Source: Desulfomicrobium sp. (GTDB lineage: Bacteria > Desulfobacterota > Desulfovibrionia > Desulfovibrionales > Desulfomicrobiaceae). Taken from it: DNA of 64,000 bases. Within the stretch, counting starts at the first letter, position 1. Each line of letters opens with the position of its first letter. The position numbers and the translations under genes are program-made. Of this stretch, positions 1 to 64,000 are shown piece by piece. The stretch is taken from assembly GCA_040768745.1 (NCBI GenBank), contig JAXGMI010000001.1, positions 1,120,001-1,184,000 of the forward strand, in the 5' to 3' direction. The notes beneath the pieces are model-generated. The model saw nothing but the letters and a program-made list of their open reading frames with translations. It ran no database searches and was not told where the DNA came from.

Positions 1-261
1 GACCGCAGGACCATGCCCCGCTTCGCCGGGGTGGTGGACTACGTGTCCGCGGACCAGCTGGTGCAGGACGCCTCCACCGGGGGCATGCCCTTCTACCTGG
101 TGCACATCGTGGTGGAGGAGGCGGGCCTGAAGGAGGCCGGGGCCTACCTCTACCCGGGCATGCCGGCGGAATGCTACATCACCACCGAGGAGCGGACCAT
201 CCTCTTCTACCTGCTGGAACCCTTCCTTAAGATCATGGACAAGGCCCTGCGGGAACCCTAA
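1..261 (+). CDS. HlyD/PrtE-family type I secretion membrane fusion protein, C-terminal part (5' truncated by window)
   Basis: Open frame from base 1. Typical HlyD C-terminus: 'GVVDYVSADQL...FYLVHIVV...LYPGMPAECYITTEERTILFYLLEPF...ALRE'. Confidence 0.9.
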   Translation, partial: DRRTMPRFAGVVDYVSADQLVQDASTGGMPFYLVHIVVEEAGLKEAGAYLYPGMPAECYITTEERTILFYLLEPFLKIMDKALREP

Positions 262-285
262 CCCGCGGAGGCAAGCAGGAACGCC

Positions 286-327
286 AAGCTGCGCCCGGGA
301 CCGATCGGTCCCGGGCGCAGCTTTTTT
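286..327 (+). terminator. Intrinsic terminator; perfect 38-bp palindrome plus T-tract
   Basis: AAGCTGCGCCCGGGACCGATCGGTCCCGGGCGCAGCTT (286-323) followed by TTTT, between convergent hlyD and sapC. Confidence 0.85.
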
Positions 328-361
328 CTGGCCTTGCCTGCGCCGGGCCGGGGCGGGAGGG

Positions 362-1144
362 TCAGCCCAGGGCGTCGAAACTGATGGTGTCGTTCTGGAT
401 GGGAAAGGACGAGGCCTCCGCGGACCCGGGCGCCGCGGCCGCGGCCTTGGCGTGGGCTTCGGACAGCCTGCCCAGGAGGGGGAAGTGCTGGATGGAGAGC
501 AGCTGGTAGTAGGCCAGGGGCAGGGCCTGGTTTTGGCGCAGGGACAGAAACGCTTCGTCGGGGAGGGCGTCCAGGGCCTTGTCGTCGATTTTGAAAATGC
601 CCTGCAGGGTCTTTTCCCCCTGGGGGGTCTTCAGGGTGACGGGCCAGGGCTGGATGAGGCCGTGCTGCTGCAGGGCCGCGCAGGCCCTGGCGGTCAAGAC
701 CCCGCTCTGGGCCTGGAGGTTGAGGGCGCGCATGACCTCGGTCACGGCCGCGGCGGGTTTGCCTTCCCGGTCGTAGAAGTCCTGCCCTTCGGGCCCCTGG
801 CTGTCCGTGACCTGCTCCTCGTCCACCACCAGGACCGGCTGGCCGTCCGGGGTCTGGCGCAGGGAGAAGGGCATGGTCCGGAAGGCCAGGGGCATGTAGG
901 CCGCCAGCCACCCGCCCTTGGGGGAGACGAACAGGTTCCTGCCCGGCTGCAGGCCCAGGATGGCCGCGGGCGTGAAGGCGTCCTTGGCCTGCACGAAGCA
1001 GAGGGGAAAATATACCGCCGCCGTGGACATCTCCACCATGGTCACGGGGACGATGTGGTTCCGGGCGGCCATGGCCAGCCCTGCCGACGTCCGCCAGCGG
1101 GAGGTGGCGTGGCGCTCTCGGGACACGGGAACGAATTTGGGCAT
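362..1144 (-). CDS. sapC: SapC-family protein (associated with S-layer/T1SS loci)
   Basis: Start at ATG 1144 with GAGG RBS. Motifs 'FVPVSRERH', 'YFPLCF', 'AILGLQPGRNLFV...W..AYMPLAFRTMPF', 'IDDKALDALPDEAFLSL...LPLAYYQLLS'. Confidence 0.85.
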   Translation of the reverse strand: MPKFVPVSRERHATSRWRTSAGLAMAARNHIVPVTMVEMSTAAVYFPLCFVQAKDAFTPAAILGLQPGRNLFVSPKGGWLAAYMPLAFRTMPFSLRQTPDGQPVLVVDEEQVTDSQGPEGQDFYDREGKPAAAVTEVMRALNLQAQSGVLTARACAALQQHGLIQPWPVTLKTPQGEKTLQGIFKIDDKALDALPDEAFLSLRQNQALPLAYYQLLSIQHFPLLGRLSEAHAKAAAAAPGSAEASSFPIQNDTISFDALG

Positions 1145-1278
1145 TTTATCCTCGGGGTTAGAGAATGGAAGCGGGTCTGGCCAGGGGCCATGGCGGTCGC
1201 GGCGGAGAGGGAATGGCCCTCTCCGGGCCAGCCGCCGGGTCCCGGGGGGACGGTTTCCCCCAGGGACAGCCTTTGTCC

Positions 1279-1316
1279 TTGACATCCTGATCCGCTCTGT
1301 TAATTTATAAGTTAAC
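1279..1316 (+). promoter_or_regulatory. sigma70 promoter of TAC operon with overlapping palindromic operator
   Basis: TTGACA (1279-1284), 16 nt, extended -10 TGnTAATTT (1298-1306). Near-perfect palindrome GTTAATTTATAAGTTAAC (1299-1316) lies just before the toxin ATG. Confidence 0.7.
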
Positions 1317-1318
1317 CA

Positions 1319-1699
1319 ATGTCAAAGCGCGATCTTCTTTCCGCAATTCTTCCCGGGTCCGAAATAAAGACGGGCATCTGCTACTGGTCGCCGGACGATG
1401 CCTACGGGTTCGAGAAATGGTTGGACGCGTCCCGCATGGACCTGAAGACCAGGAAGAAGCTCGTGGCCCAGCTCACGCTGTACGCCAGGCACGGGCTGCC
1501 CAAAGGGAACAGGGAGAAGTTCCGGCATGTGGAGGGCAAGATCTGCGAGATCAAGCCCACGTCCCAGATCCGCCTCCTGGGGTTCGAGGAGGGCGCGGAT
1601 TTTGTCATCGTGTGCATGGACATCAAGAAGGCAAACAAGCTCTCGCCCGCGCTGATCGAGCGGGCCCAACGGCTCTGGAGGCAGTATCATGAGCGATGA
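1319..1699 (+). CDS. RelE/HigB-superfamily (Gp49-like) toxin
   Basis: 126 aa, basic. 'FEKWL..KKLVAQL..HGLP..EKFRHVEGKICEIK..IRLLGF..FVIV..IKKANKLSPALIERAQR' matches the Gp49/HigB pattern. Lies upstream of an XRE gene. Confidence 0.8.
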   Translation: MSKRDLLSAILPGSEIKTGICYWSPDDAYGFEKWLDASRMDLKTRKKLVAQLTLYARHGLPKGNREKFRHVEGKICEIKPTSQIRLLGFEEGADFVIVCMDIKKANKLSPALIERAQRLWRQYHER

Positions 1700-2096
1700 A
1701 CAGGAGTACGCGGGCTGTCTTGGCGGTATCTACGGCCAGATGTCCGAAGTGGAGCTGCATTTCGAGGAGCTGCTGCATGCGGTGTCCGAGGAGATCAACC
1801 GGGTCATGGTCCAGGGCGGGGTGAACAAGACCGAGCTGGCCTGCCGGATGGAGGTGTCCAAACCCTATGTGACCAGGCTGCTGAACGGCACGGCCAATGT
1901 CAGCCTGCTGACCCTGGCCAAGATTTCCGTGGCCCTGGGGCACAGGGTCGGCGTGACCCTGGTCCCGGCCGGGTGGGAGTCCAGGGTCTTCGCCGTCTCC
2001 CCGCGCAACGAGACCCTCCGGCTGCACCGGCGCGCCCAGTACGACGGGTTCACGGACAAGGACGAACAGGTGGTGGTCAATGCTGAAGGTTATTGA
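1689..2096 (+). CDS. HigA-like XRE HTH antitoxin with C-terminal extension (putative chaperone-addiction ChAD tail)
   Basis: GGAGG RBS; overlaps toxin by 11 nt. HTH 'NKTELACRMEVSKPYVTRLLNGTANVSLLTLAKISVALG' followed by an approximately 40-aa tail. Confidence 0.85.
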   Translation: MSDEQEYAGCLGGIYGQMSEVELHFEELLHAVSEEINRVMVQGGVNKTELACRMEVSKPYVTRLLNGTANVSLLTLAKISVALGHRVGVTLVPAGWESRVFAVSPRNETLRLHRRAQYDGFTDKDEQVVVNAEGY

Positions 2097-2472
2097 TTAC
2101 ATCTTCCCGGAAGTGGAATGCCGGGCCAACCCCGGCTGCCCCGCCAACCCGCAGGAGATCGTCCCGCCCTCGGTGCGCGTCGCCAACCGCCTGGCGGTGA
2201 AGGAGAGCCAGGAGAACATCTACCGGCTGGCCCTGCACATCGAATTCGGCAGGCCCGAGGAGAAATGCTCCTACGTGGGCCAGGTCCGCATCGTGGGCCT
2301 GTTCGCCGCGCAGCCAGACAGGCCCAACCCGGAGACGGTCCTGCTCGTGGCCGGGTCCAGCCTGCTCTACGCCGCGGCCCGCGAATTCATCCTGTCCATC
2401 ACCTCCCGCGGCCCCAACGCCCCCCTCATGCTGCCCATGGTCCGCTTCCAGCCCCGGAAGGCATGTGCATGA
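2080..2472 (+). CDS. SecB-like chaperone (TAC third component)
   Basis: 130 aa; overlaps antitoxin by 17 nt. Beta-strand pattern 'YRLALHIEF..YVGQVRIVGLF' and SecB C-terminal signature 'LLYAAAREFILSITSRGP..PLMLPMVRF'. Confidence 0.8.
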   Translation: MLKVIDYIFPEVECRANPGCPANPQEIVPPSVRVANRLAVKESQENIYRLALHIEFGRPEEKCSYVGQVRIVGLFAAQPDRPNPETVLLVAGSSLLYAAAREFILSITSRGPNAPLMLPMVRFQPRKACA

Positions 2473-2562
2473 CGGGCTGTTTCGTGCAGGCTGCGGGCCG
2501 GCGCAGTCCGGCCCCGGCCTGGAACGGCCCTGATGGCAGGCCAGGTGTGAAGGGCCCCAGAC

Positions 2563-2680
2563 TGTAAAAAAATCTTTGCTCGCTGTCGGAATTCCTTACA
2601 CATTCCTGGCAGTTAATCATATGGTTTCGGACGTTGCCCAATTTTATCAACCGGTTGGCTTCCATGGCACGGGTAGTGCA
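2563..2680 (+). promoter_or_regulatory. sigma54 promoter with enhancer and IHF site (PEP-CTERM gene 1)
   Basis: TGT-N11-ACA (TGTCGGAATTCCTTACA, 2584-2600); IHF consensus TATCAACCGGTTG (2645-2657); -24/-12 TGGCACGGGTAGTGCA (2665-2680). Confidence 0.8.
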
Positions 2681-2726
2681 GGAAATGGTTACAAAACATT
2701 CACGATCAAGCAACAAGGAGCTGGTT

Positions 2727-3083
2727 ATGAAGAAGTTGTATACGATTTTCTGCGTGGCGGTCCTCGTGCTGGCCATGAGCGGATTTTCTTTTGCTGCGAC
2801 CCAGAAGGGGAAGCTCAGCATCCAGGAGCCGACGGCCCCCCTGATCACCCCTGAGGAGCCGGTCATCCAGGACACGGAGCCGACTGTCACCCTGAGCGCC
2901 CTGGCGCTGCCGGCTACCGAGGATCTGGGGGAGCTGAACGTGCCGCTGGAGCAGCCGTCCTTGCGGTCCGTTAGTCCGGCCATGGTTGTGGAGTCGCCGA
3001 ATGCGGTCCCCGAGCCGACCACCCTGCTGCTGATGGGCGTCGGACTTCTTGGGCTGGCTGGCGTGTACAGAACGCGGCGCTGA
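2727..3083 (+). CDS. Small PEP-CTERM sorting-domain protein (118 aa)
   Basis: AAGGAG RBS, Sec signal peptide, Pro/Thr/Glu-rich middle, C-terminal VPEPTTLLLMGVGLLGLAGVYRTRR. Confidence 0.93.
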   Translation: MKKLYTIFCVAVLVLAMSGFSFAATQKGKLSIQEPTAPLITPEEPVIQDTEPTVTLSALALPATEDLGELNVPLEQPSLRSVSPAMVVESPNAVPEPTTLLLMGVGLLGLAGVYRTRR

Positions 3084-3378
3084 TATTTTCCTGCGCGGGA
3101 ATTGAAAAAGGCGGGGCCTCGAAGCCCTGCCTTTTTTATGGCCCATCCGGTCCGAGCGTCCGCGCACGGACGGATGGCTGTTCGATTTCTGAATGGATAC
3201 GGCACTCAGAAAAGCCGTGGATTGCCACGTGTTCTGCGGGCGGACCCTGAAGGGTATAGACTCGCAATGATGAAAAAATACTCTCGTCGCACGCCAGGCT
3301 CTGCGTGGCGATTCCTCGCAATGACAGGATTCAGACGCATGATCCGTCATCGTGAGGCGTCTTCGCCGTGGCGATCCA
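3084..3378. repeat. Conserved downstream non-coding element, copy 1 (includes CGTC/REP-like inverted elements)
   Basis: Colinear with 4035-4239. Contains hairpin CCATCCGGTCCGAGCGTCCGCGCACGGACGGATGG and inverted pair TGGATTGCCACG..CTCGCAATGA (3218-3270) / CGTCATCGTGAG..CGTGGCGATCCA (3345-3378). Confidence 0.75.
3105..3137 (+). terminator. Intrinsic terminator
   Basis: AAAAAGGCGGGGC-CTCGAA-GCCCTGCC-TTTTTT after PEP-CTERM gene 1. Confidence 0.8.
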
Positions 3379-3478
3379 TCCTTTGTCCGATCGATACCAG
3401 TCGTCTTTTTATTCGCCGTCTCCCAAAAGGTTTCGAACCGCGGCCCCGGTGGCTGGCCGGGTCTGAATGCCAAAAAAT

Positions 3479-3595
3479 TGTATAAAATCTCGAATAGTTG
3501 TCGGGAAACTTTACATCCAGCGGCGGTCCGCATGGGTGCAACCCTGCTTGAATCCAGGAATATCAACGCGTTGACCGTATGGCACGGGTCGTGCA
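3479..3595 (+). promoter_or_regulatory. sigma54 promoter with enhancer and IHF site (PEP-CTERM gene 2)
   Basis: TGTCGGGAAACTTTACA (3499-3515); IHF TATCAACGCGTTG (3561-3573); TGGCACGGGTCGTGCA (3580-3595). Enhancer-to-promoter spacing is identical to copy 1. Confidence 0.8.
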
Positions 3596-3635
3596 AAAAC
3601 ATTTGCTCCAACGATCAAGCAGTAAGGAGTTGATT

Positions 3636-4034
3636 ATGAAGAAGTTGTGTACGATGTCCTGCGTGGCGGTGCTCGTGCTGGCCATGAGCGGTCTTTCCTT
3701 CGCGGCCTCCATGAAGGGCAAGGGTGGCGCCCAGGCCAGCATCCCGGAGACAAATCCCATCCTGGTGGAACTGGCCACGGGGGAGACGCCTGAAGAACCC
3801 GGCCTGGTCGACAATCCCGCGTTCACCGCATCCCTGAACGCCCTGGCGCTGCCAACCACCGGGGACCTGGAGGGTCTGGGGGCACAGGGAGATTCTCTCG
3901 GCGAGAGCCAGAACGAATCGCCACAGGCTGCCATCCAGCAGCCCCAGCCCAACGCGGTTCCCGAACCCACCACCCTGCTGCTGATGGGCATGGGACTGCT
4001 CGGACTGGCAGGCGTGTACAGAACTCGTCGCTGA
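3636..4034 (+). CDS. Small PEP-CTERM sorting-domain protein (132 aa), paralog of 2727-3083
   Basis: AAGGAG RBS, near-identical signal peptide, C-terminal VPEPTTLLLMGMGLLGLAGVYRTRR. Confidence 0.93.
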   Translation: MKKLCTMSCVAVLVLAMSGLSFAASMKGKGGAQASIPETNPILVELATGETPEEPGLVDNPAFTASLNALALPTTGDLEGLGAQGDSLGESQNESPQAAIQQPQPNAVPEPTTLLLMGMGLLGLAGVYRTRR

Positions 4035-4239
4035 TATTTCTCTACAAAAGAATTGAGAAAGGCAGGGCCACACGCCCTGCCTTTTTTCATGGCCCACCGG
4101 TCCGAGCGTCCGCGCACGGACGGATGGTGATTCGATTTCTGATCCGTGACGGCACTCAAAAAAGCCGTGGATTGCCGCGCGCCCTGAAGGGTTGAGACGC
4201 GCAATGTTGGGACTCAGACTCGTGATCCGTCATGGCGAG
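4035..4239. repeat. Conserved downstream non-coding element, copy 2
   Basis: Shares GGTCCGAGCGTCCGCGCACGGACGGATGG, TTCGATTTCTGA, ACGGCACTCA..AAAGCCGTGGATTGCC, CCCTGAAGGGT, CGCAATG and TGATCCGTCAT with copy 1. Confidence 0.75.
4058..4087 (+). terminator. Intrinsic terminator
   Basis: AAAGGCAGGGC-CACAC-GCCCTGCC-TTTTTT. Confidence 0.8.
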
Positions 4240-4251
4240 ACTCGCCATCCG

Positions 4252-5751
4252 TCACTGCGTGGGCGCGCTGCCCGCCCCGAAGCGCAGGCTGGCGCCCAGA
4301 TTGGCGCGCATGATCTTGCCCCCGCTGTTCTTGGGCAGGTCGTGGGCCACCACGATCTGGATGGCCTGGTAGATGCGCCCCAGGCGCTCGGCGCAGAGTT
4401 TTTTCAGCTCCAGCACCTCGTCGCCCTGGATGGGCCGCTGGGGGACGACGACGCCCACGAGCATGGGCACGTCGTCGGCGCTTTTGCGGATGGCCACCAC
4501 GGCCGATTCCAGCACGGCGGGGTGGGAGTTGAGGACCTCCTCCACCCGCTCGGGGTTGACCTTCACCCCCCCGATATTGAGGATGTGGTCCGCCCGGCCC
4601 GTCAGAAAGACATAGCCGCCCGCGTCGACCATGCCCTGGTCCCCGGGGATGTACATGCCGTGCTGGAAGGTCTTCCGGGTGGCCTCCTCGTCCCCCACGT
4701 ACCCGGCCGCCAGCAGGGGCGTCCTGAAGCAGAGCCAGCCCTCCTCGCCCGGGGGCAGGGGCTGGCCCTTTTCGTCCACGGCCCGGCACTGCACCCACGG
4801 GTACAGGCGGCCGTGGGACTGCGGGCGCAGGGCCGCGTCCTCCTCGGTCAGCAGGGCCAGGGCCGCGGTCTCGGTGGAGCCGTAGTCCACCTCGATCCTG
4901 GGGCAGACGCGCGCGTGAATCCCGCTGTGCAGGCCGGGGCTGACCACGCTGCCGGCCACCTGCACGACGGCCACGCTCGCGCAGGCCTGCCGGGCATCCA
5001 GATTTTTCTCCGCCCCGTGGGCCACCAGCCTGGCGGCCAGGCCGGTGGTGGTGAAGACCCGCGTGGGCTGATCGCGCTGGGTCATGCGGAAGAAATTCTC
5101 CGCTGAATAGTCCTGGCAGATGACTGCCGTGTTGCCGTGGACCAGGGCGCGCAGCAGGACGGTCAGCCCCACGGCGATGTGCAGGCTGGAAAAGACGAGC
5201 ACGCGCTGTCCGCCCCGGTGGTTGAGGGCCATGTCCAGCATCCCGCGCCGGTGGGTCAAACCGACGCTCTTGGGCAGGCCGGTGGTGCCCGAGGAGACGG
5301 CGATCATCCAGGGGTCCTGGTCCACGTCCTCGGCCATGGCCGGGACCGTGACCCGCTCCCCGGGTTCGGCCAGGAACAGCCCTCCGGCATCGAGGTGGCT
5401 CCAGGTCGCGCCGTCGGCCCGCCAGCTGTCCTCGGTGTCGTGGACCAGGGTGTGCACGGCGTGGCGCTCCAGCAGCGCGCGTTTGCGCTCTTCGGGCCAG
5501 GCGGCCACATGGGGCGTGGCCACGGCCCCCATGCGGGCCAGGGCCAGCAGCCCCGCGACGTAGGCCGCCGGGCTGCGCATGCCCAGGGCCACGACGTGCC
5601 CGCGCCGGATTCCGGCCTCGGCCAGGCGGGCCGAAACCAGGTGCACGGTCTGCTGCAGCTGGGCGTAGGTGACGGGGTTGCCCTCGAAAATCAGGGCCGG
5701 CTGCTCGGGATAGGCGGCGCAGTTGCGCCAGATCGCCTCGGTGATGTTCAT
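4252..5751 (-). CDS. Class I adenylate-forming enzyme (acyl-CoA/acyl-AMP ligase family)
   Basis: Motifs SSGTTGLPK, YGSTE, PGD, GRADHILNIGGVKVNPERVE, LPKNSGGKIMR. Confidence 0.9.
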   Translation of the reverse strand: MNITEAIWRNCAAYPEQPALIFEGNPVTYAQLQQTVHLVSARLAEAGIRRGHVVALGMRSPAAYVAGLLALARMGAVATPHVAAWPEERKRALLERHAVHTLVHDTEDSWRADGATWSHLDAGGLFLAEPGERVTVPAMAEDVDQDPWMIAVSSGTTGLPKSVGLTHRRGMLDMALNHRGGQRVLVFSSLHIAVGLTVLLRALVHGNTAVICQDYSAENFFRMTQRDQPTRVFTTTGLAARLVAHGAEKNLDARQACASVAVVQVAGSVVSPGLHSGIHARVCPRIEVDYGSTETAALALLTEEDAALRPQSHGRLYPWVQCRAVDEKGQPLPPGEEGWLCFRTPLLAAGYVGDEEATRKTFQHGMYIPGDQGMVDAGGYVFLTGRADHILNIGGVKVNPERVEEVLNSHPAVLESAVVAIRKSADDVPMLVGVVVPQRPIQGDEVLELKKLCAERLGRIYQAIQIVVAHDLPKNSGGKIMRANLGASLRFGAGSAPTQ

Positions 5752-5837
5752 CGCAAATCCTTCAGCCCGGTGGGGCGGCGTTCATGGTGGACTGTTTCGC
5801 TTCCTGCGCCGGGTCCGCTGCGGAGCCCCGGGCAAGG

Positions 5838-5869
5838 AAAACCCCACCCCCCGGGAGGGGGGTGGGGTT
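5838..5869 (-). terminator. Intrinsic terminator of S-layer-like gene
   Basis: AAAACCCCACCCCCC-GGGA-GGGGGGTGGGGTT on +; the A-run is the U-tail on the minus strand. Confidence 0.75.
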
Positions 5870-5918
5870 GTGGTTGGAGGCGCACTCCCTCACCGGGGCG
5901 AGGGGTGATGACTTGGGG

Positions 5919-8411
5919 TTAGGCCCACACGAAGTTGTCGGCGTCGGTCAGGCCGGTCACGCCGGTCAGCTCGATGGCCATATCAGAGCTGTCCAGAGTC
6001 TGACTGCCGTCGACGTCAACATACAGGATGCTGGTCGCGGAATCCAGCACAGCCATTCCAGCAGTGCCGTCCAGAGTGGTCAGCACCGCGCCGTAGCCGT
6101 TGGCGGTGCCGACATATTCGCCGCCAGGAGCAACAGCGCTGAGATCGAGCAGGTCGCCGTCCTTGCCGCCCTGGAAGTTGGTGATGACGTCCACCTTGGT
6201 GCCCTGGGACTGGGCCACAGCGGTGTAGATGTAGGTGTTCACGCCGGCGGCGCCGGTGACGGTCTCCAGGCCGGTGCCGAGGGCCAGGCCCAGGTCGTTG
6301 GTCATGGCCGAGGCGTCGATGGTGTTGGCCGTGGTCGTGGCGCTCAGGTCGAGATAGAGGCCCGTGGCGCCGGTGATGGTGGTGGCCTTCACGGCGTCGG
6401 CATTCAGGGCCAGGGCATAGCCGATGTAGCTGATGTCGATGCCGTCCGTGGTGCCGTCCGCGTCGGTCAAGTCAAAGTCCTTGCAGCGGTTGTCCATGGA
6501 CAGGTTGATGGTCTCCACGCCGTTGATGGTCAGGGTCCCGTAATCCTGGTCGACGTCGTCCCTAACCCCGTCATCACCGCCTTCGGAGTCGCCATTGATG
6601 ACCACGTTGAAGGTCTGGTCGCCGGTGGTGGTCTTCAGGTTCACGACCACGCTCTGACCCGCGCCTTCCTCCTGGTACTCGAGGGTGCCGCCGTCGGTCA
6701 CGTTCTTGATGGTCGTGGTGACATCGTATGAGTAACCGAGGATGACATAGTTGATGTTGTCCAGCAGGGCCATGTCAAAGGTATGGTCCACGTAGTTGTG
6801 GCACAGCTTGATGGCCTCGAAGTTCTGGAAATAGCCGGCGTATCCGGTGGGGATGGTCGCAGCGTCGGCCATTTCGCCGTACATGGCGATGGTGTCGAAC
6901 CCGTCGCCGCCGTCGATGAGGTCGAGCACGGTGCCTTCCTTGGCCAGGAGCGTGGTGCCCAGGTGGATGATGTCGTCGCCCGCGCCGAGGTCGATGTCGA
7001 AGAGGGCTTCAGCGTCGTTCACGTTGTCGGTATGGACCTCGTCGTTGCCGCCGGCGGTGTCGATGATCACATCGCCGTCGCCCTGGCCGGCCATGATCTT
7101 GTCGTTGCCGTCAAAGGTGGTCAGGGTTTTGGTCTTGTCGGTGTCGCCGAGGGCGATGTCATTGTTGCCCTGGGCGCCGGTGACGGTCAGGGGGCCTTCG
7201 CCGCCGCAGATCCCGCGCAGCCACAGGTTGGCGTTCAGGGCCGAGGCGTCCACGGTGGTCAGCTTGTAGGTGTCGTAGCTGTAGCTCGGGTTGAAGCGCA
7301 GGTCCGTGGTGCCGCTGATGTTCAGGGTGGTCATGGCCTCGGCGCCGTACAGCTGCAGGAAGTTGCCGCGGTCGTTGTTGCCGGTGGAGACGATGTTGTA
7401 GATCTCGACGACCTGGTCGCCGTTTTCGTTGTAGATGTCCAGGATGCCGTATTCGCCTTCGATTTCGTCACCGCCACCCAGGTCGTCGTTGTCCAGCAGA
7501 CGGCGGGGGATGGGCCCGACGCCGGCGTTGTCGACAATAACGGTCACTTCGTCGGCATTGCCGGTGAAGACGCTGTTGGAGACAATGAGGTCGAAGTACG
7601 CTTCATCGGTTTCATCGGTGCCCCAGTCCTTGAGGACGACTTCGGAGAAGGCTTCCTTGATGTCATTGACGTACACATCATAGTTGCCGCCTTCCACGCC
7701 GTAGCTCTTGACCCCGCTCCAGAGGGTGGCGGTCAGGTCCAGGTCACTGTCCGCGTAATTGCGGATCACCACGTTCTCGATGCTCTTCAGCTCGACGACG
7801 TTGGCTTCGGAGTAGTCGCTGCTGGCGGTCAGCAGGAAGGTGTCGTTGCCGTCCTTGCCGTCGATGTAGTCGCCGGTGTTGTAGGTGGAGGACAGGGGGC
7901 CGGAGGCCACGCCGCGGAAGGTGTCGGCGAAGGCCGTGCCGTCCAGGTCGTCCACTTCAGAGGTCAGCTCGAAGGTCAGGCCGGGGGTCTGGTTGTCGAT
8001 GAGGGTGCCGTCTTCCAGATAGACCGGTCCGCGGTTGGATTCGAAGCGGCCGTACAGCATGTAGTGCTGCAGGGCGTCCATGCCGGCTTCGGCCACGTCG
8101 GGGTTGTCAGCCAGATAGCGTTCCTTGTCGAAGGCGGTCAGGTCCACGTCATCCCAGGACTCGTTGGGTTTGCGGCCTTCGGCGGCGCCGTAGAGCAGGT
8201 AGTGGGTTAGGTAGTTCATGCCCGAGGCCACGACATCGGGGTTGTTGGCGGCATAGTAGGCGGTGTTGAACTCCGCGTTGGGGTTGCGTTCTTCCAGCCA
8301 GCCCCAGTTCTCCCAGTGCTGCAGGGCTGTCATCTGGCCAGCGGCGACCGCGATCCGAACGTCCTGATACTGAGCCAGATAGTAATCCGCATCAAAAAAC
8401 ATTGTACTCAT
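5919..8411 (-). CDS. T1SS-secreted S-layer-like / Ca-binding beta-roll surface protein (830 aa)
   Basis: No signal peptide; ATG 8411 with GAGG RBS. Three N-terminal 'FDxxYYLxxNPDV..HY..YG..E.R.P' repeats; very Asp/Thr/Gly-rich; RTX-like GxGxD motifs (LGAGDDII, DGGDGFDTI, TAGGNDEV); T1SS-type C-terminus 'DVITNF..DLLDLS..LYVDVDG..IELTGV..NF'. Confidence 0.8.
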   Translation of the reverse strand: MSTMFFDADYYLAQYQDVRIAVAAGQMTALQHWENWGWLEERNPNAEFNTAYYAANNPDVVASGMNYLTHYLLYGAAEGRKPNESWDDVDLTAFDKERYLADNPDVAEAGMDALQHYMLYGRFESNRGPVYLEDGTLIDNQTPGLTFELTSEVDDLDGTAFADTFRGVASGPLSSTYNTGDYIDGKDGNDTFLLTASSDYSEANVVELKSIENVVIRNYADSDLDLTATLWSGVKSYGVEGGNYDVYVNDIKEAFSEVVLKDWGTDETDEAYFDLIVSNSVFTGNADEVTVIVDNAGVGPIPRRLLDNDDLGGGDEIEGEYGILDIYNENGDQVVEIYNIVSTGNNDRGNFLQLYGAEAMTTLNISGTTDLRFNPSYSYDTYKLTTVDASALNANLWLRGICGGEGPLTVTGAQGNNDIALGDTDKTKTLTTFDGNDKIMAGQGDGDVIIDTAGGNDEVHTDNVNDAEALFDIDLGAGDDIIHLGTTLLAKEGTVLDLIDGGDGFDTIAMYGEMADAATIPTGYAGYFQNFEAIKLCHNYVDHTFDMALLDNINYVILGYSYDVTTTIKNVTDGGTLEYQEEGAGQSVVVNLKTTTGDQTFNVVINGDSEGGDDGVRDDVDQDYGTLTINGVETINLSMDNRCKDFDLTDADGTTDGIDISYIGYALALNADAVKATTITGATGLYLDLSATTTANTIDASAMTNDLGLALGTGLETVTGAAGVNTYIYTAVAQSQGTKVDVITNFQGGKDGDLLDLSAVAPGGEYVGTANGYGAVLTTLDGTAGMAVLDSATSILYVDVDGSQTLDSSDMAIELTGVTGLTDADNFVWA

Positions 8412-8659
8412 AACACAACCTCGCAAAAGTAAGTGGTTTTTTAAAAACGTTGAAAAACCGATTGAAAAATTTGCTAGCCCAATGAATTTGCTAAGTCAAC
8501 ATGCCGGTATGTTGCAGCCTCCTTCTCCCCGGACATCTGATTACGGGCTTGTTGGGGCCGCATCGAACCGACTTGGGGAAAGCGTGGCCGATGTCGTGGC
8601 GCCCTGGAGGCACTCCCTCTTTTTGCCTCTGAAAGCCCCAATGATAAAAAACACATCTA

Positions 8660-8688
8660 TTTATACGAGTATGGCAAGGATTTGGCAA
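8660..8688 (-). promoter_or_regulatory. Candidate sigma70 promoter for S-layer-like gene
   Basis: Minus strand TTGCCA-N17-TATAAA, with AT-rich sequence upstream. Confidence 0.5.
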
Positions 8689-9148
8689 GTATTTAGGTCC
8701 GTCAACTTGGGTTGTGCTGATTTTGCAACAATTTGTTTTTCAAGTATTTTTTCAAAATGTGCATTTTGTGCGAAATTTTGGCCCCGGATCCGGACAATCG
8801 CAGAGGGTGTCAAAAACACCTGCCAGCCTCGCATGGCGCTGCCTCTCAAGCAAATATCCTGCCAGATGCGCTCCGACTGTCCGTCCCCGTCCCGCCCCCT
8901 GCCCGGCGAGGGGGCGGGACGGCGTCTCTTGTCAAATCCGCGTCCAGGCAGTACAGCACGTGACCGCCATGGATGTGCATCGCCCGCGGGCCGCCTCCTC
9001 GACAAAACCTGTCCATGCATCCCTCTTTTTTGTCCTTCCCACGGGGAACCTCTGGCGGCCACGCGACGTTTCATGGCCTGAGGGCGGCACGCTGCAATTT
9101 TTTCACGGCATTCCCCGAATGCCTTCCGCACAACGGAGACCGTTTTTC

Positions 9149-9967
9149 ATGCGCACCTTTTCCACCGCACCCCAGGAGATGGCGCTCTGCCTCTGGCGTC
9201 ACCGGGACCTGTTCACCAGCCTCGTGCACCGCGAGGTCGTGGGCCGCTACCGCGGATCGTTCATGGGCATCCTGTGGTCCTTTTTCAACCCGCTGTTCAT
9301 GCTCAGCGTGTACACCTTCGTGTTCAGCGTCGTGTTCAAGGCCCGCTGGGGCACGGGGAGCGAGTCCAGGATGGAGTTCGCCCTGATCCTTTTCGCCGGC
9401 CTCATCGTGTTCAACCTTTTTGCCGAATGCGTGAACAGGGCCCCGAACCTGATCCTCTCCAACGTCAATTTCGTCAAACGGGTCGTCTTCCCCCTGGAGA
9501 TCCTGCCCTGGGTCAGCCTGGGCGCGACCATGTTCCACGCCCTGGTCAGCCTCGGCGTGTGGCTGATCGCCTACGCCGTCCTGTTCGGCGTGCCTCAGCC
9601 GACGGTCCTGTTCCTGCCCCTGATCCTTCTGCCCCTGATCCTGTTCATCATGGGCGCGAGCTGGGCCCTGGCCTCCCTGGGGGTGTACCTGCGGGACGTC
9701 TCGCAGGTCATCGGCATCGTCACCACGGTGCTCCTGTTCCTGTCCCCCATCTTCTACTCCGCCAGCGCCCTGCCCGAAAAGTACCAGCGCTGGCTCCTGC
9801 TCAACCCCCTGAACCCCATCATCGAGCAGACCCGCAACGCCCTGCTGTGGGGCAAGGCCCCGGACCCGCTGGTCCTGGCCCTGTCCTTTGCCGGGGGGCT
9901 GGCCGTGGCCTGGCTGGGCTTCGCGTGGTTCCAGAAAACGCGCAAGGGATTCGCCGATGTCCTCTGA
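9149..9967 (+). CDS. wzm: O-antigen/polysaccharide ABC transporter permease
   Basis: 'REVVGRYRGSFMGILWSFFNPL', 'VKRVVFPLEILP', 'LRDV', 'PIFY', 'LNP'. Confidence 0.93.
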   Translation: MRTFSTAPQEMALCLWRHRDLFTSLVHREVVGRYRGSFMGILWSFFNPLFMLSVYTFVFSVVFKARWGTGSESRMEFALILFAGLIVFNLFAECVNRAPNLILSNVNFVKRVVFPLEILPWVSLGATMFHALVSLGVWLIAYAVLFGVPQPTVLFLPLILLPLILFIMGASWALASLGVYLRDVSQVIGIVTTVLLFLSPIFYSASALPEKYQRWLLLNPLNPIIEQTRNALLWGKAPDPLVLALSFAGGLAVAWLGFAWFQKTRKGFADVL

Positions 9968-11282
9968 TCCCGCGATCCATGTGCAGGGGCTGAGCAAGTG
10001 CTACCACATCTATGACCGGCCCCGGGACCGCCTGCTGCAGATGCTGTGCAGGGGGCGCAGGCAGTTCTACAGGGAATTCTGGGCCCTGAGCGGCGTGTCC
10101 TTCGACGTGTTCCCGGGCGAAACCGTGGGCATCATCGGCCGTAACGGCAGCGGCAAGTCCACCCTGCTGCAGATGATCTGCAGCACCCTGAACCCCACGG
10201 ACGGGGTCATCGAAACGCGCGGGCGCGTGGCGGCCCTGCTGGAGCTCGGGTCCGGCTTCAACCCCGAGTTCACGGGCCGGGAGAACGTGTACATGAACGC
10301 GGCCCTGCTGGGGCTGACCAGGGAGGAGACCAACGCCAGACTCCCGGAGATCATGGCCTTCGCGGACATCGGGGAGTTCATCGACCAGCCCGTGAAGACC
10401 TACTCCAGCGGCATGATGGTCCGCCTGGCCTTCTCCGTCATCGCCCATGTGGACGCGGACATCCTGGTGGTGGACGAGGCCCTGGCCGTGGGCGACGCGT
10501 TCTTCACCCAGAAGTGCATGCGCTACCTGCGGTCCTTCATGAAGACCGGGACCACGCTGTTCGTCAGCCACGACACGGCGGCGGTCAGGAGCCTGTGCAC
10601 CAGGGCCGTCTGGCTGGAAAAGGGGCGGGTGTTGCAGATGGGCTCGCCCAAGGAGGTCTGCGAGAACTACCTGGAGGCCTTCTTCGAGGCCCAGCAGGGC
10701 AAGGGCACCACGACGCGCCTGAAGCAAGCCCCCGCGCCGGAGGAGGAGCAGGGCCGGGACCAGCGCCAGGAGTTCCTGAACCAGACCAACCTGCGCAACG
10801 ACATCCGGCTGATCGAGTTCGACCCCGACGCCCCCTCCTTCGGGAAAGGCGGGGCGCACATCACCGCGGTCAGGTTCCTGGACGCCCAGGGGCAGCCCCT
10901 GTCCTGGATCGTGGGCGGGGAGGACGTGACCCTGCGGGTGGAGGCCCTGGCCCGGGAGGACCTCGATGCGCCCATCATCGGTTTCCTGGTCAAGGACAGG
11001 CTCGGGCAGTGCCTGTTCGGGGACAACACGTACCTGAGCTACATGGACGCGCCGGTGCCCTCCCCGGCCGGCCGGTTCGTCACGGCCGAGTTCTCCTTCC
11101 AGATGCCCAGGCTGGCCGCCGGGGACTATGCCATCACCGTGGCCATTGCCAACGGGACCCAGTTCGAGCATGTGCAGCACCACTGGATGCATGACGCCAT
11201 CGTCTTCAGGTCCGAATCCACCAGCGTGGCCAGCGGCCTCATCGGCATCCCCATGCGTTCGATCAACCTCTACCTCAAATAG
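9957..11282 (+). CDS. wzt: Polysaccharide ABC transporter ATPase with C-terminal carbohydrate-binding (Wzt_C) domain
   Basis: Walker A GRNGSGKST, YSSGM signature, DEALAVGD. Approximately 170-aa C-terminal Ig-like extension ('LFGDNT', 'LAAGDYAITVAIA'). Confidence 0.93.
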   Translation: MSSDPAIHVQGLSKCYHIYDRPRDRLLQMLCRGRRQFYREFWALSGVSFDVFPGETVGIIGRNGSGKSTLLQMICSTLNPTDGVIETRGRVAALLELGSGFNPEFTGRENVYMNAALLGLTREETNARLPEIMAFADIGEFIDQPVKTYSSGMMVRLAFSVIAHVDADILVVDEALAVGDAFFTQKCMRYLRSFMKTGTTLFVSHDTAAVRSLCTRAVWLEKGRVLQMGSPKEVCENYLEAFFEAQQGKGTTTRLKQAPAPEEEQGRDQRQEFLNQTNLRNDIRLIEFDPDAPSFGKGGAHITAVRFLDAQGQPLSWIVGGEDVTLRVEALAREDLDAPIIGFLVKDRLGQCLFGDNTYLSYMDAPVPSPAGRFVTAEFSFQMPRLAAGDYAITVAIANGTQFEHVQHHWMHDAIVFRSESTSVASGLIGIPMRSINLYLK

Positions 11283-11287
11283 GTATC

Positions 11288-14200
11288 ATGCACGAATTAC
11301 GAGACAGCCTGCTGGACATGGTCGGCTTCCTCCCCTCGTCGACCAGTTTCCCCTGCGCCTGGGCAGGGCACCTGCCGTTCGCGGCCTGGGCCATGCGCAG
11401 GCTGGCCCCCCAAGTTTTCGTGGAGCTCGGAACCCATTCCGGGAACTCCTATTTCGCCTTCTGTCAGGCCGTCCTGCAGGGCGGCCTGGCCACCCGCTGC
11501 CATGCCGTGGACACCTGGCAGGGGGACGAGCACGCCGGCAGCTACGCGGGCGAGGTCTATGCGCAGGTCCTGGCCCACAACCAGGACCTGTACGGGGCCT
11601 TCTCGCGCCTGCACCGCACCACCTTCGACGAGGCGGTCCGGGATTTCCCCGCCAATTCCATTGACCTGCTGCACATCGACGGGCTGCACACCTACGAGGC
11701 CGTCGGCCACGACTACCAGACATGGCTGCCCAAGCTCGCGCCGGGCGCTGTGGTGCTGTTCCACGACACCACCGTGCGCGAGCGGGAATTCGGGGTCTGG
11801 AAGCTCTGGGAGGAACTGCGCGCGGTCCATCCCCACCACCTGGAATTCTCCCATTCCCACGGGCTGGGCGTGCTGCAGGTCGGCCTGGGCCCGGCCGGAC
11901 CCATTGCCTGGCTCGTCCCCGGTTCCCCGGAGCAGCGGCTGGTCCGCGCATTTTTCGAAGACCTGGGGCAGCTGCACCTGGACCGCTGCGAACTGGGCTG
12001 CCGGACGGCGGACCTGCGCCAGGCCCAGGCGCGCGTGACGGACCTGGCCACGCGCCTGGCCCAGGGCCAGGAATGGATCACCCACCTGGAGCAGGTCATC
12101 GTTGCCCGCGATGCGCGGATCGAGGAAATTTACGCCTCCAGGTCCTGGAGATGGACCAGGCCCCTGCGGGAGGCCAGCGAACTGGCCCGCACCGTGCGCG
12201 GGGCCCTGCGCGGCGACGGGGCCGCCCCCGCAGGAGGACACGCCGGGCTGGCCGCGGGCATGGTCCGCGCGGTCCGCGCCCTGCAGGCGGTCCCCCAGCA
12301 CCTGCCCGGCCCGATCCGCTTTCTGCCCATCCGCATCGTCAAGGTCGGCAGGCTGGTCCTGGCCCTGCCCCGCATCCTGCGCAAGGGGGGCGGGTTCGGC
12401 CCCACCGTGCAGAAGGCCGTGAAAATCCTGCGCACCGAAGGTCTGGTGGGCATCAAGGCCCGCCTGCGCAAGGTCATCGCCCAGCCCGCGGTCCCGCTCA
12501 TCACCCCGGAACTGTGCGCGGATTGCGAAGCCAGACTGGGCATCGTCCCCCACTATATCGACCCGGACGCCGAGCGCTCGCCCGTCGCCCCGGACCCAAC
12601 CCCGTCCGTGGCCGTGCACGTGCACCTGTACTACACGGACATGCTCGGCGAGTTCACCTCCCGCCTGGCCGCCATGCCCTGCGCCTTCGATCTGTTCGTG
12701 TCCGTGCCGCAGCACGCCGACTGCGCCGGGCTGGGCACGGCCCTGCGCGAGGCCCTGCCCCGGGCCGGGCAGGTCGTCGTGGAGCCCGTGCCCAATCGCG
12801 GCCGGGATATTGCCCCGCTCATCGTCCAGTTCGGGGGGAGGATGGCCGGATACGACCTCATGGCCCACTTCCACTCCAAAAAAAGCCCCCACTGCGAAGG
12901 CCTGTCGGACTGGTGCGCCAGCCTCCTGGACGCGCTGCTGGGCCCCCCGGGCAACAACGGCGGGCGCATGGCCAGCATCATCGCCCTGCTCCAGGACCGG
13001 GCCAAGGTCGTCTATCCCGAGGGACAGACCCAGATCCTGAAGGACCGCACGGGCTGGGCCGCCAACAGGCATCTGGCCAAGGATCTGCTGGAAAAACACA
13101 CGGCCCTTTCCATCGACGACTTCCCGGCCGTCTCCTTTTCCGAGGGCAGCATGTTCTGGGCGCGTGCGCACTGCCTGCGGGACATGCTCCACCTCCCCCT
13201 GTCCTGGAACGATTTCCCGGCGGAGCCCATTCCCGCGGACGGCACCCTGGCCCATGCCCTGGAGCGCCTTCTGCTCATCTTCGCCAGCGCCTCGGAAGGG
13301 CAATGCCTGCGGCTGCACCAGGGGGATTCGATCCCGGACTACCGGCACTACGAGGAGCAGTGCGACTATTCGGCCGGCATCACGCACGGCGACGTCAGGA
13401 TCCTGTCCTACTACCTGCCCCAGTTCCATCCCATCCCGGAAAACGACGCCTGGCACGGCGAGGGTTTCACCGAATGGACCAAGGTCCGCGCGGCCAATCC
13501 CCTCTTCATCGGCCACTACCAGCAGCACATCCCCCATCCGGACATCGGGTACTACCTGCTCGAGACGGCCGACACCCTGCGCATGCAGGCCTCGCTCATG
13601 CGCAAGGCGGGCATCCACGGCCAGATTTTTTACCACTACTGGTTCTCGGGCCAGCTCATCCTCGAAAATCCGGCCCAGATGCTGCTGGAGGCCCAGGACA
13701 TCGACATGCCCTTCTGCTTCTGCTGGGCCAACGAGAACTGGACCCGCCGCTGGGACGGGAACGAGCAGGACATCCTGCTGCAGCAGGACTATTCAGCCGA
13801 AGACGCCCGCGCCTTCATCCGCTACCTGCTGCCCTTCTTCAGGGACCCCCGCCATATCCGCATCGACGACCGCCCCGTGCTGTTCGTCTACCGCCCGGTC
13901 TCCATGCCGGACCCCGGGCTGTACATCTCCATCTGGGCCGAGGAGTGCCGGTCCGCCGGGTTGAATCCGCCCTACGTGGTGGCGGTGCTGACCAGGGGGG
14001 CCACGGACCCCCGGGATTTCGGCATGGACGCCGGGGCGGAGCGGCCCCTGCACGACTGGACCGGAAACGCGGTGGGCGACATGAAGCACGAGCTGCGGCC
14101 CTATGGGACCCTGAAGGGGAGCGTTCTCCCCTATCCCGCGGTGGCGGACTTCTACAGGGCCCAGACCGGGGCAAAGGACTTCACCTGGTTCCGGTCCGTG

Positions 14201-15760
14201 GTGCCCATGTGGGACAACACCGCCCGCTACGGGGCGGAGGCCATTCTGCTGCACGGCAGCACGCCGCAGAAATTCCAGGACTGGACCGAGAGCGCCATCG
14301 CCCATGCCCGGGAACACCTCCCCGAGGACCGGCGCTTCATGGTCATCAACGCCTGGAACGAATGGGCCGAAGGAGCCCATCTGGAACCGGACTCCAGGCA
14401 CGGATACGCGTACCTGAACGCCATCGGCCGGGCCCTTTCCGGGATCCCCTACGCCGCGGCCCTGAACCCGGAGCCCGGCATCCCCGGGAACCTGCGCATC
14501 CGGCTGTCCCTGCCCGAACCTGTGCTTTCCCCCCTGCGCGCCGACCAGGAACTCCGCCGGCGCTTCGTGCACTGCCTGGCCCAGTCCACCCTGTTCGCCC
14601 GGTGCGCCGTGAGCGTGGACGCCCCGGAACTGGTGGACGAATTCCGGGCCAGGGTCCCCCTGGTCCAGGAGGACCGCGAGCCGGACTTCATCTTCCAGTG
14701 CCGCAGGCCCGCGTTCTTTGCCCCCGCCGTGCTGGAAAAGATGCTCAAGACGGCCCTGGACGCGCCCGGCTCCGTGGTCATTTCCAATGCCTACGACCGC
14801 TTCGCCCCGCTGATCCAGGCCACGGGCAACGGTTCCGTGGAGTCCTGGGTGGCCTTCGACGCCCCGGTCATCCTCTTTCCGGTGAAGACGCCCCACGGCT
14901 ACAGGAACTACAGGGTCCGCCCCGACGCCTGCAGCTTCGGGACCCAGCCGTGCGTGCTGGCCAGGGGGAAATTGCCGCAGGTGACCACCATCATCCGCTA
15001 CCACGAAGGGGCGAGCATGGATCGCCTGGCCAGCGCCCTGTACTGCCTGGCGGCCATGGAGGGCTGCGCGGTCACCCCCCTGGTCGCGGCCCAGGACCTG
15101 TCCGCGGAAAGGACCGAGGCATTGGAGCGGACCCTGCGGGACGTGCCCTGGGCGTCGGGGGCCAACCCGCGCGTCATCCACTACAGGTCCCCGCATGGCG
15201 CTGGCGACCTGCGCTCCCGCATGCTCACCGAGTCCCTGCGCCAGGTGGAAACGCGCTACGCGGGGTTTCTGGACTATGACGACCTGCTCATGTCCCATGC
15301 CTATGGGTGGCTGCTGGACAGGCTGCAGCGAACGGGGAAGGCCGTGTCCTTCGGCCGGGTGTACTCCACGGCCCTGGACGACCGCACCGGGATGTTCCAG
15401 GGCCGGACCAACGAATTCGTCCACGGCCGGACCCACGAGGAATTCCTGTGCGTGAACCATGCCCCCCTGCACAGCTTCCTGCTGGACCTGAGCCAGCTGG
15501 ATGTGCAGGCCCTGGTCTTCCATGACGACCAGCGGTACCTGGAGGACTACTATCTGACCCTGCAGCTTTTCACGGCGGAGAACACCGACTGGGCCAGCCT
15601 GGCCGAGGAGATGTTCATCGGCGACTACATCCACGGCACCAGCCGGTCCAACACGCTGGCCATGCTGGACGAGGACGAGCGCCTGTCCATCCGGGCCACG
15701 CCGGAGTACGTCAGGTGCGAAGAGCGGGTGGAGGCGTTGCGCAGGTCCCGTTCCCGCTGA
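11288..15760 (+). CDS. Multidomain glycan synthase: methyltransferase + coiled coil + RgpF-like + WbsX/GH99-like + GT2-like
   Basis: 'VELGTHSG..AVDTW..LLHIDGLHTYE..FHD'; heptads ending 'SRSWRWTRPLR'; 'HLYY..NRGRDIAP..HSKKS..GSMFWAR..HALER'; 'YYLPQFH..FTEW..CWANENW..NAWNEWAEG'; 'FLDYDD'. Confidence 0.88.
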   Translation: MHELRDSLLDMVGFLPSSTSFPCAWAGHLPFAAWAMRRLAPQVFVELGTHSGNSYFAFCQAVLQGGLATRCHAVDTWQGDEHAGSYAGEVYAQVLAHNQDLYGAFSRLHRTTFDEAVRDFPANSIDLLHIDGLHTYEAVGHDYQTWLPKLAPGAVVLFHDTTVREREFGVWKLWEELRAVHPHHLEFSHSHGLGVLQVGLGPAGPIAWLVPGSPEQRLVRAFFEDLGQLHLDRCELGCRTADLRQAQARVTDLATRLAQGQEWITHLEQVIVARDARIEEIYASRSWRWTRPLREASELARTVRGALRGDGAAPAGGHAGLAAGMVRAVRALQAVPQHLPGPIRFLPIRIVKVGRLVLALPRILRKGGGFGPTVQKAVKILRTEGLVGIKARLRKVIAQPAVPLITPELCADCEARLGIVPHYIDPDAERSPVAPDPTPSVAVHVHLYYTDMLGEFTSRLAAMPCAFDLFVSVPQHADCAGLGTALREALPRAGQVVVEPVPNRGRDIAPLIVQFGGRMAGYDLMAHFHSKKSPHCEGLSDWCASLLDALLGPPGNNGGRMASIIALLQDRAKVVYPEGQTQILKDRTGWAANRHLAKDLLEKHTALSIDDFPAVSFSEGSMFWARAHCLRDMLHLPLSWNDFPAEPIPADGTLAHALERLLLIFASASEGQCLRLHQGDSIPDYRHYEEQCDYSAGITHGDVRILSYYLPQFHPIPENDAWHGEGFTEWTKVRAANPLFIGHYQQHIPHPDIGYYLLETADTLRMQASLMRKAGIHGQIFYHYWFSGQLILENPAQMLLEAQDIDMPFCFCWANENWTRRWDGNEQDILLQQDYSAEDARAFIRYLLPFFRDPRHIRIDDRPVLFVYRPVSMPDPGLYISIWAEECRSAGLNPPYVVAVLTRGATDPRDFGMDAGAERPLHDWTGNAVGDMKHELRPYGTLKGSVLPYPAVADFYRAQTGAKDFTWFRSVVPMWDNTARYGAEAILLHGSTPQKFQDWTESAIAHAREHLPEDRRFMVINAWNEWAEGAHLEPDSRHGYAYLNAIGRALSGIPYAAALNPEPGIPGNLRIRLSLPEPVLSPLRADQELRRRFVHCLAQSTLFARCAVSVDAPELVDEFRARVPLVQEDREPDFIFQCRRPAFFAPAVLEKMLKTALDAPGSVVISNAYDRFAPLIQATGNGSVESWVAFDAPVILFPVKTPHGYRNYRVRPDACSFGTQPCVLARGKLPQVTTIIRYHEGASMDRLASALYCLAAMEGCAVTPLVAAQDLSAERTEALERTLRDVPWASGANPRVIHYRSPHGAGDLRSRMLTESLRQVETRYAGFLDYDDLLMSHAYGWLLDRLQRTGKAVSFGRVYSTALDDRTGMFQGRTNEFVHGRTHEEFLCVNHAPLHSFLLDLSQLDVQALVFHDDQRYLEDYYLTLQLFTAENTDWASLAEEMFIGDYIHGTSRSNTLAMLDEDERLSIRATPEYVRCEERVEALRRSRSR

Positions 15761-15879
15761 GGGCGCCGGGCCCCGGGATTTTCAGGATCCGCCCGCTTCC
15801 CTGGGAGGCGGGCACCCTTTCAAAAAGAAAAAGACGGACAGGCGGCGCGGCGACGCCCAGGGTCCGCGGAGAGCGAGCG

Positions 15880-16446
15880 GTGCGATTCATCAAGACCGAG
15901 ATTCCGGACGTGATCATCATCGAGCCCCGTGTTTTTGGCGACGAGCGGGGCTTTTTCATGGAAACCTGGCAGCGCAGGGTTTTTGCGGAGAACGGCATCG
16001 ATGCCGATTTCGTGCAGGACAACCACAGCATGTCCGGTCAGGGCATTCTGCGCGGCCTGCACTACCAGATCAGACAGCCGCAGGGCAAACTGGTGCGGAC
16101 CATCGCCGGGGAGGTGTTCGACGTGGCCGTGGATCTCCGCCGGAATTCCCCGTGGTTCGGGAAATGGGTGGGGGTGGCCCTTTCGGCCCGGAACAGGCGC
16201 ATGCTCTGGGTGCCGCCGGGTTTTGCCCACGGGTTTTATGTGGTCAGCGACCAGGCGGAGTTCGTGTACAAATGCACGGACTTCTACGCCCCGGAGCATG
16301 AGCGCTGCATCATCTGGAACGATGGGGACCTGAACATCTCCTGGCCGCTGCAGGGGGAACCCGTGCTGTCGGACAAGGACAGGCTGGGCGTGCCCCTGCG
16401 CCAGGCGGAATGCTTCGTGGGCCCGGCGACACCGGTGGCGGGATAG
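15880..16446 (+). CDS. rmlC: dTDP-4-dehydrorhamnose 3,5-epimerase
   Basis: GTG start. 'FGDERGFFME', 'QDNHS', 'LRGLHYQ', 'DVAVDLR', 'PPGFAHGF'. Confidence 0.95.
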   Translation: MRFIKTEIPDVIIIEPRVFGDERGFFMETWQRRVFAENGIDADFVQDNHSMSGQGILRGLHYQIRQPQGKLVRTIAGEVFDVAVDLRRNSPWFGKWVGVALSARNRRMLWVPPGFAHGFYVVSDQAEFVYKCTDFYAPEHERCIIWNDGDLNISWPLQGEPVLSDKDRLGVPLRQAECFVGPATPVAG

Positions 16447-16488
16447 GCGCGGGGGTGTCCCCCGCACGGGGCCCGGACAGGAAACAAT

Positions 16489-17382
16489 ATGTCGATGCGG
16501 ACAGGGTTTGTCGTGCTGAATTACGGCCCTGCGGACATGGCCCTGCGGGCCTGCCGGTCCATTGCCGAGCGCGCCGGGGGCGCGAGCCTGGTCCTGGTGG
16601 ACAATTTTTCCACCGCGGAGAACAGGCGCCAGGCCAGGCAGGGGCTGGCCGACCTGGAACGGGAGGCAGGGGGAGGGATTTTCTTTCTCGGATTGCCGGA
16701 CAACCCCGGATATGGTTCCGGCATGAACGCCGGGTTGCGTTTCCTCTTTGCCCGGCTGCCCCTGGACCTGGTTTTTGCGGTGAACAGCGACATCGAGCTG
16801 CGCCAATTCGATCCTGGATGCGGAAAAAACATCGAGACACAGGAATCCCTGTACTGCGTGACTCTGCGGGAAGGGGGCAGGACGCGGATCGGAGCGAGCC
16901 GGTTCGTGCCCTGGTGCTTTGTGCGGCGCCCGGTGGACGACCCGCGGGGGCTGGACCGCGGCCCGGTCTATGCAGAGGGCTCTTTTTGGGGCATGACCAG
17001 AACACTGTTCGAGCGCACGGGGGGCTTTGCCGAGGACTATTTCCTGTACTTCGAGGAGCTCGATTTCGTGTACAGGTACAGATCCCTGGGCGGGCGTTTC
17101 CCGAAAATCGTGCATCTGCCCGGCATCGTCGCCGAACACCATCACGGTGGATCCACGGGCATGGCCCCGGGCAGCGGCCGCTCCTCCCTGGCCGAATACT
17201 GGTCGGCACGGTCGCGGGTTGTCTTTGCCCGGAGGTGGACCGGGCCGTTCCTGTGCGCAGCGATGATGTACAACGCGGTGCTGGCCCTGCGCGACCTGGC
17301 CTGGGGCCGCAGGGATCTGGCCCGGGCCGTGTGGGATGGATCGCGGGACGCGCTGCGCGGGGCGGGCGGCGTGGCCCGGTGA
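16489..17382 (+). CDS. GT2-family glycosyltransferase (rhamnosyltransferase-like)
   Basis: 'VVLNY', 'VDNFS', 'NPGYGSGMNAG', 'NSD', 'GGFAEDYFLYFEELDF'. Confidence 0.88.
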   Translation: MSMRTGFVVLNYGPADMALRACRSIAERAGGASLVLVDNFSTAENRRQARQGLADLEREAGGGIFFLGLPDNPGYGSGMNAGLRFLFARLPLDLVFAVNSDIELRQFDPGCGKNIETQESLYCVTLREGGRTRIGASRFVPWCFVRRPVDDPRGLDRGPVYAEGSFWGMTRTLFERTGGFAEDYFLYFEELDFVYRYRSLGGRFPKIVHLPGIVAEHHHGGSTGMAPGSGRSSLAEYWSARSRVVFARRWTGPFLCAAMMYNAVLALRDLAWGRRDLARAVWDGSRDALRGAGGVAR

Positions 17383-17550
17383 GCAGGCTGGTCCGGCCGG
17401 TGGGGGGCGCCTCTTTTTGTCCGGGCATGCTCCTCGCCTCCCCCGCACAGGACAAAAAAGCGCTCCCGGACGCATGGTTCGCGCCCATGGAATGGCCGGG
17501 TGGACCAGAAACCGGGCCGTGGAAATCTTGAGTCGCCCCGTGAGGTCGCG

Positions 17551-18693
17551 TTGAAAGTCGCCATTGTTCATTACTGGCTTGTGGCCCAGCGGGGCGGGGA
17601 AAACGTGGTTCGCGAGCTGCTCCGGCTTTTCCCCCGGGCAGACCTCTACACCCATGTCCTGGACCGCAAGGCGCTGCCCCCCGATCTGGCCGCAAGGGGC
17701 ATCTCCACCACCTTCATCGACAGGCTGCCCCGTGCCCGCAGGTGGTACAAGCACTACCTCCCACTCATGCCCCTGGCCCTGGAGCAGCTCGACCTGCGCG
17801 GCTACGATCTGGTCCTGTCCAGCGAATCCGGCCCGGCCAAAGGGGTGCTCACGGCCCCGGAAACGCTGCACGTCTGCTATTGTCACACCCCCATGCGCTA
17901 CGTGTGGGACATGCATCTCGACTACATGGGGCAGGCCGGCCGGATCAAAAGGTGTTTCATGGCCCCCCTGCTCCACTACCTGCGGATGTGGGACCGGCTG
18001 AGCGCCGACCGGGTCGATTGTTTCGTGGCCAATTCGCGCAACGTGGCCAGGCGGGTGCTGAAGCACTACCGCCGCGAGTCGGCCGTCATTTTCCCGCCCG
18101 TGGACGTTGACGGATTTTCCATTTCCCCGCAGCGCGGCGATTTTTATCTCATGGTCGGCCAGCTCGTGGCCTACAAGCGCATGGACCTCGCGGTGCGCGC
18201 CTTCAGCCGGAGCGGGAAGCGCCTGGTGGTCATCGGGGACGGCGAACAGATGAAGGCCTTGCGCAGGATGGCCGGGCCCAATGTCGAACTTCTGGGCTGG
18301 CAGCCCGCCGAGGTGCTGCGGGACCGCTATGCGCGGTGCCGGGCCCTGGTCTTTCCGGGCGAGGAGGACTTCGGGATCGTGCCAGTGGAAGCCATGGCCT
18401 CGGGCCGTCCGGTCATCGCCTATGGGCGGGGCGGGGCCCTGGAGACGGTCGTGCAAGGGCGCACCGGGGTTTTTTTTCACGAACAGACAGAGGAGGCCGT
18501 GCTCGCGGCCGTGGCAGAATTCGAGGAGATGGAGAACCGGTTTTCGCCCGAGGCCATCCGGGCCCACGCCCTGGGTTTTTGTCCCGAACGGTTCCGGTCG
18601 GAGATGGCCGGGTTCATCGAGTCCCGTTTCGAGGAGCATTCCCGCGCAATGAAAGAACGCCGCCTTCCGGAGGGGAGGCAGGAAGGGAAGTAG
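17551..18693 (+). CDS. GT4-family glycosyltransferase (WbaZ-like)
   Basis: TTG start with GAGG. 'KVAIVHYWLV..RGGE', 'YCHTPMRY', 'EDFGIVPVEAMASGRPVIA'. Confidence 0.9.
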   Translation: MKVAIVHYWLVAQRGGENVVRELLRLFPRADLYTHVLDRKALPPDLAARGISTTFIDRLPRARRWYKHYLPLMPLALEQLDLRGYDLVLSSESGPAKGVLTAPETLHVCYCHTPMRYVWDMHLDYMGQAGRIKRCFMAPLLHYLRMWDRLSADRVDCFVANSRNVARRVLKHYRRESAVIFPPVDVDGFSISPQRGDFYLMVGQLVAYKRMDLAVRAFSRSGKRLVVIGDGEQMKALRRMAGPNVELLGWQPAEVLRDRYARCRALVFPGEEDFGIVPVEAMASGRPVIAYGRGGALETVVQGRTGVFFHEQTEEAVLAAVAEFEEMENRFSPEAIRAHALGFCPERFRSEMAGFIESRFEEHSRAMKERRLPEGRQEGK

Positions 18694-18698
18694 CCGCC

Positions 18699-20132
18699 AT
18701 GGACCGCAAAAACGTCAAAGGGAGCAGTTCAGGCCGATTTGCCGGCCTGCGCATGTCTGTGTTGTTCCTGCTCGCGGATCTGTCCGCCCTTTTCCTGGTC
18801 TGGAGCGCCAGTGTCTGGTTGCGGCACGTGCTTGACGGCCAGTTCCCCTACGGCCTCTACTGGAACCTCGCACCGTGCCTGGCCCTTTTTCTGGTCTCCA
18901 ACGCCCTGGTGGGCCTGTATCCGGGAATTCTGCTCAGCCCGCCCGAGGAGCTGAAAAAACTGATCCAGTCCACCTCGGTCATTTTCCTGGCCCTCTCGGG
19001 CGTGGTGTTTTTGTCCAAGCAGGGCCCCCTCTATTCGCGGGCCATTTTTGTCATGGCCTGGATCGGAGCGCTCATCGCCCTGCCCGTGGCCCGGGCCGTG
19101 GCCCGGCGCATGGCCTACAGCTGGAGCTGGTGGGGGCATCCCGCGTTCATTTTCGGGGCAGGGCAGACGGGACTGGCCGTGGCCAGGGTTCTGGGCCAGG
19201 TCCGGCGCCTGGGCCTGCGTCCGGTGGCCTTCTTTGACGACGATCCGCAGAAAATCGGCACCCAGGTCAACGGCGTGCCGGTGGTGGGGCCTCTGCAGGA
19301 GGCCGGCAACCTGGCCAGCGAGTATGGTGACGCGGCCGCCATCGTGGCCATGCCGGGGATCGGTCCGGCCCGGCTGGTGGAGGTGCTCGAAGGTCCGGCG
19401 TCCGGGTTCCGGCGGCTGATCCTCATCCCGGATCTGTTCGGGGCATCCTCTCTGTGGATCTCGGCCTTCGATTTTGGAGGGATTCTGGGCCTGGAGGTCC
19501 ACCAGAAACTCCTGGATCCCCGCAGACAGTGGATCAAGCGGTGCATGGAGCTGGCGCTCATCCTGGCCTTCTCGCCGGCGATCCTGCTCCTGGGCCTGGG
19601 GATCGCCTGCTGGATCAAGCGGGATTCCCCAGGTCCGGTATTTTTCAGCCAGAAGCGCATCGGCCGCGGGGGGGAGGATATCGTCATCTGGAAATTCAGA
19701 ACCATGGTGACGGATGCGGAGGTGGTCCTGGAGGATTACCTGGCCACGGATCCTGACTTGCGCGCAGAATGGGAGGAAAGCCACAAGCTGGCCTGTGACC
19801 CCCGCATCACCCGCGTGGGCCGGATGTTGCGCAAGACCAGCCTGGACGAGTTGCCGCAGCTGTGGAACGTGGTGCGCGGGGATCTCAGCCTGGTCGGCCC
19901 GCGGCCCATTGTCTGGGACGAGGTGGAAAAGTACAGGGAAGGGTTTTCCCTCTACAAGAAGGTCAAACCGGGCGTGACCGGATTGTGGCAGATTTCCGGG
20001 CGCAGCGAGACCACCTATGCCGAACGGGTCCGGCTCGATGCATATTATGTGCGCAACTGGTCGGTCTGGTTCGATATCTATATTCTGCTCAAGACCCCGG
20101 CCGAGGTCCTGCTGGGGCGGGGTGCGTGCTGA
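18699..20132 (+). CDS. wbaP: Undecaprenyl-phosphate galactose phosphotransferase (priming PGT)
   Basis: N-terminal TM helices, CoA-binding-like middle domain, 'KFRTM', '[30 protein letters not shown]', 'KPGVTGLWQ'. Confidence 0.9.
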
Positions 20133-20178
20133 GACAGCGCGGGTTGTGCAGGCCGCGGCAGCGGGGCGGGTCTGTTCG

Positions 20179-21408
20179 CTATATCCCGGCCTGCGCGGCC
20201 TGACGGGTGGCCTGCAGCATGTCCCATCCTTCCAGGAGGCCCAGGGCCAGGAAGAAGAAGGCCGAATTCCAGCTCCGGTGGAACCCGTAAACGCCGATGC
20301 CGTTGACCAGAAAGGTGATGAGGACGAGCAGCGCAGGGAACGTTTCGGGCAGGAACTTCATCCCGGAGCGGATGCCGCGCACGATCAGGGCGCCGAAAAC
20401 AGCCAGCCCTGCCAGCCCTGTTTCGCAGAGGATGCCCAGCACCATCTGGTGGGCGTTCCAGAACACGTACTGGGACCTGATGGCGGGAAAGCGGCCGGCA
20501 TTCTCGGCCAAGGCGAGGTGGGCCGCCAGGGCGTCGTGAAAGCTGTCCACCCCGAATCCGACCAGAGGCGATTTGAGAAAGATCTCCCAGGCGGCCAGCC
20601 AGATGTCGTCCCGGCCATTGAGCAGATAGCCCATGTCGGGGGATGACAGGGTTGCCATGATCCGGTCCGTGGCGAAAATGGACCCGACGCCGATCAGCGC
20701 CGCTACCAGCAGCACCAGGGCCAGGGCCAGGGGCGATTTCCTGTTCTGGACCAGGGAGTACCAGGTGGCCGCGAAGATGGCCCCGAAAAGGCCGAAGACG
20801 GCCGCTCGGGACTGGGCGAGCCAGCACAGTACGGACAATGCCGAGGCGGCCAGAAAGAGGGGCAGGGCCATGCGCCCCAGCATGAACAGGGTGCCGATGC
20901 AGATGGCCGCGCCAGTGGCCAGGAGAAAGCCCAGCCTGTTGGCCGTGCCCATGAACAGGATGAGTTTGTTGTCCGCGGTGAACAGGTTTTCGACAGGCAG
21001 GCCAGATGCGGCGTTCCAGACGGCTGTGGCCAGCGCTGCGAGCAGGATGACCGCAGGGATGAGCAGAAGCAGAAGGATGGCCCTGCGTCCCCAGACCAGG
21101 GTCGCGGCCATGCCGAAAATGAGGCACATCAGCCAGTCGAAGGTTTTCAGCCCGTTGGCATCGTATGGGCCCAGCATCCACGCCACGCCCGCGATAAGGG
21201 GGAACAGCGCGGCGAATTTGAGGGACGCTGAAGCACAGATGGCCCGCGGCAATTCCCTGTGTGCCACGGCGTAGGCCGCGCAGGCCACGAGGAGAACCGT
21301 GCGCGTCAGGTTGACTTCCAGTTCGAGGGCCAGGCTGGCCAGGAAGAGGGCGTAGGCCACGAAAAGGCCGACCGGGGTGTATTGTTTCAGAAATGTCTGG
21401 CAGCGCAT
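20179..21408 (-). CDS. O-antigen ligase family protein (WaaL/Wzy_C)
   Basis: Polytopic membrane protein. 'QSRAA', 'GRDDIW..A..PLVGFG', 'NAHQMVL..ETGLAG'. Confidence 0.85.
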   Translation of the reverse strand: MRCQTFLKQYTPVGLFVAYALFLASLALELEVNLTRTVLLVACAAYAVAHRELPRAICASASLKFAALFPLIAGVAWMLGPYDANGLKTFDWLMCLIFGMAATLVWGRRAILLLLLIPAVILLAALATAVWNAASGLPVENLFTADNKLILFMGTANRLGFLLATGAAICIGTLFMLGRMALPLFLAASALSVLCWLAQSRAAVFGLFGAIFAATWYSLVQNRKSPLALALVLLVAALIGVGSIFATDRIMATLSSPDMGYLLNGRDDIWLAAWEIFLKSPLVGFGVDSFHDALAAHLALAENAGRFPAIRSQYVFWNAHQMVLGILCETGLAGLAVFGALIVRGIRSGMKFLPETFPALLVLITFLVNGIGVYGFHRSWNSAFFFLALGLLEGWDMLQATRQAAQAGI

Positions 21409-21437
21409 GGCGGTGTCAAGGGGTGTTTGGGGGGAGC

Positions 21438-22238
21438 GTGTTCGACATAGTGACCTGCGGCGATGGCAATTATTTTTCCTTTCTAGAGCATTTCGAGGCC
21501 AACGTGCTCCACGTCTATGGCCGGTATCCCGTCATCTATGATCTCGGGCTGGAGGACTGGCAAAAGAAATCCTTGCGGAGCACGCTGCGGCAGGTCGGGG
21601 TTTCGAAGGACTATGCTGCGTACAACTCGAAAAATTTCATCAAGGCGACACACAAGCCATGGTGCTTGCGGGACTTCTTGAATGCGACGGAGAATGACTG
21701 TCTGTATGTGGACGCGGATGTCGTTTTCACTTCTCAAATCAGGGAGAGCGTGTTTTCCGGGGCCGGGATTGCACTCTGCCCGAGGCATGTCAAGGAGCGG
21801 GGAGAGCCGTATCTCGTCAACGGGAATCTCAACTCAGGGTTGCTGTATTTCAGAAACACCGAGCAGGTGAAGCGTTTTTTTGACGCCTGGATTGCAGGCT
21901 GTCAAGACGAAGACACCACGGATCAGAAGGCGTTGAGCGATCTCCTGTCGACCCAGGTCGATCTGCTCGGCGGTCCGTGTTTGCAGCATTACGGGGATAT
22001 CCCCATGCTGCTCCTTGATCCCGCTGTCTACAATGATGTGTCCTGTACGACTGGGACCCTCTTCCATTACAAAAACGCGGGGCGGAACGCGTCGGCCCGG
22101 CTGAACATGGAGCGCATGATCTCCCTGCAAAGGCGACATCCGGATCTGGTGCGTTTTTTGGTCTCCGTCCGGCGCATGCTGCTCTACTGTTCCCGTTTCA
22201 TCCTGCGCCGCGAAGTCCGGTTCATGAAGGGGGCGTGA
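21438..22238 (+). CDS. Nucleotide-diphospho-sugar transferase (GT-A fold)
   Basis: GTG start with GGAG. 'IYDLGL', 'KP', 'YVDADVV' DxD, 'LNSG', 'DQKAL'. Confidence 0.75.
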   Translation: MFDIVTCGDGNYFSFLEHFEANVLHVYGRYPVIYDLGLEDWQKKSLRSTLRQVGVSKDYAAYNSKNFIKATHKPWCLRDFLNATENDCLYVDADVVFTSQIRESVFSGAGIALCPRHVKERGEPYLVNGNLNSGLLYFRNTEQVKRFFDAWIAGCQDEDTTDQKALSDLLSTQVDLLGGPCLQHYGDIPMLLLDPAVYNDVSCTTGTLFHYKNAGRNASARLNMERMISLQRRHPDLVRFLVSVRRMLLYCSRFILRREVRFMKGA

Positions 22239-23362
22239 TGCACACGACTCCCCTGGAACTGATCTATGCCAAGAAGTTCCGCTTGCCGCACAGGTCAGCA
22301 AACATCATTCAGGGCATCAACATGGTGGCCGCCTTTGCAAGGCATGCGCCCCATGTGCATGCGGCCCTCTTTTTTTCCGATTCCATTCCTGACCGGAACA
22401 GATATCTGCGCGAGTGCTACGGGGTCGGCCTGGATGCCCTGGGCGATTCCTTCTGCGCCTCCACGCGCCTGAGGGGGATCAGGTATGGCTACTGGCTGCT
22501 GAAATGCATGCATGCCGCGCGCAATCCCGTGGTCTACACGCGTGAAAACACGGAGCTTGAGCGCGCCCTCCTGGTGCGGAGGCTGTTCAGGAAGAAGATA
22601 CGCGTCGTGCACGAGCTGCACAAGCTTGGCCGCGAAGGCGGTGGCCGGGAGGATGACGCGTTCATGTCCCTCCTCTCCCGGGCCGACGGACTGGTTTTCA
22701 TCGACGAAGGGTTGCGCGAGGACGTGTGCGCACGCCCCGGATGCCGGGTGCCATCGCTGGTCGCGCCTTCGGGCGTGAACCTGGACGCGTTCTACTCCCG
22801 GACCATTGTCATCCCCGGCCCCACGATTTGTGTCGGCTATTTTGGCACGGTCACACCGGAAAAGGGGGTGTTTCTCCTGGCCGAGGCCTTTTCCCTCCTG
22901 CCCGGGACGTACCGCCTGAAATTCGTCGGTCCGGTCAGCGACGATGTGCGCGCAGGCATTGTGCACCGTGCGGGAGAGGCGGGAGGACGGATCGAATTCG
23001 CCGGGTATGTGCAGCCGGCGGACCTTCCGGCGGCCCTGGCCGACGTGCACATTTCCGCCGTCCCTTCCGTGTCTCCGGACAAGTTCCTGTCGCCCCTCAA
23101 GCTGGCCGAGTCCCTGGCCCTGGGGCTGCCGATGGTGTGCACCCCCCTGGAGCACCTCAAGCGGCTGGTTGCCGACGGCGAACATTGCGTCTTTGCCCGG
23201 GACCTCAGCCCGCGCGCGTTTGCCGAGGCACTGATCGCCCTCGGCAGCTGCCCGGATCTCATGAACGCCATGGCCCGCAGCAACCGGTCCCACGCCACGT
23301 CTTTTTCCTGGGACGAGCGGGCCCGCAGAATCCTTGCTTTTATCGAGGGCATTGCGGACTGA
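22235..23362 (+). CDS. GT4-family glycosyltransferase
   Basis: 'YFGTVTPEKGV', 'SPLKLAESLALGLPMV', 'FSWDERA'. Confidence 0.85.
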   Translation: MMHTTPLELIYAKKFRLPHRSANIIQGINMVAAFARHAPHVHAALFFSDSIPDRNRYLRECYGVGLDALGDSFCASTRLRGIRYGYWLLKCMHAARNPVVYTRENTELERALLVRRLFRKKIRVVHELHKLGREGGGREDDAFMSLLSRADGLVFIDEGLREDVCARPGCRVPSLVAPSGVNLDAFYSRTIVIPGPTICVGYFGTVTPEKGVFLLAEAFSLLPGTYRLKFVGPVSDDVRAGIVHRAGEAGGRIEFAGYVQPADLPAALADVHISAVPSVSPDKFLSPLKLAESLALGLPMVCTPLEHLKRLVADGEHCVFARDLSPRAFAEALIALGSCPDLMNAMARSNRSHATSFSWDERARRILAFIEGIAD

Positions 23363-23403
23363 GCGATGCGATGTTGCCGCGGGGCCCCCTGCCTCGGCTC
23401 CGG

Positions 23404-25170
23404 CTAAACGTCCTGTGCGGAGCCGTTCTTTTTGAACTGCAGGTCATGGAGTCTGGCATACACGGCGCAGGTCTGCAGCAGTTGCTGGTGGGTGCCGAGG
23501 GAGAGGATGCGGCCGTGCTGCATGACCGCGATCTTGTCCGCCGACAGGATGGTCGAAAGCCGGTGGGCGATGATGATGCTGGTCCGGTTGTTCATCAGGT
23601 TTTCCAGGGCCTGCTGGACAATGCGTTCCGACTCGGTGTCCAGGGCCGAGGTGGCCTCGTCCAGGATCAGCAGCGAGGGATCGGTGAGGATGGCCCGGGC
23701 GATGGTCAGACGCTGCTTTTGGCCGCCGGAAAGTTTCACCCCTTTTTCCCCCACCACCGTGTCGTAGCCTTCGGGCAGTTCCATGATGAAATCATGGGCG
23801 TAGGCCGCCCTGGCGGCCTTTTCCACGGCCGCCAAGTCCACCCGGGGCTGGCCATAGGCGATGTTGTCCCGGACCGAGAGGTTGAAGAGGAACGGGTCCT
23901 GGGACACGATGCCGATGTTGGTGCGCAGGCTGGGCAGGGTGTAGTCGCCGAGGGGACGACCGTTCAGGACGATGCGGCCTTCCTGGCAATCGTAAAAGCG
24001 GGGGATCAGCTGGACCAGGGTTGTCTTGCCCGCCCCGCTCTGACCGACCAGGGCCACGCGCTCCCCGGCCCTGATCTCCAGATTGATGTTCCGCAGGGCC
24101 GGCTCCGAGACGCCGGGATAGGAGAAGGTGACATTCTGGAAGGAAAGGGAGGAGAACGGCGGCTCGTACTGCATGGTGCCCCCGGTTTCCTCCTGCAGGT
24201 CCGCGGCGTCCAGGATTTCGAAAACCCGCTCCGCCCCGGCCATGGCCTGCTGGATAGTGTTGTTGGCCTGGCTGATGGACTTGAAGGGGTCGTACAGCAT
24301 GACCAGGGCGGTCAAAAAGGAGAAGAACTCGCCCGGCGTGCGGTTCCCGGCAATGACCTCGCTCCCGCCGTACCAGATGACGAGACCGGCGCCCAGGGCG
24401 CCGATCAGCTCCATGATGGGTGAGGAAAGCTGGTTGTAGACATTGCCTTTCAGGCTGATGCGCACCAGCTTGGCGCTCGTCTGCCCGAATTTCTCCTTTT
24501 CCTTGTCTTCGGCGGCAAAGGCCTTGACCACGCGCAGGCCGTTGAAGCTCTCCTGCAGGTGGGACGAGATGTCCGCTATTTTCGACTGGTAGTTGCGGCC
24601 CACCTTGCGCAGCTTCTTGCCGAAATAGATGATGGGGTACACGGCCAGGGGAAAGACGAGGCAGGCCCAGAAGGCGAGCTTGGGGTCGCGGTAAATGATC
24701 AGGGCCACCAGGCCGATCATGGTCAGGGAATGCTGGATGATGCGGATGAGTTCCGGGAGGCTGGAGCTGATCAGGTTCACGTCGTTGATGATGCGGGACA
24801 TGAGCATGCCGACGCGGGTTTCGCCAAAGAAGTTCACGGGCAGGCAGATGATCTTGGCGAACAGTTCGTAGCGCAGGCGCTCCAACACCTTGAGCCCGCA
24901 GTAGGACATGAGGAATTTCTGCACGAACAGCCCGGTTCCCTTGCCGAGGAAGACCGCGATGAGGAGGAGGGGGACGACCATGAGGGCCGTGCCGTCCTTG
25001 TTGATGAAGATTTCATCCAGGGCCGGCTGGACCAGGTATGCGGCTCCGGCCGTGGACAGGGCGACCAGGCCCAGGGCGGCGAAGGCCGCCAGGATATGCA
25101 GCTTGTAGGGCAGAAAATAGTTGAGCGTGCGCTTGAGCAGGGACAGGGTTTCGACTTTTTTCAGGGTCAT
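23404..25170 (-). CDS. msbA: MsbA-like lipid A/LPS ABC flippase
   Basis: TMD fused to NBD; GQSGAGKT, LSGGQKQR, LDEATSALD, IAHRLST. Confidence 0.8.
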   Translation of the reverse strand: MTLKKVETLSLLKRTLNYFLPYKLHILAAFAALGLVALSTAGAAYLVQPALDEIFINKDGTALMVVPLLLIAVFLGKGTGLFVQKFLMSYCGLKVLERLRYELFAKIICLPVNFFGETRVGMLMSRIINDVNLISSSLPELIRIIQHSLTMIGLVALIIYRDPKLAFWACLVFPLAVYPIIYFGKKLRKVGRNYQSKIADISSHLQESFNGLRVVKAFAAEDKEKEKFGQTSAKLVRISLKGNVYNQLSSPIMELIGALGAGLVIWYGGSEVIAGNRTPGEFFSFLTALVMLYDPFKSISQANNTIQQAMAGAERVFEILDAADLQEETGGTMQYEPPFSSLSFQNVTFSYPGVSEPALRNINLEIRAGERVALVGQSGAGKTTLVQLIPRFYDCQEGRIVLNGRPLGDYTLPSLRTNIGIVSQDPFLFNLSVRDNIAYGQPRVDLAAVEKAARAAYAHDFIMELPEGYDTVVGEKGVKLSGGQKQRLTIARAILTDPSLLILDEATSALDTESERIVQQALENLMNNRTSIIIAHRLSTILSADKIAVMQHGRILSLGTHQQLLQTCAVYARLHDLQFKKNGSAQDV

Positions 25171-25787
25171 GGCGCCTTGGGGGCGGAGAATGTCACGTGC
25201 ATCTCCGAATAGAGTTTGCGGAAACAGCGGTTGATCTTGCGCCGCACAAACCAGGGGAGGCGCAGCCAGAACTGGCCGCGAAAGCGTTCGCGGCCGGTCT
25301 GGAAATCGATGATGACAGGAAAGTCCGGGGCTTTGACCAGAATGTTCCGGCGCACAATGCCGAAATGGTCTATGCTGTGGGCCAGGAAAACTTCACGGCG
25401 GATGCGGTCCAGGGTTTCCCAGAACAGGGGGGCCAGAGGCCGCGTGTTGTGTTCCAGGCTCGGAGCGACGTGCCCCAGGTCGTCGCGGACCGTGCCCATG
25501 ACCAGGGCCCGCCGACTGTCCGTGGTGGTTTCTATCCCGCGGATGGTCACGAAATGCCCGCGCAGTTCCGCAGGGCATGCGGCCATGATTTTCTGGTAGT
25601 TGGCCCACTCGTATTCCAGAAAATCCGCGATCCCGTATTTTTCGCTGACCATGGCATTGGGGTCTGGGCGATTGCCCTTGTGACGGCGCTTCGGGATGAG
25701 CACCTTGGCGCAGAGGTCAGGATGACCGCAGACCTGGCGGATTTCGCACCAGCCGCCCTGGACCAGGAGTGGTCCCAGCTCGATCAC
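25167..25787 (-). CDS. YrbL-like kinase-fold protein
   Basis: Gly-rich start, 'HPDLCAKV', 'E', 'RGIET', 'HxxxxxxNIL', 'VIIDF', basic C-terminal 'RRKINR'. Confidence 0.65.
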   Translation of the reverse strand: MIELGPLLVQGGWCEIRQVCGHPDLCAKVLIPKRRHKGNRPDPNAMVSEKYGIADFLEYEWANYQKIMAACPAELRGHFVTIRGIETTTDSRRALVMGTVRDDLGHVAPSLEHNTRPLAPLFWETLDRIRREVFLAHSIDHFGIVRRNILVKAPDFPVIIDFQTGRERFRGQFWLRLPWFVRRKINRCFRKLYSEMHVTFSAPKAP

Positions 25788-26851
25788 GGTCGGCCCCCGG
25801 CAGTATTGACAAGGAATTCCTCGACGCGGGTGATCAGAAGGTCAAGGGAATTGTCCCGCCCCCTGGACCAGAAATCCGTTTTCATCTCCAGAAGCTCTTC
25901 AGGGCCGCGCTGCAGCAGGGCGGACAGCGCGCAGGCCAGCTCCTGCGGGGTGGTCGGCTCGGGCAGCAGCAGGGCGCTGGCTGACTCCGGCCAGACCTCG
26001 CCGACGCCCCCGACGTTCCGGGCCACGCAGACGAGCCCTTCGGCCATGGCCTCGAGCAGGGAGTTGGGCAGACCCTCGCGCCAGGAGGGAAGGAGGAAGA
26101 CGTCCGCCTGGCGCAGGATGGCCCTGACATCTTTCTGGAAGCCGTGCCAGACCACCCGGTCGCCAAGCCCCAGTTCCACGGCCACCCGCCTCAGCTCCTC
26201 TTCGATGCGGCCCGTGCCGACAACGTGGTATTCGAAGGGGTGGCCCTCCTCCTTGAGCTGGTTCAGGGCCAGAAGTGCGTCCCTGTGCCCTTTGTCCGCA
26301 TTGAGCTGGCTCGTGGAAATGAACCGCACGGGGGAGTGGACTGGGCCAGGCGGGAGGGGACTCGGCTCCTTGCCCGTGAGGATGACGGTGATTTCCCCGG
26401 CCTCGAGATAGGGGAGGTGGCGGAGCAGGCCGCGCTGGATCTGCTGGCAGGGGACCAGGATGCGGGGTTTGATCCATCGGTGCAGGGCGCGCACCTTGAA
26501 CGTGTCGTCCATGTCGCCGGCCAGACCGACCCGGTGCACAACCGGGATGCCAAGCAGCTTGGCGGCAATGCCTGCCGTGCGCATGTCCTTGCCGACGTTG
26601 ACCACGACCAGTTCGGTGTGCTGGGCCGTGAACATGCGGACGAATTTGAGGATCAGGGCCGGGTTGAAATCCGGGCCGAAACGGAGGCCAACGGCGGACA
26701 GCCCCTTTTCCAGGGCTTTGTCCACAAATGGTCCTGGCCGGCCGACGAGGCGGACATGGTGCCCCCGCTGGGCCAGACCATGCGCGACATCCAGGGTCCA
26801 GCTTTTGACTCCCCCCCATTTTCTGGTGGAATTGACAAAAGCGATGTTCAT
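25784..26851 (-). CDS. GT4-family glycosyltransferase
   Basis: 'NSTRKWGGVK', 'KGH', 'LLPSWREGLPNSLLEAMAEG'. Confidence 0.88.
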   Translation of the reverse strand: MNIAFVNSTRKWGGVKSWTLDVAHGLAQRGHHVRLVGRPGPFVDKALEKGLSAVGLRFGPDFNPALILKFVRMFTAQHTELVVVNVGKDMRTAGIAAKLLGIPVVHRVGLAGDMDDTFKVRALHRWIKPRILVPCQQIQRGLLRHLPYLEAGEITVILTGKEPSPLPPGPVHSPVRFISTSQLNADKGHRDALLALNQLKEEGHPFEYHVVGTGRIEEELRRVAVELGLGDRVVWHGFQKDVRAILRQADVFLLPSWREGLPNSLLEAMAEGLVCVARNVGGVGEVWPESASALLLPEPTTPQELACALSALLQRGPEELLEMKTDFWSRGRDNSLDLLITRVEEFLVNTAGGRP

Positions 26852-27840
26852 GGTTGTTTTCCGCCACCGGCCAGGGGGGCGAGGGTTTTGAGGGACAGGG
26901 CCAGGGTTTTGAGGGCGAGCCAGGGCCTCGACTTCCTGTCCCTGACGGCCAGCCTGCCGGTGCGCATGGGGTCTGTTCCAGGTCCGACCGGGGTCCGATC
27001 CAGGTTCAGCACCCCGGAATATCCGGCCTGCGCAGCCGCCTTCAGGGTCACTCCGTCGTACTGCCCCCAGGGCAGACAGAGGAAGGGGCAAGGCCGGTTC
27101 AAGACACTTTCGAGGAATATTCTGCTGGCCGAAAAGTCTTCCAGGCAGAAGGCCAGCCGTGCGGGCTCCGGATTCAGCTCCAAGGGGCGCCCATGCCGGT
27201 CCAGACCGAATCCGGCGTGCGCATAGGCGCTGCCCACGGGATGGACCGGGGTCTCAGGAGGGCTGTCCGGACCGCACAGAAAGCGGTGGCTCCAGTGGCT
27301 GTTGTCGGCCAGGAAGCCTGCGTGTTCGGAATTGATGAAGCAGGCTTGATGGGCTGCGGAGTGGGAGTATACCTCCATGCCCAGGTCGTGCACCAGGGAT
27401 TGGATTTCGGCCTGGTTCATGAATCCCTGGACGTGTCCGTGCAGCGCATTGCGCATGATGTCGGGGAAGGCGGGGATGGGTTCCAGGGGGGCGGCCTGGT
27501 CGGCCCGTGGTCGGGCCTGCCCGGGGCGGAGGAAATCGGTGATGGCAAAAAAAACACCGACCATGTCCCGCTGGATCAGTTCGGGGACGGCATAGACCCA
27601 GTTGTCCAGGGTGCAGTCGTCGAAGGTGATGACCATGGCCGGGCCGAGCAGCGCCGTGCCACCCGTGACGGCCTTGAACAGGCGGGACAGGCCGATGGTC
27701 CGAAAGCCCATCTTCCGGAGCAGATCCAGGTGGCCGCCGAATTTTTGCGGGGTCATCCCGCTTTCGGGGCGCACCTGATGGTAACAGAGGACCGGGATGC
27801 CCACCCCGAGAGCTGACTGGGCCAGGGACAGGATACTCAT
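26848..27840 (-). CDS. Polysaccharide deacetylase (NodB/CE4) family protein
   Basis: 'PVLCYHQV', 'ITFDD', 'SHSAAH', 'LPWG'. Confidence 0.88.
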   Translation of the reverse strand: MSILSLAQSALGVGIPVLCYHQVRPESGMTPQKFGGHLDLLRKMGFRTIGLSRLFKAVTGGTALLGPAMVITFDDCTLDNWVYAVPELIQRDMVGVFFAITDFLRPGQARPRADQAAPLEPIPAFPDIMRNALHGHVQGFMNQAEIQSLVHDLGMEVYSHSAAHQACFINSEHAGFLADNSHWSHRFLCGPDSPPETPVHPVGSAYAHAGFGLDRHGRPLELNPEPARLAFCLEDFSASRIFLESVLNRPCPFLCLPWGQYDGVTLKAAAQAGYSGVLNLDRTPVGPGTDPMRTGRLAVRDRKSRPWLALKTLALSLKTLAPLAGGGKQP

Positions 27841-27918
27841 GGCCGCGGGGCTTGCCTGGAGCCTTGCCCTGGCCAGGTCCCGGCCCGGGATCCGTTCGTG
27901 ATCCGAAAGAGTGCCTGT

Positions 27919-28677
27919 TTACGCATACCCATCCAGGATTTTCTTGGCCAGCACGGCCGCGCCAAAGCCGTTGTCGATGTTGACCACGCCCACGCCCGGC
28001 GCGCAGGAGTTGAGCATGGCCAGGAGCGGGGCCAGCCCCGCGAAGTTGGCCCCATATCCGGTCGAGGTCGGGACCGCAATGATCGGCGCCTTGACCAGGC
28101 CGCCCAGGACGCTGGGCAGGGCCCCTTCCATGCCGGCCACGGCGATGAGGACCTTGGCCTGCCGGAGGGTGCCCAGGTGCGGCATGAGCCGGTGCAGCCC
28201 GGCCACGCCCACGTCGGACACGAGGCTGGCCGAGAGACCCAGGAACCTGGCTACGCCCAGAGCTTCGCGGGCCACGGGCAGGTCTGTGGATCCGGCCGTG
28301 ACGATGAGCAGGTCCGAGTTCGGAGCCTTGGGGTCAGCGGCTTCCAGGTTTCGGCCCAGGCAGAAAAGCCCAGCCTCCTCCCACAGGTGTCCCGAGGGAA
28401 ACGTTCTGGCCAGTTCCCGGCCGTGCTCCAGGGATAGGCGGGTGGCCAGGACCGGGTGATGGTTGGCCAGTTCCGCCATGGCCATCCTGATCTGGTCCAC
28501 GGGCTTGCCCTGGCCGTAGATGACCTCGCCCACGCCCGTACGCTCCAGTCGTCCGGGGTCAACGCGCAGATCCTCCAGGCCTTGGGCGAGGCGCTGGACG
28601 CCTGCAATCGCAGCTGCTGGCGAGAGGGTTCCTGAAGCGACGTCGCGCAGCAGGCTGTGGAGTTGGTCAATGTTCAT
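27919..28677 (-). CDS. larB: Nickel-pincer cofactor biosynthesis carboxylase LarB
   Basis: 'RLERTGVGEVIYGQGK', 'AGSTDLPVA.EA', 'DVGVAGLHRL', 'AGMEGAL', 'VPTSTGYG', 'VNIDNGFGAA'. Confidence 0.93.
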   Translation of the reverse strand: MNIDQLHSLLRDVASGTLSPAAAIAGVQRLAQGLEDLRVDPGRLERTGVGEVIYGQGKPVDQIRMAMAELANHHPVLATRLSLEHGRELARTFPSGHLWEEAGLFCLGRNLEAADPKAPNSDLLIVTAGSTDLPVAREALGVARFLGLSASLVSDVGVAGLHRLMPHLGTLRQAKVLIAVAGMEGALPSVLGGLVKAPIIAVPTSTGYGANFAGLAPLLAMLNSCAPGVGVVNIDNGFGAAVLAKKILDGYA

Positions 28678-28818
28678 GGCGGATGATGATAGGGCTGGGC
28701 TGGCCCGGAAAATTTGTGGCAATATCCGGTATTCCGTAACAGACGGACCGGGCCGGGGCAAGTTCCTCCAGACCGCTTATATTGCCAAGAACCTGGGGAA
28801 AAGATAGCGTCCTCCGCC

Positions 28819-30219
28819 ATGGCTCCCATGCGCATCCTCTTCATCGCTCGCTCCGAATGCGTTTCACCGTTGCACGCGGAGTTGAAGGCCCATGCGTGCC
28901 AGGCCATGGTCGTGGAGGACCGGACCTCGGCCTTGAAGGTTCTGGGGAGCCACAAGCTCGATCTCGTTTTCACCCAGCCGTCGCTGCCAGGGTACCGGGC
29001 CCAGGACCTGCTGGATTCCGTGCAGGCGGACCCCAGCGGCGTTCCAGTCATTGTCTTCGCGGAAAAGGGCAGTGCGGAAGAGGCGCGGTTTTTCATGGAA
29101 CTGGGGGCCCATGACTACTGGTCAGGCCCATTGACCTGGGAGCGGATCCAGGCAGTCCTGCCCGGAGATATCCCGGCCCAGCCTGCCAGGCCTGAGCCGC
29201 GCAGGGACCTGCCCATCGTCGGGCGCCATCCCAGCCTGGGCCGTGTGCTGGCCCTGGCTCGGCAGGTGGCGGCGTCCAGGGCCACGGTGCTCATCACCGG
29301 GGAATCCGGCACGGGCAAGGAGATGTTCGCCCGCTATATCCACGCCCATTCAGGCCGGGAAAACAACCCGTTCGTGGCCGTGAATTGCGCGGCCCTGCCC
29401 GAGCATCTGTTGGAAAGCGAACTCTTCGGGCACGAGAAGGGGGCCTTCACCGGGGCCATTTCCCGCAAACTGGGCAAATTCGAGTCGGCCAACGGAGGGA
29501 CCCTCCTCCTGGACGAGATTTCCGAGATGGACGTGGGCCTGCAGGCCAAGCTGCTGCGCGCCCTGCAGGAAGGGGAGATCGACCGGGTGGGCGGAACCGA
29601 CACGGTCAAGGTCGACGTGCGCGTTCTGGCCACCACCAATCGGAATCTGGAAGAGAGCGTCGAAAAAGGCCAGTTCCGCCAGGATCTCTACTATCGCCTG
29701 AACGTCATCCCCCTGCGCCTCCCGCCGTTGCGCGAGCGTGGTGATGACGTCCTCGTGCTGGCCGAATCTTTCATGCGTCGCTATGCCCAGGAATACGGCC
29801 TCGGGCCCCTGCAGTTGTCGGAGGAGGCCAGGACCTGGCTCCTGGACCACGACTGGCCCGGGAACGTGCGCGAGCTGCAGAACCTGATGGAGAGGGCCGT
29901 GCTCCTGGCTGGCCCAGGACCCATCCGCAAGATTCATTTCCTGCTCGAAGGCGAGGAGTGGTTCCCCTCCTCCGGGGCAGGGGAGGTGGATGACGGCCGG
30001 GATGACGAGGACAGTCCCTCCTCCCCGGATCAGGTCCGGCCGCCCGATGCCGACGGCCGCATCCCGACCATCCAGGAAATGGAAATGCACCTGATTATGA
30101 AAAGCCTGGACCGTACCCAGGGCAACAGGACCAGGGCCTCGGAGCTGCTGGGAATTTCCGTGCGCACCCTGCGCAACAAACTGAGTGAATACAGAAAAGT
30201 CGGCCTGGACATCCCCTGA
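28819..30219 (+). CDS. sigma54-dependent activator (bEBP) with degenerate receiver domain; FleQ/FlrA-like
   Basis: GESGTGKE, GAFTGA, WPGNVREL, Fis-type HTH. Receiver lacks the phospho-Asp. Start could also be 28828. Confidence 0.88.
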   Translation: MAPMRILFIARSECVSPLHAELKAHACQAMVVEDRTSALKVLGSHKLDLVFTQPSLPGYRAQDLLDSVQADPSGVPVIVFAEKGSAEEARFFMELGAHDYWSGPLTWERIQAVLPGDIPAQPARPEPRRDLPIVGRHPSLGRVLALARQVAASRATVLITGESGTGKEMFARYIHAHSGRENNPFVAVNCAALPEHLLESELFGHEKGAFTGAISRKLGKFESANGGTLLLDEISEMDVGLQAKLLRALQEGEIDRVGGTDTVKVDVRVLATTNRNLEESVEKGQFRQDLYYRLNVIPLRLPPLRERGDDVLVLAESFMRRYAQEYGLGPLQLSEEARTWLLDHDWPGNVRELQNLMERAVLLAGPGPIRKIHFLLEGEEWFPSSGAGEVDDGRDDEDSPSSPDQVRPPDADGRIPTIQEMEMHLIMKSLDRTQGNRTRASELLGISVRTLRNKLSEYRKVGLDIP

Positions 30220-30246
30220 AGGATGGGCCGCAGAGGAGTGAATATC

Positions 30247-31440
30247 ATGGTGCTCAGCACGCAAGTTGACGGGTATCTGGCCAAGGCGTCCTGGATCAGG
30301 CGCATGTTCGAGGCAGGCATCGAGTTGAAGAAACAGTATGGCGACGAGAACGTGTACGACTTCAGCCTCGGCAACCCCGATCTTGCCCCGCCCCAGGCCG
30401 TGGCGCAAGGACTGCGCGATCTGGCCGAGGAGGCCGGGCAGCCCTTTGCATTCGGCTACATGCCCAATGCGGGCTACCCTGTTGTGCGCGAGCAGCTGGC
30501 CGGGGTTGTCTCCGCCGAGCAGGAGACCCCGGTGGGTCCTGGCCAGATCGTGGTCACCTGCGGGGCTGCCGGAGGCATCAACGCCCTGTTCCGGGCTGTC
30601 CTCGAACCCAAGGATGAAGTGCTCTGCCCGGCCCCGTATTTCGTGGAATACGGATTCTATGCCGAGAACCATCAAGGCCGGCTCAGGTCCGTTCCGTCCA
30701 AGCCCCTGACCTTTGCGTTGGACCTGAAGGCCCTGGCCGGAGCCATCACCGATCGTACCCGTTGCGTGCTGATCAATTCGCCCAACAACCCCACGGGCCG
30801 CATCTATTCGGCCGAGGAATTGACCGAGCTGGCCGAGATCCTGCGCAAGGCCTCGGCCAGGACGGGTCGACCCATCTTCCTGGTCTCGGACGAGCCCTAT
30901 CGCTTCCTGGCCTATGACGGGGCCACGGTGCCGGCGATTTTTCCGCTCTATGAAAACAGCGTGGTGGTCAGCTCCTTTTCCAAGAACCTGGCCCTGGCCG
31001 GCGAACGGGTTGGGTATGTGGCCGTGAACCCGGCCATGGCTGACGGAGATCGCCTGGTGGCAGGAGTGATTCTGGCCAACCGCATTCTCGGGTTTGTCAA
31101 CGCCCCGGCCGTGGGGCAGAAACTTTTGGTCAAGGCCCTGGGGCACGAGGTGGACGCTTCGATCTATGCGCGGCGTCGGGAGGCCATGGCCGAGGTGCTG
31201 CGCGAGGCCGGGTTCCAGTTCTCCCTGCCCCAGGGGGCGTTTTATTTCTTCCCGCGCATTCCCAAGGGCGGGGACGACTCCGCCTTTGTGGCTGAATTGA
31301 TGCAGGAGCAGATCCTGGCCGTGCCAGGTTCGGGCTTTGGATATCCAGGGTATTTCCGGCTGGCCTTCTGCGTGGACGAAGCCGTCATCCGCGGTTCGGC
31401 GCCCGGTTTCGCGCGGGCCTTCGCCCGGGCCGTGGGCTAG
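30247..31440 (+). CDS. PLP-dependent class I/II aminotransferase (aspartate aminotransferase-like)
   Basis: 'FSLGNP', 'NSPNNPTG', 'SDEPY', 'SFSKNLALAGERVGY'. Confidence 0.92.
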   Translation: MVLSTQVDGYLAKASWIRRMFEAGIELKKQYGDENVYDFSLGNPDLAPPQAVAQGLRDLAEEAGQPFAFGYMPNAGYPVVREQLAGVVSAEQETPVGPGQIVVTCGAAGGINALFRAVLEPKDEVLCPAPYFVEYGFYAENHQGRLRSVPSKPLTFALDLKALAGAITDRTRCVLINSPNNPTGRIYSAEELTELAEILRKASARTGRPIFLVSDEPYRFLAYDGATVPAIFPLYENSVVVSSFSKNLALAGERVGYVAVNPAMADGDRLVAGVILANRILGFVNAPAVGQKLLVKALGHEVDASIYARRREAMAEVLREAGFQFSLPQGAFYFFPRIPKGGDDSAFVAELMQEQILAVPGSGFGYPGYFRLAFCVDEAVIRGSAPGFARAFARAVG

Positions 31441-31465
31441 GAGCCCCCGCACGGCCCGTCTTTTT

Positions 31466-31508
31466 GGCCCGGAAGCCCCCAGGCAGACTGCCTGGGGGCT
31501 TCCGGGCC
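31466..31508. repeat. Perfect 21-bp inverted repeat with 1-nt spacer
   Basis: GGCCCGGAAGCCCCCAGGCAG-A-CTGCCTGGGGGCTTCCGGGCC, directly before a TTGACG-N17-TATGCA candidate ffh promoter. Confidence 0.85.
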
Positions 31509-31577
31509 CGTACTTGACGGGTGCATTGAACTTGTCTATGCAACCCTACTTCTTTTCCCTAGCGCAGGTGCCCTTTC

Positions 31578-33062
<1,485 letters not shown>

Positions 33063-33140
33063 ATGGGCAGTGACCAGCCTGGTTCAGGACCGGTCTGGCC
33101 TCGCGCCTGCATACTACATTACAGTTCAGGGAGAACAACA

Positions 33141-33386
33141 ATGGCTTTGAAACTCAGACTGACCCGCATGGGCTCCAAGAAAAAACCGTTTTACCGCATC
33201 GTGGCAGTGGACTCCGCGTCACGTCGTGATGGCCGTGCGCTCGACTATGTCGGCTACTACAACCCCATGACCGACCCGGCGGAGATCAAGTTCGATCAGG
33301 ACAAGGTCAAATCCTGGATGGAACGGGGCGCCCAACCCTCGGATACCGTTCGCTCCTTGCTAAAAAAGTCTGGATTCAGTAGTTAG
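33141..33386 (+). CDS. rpsP: 30S ribosomal protein S16
   Basis: '[36 protein letters not shown]'. Confidence 0.98.
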
Positions 33387-33451
33387 TACCTCCAAGACCC
33401 GTCGCGGGATTCGACGAGCGGTTCCACAGTTCTTCCAGCGGAGGTGCCCCT

Positions 33452-33685
33452 ATGCTCAAGGATTTGATCGAATTCATCGCCAAGTCCCTGGTGGACAATC
33501 CGGACAGTGTATCCGTTTCTGAAATCGAGGGAGAGCAGACTTCCGTCATAGAGTTGAAGGTGGCCAAGGAGGATCTCGGCAAGGTCATCGGCAAGCAGGG
33601 GCGCACGGCCAGGGCCATGCGCACCATTCTGGGCGCGGCCTCGACCAAGGCCAGAAAGCGCTCTGTCCTGGAGATCCTGGAGTAG
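33452..33685 (+). CDS. khpA: KH-domain RNA-binding protein
   Basis: '[17 protein letters not shown]'; canonical position between rpsP and rimM. Confidence 0.95.
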
Positions 33686-33686
33686 C

Positions 33687-34235
33687 GTGGTCCAAGAGAA
33701 TCCGGATCCGGTGAAACTCGTAGAGCTGGGACGGGTCCACAAACCACACGGTCTGAAGGGGGAGCTCTGCATCGACATGTATGCGGACTCCCCTTTCCTC
33801 TTTGAGGGTCTGCGCCGCGTCTATCTGCGCCTGCCGGGCAAGAAGCCGAAACCCTGCATCCTGGAGGCGTGGCGTCCGCACCAGGGTCGGGCCTTGATTC
33901 TGGTGGACCGCTGTCAAGGCCGGGACCAGGCGGAGTCCTGGCGCGGGGCAGAGGTGTTGGTCCGGGAGCGGGATCTGCCGCCCGTTGACCAGGACCGCAT
34001 GCTGCCCGACAAACTGCTGGGACTGCCGGTCAGGGATGTGAGGGGCGAGGACGTGGGTGTCCTGGAGGACATTCAGGACATTGCCGGGCAGGAGGTCTGG
34101 ATCATCCGTGACACGGCCGGGCACGAGATCCTGCTGCCTGCCGTGGAGCAATTCGTAATCGACATAGACCTTGACACCGGACTCATCCGGATAGATCCCC
34201 CCGAGGGCCTGCTGGAACTGTACCAACATCCATGA
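33687..34235 (+). CDS. rimM: Ribosome maturation factor
   Basis: 'GRVHKPHGLKGE', PRC barrel 'EILLPAVEQFVIDID..PPEGLL'. Confidence 0.95.
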   Translation: MVQENPDPVKLVELGRVHKPHGLKGELCIDMYADSPFLFEGLRRVYLRLPGKKPKPCILEAWRPHQGRALILVDRCQGRDQAESWRGAEVLVRERDLPPVDQDRMLPDKLLGLPVRDVRGEDVGVLEDIQDIAGQEVWIIRDTAGHEILLPAVEQFVIDIDLDTGLIRIDPPEGLLELYQHP

Positions 34236-34273
34236 CCAGGCATCGCTTCTCCGGGCATGGAGCAGAAGCAGGA

Positions 34274-35548
34274 ATGCGATTTTCCGTCATCACCATTTTT
34301 CCTGAATTTTTCGACTCCCCCCTGTCCTGCGGGATCCTTTCCAAGGCCAGGGAAAAAGGTCTGGTGGCCTTCAGGTTTATCAATCCTCGCGAGTATTCGA
34401 CGGACAAACACCACAACGTCGATGACCGTCCCTACGGGGGCGGACCGGGCATGGTCATGGCCGTGGATCCCCTCCGGCGGGCCCTGGACACCCTTCCCTC
34501 CTCCGCCCGGATCCTTGTGCTCAGCCCCAAGGGACGGCCCTTGACCCAGGACCTGGCCCGGGATCTGGCCCAGGAAGAGGAATTAGCCCTGGTGTGCGGC
34601 CGTTACGAGGGCATAGACGCCCGCCTGGAGCAGCTTTGCCCCATGGAACTTGTGTCTGTGGGCGATTTCGTGCTCAACGGAGGGGAGGCCGGGGCCCTGT
34701 GCCTGATCGAGGCCGTTGGACGGCTCATCCCGGACTTCATGGGCAAGGACGAGAGTGCCGACGAGGAAAGTTTCAGTTCCGGCCTGCTGGAGTATCCGCA
34801 CTATACCAGGCCCGAGGAATACCAGGGGCTGAAGGTGCCGGAGGTGCTTTCTTCCGGCCACCATGGCCGCATTGCTGCGTGGCGGCGGGAGAAGAGCCTG
34901 GAGGCCACCCTGTCCCTGCGGCCCGACATCCTGGACCGTGCGCTGCTGACAGGCGAGGACATCCGGTATCTCAAGGGGTTGGAAAGAACGAGGCCGGGAA
35001 GAAACCTGCATGTGGCCCTGGTCCATTATCCGGTGGAAAATAAATCGGGCCAAACCGTGACAACCTCTTTGACAAACCTGGACCTCCACGATATTGCACG
35101 CGTTTCGTGCACCTATGGTCTGGGTGGATACTATATCTGCACGCCTGTAAGGGACCAGCAACAACTGGCACACACCCTGATCGGCCACTGGCGCGAAGGG
35201 TACGGCCTGAAGGCCAATCCCGACCGGGGAGTGGCCCTGGCGCGGGTGAAGGTGGTCAGCCTTCTCGGTGAAGCCATCGCAGACATAACGGAGCGCACAG
35301 GGCAGCGGCCCAGAGTCGTCGGCACCAGCGCCAAGGCCGGCACGCTGACCTTTGCCCAGGTCTCAGCCTGGCTCGCAGGGGATCCTGTGCTGCTGGTTCT
35401 GGGCACGGGGCATGGACTGCACGGCAGCCTGCTGGCGGACGCCGACGGCACGCTCAGGGCTATACGCTTCATGGACAGGTACAACCATCTTTCCGTCCGC
35501 TCGGCGGCGTCCATCATGGTGGACCGGCTGCTGGGCGATGCGGGGTAG
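34274..35548 (+). CDS. trmD: tRNA (m1G37) methyltransferase fused to a C-terminal SPOUT-like RNA methyltransferase domain
   Basis: '[11 protein letters not shown]', 'CGRYEGID', 'GDFVLNGGE', 'LEYPHYTRP'. Extension '[31 protein letters not shown]'. Confidence 0.95.
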
Positions 35549-35595
35549 ACGCACACTTGGCAGCTTGCGGGCTGCTTCAGATAAAGGAGAAGATC

Positions 35596-35943
35596 ATGCA
35601 TATCATTCAAAAGATTGAAAACGAACACCTGCGCGCTGACCTGCCCAAATTCCGGGCCGGGGACACTGTCAAGGTGCATACCCGCATCATCGAAGGGGAA
35701 AAGGAACGCATCCAGGTGTTCCAGGGTGTCGTCCTGCGGGTCAAGAAGGGAACGACCGACGGGTCGTTCATCGTGCGCAAGGTTTCCGATGGTATCGGCG
35801 TGGAGCGGATCTTCCCTCTGCACGCCCCGTCCATCGATCGCATCGAGGTGGTGTCCGAAGGCGTGGTTCGCCAGAGCCGCATTTTCTACCTGCGCCGTCT
35901 CAAAGGCAAGGCAGCACGCATCAAGACCAAGAACGCCTGGTAG
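35596..35943 (+). CDS. rplS: 50S ribosomal protein L19
   Basis: AAGGAG RBS. '[30 protein letters not shown]'. Confidence 0.98.
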
Positions 35944-35950
35944 GGCGCAT

Positions 35951-36583
35951 GTGCTCGTTTTGAGCCGTCCTGGAAGGCCGTGGCAGCACGTAGACGCTCC
36001 CGTTGCCGGCATCGACGAGGCCGGCCGGGGCTGTCTGGCCGGACCGGTGGTGGCGGGGGCCGTGATTTTGCCTTCCTTCTATGACCTCCCAGGGCTGACG
36101 GATTCGAAAAGACTTTCCGCGCGGCAACGCGCATTGCTCGCGCAAGCCATCAAGGCCCAGGCTCTATCCTGGGCCTTAGGTTTTTCCTGGCCTCGAGAAA
36201 TCGAACGCATCAACATCTTGCAGGCCACCTTGCAAGCCATGGCCAGGGCAGAGGCCGCCTTGACGGTCCGTCCTGTCCTGGTGCTGGTGGACGGCAACCA
36301 GCCATTTCCCTCGGCCGTGCGGCAAAAAACCGTGGTCGGCGGGGACGCAATTCATCCGTGCATTTCTGCCGCTTCCATCCTGGCCAAGACCTTCCGGGAC
36401 CGCCTTCTGGAACTGATGGACGTCCGTTATCCAGGATATGGGTTGTCCAGGCACAAAGGCTATGGAACCAGGGAACACCTGCAGGCCCTGGACAGGCTCG
36501 GACCATGCCCCGTGCATCGGATGACCTTCAAGGGGGTGCGCCCCGGGCAGGAGGAGCGGCAGTTATGCCTGCCCGGCATCTGA
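35951..36583 (+). CDS. rnhB: Ribonuclease HII
   Basis: 'AGIDEAGRGCLAGPV', 'DSKRL', 'VDGN', 'AASILAK', 'HKGYGT'. Start codon uncertain. Confidence 0.95.
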   Translation: MLVLSRPGRPWQHVDAPVAGIDEAGRGCLAGPVVAGAVILPSFYDLPGLTDSKRLSARQRALLAQAIKAQALSWALGFSWPREIERINILQATLQAMARAEAALTVRPVLVLVDGNQPFPSAVRQKTVVGGDAIHPCISAASILAKTFRDRLLELMDVRYPGYGLSRHKGYGTREHLQALDRLGPCPVHRMTFKGVRPGQEERQLCLPGI

Positions 36584-36969
36584 TCACGGGCCAGACCGGC
36601 GAGGACCTGGCGGCCGCGTTTCTGACCGAGAAGGGGTTGCGCGTTCGGCAGCGGAACTTTCGCTGCCGAGGCGGCGAAATCGACCTGATCTGCGAGGACC
36701 GGGGAACAGTGGTCTTTGTGGAGGTCAAGACGCGTTCCGGCGCCGTGCGCGGAGAACCGGGCGAGGCGGTGTGCGCAGCCAAGCAAGAACGCCTGATCAG
36801 GGCCGCAAGCCTGTACCTGAGCCACATCAAGGCCTGGGACCGGCCGTGTCGCTTCGATCTGGTCAGCGTGGTCATGCACGCGGCGGATGCGGCCATAGAA
36901 CATTGGGAGGATATCATCGATGTACGGGACGGTCTGGGTCGTGGCCACGCCCCTTGGCAACCTTGGTGA
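36565..36969 (+). CDS. yraN: YraN family (UPF0102) putative endonuclease
   Basis: 'GEDLAA', 'GEIDLI', 'FVEVKTR', 'RFD'. Confidence 0.93.
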   Translation: MPARHLITGQTGEDLAAAFLTEKGLRVRQRNFRCRGGEIDLICEDRGTVVFVEVKTRSGAVRGEPGEAVCAAKQERLIRAASLYLSHIKAWDRPCRFDLVSVVMHAADAAIEHWEDIIDVRDGLGRGHAPWQPW

Positions 36970-37744
36970 CTTCTCCCCTCGGGCCCGGCAGACCCTGGAG
37001 GAAGCCGACGTCATTCTGGCCGAAGACACCCGCCGGGCCGGCCGCCTGCTGCACCTTGCCGGTATCGTAAACAAGCGGTTTCTGAGCCTGCACGAACACA
37101 ATGAGGAGGAGCGCATCAACGAGGTCCTGGGGCTCCTTCGCAGCGGAGCCAAGGTGGCCGTGGTCTCCGATGCGGGAACACCCCTTATTGCCGATCCAGG
37201 GTACCGCCTGGTGGCAGCCTGCCGTGAGGGAGGAATCCCCGTGGTGCCCGTGCCTGGGCCGTGCGCTCCCATCGCCGCCCTCATGGCCAGCGGCCTTCCA
37301 CCGTATCCGTTCGTGTTCCTGGGTTTTCTGCCGCGCAAGGCAGGAGACGTGCGCAGTCTTTTCCGGGAGTACGCCATGGTCACGGCTACCCTGGTCTTTT
37401 TTGAGCGCAAGAACAGGGTCGGCCAGTCCCTGGCCCTGGCCCTGGACGTGCTCGGAGAGAGGGAATTTTGCTTGGCCCGGGAATTGACCAAGAAACATGA
37501 GCAGTTTATCAATGGAAGGCTTGGTCAGCCTCTGGATGTCGCAGGAGAATTGCTGGGCGAGGTCACTGTAGTCATCGGCCCTCCACACGCCGAACGGGCC
37601 GCCTCACGGGAAGAGGTGCTGGACTTGGCCCGGGCCTATGCGGGGATGCGGCCTAAGGATGCGGCCCGGTTGATCCATTCCCGGGTGAGCGGATGGACAG
37701 TCAAGGGAATTTACGAGGTCATGTTGGAACAGGGCGTGGAGTAG
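36920..37744 (+). CDS. rsmI: 16S rRNA C1402 2'-O-methyltransferase
   Basis: 'VATPLGNLGD', 'AEDTR', 'SDAGTPLIADPG', 'RELTKKHE'. Confidence 0.95.
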   Translation: MYGTVWVVATPLGNLGDFSPRARQTLEEADVILAEDTRRAGRLLHLAGIVNKRFLSLHEHNEEERINEVLGLLRSGAKVAVVSDAGTPLIADPGYRLVAACREGGIPVVPVPGPCAPIAALMASGLPPYPFVFLGFLPRKAGDVRSLFREYAMVTATLVFFERKNRVGQSLALALDVLGEREFCLARELTKKHEQFINGRLGQPLDVAGELLGEVTVVIGPPHAERAASREEVLDLARAYAGMRPKDAARLIHSRVSGWTVKGIYEVMLEQGVE

Positions 37745-37747
37745 GCA

Positions 37748-38494
37748 GTGGGTGCACGGGTTTTGCTGCGGATATTCCTGCGCACGTATGTGGTCGGGGC
37801 CACATTCAACACCAAGGGGATGCAGAACGTGGGCTTTGCCCTGGTGATGGAGCCTGGGCTGGTCGATTTGTATGGCCATGATCCTGCAGCCCTGCAGCGG
37901 GCCCGGAGCCGCTACCTGAAGCACTACAATACGCATCCTTTCTGGACTCCGCTTCTGGCCGGCATTTTCCTGTCCATGGAAAAAAAGATCGCCAGCGGAC
38001 TCCTGCCCGCCGATATTCTGTTGAAGCTCAGGTCCACGACGGTCTATACCCTCTCGGCCCTGGGGGACTCTTTTTTCGGCGGCAGCTCCCTGGTCCTGTG
38101 GTCCCTGGTCGGGATCAATCTGGCCGTTTCGGGGCACATCTTGCCTCTTGTCCTGTGGCTTTTCCTCTGTTTCTGCCTGTTGCAGGCGTTCAAAGTCTAC
38201 ACCTTTGCCCGCGGCTATGCCCAGGGCCTGTCCTTTTTACAGCGCCTCAAGTCCTGGAACCTTATCGATTGGGGGCAGCGCATCAAGATGGCCAATGCGG
38301 CGCTGATCGCCCTTTTTGTGCTCCAGATCGCCCCGGGGGAGGGCTTTTGGCTCCTGGCTTGGGCTGCTGGGGCGAGTCTGCTGGCTGCGGGCAGTGTTCT
38401 GCGGTCCCCTGCCCGTTGTTTTTGGATAGCTGTTGTCATTCTGGTTGGGCTTTTCGCGCCCTGGAACCTGGTTCTGCCTTTGGTCTCCATGTAG
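37748..38494 (+). CDS. PTS mannose/fructose/sorbose-family IID-like membrane subunit
   Basis: 'FNTKGMQNVGF', 'YNTHP', 'LSALGDSFF'. Confidence 0.85.
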   Translation: MGARVLLRIFLRTYVVGATFNTKGMQNVGFALVMEPGLVDLYGHDPAALQRARSRYLKHYNTHPFWTPLLAGIFLSMEKKIASGLLPADILLKLRSTTVYTLSALGDSFFGGSSLVLWSLVGINLAVSGHILPLVLWLFLCFCLLQAFKVYTFARGYAQGLSFLQRLKSWNLIDWGQRIKMANAALIALFVLQIAPGEGFWLLAWAAGASLLAAGSVLRSPARCFWIAVVILVGLFAPWNLVLPLVSM

Positions 38495-38497
38495 GTG

Positions 38498-38782
38498 ATG
38501 CGTATGGATGGAGTGCAGGAAAAGATCATTCGCGTCGGCAACAGCCTGGGAATTCATGCCCGGCCAGCTGGAAAGATTTCCCAGGAAGCACAGCGCTATG
38601 CCTCGAGCGTGACCATTTGCTCCAAGGATGCCGAGGCTGATGCCAAGTCCATTTTGGACATCCTGACCCTGGCCGCGCCCCAGGGAACCGAACTGATCCT
38701 GCGGGCCCAGGGGCCGGATGCAAGGGAGGCCATTCTGGGGGTGTCCCGTCTGTTCGAAGAAATGTTTGGAGAAGATCGCTGA
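38498..38782 (+). CDS. ptsH: Phosphocarrier protein HPr
   Basis: 'NSLGIHARPA', 'DAKSIL', 'GPDAREA'. Start 38498 or 38504. Confidence 0.93.
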   Translation: MRMDGVQEKIIRVGNSLGIHARPAGKISQEAQRYASSVTICSKDAEADAKSILDILTLAAPQGTELILRAQGPDAREAILGVSRLFEEMFGEDR

Positions 38783-40548
38783 TGGCTTCCCGCACCCTTT
38801 TCGGTATCCCCGTCTCCGCAGGCATCGCCATTGGCAAGGCCTATTGCCTGAACAAATGCCACTTTTCCGGGACTGCGCGGCAGGTGGTGTCCGAGGCGGC
38901 TCTTCCCGGTGAGATGACCCGGCTGACCCAGGCCTTTGAGGCTGCGCAGGCTGATCTGGAGCGGACTCTGGCCATGGTGCCCGAGGATTTGAAAGAGCAT
39001 GCGGCGATCATCGAATCGCATCTGATGATGCTCAAGGATCACAAATTCCGCAAACGTGCCCAGGACCACATCGTTTCCGCCAAGGTCAATGCCGAGTGGG
39101 CCCTGGAACGAGCCGTGAACGACGTGCAGGAGATTTTTGCGGCCATAGCCGACGAATACCTTCGCCAGCGCATGCAGGACGTGCAGCTTGTGGCCGAACG
39201 GGTGCTGGGCAAGCTGGTCGGCTGCGGCGCCGGGCGGGAGGCCATCAAGCACCGGGCCATTCTGCTGGCCCATGACCTTACTCCGGCCGACACCATCGAG
39301 CTGGAAGTGAACAAGATCATGGCTTTTGCCACTGCCCAGGGTGGCAAGACATCGCATGCCGGAATTCTGGCCCGTTCCCTCCAGATCCCGGCCGTTGTCG
39401 GGGTCGAGGGTCTTGAGGACAACCTGAACGAGGGCACCATCATCATCCTCGACGGTTTCGATGGACGCATCATCCTGGAACCCGACGAGGAGGAATTGGC
39501 CCGGTACACGGACCTGCAGGTCCAGTTCGAGGGCTACCAGGCAACCATCATGCGTTCCTGCCGCCTGCCGGCTGAAACCATCGATGGCTTTCGGGTGCAG
39601 GTTCTGGCCAATATCGAGCTGTTCGAGGAGGTCGTGGCCGTCAATGACAACGGCGGTGAAGGCATCGGCCTGTACCGTTCGGAGTACAGCTATCTGAGTC
39701 GGTCCCAGATGCCGACCGAAGAGGAACTGACCGAGATCTATGCTGACATGGCGTCCCTGGTGGCTCCGAAGAAGCTGGTCATCCGCACCCTGGACGTGGG
39801 CGCGGACAAACTCATGCGCGCCCATACGCACGTCGAGAGCAATCCTGCCCTGGGCCTGCGGGCCATCCGCTACTGCCTCAAACACCGGGATGTGTTCAGG
39901 ACCCAGCTGCGGGCCATTCTGCGGGCCAGCGTCGTGGGCAATGTCTCCATCATGTTCCCCATGATTTCGGGGCTGCAAGAACTCGTGGAGGTCAAGAAGT
40001 TCTATCGCGAGGTGCAGCGGGAGATGCACGCCGAGGGTATCGCCTTTCGGCAGGACATGCCCTTCGGGATCATGGTTGAGGTGCCTAGCGCGGTCATCAC
40101 CGCGGATTTTCTGGCCCGGGAAGTGGACTTCTTCAGTATCGGCACCAATGATCTGATCCAGTATTCTCTGGGTATCGACCGGACCAACAAGGACGTGTCC
40201 TACCTCTACCAGCCCCTGCATCCGGCCATCGTCAGGTCTGTCAAATGGGTGGTGGACTCAGCCCATCGGGCCGGGATCGAGGTCTGTCTGTGTGGGGAAA
40301 TGGCCGCAGATCCGTTCTGCATCCCTGTGCTTATGGGCATGCAGGTCGACTCCATCAGCCTTGGCCCCCACGCCATTCCGGGCATCAAGCGCATTGTCCG
40401 CCAGGCGTCCATGGAGGAATGCGACGCCCTCCTGAAACAGGTCATGGCCAGCCAGTCCGTGGCCCGCAACAACAAGCTTGTCCGGGAGATGATCTTCCGT
40501 CGTTTCCCGGAGGAGCTCATGTTCTACTCGTCTCTGGTGGACGAGTAG
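38782..40548 (+). CDS. ptsI: PEP-protein phosphotransferase (PTS enzyme I)
   Basis: 'GGKTSHAGILAR', 'GIGLYRSE', 'IRTLD', 'FSIGTNDLIQY', 'CGEMA'. Confidence 0.95.
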   Translation: MASRTLFGIPVSAGIAIGKAYCLNKCHFSGTARQVVSEAALPGEMTRLTQAFEAAQADLERTLAMVPEDLKEHAAIIESHLMMLKDHKFRKRAQDHIVSAKVNAEWALERAVNDVQEIFAAIADEYLRQRMQDVQLVAERVLGKLVGCGAGREAIKHRAILLAHDLTPADTIELEVNKIMAFATAQGGKTSHAGILARSLQIPAVVGVEGLEDNLNEGTIIILDGFDGRIILEPDEEELARYTDLQVQFEGYQATIMRSCRLPAETIDGFRVQVLANIELFEEVVAVNDNGGEGIGLYRSEYSYLSRSQMPTEEELTEIYADMASLVAPKKLVIRTLDVGADKLMRAHTHVESNPALGLRAIRYCLKHRDVFRTQLRAILRASVVGNVSIMFPMISGLQELVEVKKFYREVQREMHAEGIAFRQDMPFGIMVEVPSAVITADFLAREVDFFSIGTNDLIQYSLGIDRTNKDVSYLYQPLHPAIVRSVKWVVDSAHRAGIEVCLCGEMAADPFCIPVLMGMQVDSISLGPHAIPGIKRIVRQASMEECDALLKQVMASQSVARNNKLVREMIFRRFPEELMFYSSLVDE

Positions 40549-40565
40549 ACCTCCAAGGATTATTC

Positions 40566-41030
40566 ATGTGCGCCAAACCCACGGGCATCAAAATCATTGC
40601 GACCAATCGCAAAGCCCGTCACTTCTATGAACTGCTCGATTTTATCGAGGCCGGGATCATGCTGACCGGCTCGGAAGTCAAATCCCTGCGGGACGGCAAG
40701 GTCAATTTCATGGACGGCTACGTGCGCATGGCCAATGGCGAGGCCATCCTGTCCGGCGTGCATATTTCCACCTACGCCAATGCCGGGTACGCCCAGCACG
40801 ACCCGGATCGGGAACGCAAATTACTCATGCACCGGCATGAAATCGCCTCCCTGAAGTCGAAAATGGAACAGAAAGGGCTGACCCTGGTTCCGACCAAGAT
40901 GTATTTCAAGAATGGCAAGATCAAGATTGAACTGGCCCTGGCCAAGGGCAAGAAGGTTCATGACCGCCGCGAGGACCTCAAGCAGAAAGCCGTGGACCGG
41001 GATACGGAGAGGGAGATGAACCGGTTTTAG
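40566..41030 (+). CDS. smpB: SsrA-binding protein
   Basis: 'NRKARH', 'EAGIMLTGSEVKSLR', 'RKLLMH', 'KGKK..D.R'. Confidence 0.97.
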   Translation: MCAKPTGIKIIATNRKARHFYELLDFIEAGIMLTGSEVKSLRDGKVNFMDGYVRMANGEAILSGVHISTYANAGYAQHDPDRERKLLMHRHEIASLKSKMEQKGLTLVPTKMYFKNGKIKIELALAKGKKVHDRREDLKQKAVDRDTEREMNRF

Positions 41031-41176
41031 GCCGCTGTTGGAAATAACGGCTACCAGCCATGGTATGCACGGTTCACTCCGGGCCGCACTTTCAGGTTCG
41101 GTCAGAGGGCAGCCGGCCCAGAGGCATGCCATTCCATAGGGCTGTGCAACCCTTTCTGGTGGGCAGGGCTTGTCCC

Positions 41177-41749
41177 CTACTGGATGTCGGTGTGGCTCAG
41201 AAACTCATCCACGGTCATGCACGCGATGCCCACGTCCCGGATATCCTGGATGTTGGCCAGGTGGATTTCCGGGGTGCGTGAGGACGAGGCGTCGGTCAGG
41301 AGAACCATTTCGTAGCCCAGGCTCAGGCCGTCGAAGAGGGTGGCCCGCAGGCAGAACGGGAGCTGGGTGCCGGTGACCACCAGGCGGCTGATGTGCTTGC
41401 GCCGCAGGATGAGATCCAGTTCCGTGGCCATGAAGGCGCTGAAGCGCTGTTTGACGATGCGGAATTCGTTTTCAATGGGCTCCAGACCGGGGACGATGCG
41501 CGCCCCGGGCGTGCCGGGCACCACCATGGGGCGCCGGGCAAAGGCCCCTTGCCGGGAGACTTCCACGTCCGAGCCGTCGGCACGGTATTCGCGCACCACA
41601 TGAAAGACCGGCCAGGCCAGATCCCGGAACCGGCGCAGGACCTTGCGGATGGTCCCGATGGTGGCATGGGCCCCTGGCACCTCGCAGGCCCCGCCCGGCA
41701 CGGCGAAGTCGTGCTGCATGTCGATGACGAGCAGTGCGGTTTCAGTCAT
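41177..41749 (-). CDS. Isochorismatase-family cysteine hydrolase
   Basis: 'ALLVIDMQHDF', 'K.RFSAF..TELD..LR', 'TGTQ..FC'. Confidence 0.9.
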   Translation of the reverse strand: MTETALLVIDMQHDFAVPGGACEVPGAHATIGTIRKVLRRFRDLAWPVFHVVREYRADGSDVEVSRQGAFARRPMVVPGTPGARIVPGLEPIENEFRIVKQRFSAFMATELDLILRRKHISRLVVTGTQLPFCLRATLFDGLSLGYEMVLLTDASSSRTPEIHLANIQDIRDVGIACMTVDEFLSHTDIQ

Positions 41750-41893
41750 GGTCTTCCCTCCATGCGGTTGTCATTCCGGGAAATCTGCCCTAGTGCGGAT
41801 GCGCGCGCCGGCCGGCACAAAAATGGATAGCCAGCGTTGTCAGGCTCAGCAAGAAAGATTTTCACCCCCAAGACCAACGCGTCGGGAGTTTGC

Positions 41894-44410
41894 ATGATCG
41901 GTTATTTGACGAAAAAGATATTCGGCTCCAGAAACGACAGATATCTGAAGTCGTTGGGACCCCTTGTGGCTCAGATCAATGCCCTGGAAGAGGGCATGAC
42001 TGCCTTGGCGGATGTGGATTTTCCGGCCCGCATCGCGCGATACCGGGAGGAGGTGGCTGGCGGGCGTGACCTCGATTCCCTGCTGCCCGAGGTCTTCGCC
42101 CTGACCCGCGAAGCCAGCAGACGCGCCCTGAACATGCGCCATTTCGACGTGCAGCTCATGGGCGGGGTCATTCTGCACCAGGGCAAGATCGCCGAAATGA
42201 AGACCGGCGAAGGCAAGACCCTGGTGGCCACGCTGCCCGTGGTCCTGAACGCGCTGTCCGGGAGTGGCGTGCACGTGGTCACGGTCAACGATTACCTGGC
42301 CCGCCGAGACGCGGCCTGGATGGGCAAGCTGTACAATTTTCTGGGACTGTCCGTGGGCGTCATCATCCACGGTCTGACCGATGCCGAGCGTCAGGCGGCC
42401 TACGGTTCCGACGTGACCTACGGAACCAACAACGAGTTCGGGTTCGACTACCTGCGCGACAACATGAAGTTCTACAAGCATCAGCTCGTGCAGCGTGACC
42501 TCAACTACGCCATTGTCGACGAGGTGGACTCCATCCTGATCGACGAGGCGCGCACCCCGCTGATCATTTCCGGGCCTGGCGAAAAATCCACCGCGCTGTA
42601 CGGACGGGTCAACGCCATCATCCCCAAGCTGGTCCGGGAGGAACATTTTTCCATCGACGAAAAGGCCCGCACCGTGGTCCTGACCGACGAGGGCGTGGTC
42701 CACTGCGAGAAGATTCTGGGGGTGAACAACCTGTTTGATCCCTCCAACATCACCCTGCAGCACCATATCCTGCAGGCCTTGCGCGCCCACTACCTCTTTG
42801 CCTGCGACGATCACTACATCGTCAAGGACGGGCAGGTGGTCATCGTCGACGAGTTCACGGGCCGGCTCATGCCCGGCCGGCGCTTCAGCGACGGGTTGCA
42901 CCAGGCCCTGGAGGCCAAGGAAGGGGTCAAGGTCGAGGCCGAAAACCAGACCCTGGCCAGCATCACCTTTCAGAATTTTTTCCGCATGTACGCGAAGCTG
43001 GCCGGCATGACCGGCACGGCAGACACGGAAGCCGTGGAGTTCCAGCAGATCTACGGCCTGGAAGTCATTGTCGCGCCACCGAACAAGACCATGATTCGCA
43101 AGGATTTCCCGGACGTCATCCTGAAGACCCAGGTGGAGAAGTTCAGCGCCATCGTGGAGGAGATCCGCGCCCTGCACGTCAAGGGGCAGCCCGTGCTGGT
43201 CGGCACTACGTCCATCGAGAAGTCTGAGTACATCTCGGGACTGCTCAAGAAAAAGCACATCCCGCACGAGGTCCTGAACGCCAAATACCATGAGAAGGAA
43301 GCGGAGATCGTGGCCCTGGCCGGACAGAAGGGCCGGGTGACCATCGCCACCAACATGGCCGGCCGGGGCACGGACATCGTGCTCGGGGAGGGCGTGCGTG
43401 AGCTGGGCGGGCTGCACATCCTGGGCTCGGAGCGTCACGAGAGCCGGCGCATCGACAACCAGCTGCGCGGCCGGGCCGGCCGCCAAGGCGATCCCGGATC
43501 GTCGCGCTTCTACCTGGCCCTGGACGACACTCTCATGCGTCTTTTTGGTTCCGAGCGCATCGCCGGCATCATGGAGAAGCTCGGTCTGGAAGACGGGCAG
43601 ACCATCGAAAACAGCCTCATCACCCGATCCATCGAGAACGCCCAGAAGCGGGTGGAGGGGCACAATTTTGAAATACGCAAGCAGCTCCTGGAATACGACG
43701 ACGTCATGAACCAGCAACGCGAGGTCATCTACTCCCTGCGCCGCGAACTCATGACCACGGAGGATCTGCAGGATACGGTGGAGGAGTTCATCGACGATCT
43801 GCTGGCCGAGGTTTACGAGCCGTTGGACAACCGCAAGGGCAGGACCGAGCCGCTGGACGAGGTCCGGGCCATGATCCGCTCCAAGCTGGACGAGATTTTC
43901 GCCCTGGAACGGGTGGTGGAGCCCGGGAAGTTCGTGGAAAAAGAGGAGGCCCAGGCCAGGATTCTGTCCATTCTTGATACGCATCGGGCCGCAGCCCCGG
44001 ACCAGTACCAGGAGGTGTTGCGTTTCTTTCTCCTCGACGCGTTGGACCGCAACTGGAAGGACCACCTGTTGCAGATGGATTACCTCAAGGAGGGCATCGG
44101 TCTGCGCGGCTATGCCCAGCGCGATCCCAAACAGGAATATAAACGCGAAGGTTTTGAACTGTTCGAGGATCTGCTCTTCCGCATCCGGGAAAACACCATG
44201 AAGGCCCTGACCCACCTGCGGATCGAGGTGGTCAAGCAGGAAGAACTCAAGCACGAGGAGCAGGACAACGTGAAGTACGCGGGTGGGAGCGAGCCGGCGG
44301 AAAGCAAGCCCGACACCGTGCGCCGGGCCGACCCCAAGGTCGGGCGCAACGACCCCTGCCCCTGCGGGAGCGGTCAGAAGTACAAGAAATGCTGCGGTAG
44401 GCAGGCATGA
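41894..44410 (+). CDS. secA: Preprotein translocase ATPase
   Basis: 'MKTGEGKT', '[14 protein letters not shown]', '[11 protein letters not shown]', C-terminal '[18 protein letters not shown]'. Confidence 0.99.
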
Positions 44411-44413
44411 TCA

Positions 44414-44445
44414 GAAAACCCCGGTGCGAGCCGGGGTTTTCGTTT
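44414..44445 (+). terminator. Intrinsic terminator after secA
   Basis: GAAAACCCCGG-TGCGAG-CCGGGGTTTTC. Confidence 0.85.
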
Positions 44446-44509
44446 GCGGAGGGGAGGAGTCATCCGGCGGGCGGGACGCATCCCGCGGGGGCCTGAGCGA
44501 AAGAGAAGA

Positions 44510-44536
44510 TGGATTCCCGCGCAGGCGGGAATCCAT
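44510..44536. repeat. REP-like palindrome (CGTC-type core)
   Basis: TGGATTCCCGCGCAGGCGGGAATCCA, resembling the widespread ATTCCCGCGNAGGCGGGAATCC repeat core. Confidence 0.6.
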
Positions 44537-44570
44537 GCCTTTTCAGTGCCAGTCCGCATGCACGGGGCCT

Positions 44571-44610
44571 AAAAGAAAGCGCGGGCCGGGGAGTGATCCC
44601 CGGCCCGCTG
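44571..44610 (-). terminator. Intrinsic terminator of betaine transporter operon
   Basis: GCGGGCCGGGGA-GTGA-TCCCCGGCCCGC with an A-rich run on its left (U-tail on minus strand). Confidence 0.7.
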
Positions 44611-44637
44611 CACGTTGTCCTGTATTTCATCCCGCCG

Positions 44638-45477
44638 CTACTTGCCCATCCAACCCTTCACGGTGTCCGGATGTTCCGTCAGGAAACGCTGGGCGTTTTC
44701 TTCGGGGGTGCCGCCGGCCTGGTTCCAGGCCATGACGGTCTGCAGCTGAGCCGGGGAGTCCCACTTGAAGTTGGCGAAGAAGGCGTGCACCTCGGGCATG
44801 TCCTCCTTCAGGCCCTTGCGCACGATGGCCTCGATCTTTTCCTCGGCGCCCAGCACGCCCTTGGGGTCCTTGAGGTACTTGAGATCCCACTTGCCGAACA
44901 TCCAGTGCGGGGACCAGGCGGTGACGACGAGCCATTTCTTGTTCTTGATGGCGGTGTCCAGGGCCGCGGTCATGGTCGCGCCGCTGCCTTCCATCAGTTC
45001 GAGCTTGTTCAGGCCGTAGTCGGCCATGGCCTGCTCGGACAGCTTCATGAGGCCCGCGCCAGGGTCGATGCCGATGATCTTGCCGTCGAACTTGCCGGCG
45101 TTGGCATTGAGTTCCTCGATGGAGTCGATTGTCACGTACGCGGGCACGGCCCAGCCGAGCTTGGCTCCGCCCGAGACCACGGACACCTTTTCGACCTTGT
45201 CCTTGACCTTCTCATAGTAGTCGGCGTGGGTCACGGGCAGCCAGGCCGTGACCATGGCGTCCACGTCGCCCGTGCCCAGGGCCTGCCACATGGCGGCCGC
45301 GGCCACGGGCAGGGTCTCGACTTCATATCCCATCCGCTCCAGGGCGGCCTTGGCCGTCATGGTGCTGGCCGTGGCGCAGTCCCACTCGACGTAGGCGATG
45401 CGGACCTTGCCCTTGGCGGCCATGGAAGGCGCGGCCAGGAATATAAGACATATCAGGGTCAGCAGGGTTTTCTTCAT
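44638..45477 (-). CDS. proX: Glycine betaine/proline ABC transporter substrate-binding protein (OpuAC/ProX)
   Basis: Signal peptide; 'YVEW', 'AWLPVTH', 'GIDPGAG', 'WSPHW' tryptophan box. Confidence 0.92.
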   Translation of the reverse strand: MKKTLLTLICLIFLAAPSMAAKGKVRIAYVEWDCATASTMTAKAALERMGYEVETLPVAAAAMWQALGTGDVDAMVTAWLPVTHADYYEKVKDKVEKVSVVSGGAKLGWAVPAYVTIDSIEELNANAGKFDGKIIGIDPGAGLMKLSEQAMADYGLNKLELMEGSGATMTAALDTAIKNKKWLVVTAWSPHWMFGKWDLKYLKDPKGVLGAEEKIEAIVRKGLKEDMPEVHAFFANFKWDSPAQLQTVMAWNQAGGTPEENAQRFLTEHPDTVKGWMGK

Positions 45478-45496
45478 GCGGTACTCCTTGTTGGTT

Positions 45497-46333
45497 TTAT
45501 TTGTCTCTGCGGGTGCCCAGTTTCTGCAGCACCCGGTCCAGGATCATGGCCACGATGACGATGGCGATGCCCGCCTCGAAGCCGCGGCCCATCTGCAACC
45601 GCTGGATGGCCTTCCAGACTTCGCCGCCAAGGCCCTTGGCGCCGATCATGGACGCGATGACGACCATGGACAGGGCCAGCATGACAGTCTGGTTGACGCC
45701 GGCCATGATTGTCGGCGCGGCCAGGGGCAGGTCCAGCTTCATGAGGCGTTGCACGCGCGTCGCGCCGAAGGCCGTGGAACATTCCACGAGGTCCGCCGGG
45801 ATCTGGCGGATGCCCAGGCAGGTGAAGCGGATGGCCGGCGGCATGGAAAAGACGACCGTCGAGAAGATGGCCGCGGTCTTGCCCAGGCCGAAGAAAGGGA
45901 TGGCCGGGATGAGGTAGACGAAGGCCGGCATGGTCTGCATCACGTCGAGTACGGGCATGACCGCCTGGTACATGCGCGTGTTGATGGCCGAGAGTATGCC
46001 CAGCGGCACGCCGAGGGCGATGGCGCACAGGGTCGAGACCAGGACCAGGGCCAGGGTGCTGACCGTGGCCGCCCACAGCCCCATGTTCCAGATCAGGGCC
46101 AGGCCCAGGACGCTGCCCAGGGTCAGCCTGCGGTCCCGGGTCAGGAGCCACACGCTGGCCGCCGCCAGCACGATGAAGACTGGGATGGGGACCAGCAGCA
46201 GGCCGCTTTCCATGGCCCCGAGGACCGTCTCGACCACATCGGCGCTGGCCTTGGTGATGAAGGACAGGTGTTCGACCAGAAAGTCGATGCCGGATTCAAT
46301 GGTCTCGCCCACAGGCAGTCTGAAGTCGTTCAC
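45497..46333 (-). CDS. proW: Glycine betaine/proline ABC transporter permease (OpuAB/ProW)
   Basis: 'PVLDVMQTMPAFVYLIP', 'AGVNQTVMLALSMVVIASMIGAKGLG'. Confidence 0.94.
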   Translation of the reverse strand: MNDFRLPVGETIESGIDFLVEHLSFITKASADVVETVLGAMESGLLLVPIPVFIVLAAASVWLLTRDRRLTLGSVLGLALIWNMGLWAATVSTLALVLVSTLCAIALGVPLGILSAINTRMYQAVMPVLDVMQTMPAFVYLIPAIPFFGLGKTAAIFSTVVFSMPPAIRFTCLGIRQIPADLVECSTAFGATRVQRLMKLDLPLAAPTIMAGVNQTVMLALSMVVIASMIGAKGLGGEVWKAIQRLQMGRGFEAGIAIVIVAMILDRVLQKLGTRRDK

Positions 46334-47523
46334 GCGGCACCTCCCCGTTCGGCCAGGGCCGCGACCAGCGTGCCGCGTACGATGACCCCCTTGAACTTGT
46401 TGCTCTCGTCGACCACGGCCAGGGGGTAGGGAAGGTCGGCCATGATGCCGAAGAGATCCTGGGCCGGGGTGTCCGGGGCAACGGTCTTGATCTCGGTGCA
46501 GATGGCCTCGGCCAGCTTCTCCTCGCCCCTGCCGGCCAGGTTCGCGGCCGCGTCGGCGGACACGATGCCGACCAGCCGATGGTTGTGGTCGACCACGAAG
46601 AGGTGGGCGATGTTGTGCTTGCGCATCTTGCGCAGGGCCGCGCGCGGCCCGTCGGTGCGCAGGTCGGCCACGGCCTCGCTGCGTTTCATGACGGATTCGG
46701 CCGTCAGGATCTTTGTGATGTCCACGTCCTCCACGAAGCGGGCAACGTAGTCGTTGGCCGGGGAGGTCAGGATCTGCTCGGGAGTGCCGATCTGCACGAT
46801 GGCTCCGTCCTTCATGAGGATGATGCGGTCGCCGAGCTTGAGGGCCTCGTCCAGGTCGTGGGAGATGAAGACGATGGTCTTGCGCATCTTCTCCTGCAGG
46901 TTGATGAGTTCGTCCTGCATGTCGCGGCGGATGAGGGGGTCAAGGGCGCTGAAGGCCTCGTCCATGAGCAGGATGTCCGGCGACAGCGCCAGGGCGCGGG
47001 CCAGGCCCACGCGTTGCTGCATGCCGCCTGAGAGCTGGCGCGGGTAGGACTCGCCCCAACCGTCCAGGCCGACCATGGACAGGGCCTCCTCGGCCTGCTG
47101 TAGGCGCTTGGCCTTGTCCATGCCTTGGATCTCCAGGCCGAGGGCCGCGTTCTCCTTCACCGTGCGGTGGGGGAACAGGGCGAAATTCTGAAAGACCATG
47201 CCCATCTTGCGTTGTCGGAGCTGTCGGAGTTCGGCGTCGTCCATGGCCGCGACGTCCCGGCCGTCGACGAGGATTCTGCCGGCCGTCGGCGTGATGAGGC
47301 GGTTCAGGCAGCGCACCAGCGTTGACTTGCCGCTGCCGGACAGGCCCATGACGACCACGATCTCGCCTTCGTGCACCTCGAATGTGGCGTTGTTCACGCC
47401 GACCCCGTGGCGGGTTTCGGCCATGATCTCGTCCTTGCTCCTGCCCTTGGAGAGCATCTGCAGCGCCTTCTTCGGGTTTGGGCCGAATATCTTGTACAAT
47501 CCTTCAACGTGTATTTTTGCCAT
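46330..47523 (-). CDS. proV: Glycine betaine/proline ABC transporter ATPase with CBS domains (OpuAA/ProV)
   Basis: 'MGLSGSGKST', 'LSGGMQQRVGLARAL', 'DEAFSALDPLIR', tandem CBS. Confidence 0.95.
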   Translation of the reverse strand: MAKIHVEGLYKIFGPNPKKALQMLSKGRSKDEIMAETRHGVGVNNATFEVHEGEIVVVMGLSGSGKSTLVRCLNRLITPTAGRILVDGRDVAAMDDAELRQLRQRKMGMVFQNFALFPHRTVKENAALGLEIQGMDKAKRLQQAEEALSMVGLDGWGESYPRQLSGGMQQRVGLARALALSPDILLMDEAFSALDPLIRRDMQDELINLQEKMRKTIVFISHDLDEALKLGDRIILMKDGAIVQIGTPEQILTSPANDYVARFVEDVDITKILTAESVMKRSEAVADLRTDGPRAALRKMRKHNIAHLFVVDHNHRLVGIVSADAAANLAGRGEEKLAEAICTEIKTVAPDTPAQDLFGIMADLPYPLAVVDESNKFKGVIVRGTLVAALAERGGAA

Positions 47524-47663
47524 TCAAGCTCCTTGGATGCGGGTTCGGGCCGTGCCGTTGCGAGGGGCCGGCCGTTTCGAGCATTGGGCAGAATAGCCGA
47601 TTCGGGCAGGGGGACAAGGGGAGGGGGCGGGGATGGATCGGGTATGCGAGCATACCCGATGAA

Positions 47664-48785
47664 TCAGAGGGGAGGATGCTGCTGCAGGAAGGCGGCCAGG
47701 GAGAGGGAGCCGCCCTTGAGGCCGAGTTTGCGGCGGATGTTCTTGCGGTGGGTCTGCAGGGTTTCGAAGGACATGCCGAGCTGTTCGGCGATGGCCCGGC
47801 CCTGCCAGCTCTGCTGGATCAGACGGCAGATGTCCGTTTCCCGGGGCGTGAGGCGGGCGAAGAGGGTGGCCGCGTCGGGGGGCGTCTCGACCATGTCCGC
47901 GATCTTTTCCTCCAGGGCCGAACGGTAGGCCTGCCGCACCAGGTGCGAGTCCTCCTGGACGATACGCTCAACCGTGGGCAGGACCTCTTCGCGGACCTGC
48001 TGCACGAGGCCGTCCTTGAGTTCCTGCCGCTCCTCCTCCACGTTGCGCAGGACCTGTTTCAGGGCCGTGTTCATGTCCGCGACCTGCATGCGGCTTCTGG
48101 CCAGGTCGCGCTCCAGGGCGATGCGCCGCCGCTGGTCGCCGAGCATGAACTGATAGAGGCGTATCGTTCCCACGCTGAGGCAGCGGATGGTCATCTTGAC
48201 GGGTGTTTCCTGCCCGTCCGGGCCGAGAGTGGCCAGCGAACCGCGCCAGAAGGCGCCGCTTTTCAGGGCCCGGGCCGTGGCCAGGACCCTTGCCTCGTCC
48301 AAGGGGCGCAGGATGCGCGGCAGACCAGAGCCGTCCAGACATTCGTCGCCGGCGGCGTACAGGACGTGCGCCTTGCGGTTGGCCGCCAGGATGCGGAAGG
48401 TGTCGTCCGTCAGCAGAATGGCGTCGCGGGCGTCGTTGAAGACCGCGTTGAACACGGCGTAATCAAGGGCCGATGCTGTCTGGGCAGTGTTGTCCACGGC
48501 CAGGGTCAGGGTCGCCAGGGTCACGACGGCAAGGAAGGCGCCGGCCGGGGCCAGGCGTGCGGGGATGGGCATGAGGCGCAGGATGAGGGGCTCCCCGCGC
48601 GGGCCACTCAGGCTGTGGCCCGCGTCGGCAGGAAAGCGGGCCGTCATGGCCCCCATGCCTGCCGCGTCGATGCCGAGCGCGTTCCACAGGGGCGTGCCCG
48701 CCGGGATGTCCCATTCGGGTGTTTCCTCGGCGCGTGCTTCGGTGATCCTGCCCGCGGCGTCGCAAAAAAAGAGCACCGTCGGCAT
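47664..48785 (-). CDS. PAS-domain LuxR-family transcriptional regulator
   Basis: GGAGGA RBS before ATG 48785. PAS ('AVFNDARDAILLTD..ILAAN'), coiled coil, LuxR HTH 'LTPRE..IAEQLGMSFETLQTHRKNIRRKLG'. Confidence 0.85.
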   Translation of the reverse strand: MPTVLFFCDAAGRITEARAEETPEWDIPAGTPLWNALGIDAAGMGAMTARFPADAGHSLSGPRGEPLILRLMPIPARLAPAGAFLAVVTLATLTLAVDNTAQTASALDYAVFNAVFNDARDAILLTDDTFRILAANRKAHVLYAAGDECLDGSGLPRILRPLDEARVLATARALKSGAFWRGSLATLGPDGQETPVKMTIRCLSVGTIRLYQFMLGDQRRRIALERDLARSRMQVADMNTALKQVLRNVEEERQELKDGLVQQVREEVLPTVERIVQEDSHLVRQAYRSALEEKIADMVETPPDAATLFARLTPRETDICRLIQQSWQGRAIAEQLGMSFETLQTHRKNIRRKLGLKGGSLSLAAFLQQHPPL

Positions 48786-48953
48786 CGGCGAATCCTCCAT
48801 GGCGTGTTTCCTTGAGCCGGCTGGCGGGGCACAGGCCCTCATCGTGCAGGCTAAGCCATGGCGGACCAAAATACAACCGCCCCGGATCAAAGGTCGGGAG
48901 CGGACGTGGCCGCGCGCCGTTTGCCACGCGGAAAGACGGAACGGGAACGCCGC

Positions 48954-50327
48954 TCAGAGCTTCAGGGAGCCTTCGGCCTGCGTTCCGACATGCGTCAGTC
49001 GGTACTCCTCGAGTTTTCGGTACAGGGTCTTGCGGCCGATGCCCAGGATCTGGGCCGCCCGGGATTTGTTGCCCTGAACTGCGTGCATGACCATGCTGAT
49101 GTGTGAGCGCTCCAGTTCCTCCAGGGTGGAGAAGCTCGCATCCCGGGAGGTCTGGGAGCTTTTCTGGAAGAAGGGCAGGGCGTTGACGTTGATAATGTTG
49201 TTTTCAGCCAGGATCATGCCGCGCTCAATGATGTTCTTCAACTCACGCACGTTGCCCGGCCAGGGGTTGTCCATGAGCTGCTGCATGGCCCGGGGTGAAA
49301 TTTTATACTCCCGTCCGTCCTTGGCCAGGGACATGAGAAAGTATTCGACCAGGGCGGGGATGTCCTCACGACGTTCGCGAAGCGGGGGAAGCTCGATGTT
49401 GAAAACATTGATGCGGTGGTAGAAGGCGTCATGGAATCGGCCCTCCTCCACCTCCTTGGCCAGGTTCCTGTTGGTGGCGAAGATGAAGCGCACATCCACG
49501 CAGCGCTCCTCCTTGTCCCCTACCCGTCGGAAATGCTGGGTTTCGAGGAGGCGCAGGAGCGCTCCCTGCAGATCCAGGGTCAGTTCCCCCACCTCGTCGA
49601 AAAAGAGAGTCCCTTTGTGGGCCAGGGCCAGCAGTCCGTCGGTGCTGCGGTCTGCCCCCGTGAAGGCGCCCTTGCAGTAGCCGAACAGTTCGCTGCGCAG
49701 GAGTTCCTTGTCGAACGTGCCGCAGTTCTTGATGATGAGGGGCTGGCCTGCGCGTCTGCTCTTGGCATGCAAGGCCGCGGCGGCCACATTCTTGCCTGTC
49801 CCCGATTCACCCGTGAGCAGAACCGGGACATCCGTGGGTGCAGCTTTTTCGATCAGGAAGCGGACATGCTGTACGGATTGGGAATGGCCGATGAATTTTG
49901 GCGTGGGTTTGTGGTCTGTTTGGCGCAGGAGCTCGTTCTCCCGCTGCAGACGGACGCGCTGGTAGGCCTTCTCGATGACCAGTTCGATGCGTTCCAGGGA
50001 AAAGGGCTTGGTGATGTAGTCGTAAGCCCCGTTCTTCATGGCCTCCACGGCGTTGTCCACGTCGGCGTAGCCGGTGATGAGAATGATGGCCACATTGGGA
50101 ACGGTTTCCAGGAACCTGGTCATCAGTTCCAGGCCATTGGCGTCGGGCAGGTGGATGTCCAGGATGATGATGTCGCAGAAATGCTTGCGCAGATGTTCGA
50201 AGGCCTCGGCTGCACTACCCACCGTATGGATGTTCCGGCCGGGAGAGGCCAGTTCCCGGGAGAATAGCTTGCGTATATTGGACTCGTCGTCAACGACGAG
50301 AATTTCGATGGAATTGAAAATACTCAT
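48954..50327 (-). CDS. sigma54-dependent two-component response regulator (NtrC family)
   Basis: Intact receiver (VDDE, D, T, KP); GESGTGK; GAFTGA; Fis HTH. Confidence 0.95.
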   Translation of the reverse strand: MSIFNSIEILVVDDESNIRKLFSRELASPGRNIHTVGSAAEAFEHLRKHFCDIIILDIHLPDANGLELMTRFLETVPNVAIILITGYADVDNAVEAMKNGAYDYITKPFSLERIELVIEKAYQRVRLQRENELLRQTDHKPTPKFIGHSQSVQHVRFLIEKAAPTDVPVLLTGESGTGKNVAAAALHAKSRRAGQPLIIKNCGTFDKELLRSELFGYCKGAFTGADRSTDGLLALAHKGTLFFDEVGELTLDLQGALLRLLETQHFRRVGDKEERCVDVRFIFATNRNLAKEVEEGRFHDAFYHRINVFNIELPPLRERREDIPALVEYFLMSLAKDGREYKISPRAMQQLMDNPWPGNVRELKNIIERGMILAENNIINVNALPFFQKSSQTSRDASFSTLEELERSHISMVMHAVQGNKSRAAQILGIGRKTLYRKLEEYRLTHVGTQAEGSLKL

Positions 50328-51550
50328 GTTTCGTGACCTTGTGTTTTTCCGTGGAGGTCCATGGGAAGCATGACCCGGAAAATGGATCCTTTGCCCACTT
50401 CACTGCAGACGTGAATCTCTCCGTCATGGTTTTTGATGATGTTGTAGCAGATGGACAGACCGATGCCGATACTGTGCCCCTTGGTTTTGGTGGTGAAGAA
50501 GGGGATGAACAGCTTGTTCAGGTTTGCCGGGGGAATGCCCTGCCCTGTGTCCTCCACAATCAGGGCGGCGTGGTCCCCGTTATCCAGGCAGGTGCGGATG
50601 GTGATGGTGCCCTGGCTGTCCATGGCGTCCATGGCGTTCAGCACCAGATTGAGCAGAACCTGCTTGAGTTCTCCCTGGGCCCTCTGAATTTTGACGGGTT
50701 CGGGGTGGAGTTCCTGGACCAGGGCGATGCCTGGATGTTGTTTGATCTGGTGATGCAGGATCTTGAGGGAGTCCGTCACCAGGGAGTTGAGATCCATTTG
50801 GCTGAATTTACATGATTTCTGGCTGCTGAAGGAAAGCAGATTGCTAACGATGTCCCGACAACGGTTGCATTCTTCCACAATGATGCTGGTGTACTCCTCG
50901 AAATCCTGGAGAATGGCGGCGTCAGTTCCATTCCCGATGAGGGTGGCAAGAAGGGGGATGCGTCGTTTGAGGGCTTCTGAAAACCCGCTGATGGCTGCCA
51001 GGGGGTTGTTGATTTCATGGGCCACCCCTGCAGACAAAAGTCCGATGGTGGCCATCTTTTCAGCCTGATAGTACTTGGCCTGATACTCTTTTTCGAGCGT
51101 AACGTCCCGTTTGGACACAAGCACGGTGCGGACCCTCCCCTTGTCGTCGAACATGGGTGAGGCGACCATTTCGAAATGGGTGGTGCGGTCGTTGCGGGGA
51201 TCAATATAGGATGTGCGTTCCGGTTTGCCGGTCTTCAGGGCCATGCGCAAGGGACATTCGGGGCAGGGCTCGTCCCGGCCGCGAAACACATCGTAGCAGT
51301 AAAGGCCCTGAGGGCGGACAATGTCAAAATAATCGTGAAAGACCTTGTTCACATAGATGATGTGGTAATCAGGTGAGATGACCGCCAGCACGTCCATGAT
51401 TCCGTTCAGGATGTCCTGGATTTCCTGCTTTTTCTCTTCCAGCTCGATGTTGTAGGTACGCAACTCGGCCATCTTTTCCTGCACTTCGCGGAAAAAGCCG
51501 AGTTTGGTGTAATCCGAACCGATGATGTCGCGCAGGTTCGTCTTGGCCAT
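50324..51550 (-). CDS. Cytoplasmic PAS sensor histidine kinase
   Basis: No TM segment; PAS with 'CY..F.GR..PCPECP'; H-box 'AHEINNPL'; N, G1, F, G2 boxes. ATG overlaps the upstream stop (TAATG). Confidence 0.93.
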   Translation of the reverse strand: MAKTNLRDIIGSDYTKLGFFREVQEKMAELRTYNIELEEKKQEIQDILNGIMDVLAVISPDYHIIYVNKVFHDYFDIVRPQGLYCYDVFRGRDEPCPECPLRMALKTGKPERTSYIDPRNDRTTHFEMVASPMFDDKGRVRTVLVSKRDVTLEKEYQAKYYQAEKMATIGLLSAGVAHEINNPLAAISGFSEALKRRIPLLATLIGNGTDAAILQDFEEYTSIIVEECNRCRDIVSNLLSFSSQKSCKFSQMDLNSLVTDSLKILHHQIKQHPGIALVQELHPEPVKIQRAQGELKQVLLNLVLNAMDAMDSQGTITIRTCLDNGDHAALIVEDTGQGIPPANLNKLFIPFFTTKTKGHSIGIGLSICYNIIKNHDGEIHVCSEVGKGSIFRVMLPMDLHGKTQGHET

Positions 51551-52692
51551 TACCAGACCTTTTGACAGATGGAGAGCAGTTCCGTGGCCGTGGCCGGGCG
51601 CGGATTGGTCAGCAGGCATGCGTCCCTGGTGGCCATTTCGCAAATCTGGGGAAAAGCTGTCTCGTCGTTCACGATTTCCCGGAAGCGGGTGGCAGTGCCC
51701 AGCTCCACGAAAATTTCCCTGAGCCGTTCGATCCCGCCTTGGGCAGTCTGGGCTGTCGAGGAAAGTTTCCGGCCAAGGACGATTTCGCCGATATTGGCCA
51801 TTTTTGTTTCACAGGCCGGAAGGTTGTAGCTCATGACTTCCGGGAGCAGAACAGGGTGGACCATGCCGTGGGTGGTGTCGAAAAACCCGCCCAGGGAGTG
51901 GGCGATAGCGTGGCACGCGCCCAGGCTGGCGTTGCTGAAACTCATGCCTGCGGCTGTGGCCGCGATGGACAGGTTCTCCATGGCCAGAGGGTCTCTGGTT
52001 TTCAGGGCCGGGTTGATGTTTTCCAAAATGAGGAGGATGGCCTTCATGGCCTGGGTTTCGGTCAGGGTGTGAGCGATGGTGGACACGTAGGATTCCACGG
52101 CGTGAGCCAGGGCGTCCACTGCCGAGGAGACGATGAGGTCGTCGTCAGCCGTGGACAGCATGTCCGGATCGATGATGGATACGTTGGGAGTCAGGGAACG
52201 GCTGATGAGGGACATTTTGACCCTGCGGCCGACGTCAGTGATGATTGCGAATTGGGAAATGTCCGAACCGCTTCCGGCTGTTGAGGGCAGAAAGATCATG
52301 GGAGGAAGCGGACTGGTGATGAGGTTGGCCCCTTCGTAGTCCTGGATGATGCCGCCGTTGCTGACCACGGTGGCCACGCCTTTGGCCATGTCCATGGGGC
52401 TGCCGCCGCCCAGGGCGATGACCACGTCCGCATGCTCTTTCCTGTAGAGATCTGCCCCCTGGTGGACTTCGTAGTCACGCGGATTGGCGCTGACATTGGC
52501 GTAATAGACCCACCGCAATGCAGAGTCTTCAATTATTTCAATGAGTTTACTGACCCATCCGGAGCGCTCCAGGCCAGGATCGCTGACCACGAAGACCTTT
52601 TTTGCCCCAAGTTGCAGGGCATAGGAGCCGGTATAGTGCATGCTGCCACGTCCAAAAATGATTTCGGGCAGCGAGAATTTACGGATATCCAT
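51550..52692 (-). CDS. ercA: Iron-containing ADH-like protein, ErcA-type (probable regulatory role)
   Basis: 'KFSLPEIIFGRG', 'GGGSPMD', 'STAGSGSDISQFAII', 'DALAHAVE', 'HAIAHSLGG..HG'. Translationally coupled to the kinase. Confidence 0.75.
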   Translation of the reverse strand: MDIRKFSLPEIIFGRGSMHYTGSYALQLGAKKVFVVSDPGLERSGWVSKLIEIIEDSALRWVYYANVSANPRDYEVHQGADLYRKEHADVVIALGGGSPMDMAKGVATVVSNGGIIQDYEGANLITSPLPPMIFLPSTAGSGSDISQFAIITDVGRRVKMSLISRSLTPNVSIIDPDMLSTADDDLIVSSAVDALAHAVESYVSTIAHTLTETQAMKAILLILENINPALKTRDPLAMENLSIAATAAGMSFSNASLGACHAIAHSLGGFFDTTHGMVHPVLLPEVMSYNLPACETKMANIGEIVLGRKLSSTAQTAQGGIERLREIFVELGTATRFREIVNDETAFPQICEMATRDACLLTNPRPATATELLSICQKVW

Positions 52693-52908
52693 GTTTCGTC
52701 CTGGTGTTGATGTTGTTCTTGGGACCCTGTCGGATTGGGACCGCCCATGCATGGGTTGCAAGAACATGACCGGATTCTCTTTTCGGGATTCGTGTGCGGA
52801 GATCGCGCTTTCGTCGTTCTCACCACTTGAAATATAAAGGAAAGAAACACGAAATCCGGGATTGAGGACAGCGGCATGGAATTTCATGTTTAGTCCGGAA
52901 GGGCATAA

Positions 52909-53104
52909 TGTATCCTTTTGTCCCAGGCATGGCCGAAAGTCCAGGATCAAAGTGATACAGGGGCCCTCCCCGGCAGCATCGTCGGAAAATGCCAACAGGG
53001 GGCGCTGAAGGGCATATTCATAGCAGGTTCGTTTTGATTTCGATAGGATAAAATTAATTCTGGTTCGCCATCACCTCTTTTCTCATTCTGGCCTCATTCT
53101 TGCC
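52909..53104 (+). promoter_or_regulatory. sigma54 promoter of adh with candidate enhancer pair
   Basis: -24/-12 TGGCCTCATTCTTGCC (53089-53104). Inverted related sites TGTATCCTTTTGTCCCA (52909-52925) and AGGATCAAAGTGATACA (52943-52959). Confidence 0.65.
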
Positions 53105-53170
53105 TTATGAAAATCACAAGAGTTCAGAGTCTGTTTTTCCAAGGCAACAATCTTTAGCGAGGTGCAAGTC

Positions 53171-54352
53171 ATGGCAGTTCAAGAAATGGTGTACGGATTT
53201 TTCATTCCCAGTGTGACCCTGATCGGTATTGGCGCTTCCAAGCAGATTCCTGAGAAAATCAAGGCGCTGGGCGGCAGCAAGCCCCTGGTCGTCACGGACA
53301 AGGGCATCACGGGTTGCGGGCTGACCAAACAGATCACCGACCTGCTCGACGCCGCCGGCATGAAGTACGAAGTCTATGACGAAACCATCCCGAATCCCAC
53401 GGACAACAACGTGCACGCCGGCGTTGAGGTCTACAAGAAGAAAAAATGCGATTCCCTGATCTCCCTGGGCGGCGGTTCCTCCCACGACTGCGGCAAGGGC
53501 ATCGGCTTGGTCGTCGCCAACGGCGGAAAGATTCATGACTTCGAAGGTGTGGACAAGTCCACCAAACCCATGCCCCCGTACCTGGCCGTGAACACCACCG
53601 CCGGCACGGCCTCGGAAATGACCCGTTTCTGCATCATCACCGACACTTCCCGCAAGGTGAAGATGGCCATCGTCGACTGGCGCGTCACTCCTGGCATTGC
53701 CATTGACGACCCGATGCTGATGGTCGGCATGCCCCCGGCGCTGACCGCGGCCACCGGCATGGACGCCCTGACCCACGCCGTGGAGGCCTACGTTTCCACC
53801 ATAGCCACTCCCATGACCGACGCCTGCGCCCAGAAGGCCATCGAACTGATCGCCAAGTACCTGCGCAAGGCCGTGGCCAACGGCAAGGACATCGAAGCCC
53901 GTGAAGGCATGTGCTTCGCGCAATACCTGGCCGGCATGGCCTTCAACAACGCCAGCCTCGGTCATGTGCATGCCATGGCGCACCAGTTGGGTGGCTTCTA
54001 CGACCTGCCCCACGGCGAATGCAACGCCATCCTGCTGCCCCATGTGGAGCGCGCCAACATGAACGCCAAGCTGGAGCGTTTCGTCGATATGGCCCGCTTC
54101 CTGGGCGAAAATGTGGACGGCCTGTCCATCCGAGCCGCTGCCGAGAAATGTCTTGACGCCATCAAGCAGCTGTCAACCGACGTCAGCATTCCTTCCGGCC
54201 TGATCGAGCTGGGCAAGCGCTATGGCAAGAACGTGAAGAAGGAAGACATCGCCATCATGACCGGCAACGCCCAGAAGGACGCTTGCGGTTTGACCAACCC
54301 CCGCTGCCTGAAGGACGCCGACGTAGTGGCCATTTACGAAGCTGCTCTGTAA
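53171..54352 (+). CDS. adh: Iron-containing alcohol dehydrogenase
   Basis: GAGG RBS. 'GGGSSHD', 'NTTAGTASE', 'DALTHAVE', 'HAMAHQLGG..HG'. Confidence 0.95.
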   Translation: MAVQEMVYGFFIPSVTLIGIGASKQIPEKIKALGGSKPLVVTDKGITGCGLTKQITDLLDAAGMKYEVYDETIPNPTDNNVHAGVEVYKKKKCDSLISLGGGSSHDCGKGIGLVVANGGKIHDFEGVDKSTKPMPPYLAVNTTAGTASEMTRFCIITDTSRKVKMAIVDWRVTPGIAIDDPMLMVGMPPALTAATGMDALTHAVEAYVSTIATPMTDACAQKAIELIAKYLRKAVANGKDIEAREGMCFAQYLAGMAFNNASLGHVHAMAHQLGGFYDLPHGECNAILLPHVERANMNAKLERFVDMARFLGENVDGLSIRAAAEKCLDAIKQLSTDVSIPSGLIELGKRYGKNVKKEDIAIMTGNAQKDACGLTNPRCLKDADVVAIYEAAL

Positions 54353-54419
54353 TGGCGGTGGCGCACCGGGCGATTCCGGCGCGTATAACCTGCGGCTCGC
54401 ACGAAACGAGGATGCCTGT

Positions 54420-54599
54420 ATGTGGATTGATGATCTTTCTCTGCTGCGCCTGGAAGAGGTGGACTGGAAGATCGGTCACGTGCTGGACGAATTGAGCGTG
54501 ACTGCGCGGGACGAGGATTTCCTGGAATTCTCCGGATTCGAGAACGATCCGAACCGCCGCGCCGAGCCCCTGGAGAGGACGGCGCACCAGGAGACATGA
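54420..54599 (+). CDS. Small acidic hypothetical protein (59 aa; absent from the ORF track)
   Basis: GAGGA RBS. Translation MWIDDLSLLRLEEVDWKIGHVLDELSVTARDEDFLEFSGFENDPNRRAEPLERTAHQET; mostly G/C third positions. Confidence 0.6.
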   Translation: MWIDDLSLLRLEEVDWKIGHVLDELSVTARDEDFLEFSGFENDPNRRAEPLERTAHQET

Positions 54600-54672
54600 A
54601 GGACTGATGCCGCTCCGGCAGGGTCGCGGCAGTAACAGGAAAACAGGATTGCATCATCCGACGGATGTCGGC

Positions 54673-54717
54673 GGGCAGGGTTGGGGGTAGGGACTACTTC
54701 CAACCCTGCCCTTTTTT
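54673..54717 (+). terminator. Strong intrinsic terminator upstream of aor
   Basis: GGGCAGGGTTGGGGGTAG-GGA-CTACTTCCAACCCTGCCC-TTTTTT. Confidence 0.8.
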
Positions 54718-54796
54718 AAGGATTGTGCCACGGCTGACAGGATTGCTGCCGGCTGTATTCCCCAACCAAACAATAACCAAACAATACGGAGCACCC

Positions 54797-56518
54797 ATGA
54801 AGATTCTACGCATCAATACGCGGACCAAGGGCTATACGTTCGAGTCCTGTGGAGCCTTGTCCGGTCTGGGTGGTCGGGCCCTGACGTCACGAGTGGTGAA
54901 TAAGGAAGTTCCGGCGGACTGTCACCCGCTTTCCGCGGACAACAAGCTGGTCATTGCCGGCGGTGTTCTGGCCCCGACCAACGCGGCCAATTCCGGCCGT
55001 GTGTCCGTGGGGTCCAAGTCGCCGCTGACCGGTGGCATCAAGGAGAGCAATTCCGGCGGGCAGTTCGCGCACACGCTGCCCAAGCTGGGCCTGCAGGCCA
55101 TCATCCTGGAGGACAAGCCGGCGGCGGGCAGCCCCATGCAGGAGATTTTCATCACGGCGGACAAGGTGGTGTTCAAGGATTCCGCCGTGGCCGGGATGCG
55201 CACGTACGCGGCCCAGGAGAAGCTGCTGGCGGCATATGGAGAGAAGGCCGTGACGGCCATGGTCGGCCCTGCCGGGGAGCAGTGTCTGTCCGCGGCCACC
55301 ATTCAGTTCTCGGATCCCGAAGGCCTGCCGTCCCGTTCGGCCGGCCGCGGGGGCATGGGTGCGGTCATGGGTTCCAAGGGCGTGAAGGCCATCATCCTGG
55401 ACCCGGAGGCCGATGTGAAGACCGCATACGGCAATGAGGAGCTGTTCAAGGAGGCCCGCAAGGAGTGGGTCGACATCCTGCGCAACCATCCCGTGACCAG
55501 TCAGGGTCTGCCCGGGTTCGGCACGGCCGTGCTGGTCAACGTCATCAACGAGGCCGGGGCCCTGCCGACCAAGAACTTCCGCTCGGGCAAGTTCGACAGG
55601 GCGGAGAAGATCTCCGGGGAAACCCTGGCCGCCAATATCGAGAAGCGTGGGGGCAAGACCAAGCACGGCTGCCACACGGGCTGCATCATCCAGTGCTCCC
55701 AGGTCTATCATGACCAGTCGGGCAAGTACCTGACCACGGGTTTTGAGTACGAGACCATCTGGGGTTTTGGGGCCAATCTGACCATCGACAATCTGGACGA
55801 CATCGCTGTCATGGACCGGACCTGCGACGAAGTGGGGGTGGACACCATCGAGATGGCCAACACCATGGCCATGGCCATGGAGGCTGGGGTCATCGCCTGG
55901 GGCGACAGCAAGGGTGTCATCGCGGAGCTGAACAAGGTCGGGACCAAGGACCCGCTGGGCCGGATCTACGGCAACGGCACGGGCTTCACGGCCCAGGCAT
56001 TTGGCGTGGACCGGGTGCCGACCGTCAAGAACCAGGCCCTGCCGGCCTACGACCCGCGTGCGGTCAAGGGCGTGGGCGTGACCTACGCCACCACGCCCAT
56101 GGGGGCGGACCACACGGCCGGATACGGCGTGTGCCAGAACGTGTTGAAGGTAGGCGGGGATGTGGATGGGCACAAGAAGGAAGGCAACATCGCCATCTCC
56201 AAGAATCTGCAGGTGGCCACGGCGGCCGTGGATTCGCTCGGTCTGTGCCTGTTCGTGGCCTTTGCGATCCTTGACGACGCCCGCGGGGTGCCGTGCATGG
56301 CCAGGCTGGTGTCCGGTCTGACGGGCAGGGATTTCAGCGTGGACGAGATGATCGCCATGGGCGCGAACTGCCTGAAGGACGAGCTGGACTTCAACAGGCG
56401 GGCCGGCTTCACCGACGCCGACGACCAGCTGCCCCGCTTCTTCCAGCAGGAAACCCTTCCCCCGCATGGCGTCAGCTGGGGCTATTCCGCACAGGAACTC
56501 CAGGACGCAAAGGTCTGA
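54797..56518 (+). CDS. aor: Aldehyde:ferredoxin oxidoreductase (W/Mo-pterin)
   Basis: GGAG RBS. 'KSPLTGGIKESNSGG', 'AGRGGMGAVMGSKGVKAI', 'CHTGCIIQC', 'EYET', 'GADHT', 'DSLGLC'. Confidence 0.95.
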   Translation: MKILRINTRTKGYTFESCGALSGLGGRALTSRVVNKEVPADCHPLSADNKLVIAGGVLAPTNAANSGRVSVGSKSPLTGGIKESNSGGQFAHTLPKLGLQAIILEDKPAAGSPMQEIFITADKVVFKDSAVAGMRTYAAQEKLLAAYGEKAVTAMVGPAGEQCLSAATIQFSDPEGLPSRSAGRGGMGAVMGSKGVKAIILDPEADVKTAYGNEELFKEARKEWVDILRNHPVTSQGLPGFGTAVLVNVINEAGALPTKNFRSGKFDRAEKISGETLAANIEKRGGKTKHGCHTGCIIQCSQVYHDQSGKYLTTGFEYETIWGFGANLTIDNLDDIAVMDRTCDEVGVDTIEMANTMAMAMEAGVIAWGDSKGVIAELNKVGTKDPLGRIYGNGTGFTAQAFGVDRVPTVKNQALPAYDPRAVKGVGVTYATTPMGADHTAGYGVCQNVLKVGGDVDGHKKEGNIAISKNLQVATAAVDSLGLCLFVAFAILDDARGVPCMARLVSGLTGRDFSVDEMIAMGANCLKDELDFNRRAGFTDADDQLPRFFQQETLPPHGVSWGYSAQELQDAKV

Positions 56519-56635
56519 TTGTAACCTTCCACCCAGGGGCCAACCGGCCCCTGGGCAAAGATTCAGAGGCAGTGCCGCAGATTCATGCGGCTTTACTTCA
56601 TTTGCATATATATTTATCATTAAAAACAAATTGCA

Positions 56636-56742
56636 GGGGATGGGGTCCCCCTTGAACCGCGACAGCCGTCGATGACTCCTCCATTTGCACCGGCGATGGT
56701 AGGATTTTGCGGCCTCCACACCACGCTCAGGCGTGGTTTTTT
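56636..56742 (+). ncRNA. Fluoride (crcB) riboswitch with downstream terminator
   Basis: GGGGATGGGGTCCCC..AACCGC..GAC/GTC stem..GATGACTCCT fits the crcB motif. Terminator ACCACGC-TCAG-GCGTGGTTTTTT (56720-56742). Directly upstream of crcB. Confidence 0.85.
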
Positions 56743-56803
56743 ATTGTCCGGCCTGCGATAACAGTGGCACCATCAACATGATTGAATGAATGTCGAGGAG
56801 TTT

Positions 56804-57178
56804 ATGTCAAAAATTCTTCTGATCGCGCTGGCAGGGGCCTGCGGAACCTTAAGTCGCTACTGGCTTTCGGGTGCGGCCTACGAACTCCTGGGCCGCGACT
56901 TCCCTTGGGGAACGTGGGCCGTGAACATCCTGGGGTGTTTCCTCTTCGGCCTTGTCTGGATCCTGGCGGAGGAACGCGGTTCCCTGTCGGCACAGGCGCG
57001 CGTTCTGATTTTGACGGGCTTCATGGGTGCTTTCACCACGTTTTCCACGTTCATTTTCGAGAGTGGCAGTATCGCCCAGGATGGGCAGTGGCTCAAGCTG
57101 GCCTTGAACCTTGGAGGCCAGAATCTGGTCGGTTTCGTGGCCCTGTATCTGGGAATGGGTCTCGGAAAAGCGATATAG
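56804..57178 (+). CDS. crcB: Fluoride efflux channel Fluc
   Basis: GAGGAG RBS. 'G...RY', 'FPWGT..VNILG', 'TGFMGAFTTFSTF'. Confidence 0.96.
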   Translation: MSKILLIALAGACGTLSRYWLSGAAYELLGRDFPWGTWAVNILGCFLFGLVWILAEERGSLSAQARVLILTGFMGAFTTFSTFIFESGSIAQDGQWLKLALNLGGQNLVGFVALYLGMGLGKAI

Positions 57179-57289
57179 GGCAAAGAAGAGGATTTGTCCG
57201 GACAGCCTTGGCATCCCAGCGGCCGACAATACGTACTGCCCAGGATATTGGCTTTCGTCTGGCCTCCTGAAACTGTTGGAGTCAGCGTT

Positions 57290-57880
57290 TCAACCCTGCC
57301 GTGCGTTGTATACAAGTCGCCCACTGGACCTGAACCAGCGGAAAAGATCCACCGCTTCCTCCCGCAGCACGCCCTCCTGCATCTCAATACCTCGTCTGGC
57401 CAATTCAGATTTCCACCCGGGATGAATTGGTCCTTCGTCGAAGCCGGTCAGCTCTTCCAGTTCCTGGCCGCTGCCGGCAATGGACAGACACCGGATACCG
57501 GACCAGAGCACGGCTCCGAAACACATGGCGCAGGGCCGCCAGTTGATCACCAGTTCGTGGGGGGGCAGGTCTCGCCGCCCCAGATCATAGGTTCCCAGGC
57601 GCTTCTGGGCCAGTGACAGGGCCATGATCTCAGCATGAGCGCTGGAGCAGCCTGAGGGGACGACCCTGTTTACGCCAAAGGCCACGACGCGGCCGGTCCC
57701 AATTTCGAAAACGCCTGCGGCAAAGGGGCCCCCGGTGTCATGCTCCACATTGGTCCGGGCGAATTCCAGGACCAGACGCATGCGGTCCTCGGGGCTGGAA
57801 ATACATTCCGGCAATGCCGCAACGCGGTGCCGGAACCATGAGGGTGTGGTCAGGGTGATGCGGTTGGGATGTGGGGTCAT
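57290..57880 (-). CDS. Zn-dependent nucleoside/nucleobase deaminase (guanine deaminase-like)
   Basis: 'GGPFAA', 'HAE', 'PCAMC', 'GFDEG'. Confidence 0.9.
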   Translation of the reverse strand: MTPHPNRITLTTPSWFRHRVAALPECISSPEDRMRLVLEFARTNVEHDTGGPFAAGVFEIGTGRVVAFGVNRVVPSGCSSAHAEIMALSLAQKRLGTYDLGRRDLPPHELVINWRPCAMCFGAVLWSGIRCLSIAGSGQELEELTGFDEGPIHPGWKSELARRGIEMQEGVLREEAVDLFRWFRSSGRLVYNARQG

Positions 57881-57891
57881 GGTGCATCTTC

Positions 57892-59574
57892 CTAGAACAA
57901 TCCGCTGATCACGCCACGTTCGTCGATGTCGATCCTTTCCGCTGACGGGACCTCAGGCAGACCGGGCATGCGCATCATGTTGCCGGTCAAGGGCACCAGG
58001 AACCCCGCGCCGGCCGCGATCTCGACTTCACGGATGGTGGCCACGAAATCCCGGGGCCAGCCACGCAGGCTCGGCTGGTCAGAAAGGGAACTCTGGGTCT
58101 TGGCGATGCAAACGGGCAGATGGTCCAGCCCCAGACGTTTGATCTTGTCGAGATCCGTGAGGGCCGCCGGGGCGTATTCCACCGAGGCCGCCCCGTAGAC
58201 CCGGGTGGCGATGATTTCGATCTTCTCGCGTACGCTCTGCTTCCAGTCGTACAGAGGGGCATAGTGGGCAGTGCATCGGTCCGCCGTGGCAGCGACCAGT
58301 TCGGCCAGTTCCTCGGCCCCGGCCCCTCCTTGCTCCCAGGCTTCCATGAGGGCGGCCTGCACGCCCATGAATTGGCAATGGTCGAGGATGACCTGGTGCT
58401 CCTCGTCCGTGTCCGAGGCAAAGCGATTGATGGCCACGATTGGTGTCAGCTGGAAAAGCCGAACGTTCTCGATCTGCTTGGTCAGGTTCTCCAGGCCCCG
58501 GGCCAACGCCTTGATGTTGGGCACGGCCAGGTGGGGAAGTTCAACCCCGCCATGGTATTTGAGGGCCCGGACCGTGGCCACCAGCACCACGGCACAGGGG
58601 TCGAAGCCGGCGGACTGGCACTTGATGTCCAGAAATTTCTCCCCGCCCAGATCAAATCCGAATCCGGCTTCGGTCACCACGTAGTCGGCCAGGCAAAGGC
58701 CCGTGCGGGTGGCGATGACGGAGTTGGTGCCCTGGGCGATGTTGGCGAAGGGGCCCCCGTGCATGATGGCCGGGTTGCCTTCCAGGGACTGGATCAGGTT
58801 GGGTTTTATGGCGTCCTTGAGCAGGGCGGCCATGGCCCCCTGGGCATTCAGATCCCGGGCGTGGATGGGCTCGCGCTTGAAGGTGAAGCCGATGAAAATG
58901 TCACTCAGGCGACGCTTGAGGTCGGGCAGATCGTCGGCCAGGCAGAGGATGGCCATGATTTCCGATGCCGCTGTGATGTCGAACCCCGTCTCCCTGGGCA
59001 CACCGTGCATGAGGCCGCCCAGACCGCAGACCATGCGCCGCAGCGAGCGGTCGTTCATGTCCATGACCCGCTTCCAGGCCACGGTGCGACCGTCCAGGTT
59101 CAGGGACCGGTTTTTACTCTGCAGATTGTTGTCTATCAGGGCGGCCAGCAGGTTGTTGGTTTTTTCGATGGCCGCGAAATCGCCCGTGAAGTGGAGATTG
59201 ATGTCCTCCATGGGCAGAAGCTGTGCGTATCCGCCACCCGTGGCACCGCCCTTGATGCCGAAGACAGGGCCCAGGGAAGGTTCGCGCAGCACGACCATGG
59301 CCTTCTTGCCGATGCGGTTCAGTCCATCGGCAAGTCCGATGGAAACAGTGGTCTTGCCTTCGCCAGCCGGAGTGGGGGTGATGGCCGAAACTAGAATGAG
59401 CTTGCCGTATTTGCACTGATCTTTTTCGGCCAGGGAAAGCGGCAATTTGGCCTTGAACTTGCCATATGGTTCAATCTGGTCAAACCCAAGTCCGAGTTTG
59501 TCTGCAATGTCGCCGATGTGCAGCATCCTGGTTTCCTGGGCAATGTCGATGTCGGGCCTGAGAGATTTGGTCAT
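57892..59574 (-). CDS. fhs: Formate--tetrahydrofolate ligase
   Basis: 'TPTPAGEGKTT', 'KGGATGGG', 'INLHFTGD', 'GPFANIA', 'MPGLP'. Confidence 0.97.
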   Translation of the reverse strand: MTKSLRPDIDIAQETRMLHIGDIADKLGLGFDQIEPYGKFKAKLPLSLAEKDQCKYGKLILVSAITPTPAGEGKTTVSIGLADGLNRIGKKAMVVLREPSLGPVFGIKGGATGGGYAQLLPMEDINLHFTGDFAAIEKTNNLLAALIDNNLQSKNRSLNLDGRTVAWKRVMDMNDRSLRRMVCGLGGLMHGVPRETGFDITAASEIMAILCLADDLPDLKRRLSDIFIGFTFKREPIHARDLNAQGAMAALLKDAIKPNLIQSLEGNPAIMHGGPFANIAQGTNSVIATRTGLCLADYVVTEAGFGFDLGGEKFLDIKCQSAGFDPCAVVLVATVRALKYHGGVELPHLAVPNIKALARGLENLTKQIENVRLFQLTPIVAINRFASDTDEEHQVILDHCQFMGVQAALMEAWEQGGAGAEELAELVAATADRCTAHYAPLYDWKQSVREKIEIIATRVYGAASVEYAPAALTDLDKIKRLGLDHLPVCIAKTQSSLSDQPSLRGWPRDFVATIREVEIAAGAGFLVPLTGNMMRMPGLPEVPSAERIDIDERGVISGLF

Positions 59575-59587
59575 AGGGCCTCCCGGT

Positions 59588-60460
59588 TCAGGATTTGTCG
59601 GTACAGGACGGGCAGAGGCATTGCTCCAGTTCCAGTTCGTAGCCGAAGCGTTCGCGTACTGTCCTGCGGCAGAGTTCGATCAGATCGAGTACGTCCTGGC
59701 AGGTGGCCCCGCCAACGTTGACGATGAAACCGGCATGTTTTTCCGAGACTTGCGCTCCACCGATCCGGGCCCCTTTGAGTCCGGCCAGATCAATGAGCTG
59801 CGAGGCATAGGCCCCTTCAGGACGCTTGAACACGCTTCCGGCGGAAGGAAATTCGAGGGGTTGCTTTTCCTTGCGCTGGGCCAGAATATCCTTGCGTCTG
59901 TTGAGGAGCGATTCAGGATCACCGACCGGCAGCCTCCAGGTCCCGGCCAGGATGACGGTTTCTCGCAGGGCTGCGGCGGAACGATACCCGAACCCGCAAT
60001 CAGTCTTGGCCAGTTCCACGACATGGTTATCGGCGTTCAGGACGGTCACGCTTTCAAGATGGTCGGAGATTTCTTGCCCGTAGGCCCCGGCGTTCATGAA
60101 CAGTGCCCCGCCGAGGGTGCCCGGGATGCCGGACAGGCATTCGACGCCACCCAGTCCCCCGCGCAGGCAATCCAGCACCCAGGCGTCCATGACCTTGCCG
60201 GCTTCTGCAAAAAGGAGATTGCCGGTGCGGTGGGAACGATTCATTGCACTGGTGGAAACAATGGGCAGGCTCATGTCACCATCGGGAAAGAGGGTGTTGG
60301 CCCCGCCGCCGTGAATCCAGAAAGAGCGTCCCTGGGCCCGGTGGAGCCGGATGATTTCCACAATTTCATCTATGCTTTCAGGAAGATAGACGTCCGTTGC
60401 GGTTCCGCCGATACGATAGGTGCTGTAGTTTTTCAGGGCAACATTGAACAGATGTTTCAT
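59588..60460 (-). CDS. murB: UDP-N-acetylmuramate dehydrogenase
   Basis: 'RIGG', 'GIPGTLGGA..MNAGAYG', 'QP..PSAGSVFKRP', 'SEKHA.FIVN', 'LELE'. Confidence 0.95.
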   Translation of the reverse strand: MKHLFNVALKNYSTYRIGGTATDVYLPESIDEIVEIIRLHRAQGRSFWIHGGGANTLFPDGDMSLPIVSTSAMNRSHRTGNLLFAEAGKVMDAWVLDCLRGGLGGVECLSGIPGTLGGALFMNAGAYGQEISDHLESVTVLNADNHVVELAKTDCGFGYRSAAALRETVILAGTWRLPVGDPESLLNRRKDILAQRKEKQPLEFPSAGSVFKRPEGAYASQLIDLAGLKGARIGGAQVSEKHAGFIVNVGGATCQDVLDLIELCRRTVRERFGYELELEQCLCPSCTDKS

Positions 60461-60640
60461 GCGGTTTCCTCAATTATCCAAATGCAAAAGGGAAGAATGT
60501 AAACCCACCTCGAGGTATTGAGCGCGATTTTTCTGGGCGAACCAAGTCAGGGCAGTACCCATCAAAATCGGTCCGTGATCTTGACGGAAGGCTTGATTCT
60601 GGCTAGTCTTATTCTAAAATATCAATTAGTTGAGGATGCT

Positions 60641-61090
60641 ATGAAACTCTCTGCAAAATCGAGATATGCATCCCGGATCCTTTTGGATCTGGCCCTGCAC
60701 AATGGTGAGGTTCCCAATCGGGTCAGCGATATCTCCAACCGCACGGGGATCACCGTGCCGTTCATTGAGCAAATCATCAAGCCTCTCAAGCAGGCGGGCC
60801 TAGTGGCCAGCAAGCGCGGTTCAGCAGGCGGACATCGGTTGAATCGATCGGCGGATCAGATCACCCTGGGTGACATCGTGCGCATAATGGAGGATTCTGT
60901 GGACCTTGCCGCCTGTCTGCGCGATTCTGAGATCTGCGAGCGGACCGGGGTCTGTCAGACCAGGGCAGCGTGGAAGCGGGCCACGGAAGCCATGCTGCGC
61001 GAACTCGATACCATTAGCCTGGGTGAGCTGGCAAAGGGGGCTCCCAACTGTTGCCAGCTGACCGGGGAGCGTCCCAACCCTGCGATGTGA
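60641..61090 (+). CDS. Rrf2-family (IscR-like) transcriptional regulator
   Basis: GAGG RBS; TTGACG-N17-TAGTCT upstream. 'SRYA', 'LVASKRGSAGG', C-x5-C-x5-C. Confidence 0.92.
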   Translation: MKLSAKSRYASRILLDLALHNGEVPNRVSDISNRTGITVPFIEQIIKPLKQAGLVASKRGSAGGHRLNRSADQITLGDIVRIMEDSVDLAACLRDSEICERTGVCQTRAAWKRATEAMLRELDTISLGELAKGAPNCCQLTGERPNPAM

Positions 61091-61179
61091 CGTCCTGACT
61101 GGCTGTTTGACAAAGATTTTTACCCCTGCCAGGAATCAGGTCCGTTCAAGCGTCGGGACTGCCTTTTCACGGAGGAACC

Positions 61180-62355
61180 ATGCATATCCCTTCCGGTTTT
61201 CAATTCTCCGCAGCTCAATGCGGTTTCAAGCGTCCGGGGCGTTCCGATCTCGCTGTGGTCATCAGCGAAGTTCCGGCCGTGGCCGCTGGCGTGTTCACCA
61301 CCAACCGCTTCCAGGCTGCACCTGTTGTGGTAGCCAGGGAAATCCTGGCCCGAAACCGTACGGGAATCAGGGCCCTGCTGGTCAATACCGGCCAGGCCAA
61401 CGCATGCACCGGGCAAGAAGGGATCGACAACTGCCGCGCCACCCTCGAACTTTTGGCCAGTCTGGACCTTGGGCCGGATGAAATCCTGCCTGCCTCCACC
61501 GGGGTCATCGGCGACCAACTGAAGATGGACCGCTGGGTCGCAGGCGTCCCTGCCTTGAAGGAGAATCTTGGCCAGACGGGGCTGGTAGATGTGGCCCGGG
61601 CCATCATGACCACGGACACGTTCCCGAAGGTGGCCACCCGCGAGGTGCAGCTGACTTCCGGAACAGTCCGCCTGGCTGGTTTTTGCAAGGGGGCGGGCAT
61701 GATCTGCCCGGACATGGCCACCATGCTGGGTTTCATCCTGACCGACGCCGGCGTCGACCCCGACTGGTGGCAGGCGGCCTTGACTCGTTGCGTGACCAGG
61801 AGTTTCAACGCCATCACGGTGGACGGGGATACCAGCACCAACGACTGCGTTTTCGCCCTGGCCAACGGGGCAGGTCCCACGGCCGGGCCGGAAGATGCGG
61901 CTGCCTTGGAGGATGCCATGCTGGAGGTCTGTCAGGATCTTGCATACAAGATCGTGCAGGATGCCGAGGGCGGGACCAAGGTCATGCGGATCCATGTCCA
62001 AGGGGCCCTGACCGTGTCCGATGCCGAACTGGCGGCACGGGCTGTGGGCAATTCGCCTCTGGTCAAGACAGCCTTATACGGGCGCGATCCGAACTGGGGC
62101 CGGATTGTGGCCGCTCTTGGGCGGAGCGGCGCCGTATTCCAACCTGAGGCGGTTGTGGTGTGCATCGCGGGCATGACCATTTTTCGGCAGGGCACCCCGG
62201 TCAAGGCGGACTGGGACAGTCTGCTGGCCTCGGCTTTGCGACGAGACAGCGTGGATATCAGCGTGGAGCTCGGTGCAGGGAAGGAGCAGACCACCCTTTG
62301 GGCATCCGATTTCACTGAGGAGTACATCAAGATCAATGCCGAATACCGGACCTGA
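61180..62355 (+). CDS. argJ: Bifunctional ornithine acetyltransferase/N-acetylglutamate synthase
   Basis: 'GVFTTN', 'ANACTG', 'IMTTD', 'KGAGMICPDMATML', 'DGDTSTND', 'EGGTK'. Confidence 0.97.
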   Translation: MHIPSGFQFSAAQCGFKRPGRSDLAVVISEVPAVAAGVFTTNRFQAAPVVVAREILARNRTGIRALLVNTGQANACTGQEGIDNCRATLELLASLDLGPDEILPASTGVIGDQLKMDRWVAGVPALKENLGQTGLVDVARAIMTTDTFPKVATREVQLTSGTVRLAGFCKGAGMICPDMATMLGFILTDAGVDPDWWQAALTRCVTRSFNAITVDGDTSTNDCVFALANGAGPTAGPEDAAALEDAMLEVCQDLAYKIVQDAEGGTKVMRIHVQGALTVSDAELAARAVGNSPLVKTALYGRDPNWGRIVAALGRSGAVFQPEAVVVCIAGMTIFRQGTPVKADWDSLLASALRRDSVDISVELGAGKEQTTLWASDFTEEYIKINAEYRT

Positions 62356-62365
62356 ACATCCGGCC

Positions 62366-62965
62366 ATGACGGATCGGACCTGGAGGCGCCTGGCGGATTT
62401 CATCTTCGAGCTGGGCATGCTGCGCCGGACACCGCGCACGGGTTACCAGTTTCTGGGGTCCGGGGCGGAGAATGTGGCGGAGCATTCCTTCCGTACGACC
62501 ATGATCGGCTACATCCTGGCCCGCGTGGCAGGGGCGGATGTGGCAAGGACCGTGTTCCTATGTCTGTTTCATGACGTGCACGAGGCCCGCATCGGGGATT
62601 TCAATTACGTCAACCGCATCTACAACACGAGCGATCCGGTTCTGGCGTTCACCCATGCCCTGGAGGGCACGGGGTTGCGGGCCGAGGTCCTGGAGCTGTG
62701 GCATGAATTGGAGGCGGGGGAGACCGTGGAGGCCAAATTGGCCCAGGACGCGGATCAGCTCGATTTCATCGCCAATCTGAAGGAAGAGCTGGATCTGGGA
62801 AACCCCTATGCGGCAAAATGGCTGGAACATGCCTTGCCCCGGTTGCGGACGGAGATTGCCCATGAGTTTGCCCAGAGCCTCCTGGCCACGGATCAATCAG
62901 CGTGGTGGTTTACCCGACCCGATGAATCCTGGTGGCGCAGGGGGAACGGCAAAAAGCGCCCTTAG
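62366..62965 (+). CDS. HD-domain phosphohydrolase (YfbR/HDDC2-like)
   Basis: 'RTGY', 'ENVAEHS', 'LFHDVHEARIGD', 'DADQLD'. Confidence 0.9.
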   Translation: MTDRTWRRLADFIFELGMLRRTPRTGYQFLGSGAENVAEHSFRTTMIGYILARVAGADVARTVFLCLFHDVHEARIGDFNYVNRIYNTSDPVLAFTHALEGTGLRAEVLELWHELEAGETVEAKLAQDADQLDFIANLKEELDLGNPYAAKWLEHALPRLRTEIAHEFAQSLLATDQSAWWFTRPDESWWRRGNGKKRP

Positions 62966-62971
62966 CCTGCC

Positions 62972-63553
62972 ATGACGGAGCGCAGGGTAACGACATTTCG
63001 GCTGTCATGGGCCACAGTCAGCGTCCTCTTGGCCCTTTGCCTGCACATCGGCCCACTTTGGTTCTTGCTCTTTGGCCCACTTTACGGTCTTCCCAGCGTG
63101 CTGGAGCTCGACCTTGAAATCATCAATTTTTATCGCGACCGGGTCTTTCGCGAGTCGGGAGTCGAACCGGGGATGGCACGTCCCCCCGAGCCCCTGCATG
63201 TCTCGGTGTCCGTGCAGATCAATCCGGAAATGGGGCAACGGGTTTCCAAGCCGCGCACTGCCGAAGAACTGGCCCGCGTCAGACACGTGCAGCGCGCGAT
63301 CCGGTCCCTGTGGTCGAGCATGTCTCCAGCGCATACCGGGTACGCCCTGGTCAGTATGCATATCCAAGGCGATGGGAGCATTGGGGAATTCGTGATGAAC
63401 CGTATTTCCGGAGATGAGGAATTCCAGACGTTCTTGCTGACGTTCCTGGAAACCCTGAAAAATACCCCTGAGCACCACGTGGAATCGGGCGAACCCATGT
63501 GGATTGAATGCGAATTTGTGGTCAATCCCCGGACTGGCAAAGGACCTTCATGA
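62972..63553 (+). CDS. Membrane-anchored protein with TonB/TolA C-terminal-like domain
   Basis: Single TM with S-x6-H. C-terminal 'IRSLW..GYALVSMHIQGDGSI..ISGDEEF'. Confidence 0.55.
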   Translation: MTERRVTTFRLSWATVSVLLALCLHIGPLWFLLFGPLYGLPSVLELDLEIINFYRDRVFRESGVEPGMARPPEPLHVSVSVQINPEMGQRVSKPRTAEELARVRHVQRAIRSLWSSMSPAHTGYALVSMHIQGDGSIGEFVMNRISGDEEFQTFLLTFLETLKNTPEHHVESGEPMWIECEFVVNPRTGKGPS

Positions 63554-64000
63554 TCGTCGCTGTTCTCTCCGATACCCATCTTGAACAGCCAGACGCCCTG
63601 CTGGCTGCCCTCTTCGAACGCTACTGTCTTGACGTCGATGTGCTCCTGCACTGCGGAGACTGCGTGGGCGAGGAAACCTGGGCATTTCTCAATGCGCATC
63701 CGCACTTCCTGGCCGTGCAGGGCAACTGTGACCTGCCTCCCTTGCGCGGCGCCTTGCCAATGTTGCGCGAGGTGGAGCTGGCGGGGTTCCGGATCGGCAT
63801 GGGTCATGGCTGGGGACCTCGATCGCGGGTGGGGGAGACGGTGGCCAGTCAGTTTCACCGCGTAGATCTGGTTTGCTATGGGCACACCCATATCCGCGAT
63901 TGGCATCAGCGGGATGATGGTCTGTGGATGCTCAACCCTGGCTCTCTTTTCTGGCCCAGGTCTGGAGAGGCTGGACTGGCCCGATTGACCCTGGAGAGGG
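63550..64000 (+). CDS. YfcE/MJ0936-family metallophosphoesterase (3' truncated by window)
   Basis: ATGA overlap with upstream stop. 'SDTH', 'HCGD', 'GNCD', 'HG', 'GHTH', 'NPGS'. Confidence 0.9.
   Translation, partial: MIVAVLSDTHLEQPDALLAALFERYCLDVDVLLHCGDCVGEETWAFLNAHPHFLAVQGNCDLPPLRGALPMLREVELAGFRIGMGHGWGPRSRVGETVASQFHRVDLVCYGHTHIRDWHQRDDGLWMLNPGSLFWPRSGEAGLARLTLER

Follow-up and report, generated by a model that had tools for sequence, protein, structure and literature searches.

Toxin-antitoxin-chaperone (TAC) modules are well documented in the delta-proteobacteria. Table S1 of one survey contains eight of them, from the genera Desulfatibacillum, Desulfobacca, Desulfohalobium, Desulfobacterium, Pelobacter, Syntrophus and Geobacter, and four of these TACs, those of the first four genera, belong to sulfate reducers; in the same survey TACs outside prophages are usual (PMC3581621). 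The HigBA-type TAC of Geobacter lovleyi (Glov_3492-3490) has been validated and needs its chaperone in E. coli (PMC5105189), and SecB outside the alpha-, beta- and gamma-proteobacteria is TA-linked in 44 of 70 cases (PMC4257090). To find a TAC outside a prophage in a sulfate-reducing bacterium is therefore no surprise.

A link between protein export and the toxin has long been proposed for TACs (PMC4257090), and three tested E. coli TACs protect against phage (10.1101/2024.02.24.581848; PMC11618068). The antitoxins carry aromatic ChAD motifs (PMC6377645; 10.1101/2024.02.24.581848). In CmdA and HigA1 an Ala-Ala or Val-Ala terminus is a ClpXP degron, whereas HigA of E. coli NT1F31 has no terminal degron and is protease-independent (10.1101/2024.02.24.581848).

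Here we analyse a three-gene locus of Desulfomicrobium sp. that lies in a 64,000-nt stretch of DNA, referred to below as the window. By every sequence test applied, the locus is a HigBA-type TAC; it is not new in kind, but one more member of that type.

Results

Three overlapping genes with toxin, antitoxin and SecB folds

As the original prediction had described, the operon consists of three small, overlapping and co-oriented ORFs (Table 1); the overlaps measure 11 nt (toxin/antitoxin) and 17 nt (antitoxin/chaperone). Their proposed identities as a Gp49 toxin, an XRE antitoxin and a SecB-fold protein are also borne out, since each product scores above its Pfam cut-off: 29.6 bits for Gp49 PF05973 (cut-off 23.9), 30.1 bits for HTH_26 (cut-off 22) and 27.4 bits for HTH_3 (cut-off 23) over antitoxin residues 36-87, and 29.7 bits for SecB PF02556 (cut-off 26).

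Table 1. Features of the operon and its immediate surroundings, in window coordinates.
Feature	Position	Strand	Basis or remark
HigB-like (Gp49, RelE fold) toxin, 126 aa	1319..1699	+	PF05973; no Shine-Dalgarno sequence upstream; predicted ribosome-dependent mRNase
HigA-like XRE antitoxin, 135 aa	1689..2096	+	HTH_3/HTH_26; GGAGG at 1677-1681
Antitoxin C-terminal tail, 44 residues, candidate ChAD	1962..2093	+	tail length against controls; conserved aromatics
SecB-like chaperone, 130 aa	2080..2472	+	PF02556; structure model and fold search
Predicted sigma-70-type promoter	1279..1306	+	-35 TTGACA 1279-1284, 16-nt spacer, -10 TAATTT 1301-1306, TG 1298-1299 before -10
Putative palindromic operator, TTAAY-N6-RTTAA core	1299..1316	.	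inverted repeat; conservation in leaders
GC-rich hairpin after chaperone gene, possible transcript end (weak)	2474..2531	+	no U tract
sapC (context, outside module), divergent from operon	362..1144	-	PF07277
Two small PEP-CTERM genes (context, outside module)	2727..4034	+	PF07589

The original prediction had itself proposed a fold comparison, which placed the toxin with HigB and the third product with SecB and Rv1957. For the AlphaFold model of the toxin (pLDDT 92, 28-row alignment) the best PDB fold matches are S. pneumoniae HigB (6af3/6af4) and then M. tuberculosis HigB1 (7awk/7nbu). The closest solved toxin is 6AF3/6AF4 (E 3e-6 and TM 0.62 in the fold search), and the toxin's profile matches 6af3 at 2.3e-8. 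In the alignment to 6AF3, E77, K79, R85 and K103 fall opposite E66, R68, R73 and K92 of S. pneumoniae HigB, which have been equated with catalytic residues of HigB1 and RelE (PMC9098466); the mapping, for which we subtracted 20 from the 6AF3 chain numbers to reach those used in that paper, is our own. R85 and K103 are invariant across 28 aligned toxins. The fold and these residues argue for mRNase activity in the Gp49 toxin. At the aromatic position represented by F90/F93 in HigB the protein has Asp101, and this position is non-aromatic in all close homologues.

The model of the chaperone (pLDDT 93, 125-row alignment) has as its top PDB fold matches SecB (1qyn, 1ozb and 1fx3, the E. coli and H. 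influenzae proteins among them) and Rv1957 (5mtw), with TM scores of 0.62-0.66. Profile matches are likewise to SecB (1e-13) and Rv1957 (0.006), and identity to solved SecB proteins is 13-22%. This is the sole SecB-family gene in its genome. We rejected the assignment of a housekeeping export SecB: the product reaches 22-24 bits with the NCBIfam SecB equivalogs against cut-offs of 103-143, the gene lies inside a TA operon, and of the SecA-binding acidic positions D20, E24 and E77, here E11, R15 and Q68, one in three is kept.

A long aromatic antitoxin tail without a terminal degron

The antitoxin matches the profile of HigA 6af3_B over positions 1-89 (2e-6). After the HTH domain come a further 44 residues, close to the extra C-terminal tail of about 40 aa that had been claimed. 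Counted from the end of the beta-strand closing the HTH domain, with the alignment as anchor, tails measure 38-92 aa (median 48) in 41 antitoxins whose gene is followed by a SecB-like one and 1-33 aa (median 10) in 20 chaperone-less Gp49 partners. The ranges do not overlap, but near-duplicates occur in each set and the two represent different Gp49 subfamilies, which means that these are not independent tests. The controls were drawn from 35 same-family genomes, whose Gp49 loci number 28 besides the window's own. No same-strand SecB-like ORF was found at any of the 28, and the eight with no detectable HTH partner were left out of the length comparison. By this measure, the long antitoxin tail is TAC-specific.

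Five aromatic residues lie in the tail (W96, F101, Y118, F121 and Y135). Three of them (W96, F101 and F121) do not vary among six close homologues, and a W-F/Y-type aromatic motif recurs at the tail position in a 31-row alignment, in agreement with the ChAD motifs of PMC6377645 and 10.1101/2024.02.24.581848. By analogy with the described systems, the antitoxin probably needs the SecB-like chaperone. Its C-terminus is Gly-Tyr and lacks the Ala-Ala/Val-Ala degron of the ClpXP-dependent subtype (HigA1, CmdA). This appears to be a property of the lineage: a terminal Ala is found in none of nine antitoxins of the window's clade, compared with 26 of 32 others (Ala-Ala or Val-Ala in 22). Because the terminal Ala-Ala/Val-Ala is missing, inactivation of the antitoxin may proceed via aggregation and not via ClpXP, the route reported for HigA of E. 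coli NT1F31.

A putative operator embedded in the predicted promoter

The operon had been predicted to have its own promoter. The TTGACA box is indeed present at 1279, and support for the promoter comes from conservation, the geometry TTGAC[AT]-N16-18-TAnnnT fitting 23 of 31 related leaders. It was missed by a consensus promoter scan, since TAATTT agrees with the -10 consensus at just three of six positions. This -10 box forms the first half of an 18-nt palindrome that ends 2 nt before the toxin ATG. The palindrome's core, TTAAY-N6-RTTAA, has no second copy in the 3.09-Mb genome. When up to one mismatch is allowed, it is found in 28 of 31 TAC leaders (24 of 27 when the four defining leaders are removed), in none of 22 chaperone-less Gp49 leaders and in 1.9% of 3000 random 72-mers. 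The leader set omits near-duplicates (L013, L014, L016, L020-L022, L040 and L043) as well as the loci L018 and L066, whose starts are unsure.

We infer that the palindrome over the -10 box is a putative binding site for the XRE antitoxin, a position that would imply that the antitoxin represses its own operon and that the toxin mRNA is nearly leaderless. Transcription generally starts 6-8 nt from a -10 box. Since 12 nt separate the -10 box from the toxin ATG, the start would fall at 1312-1314, and the toxin leader would be 5-7 nt long and therefore too short for a Shine-Dalgarno site, while the antitoxin has its GGAGG 7 nt upstream. This arrangement suggests low translation of the toxin.

At the other end of the operon, the hairpin at 2474-2531 has a fold z of -1.84, with 12 of 200 shuffles as good, and is absent from the terminator listing of the scan. 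A contig from an RNA library spans 1327-2564 with no differences, leaving gaps over the promoter and downstream of the hairpin; the library belongs to a single study, from which the genome itself possibly comes. A contig is no proof of a transcript, and this one is a hint at most.

Relatives are patchily distributed and some have lost their toxin

A narrow chaperone profile matched two of 60 relatives and none of 24 congeners. With a wide profile, 20 of the 400 other genomes in the order yielded SecB-like genes (380 of 401 genomes being without a match), and these included one MqsRA-type TAC in a congener. Such a patchy spread counts for a TAC. Most of the 20 matches (17) follow a TA pair, which is Gp49-XRE in 12, HigB-killer in two, MqsRA in two and an ART in one; the remaining three are one cut by a contig end, one fragment and one solitary gene beside an omptin gene. 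At the level of the phylum, 31 of 400 other genomes match, with a mixture of TACs and solitary genes. Among metagenome loci, toxin and antitoxin matches accompany the chaperone in 17 of 24, and five are cut by contig ends. The order toxin-antitoxin-chaperone thus recurs beyond chance, in 12 of the 20 other SecB-like matches of the order and in 17 of the 24 metagenome loci. Folds, gene order and tail all agree with the TAC architecture that had been put forward.

In the chaperone tree the window's sequence falls in a clade (100/99) with the loci L007, L008, L009/L040 and L042. The operon is also present, with 96-99% identity, in strains sampled by three further studies, one contig joining it to sapC, and the sequencing runs that contain this stretch come from digesters, sludge and wastewater.

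A search of genome contigs for related loci gave no relatives among 15 pattern matches, and a search of viral contigs gave one real relative among three (the other two, L032 and L033, were 12-residue matches and were dropped). No chaperone relatives were present among 50,697 GenBank phages, where a relative gave one weak match. The plasmid search returned one MqsA-type TAC, from Cupriavidus, and no match to the antitoxin. Separately, a BFVD fold search showed SecB-like proteins in phages (five matches below 0.001), which is uninformative on the present locus.

Several relatives are damaged. One of the 12 Gp49-XRE-SecB loci of the order (L044) has a shortened toxin with a frame-breaking change, the toxin frame of metagenome locus L009 is broken by a one-base gap in an A-run, and metagenome locus L021 has a broken antitoxin. 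The nearest chaperone relative (L007, 74%) keeps promoter, operator, antitoxin and chaperone and has lost its toxin, of which a stop-ridden remnant of 184 nt is left compared with a toxin interval of 370 nt. The window's module could be heading for the same toxin-less pair, with a toxin that is inactive or an antitoxin that is chaperone-independent; Asp101, the missing terminal degron and the precedent of M. tuberculosis HigB2 and HigB3, which are non-toxic despite their fold (PMC9098466), would fit. We consider this improbable, given that the toxin ORF is intact with R85, K103, E77 and K79 present, that the residue at 101 is non-aromatic in all close homologues, and that the three toxin differences among those listed in the other studies' strains are all synonymous. 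The divergence data point the same way: for the toxin, dN is 0.31 and dS 2.15 against L008 (dN/dS about 0.14, most other pairs being saturated). Compared with L007, the values are 0.27 and 1.9 for the antitoxin and 0.18 and 1.33 for the chaperone, and dN below dS for all three genes indicates purifying selection on the operon. Asp101 and the toxin decay in L007, L009 and L044 nevertheless count against the proposed TAC mechanism.

The operon lies in a surface-glycan region

The 20 kb upstream and the first 27 kb of the window contain glycosyltransferases, an STT3/PglB oligosaccharyltransferase, a type I secretion (T1SS) set, sapC, PEP-CTERM genes and Wzm/Wzt. The type I secretion genes (ABC/OEP/HlyD; TIGR01843) end at 261. 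The gene at 5919-8426 matched no family, and its 835-aa product might, at a guess, be S-layer-like. The cell-surface, non-prophage setting proposed for the operon holds: its neighbours are glycan, T1SS and sapC genes, and no phage or integrase genes occur among 76 genes (the window plus 20 kb upstream). The genome also has dsrA, above cut-off, as would suit the probable sulfate reducer named in the original prediction; dsrA, together with a homologue labelled Desulfoplanes sp. at its source, points to the Desulfovibrionales. A prophage or integrative element at the locus was rejected on the lack of phage and integrase families, the distance of 167 kb to the nearest Phage_integrase match and that of more than 120 kb to the nearest tRNAs. 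A single ISXO2-like transposase fragment lies about 19 kb upstream. Base composition does not point to a recent import, with GC at 59-67% and GC3 at 0.84-0.90, the median GC3 of the genome's long genes being 0.79. PADLOC returned generic HTH models only for the three genes and ABC-ATPase cross-matches only for 32 neighbours.

Flanks were compared for 16 related loci, over about 7.5 kb per side where present (two ORFs only for L039). Four are surface-polysaccharide loci, five prophage-like, one IS-rich and six otherwise chromosomal. The surface-polysaccharide loci are the four closest relatives (L005, L007, L008 and L009, of which L005 and L009 are near-identical); the prophage-like ones are L031, L039, L122, L123 and L125, the last of HigB-killer type. 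L031, on a viral contig, lies directly behind a repressor-like HTH gene.

This setting suggests that the same TAC could act not as a phage sensor but as an addiction or stress module of horizontally exchanged surface-glycan clusters, stabilising the island or slowing growth and firing under proteotoxic stress or when the locus is lost. Genes for glycosyltransferases, epimerases and aminotransferases surround the window and its four closest loci, PrlF-YhaV forms a second TA pair 12 kb upstream in the same region, defence neighbours are absent, and the M. tuberculosis TAC has been described as stress-induced (PMC3968373). We treat this as a serious minority possibility. Related modules recur in prophages, in one case behind the repressor-like gene, and phage protection was seen with each of the three E. 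coli TACs that have been tested. No contig joining across the operon was seen in four runs, so that loss of the island went unseen, although this proves little.

The neighbouring genes also raise the question of export. The SecB-like protein might additionally export the adjacent T1SS, S-layer-like and PEP-CTERM proteins, so that the toxin would report envelope load. It is the genome's only SecB-family protein, and its gene adjoins T1SS genes and sapC; moreover, SecB acts in the export of HasA by a T1SS without contacting SecA (PMC4257090), and the Geobacter TAC chaperone, when overexpressed, can replace E. coli SecB (PMC5105189). Even so, this seems very unlikely: none of the 16 related loci has a T1SS gene in its flanks, three congeners have sapC without a narrow-profile chaperone match, and the chaperone gene lies under an antitoxin-type operator. 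The loss of two of three SecA-binding acidic positions argues in the same direction, and the 380 of 401 genomes of the order without a chaperone match indicate that export does not need the SecB-like chaperone.

Discussion

Taking sequence, structure models and analogy together, we think it highly probable that the operon encodes a HigBA pair addicted to its chaperone. A single promoter would give a tricistronic mRNA with a leader of 5-7 nt, from which the toxin would be translated weakly and the antitoxin more strongly from its GGAGG site. An antitoxin dimer would repress the promoter at the palindrome and bind the toxin. The aromatic tail would make the antitoxin prone to aggregation unless a SecB-like tetramer held it, and a competitor for the chaperone, such as a phage structural protein or another unfolded client, would leave the antitoxin inactivated and the repression lifted. 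Freed HigB would then cut mRNA on ribosomes, and translation would stop.

Whether the natural competitor is a phage protein, in which case the module would act by abortive infection, we put at about even on analogy with HigBAC, CmdTAC and MqsRAC and on the prophage-borne relatives. In favour of phage defence, five of the 16 flank-examined loci are prophage-like and L031 occupies the position described for HigBAC. Against it stand the lack of defence neighbours, the location of the four closest loci in glycan clusters and the lack of a chaperone relative among GenBank phages.

A more speculative proposal, and an unlikely one, is that a degron-less TAC lineage has settled in the surface-glycan loci of sulfate reducers with its sole SecB-like protein as a shared sensor. 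T1SS or S-layer precursors from the adjoining genes, or phage proteins that jam their export, would compete with the tail, and translation would stop on envelope overload. If true, no earlier TAC would have been shown to link protein export with release of the toxin via native clients, and release by native export clients would settle an old question about TACs.

The chaperone-addicted module proposed here may be of use in several ways. With its short tail and divergent chaperone it could become a new phage sensor within the modular TAC toolbox, and the conserved putative operator, together with the near-leaderless toxin start, suggests a scheme of regulation that could be applied directly to many TACs of the phylum. 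Were the module phage-defensive, this would have implications for the use of phages to control sulfide producers in digesters. We found no description of the operator, the near-leaderless toxin start or the glycan-cluster habit in the literature searched, outside which most subscription papers fall.

Comparison with known systems

By description, the G. lovleyi TAC and those of Table S1 resemble the present locus in their HigB-HigA-SecB order, short tail (residues 86-115 in Glov-HigA) and delta-proteobacterial host. A published primer, used to look for the Glov locus, gave no match. The G. lovleyi module differs in lying near integrase and phage genes (PMC3581621, Table S2).

HigB1-HigA1-Rv1957 of M. 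tuberculosis likewise combines a Gp49 toxin, an XRE antitoxin with a tail of about 45 aa and a SecB-fold chaperone (5mtw, TM 0.65), and is chromosomal. It is autorepressed at a palindrome (PMC3968373), the counterpart of our putative operator. The proteins are distant, with 13% identity between the chaperones and 19-21% between our toxin and the 7awk/7nbu structures. HigA1 ends in Val-Ala and is a ClpXP substrate (10.1101/2024.02.24.581848), in contrast to the Gly-Tyr end found here, and the M. tuberculosis leaders are 51 and 29 nt (PMC3968373), compared with the 5-7 nt deduced for our toxin.

HigBAC of E. coli NT1F31 shares, by description, a HigB RNase, an aromatic ChAD, the SecB-like HigC and the lack of a terminal degron, and it sits behind a repressor-like gene, as does L031 among the relatives of the window's locus. 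It is, however, prophage-borne and triggered by lambda gpV, and its tail of 96 aa has four spaced aromatics (10.1101/2024.02.24.581848), as opposed to a 44-aa tail in a glycan/T1SS region.

HigBA of S. pneumoniae (6AF3/6AF4) provides the closest solved toxin and an antitoxin that matches ours over profile positions 1-89, but its 97-aa antitoxin chain has no tail and it has no chaperone. CmdTAC and MqsRAC, finally, have the same logic of chaperone addiction and examples in the same order (L054, L055 and L058), while their toxins are an ADP-ribosyltransferase and MqsR, respectively, and their chaperones occupy separate branches of the tree.

Variation of the operon among close relatives

The nearest chaperone relative of the operon, at locus L007, lies in a toxin-less sister lineage. 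Its chaperone is 74% identical to that of the window, and the promoter, operator, antitoxin and chaperone are all retained, with the toxin reduced to a stop-containing remnant of 184 nt. Clusters of 11 antitoxins and 11 chaperones in the protein collection look like representatives of this same toxin-less form. At a further related locus, L009, an A-run short by one base places toxin and antitoxin in one frame, giving a 258-aa fusion which may be an assembly error.

Within the window's own operon, the match to contigs from three other studies ends at position 2462, and the final residues of the chaperone (2462-2472) and the DNA 3' of them vary among strains. Further downstream is a tandem pair of short PEP-CTERM genes followed by repeated DNA, and positions 3085-3640 contain short repeats also present elsewhere in the genome. 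An RNA-library contig omits 3146-4097, with its junction at a 31-nt shared stretch; this gap represents either deletion of the second copy or a misassembly.

Neighbouring genes

An acidic protein of 835 aa, encoded close to the type I secretion genes and sapC, has no matches in Pfam, PHROG or PADLOC, and is probably a secreted surface protein. The secA gene, 40 kb downstream of the operon, retains its C-terminal SEC-C motif in a genome without a housekeeping SecB. The glycosylation cluster also contains, some 12 kb before the window starts, a PrlF-YhaV toxin-antitoxin pair accompanied by a small DUF6364 gene.

Coordinates of features in the window and at related loci
Feature	Location	Strand
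Toxin-less sister form of the operon	L007:1598-2614	
Toxin-antitoxin fusion	L009:4077-4853	
PEP-CTERM tandem pair	window 2727-4250	
835-aa acidic protein gene	window 5919-8426	-
secA	window 41894-44407	
PrlF-YhaV pair and DUF6364 gene	L001:8081-8844	
BrnT, BrnA and SecB-like genes	L063:886-1989	
Solitary SecB-like gene adjoining omptin gene	L057:138-1938	

SecB-like chaperones in other genetic settings

SecB-like genes with no toxin-antitoxin pair upstream were found at ten loci. One adjoins an omptin gene, three (L081, L085, L086) lie 3' of a gene whose sequence suggests that it is uvrA-like, and the others form two further groups (L065, L068, L070 and L080, L083, L087), in whose families 100% of sampled genomes match. 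These solitary genes are possibly the housekeeping SecB of their lineages.

Other chaperones accompany different toxins. Two loci (L049/L050, genomes G342 and G345), set in a prophage that also contains terminase, holin and IetA-like genes, combine a HigB-killer toxin (PF05015), a HigA with a 70-aa tail and a SecB-like chaperone that the tree places in the Gp49-type branch; the apparent reading is that the toxin-antitoxin pair has been exchanged and the same chaperone kept. The chaperone of L063 (genome G784) likewise clusters with Gp49-type chaperones, and follows BrnT and a BrnA whose long tail ends in Ala-Ala. This three-gene set is a predicted BrnTA-type TAC, a type not described in the passages of PMC11980606 covered here. 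Among known systems, the same order and phylum contain CmdTAC-like operons with an ART toxin (L054, L084) and MqsRAC-like operons (L055, L058, L067, L073, L076, L077, L079), that of L055 in a congener of the window's organism.
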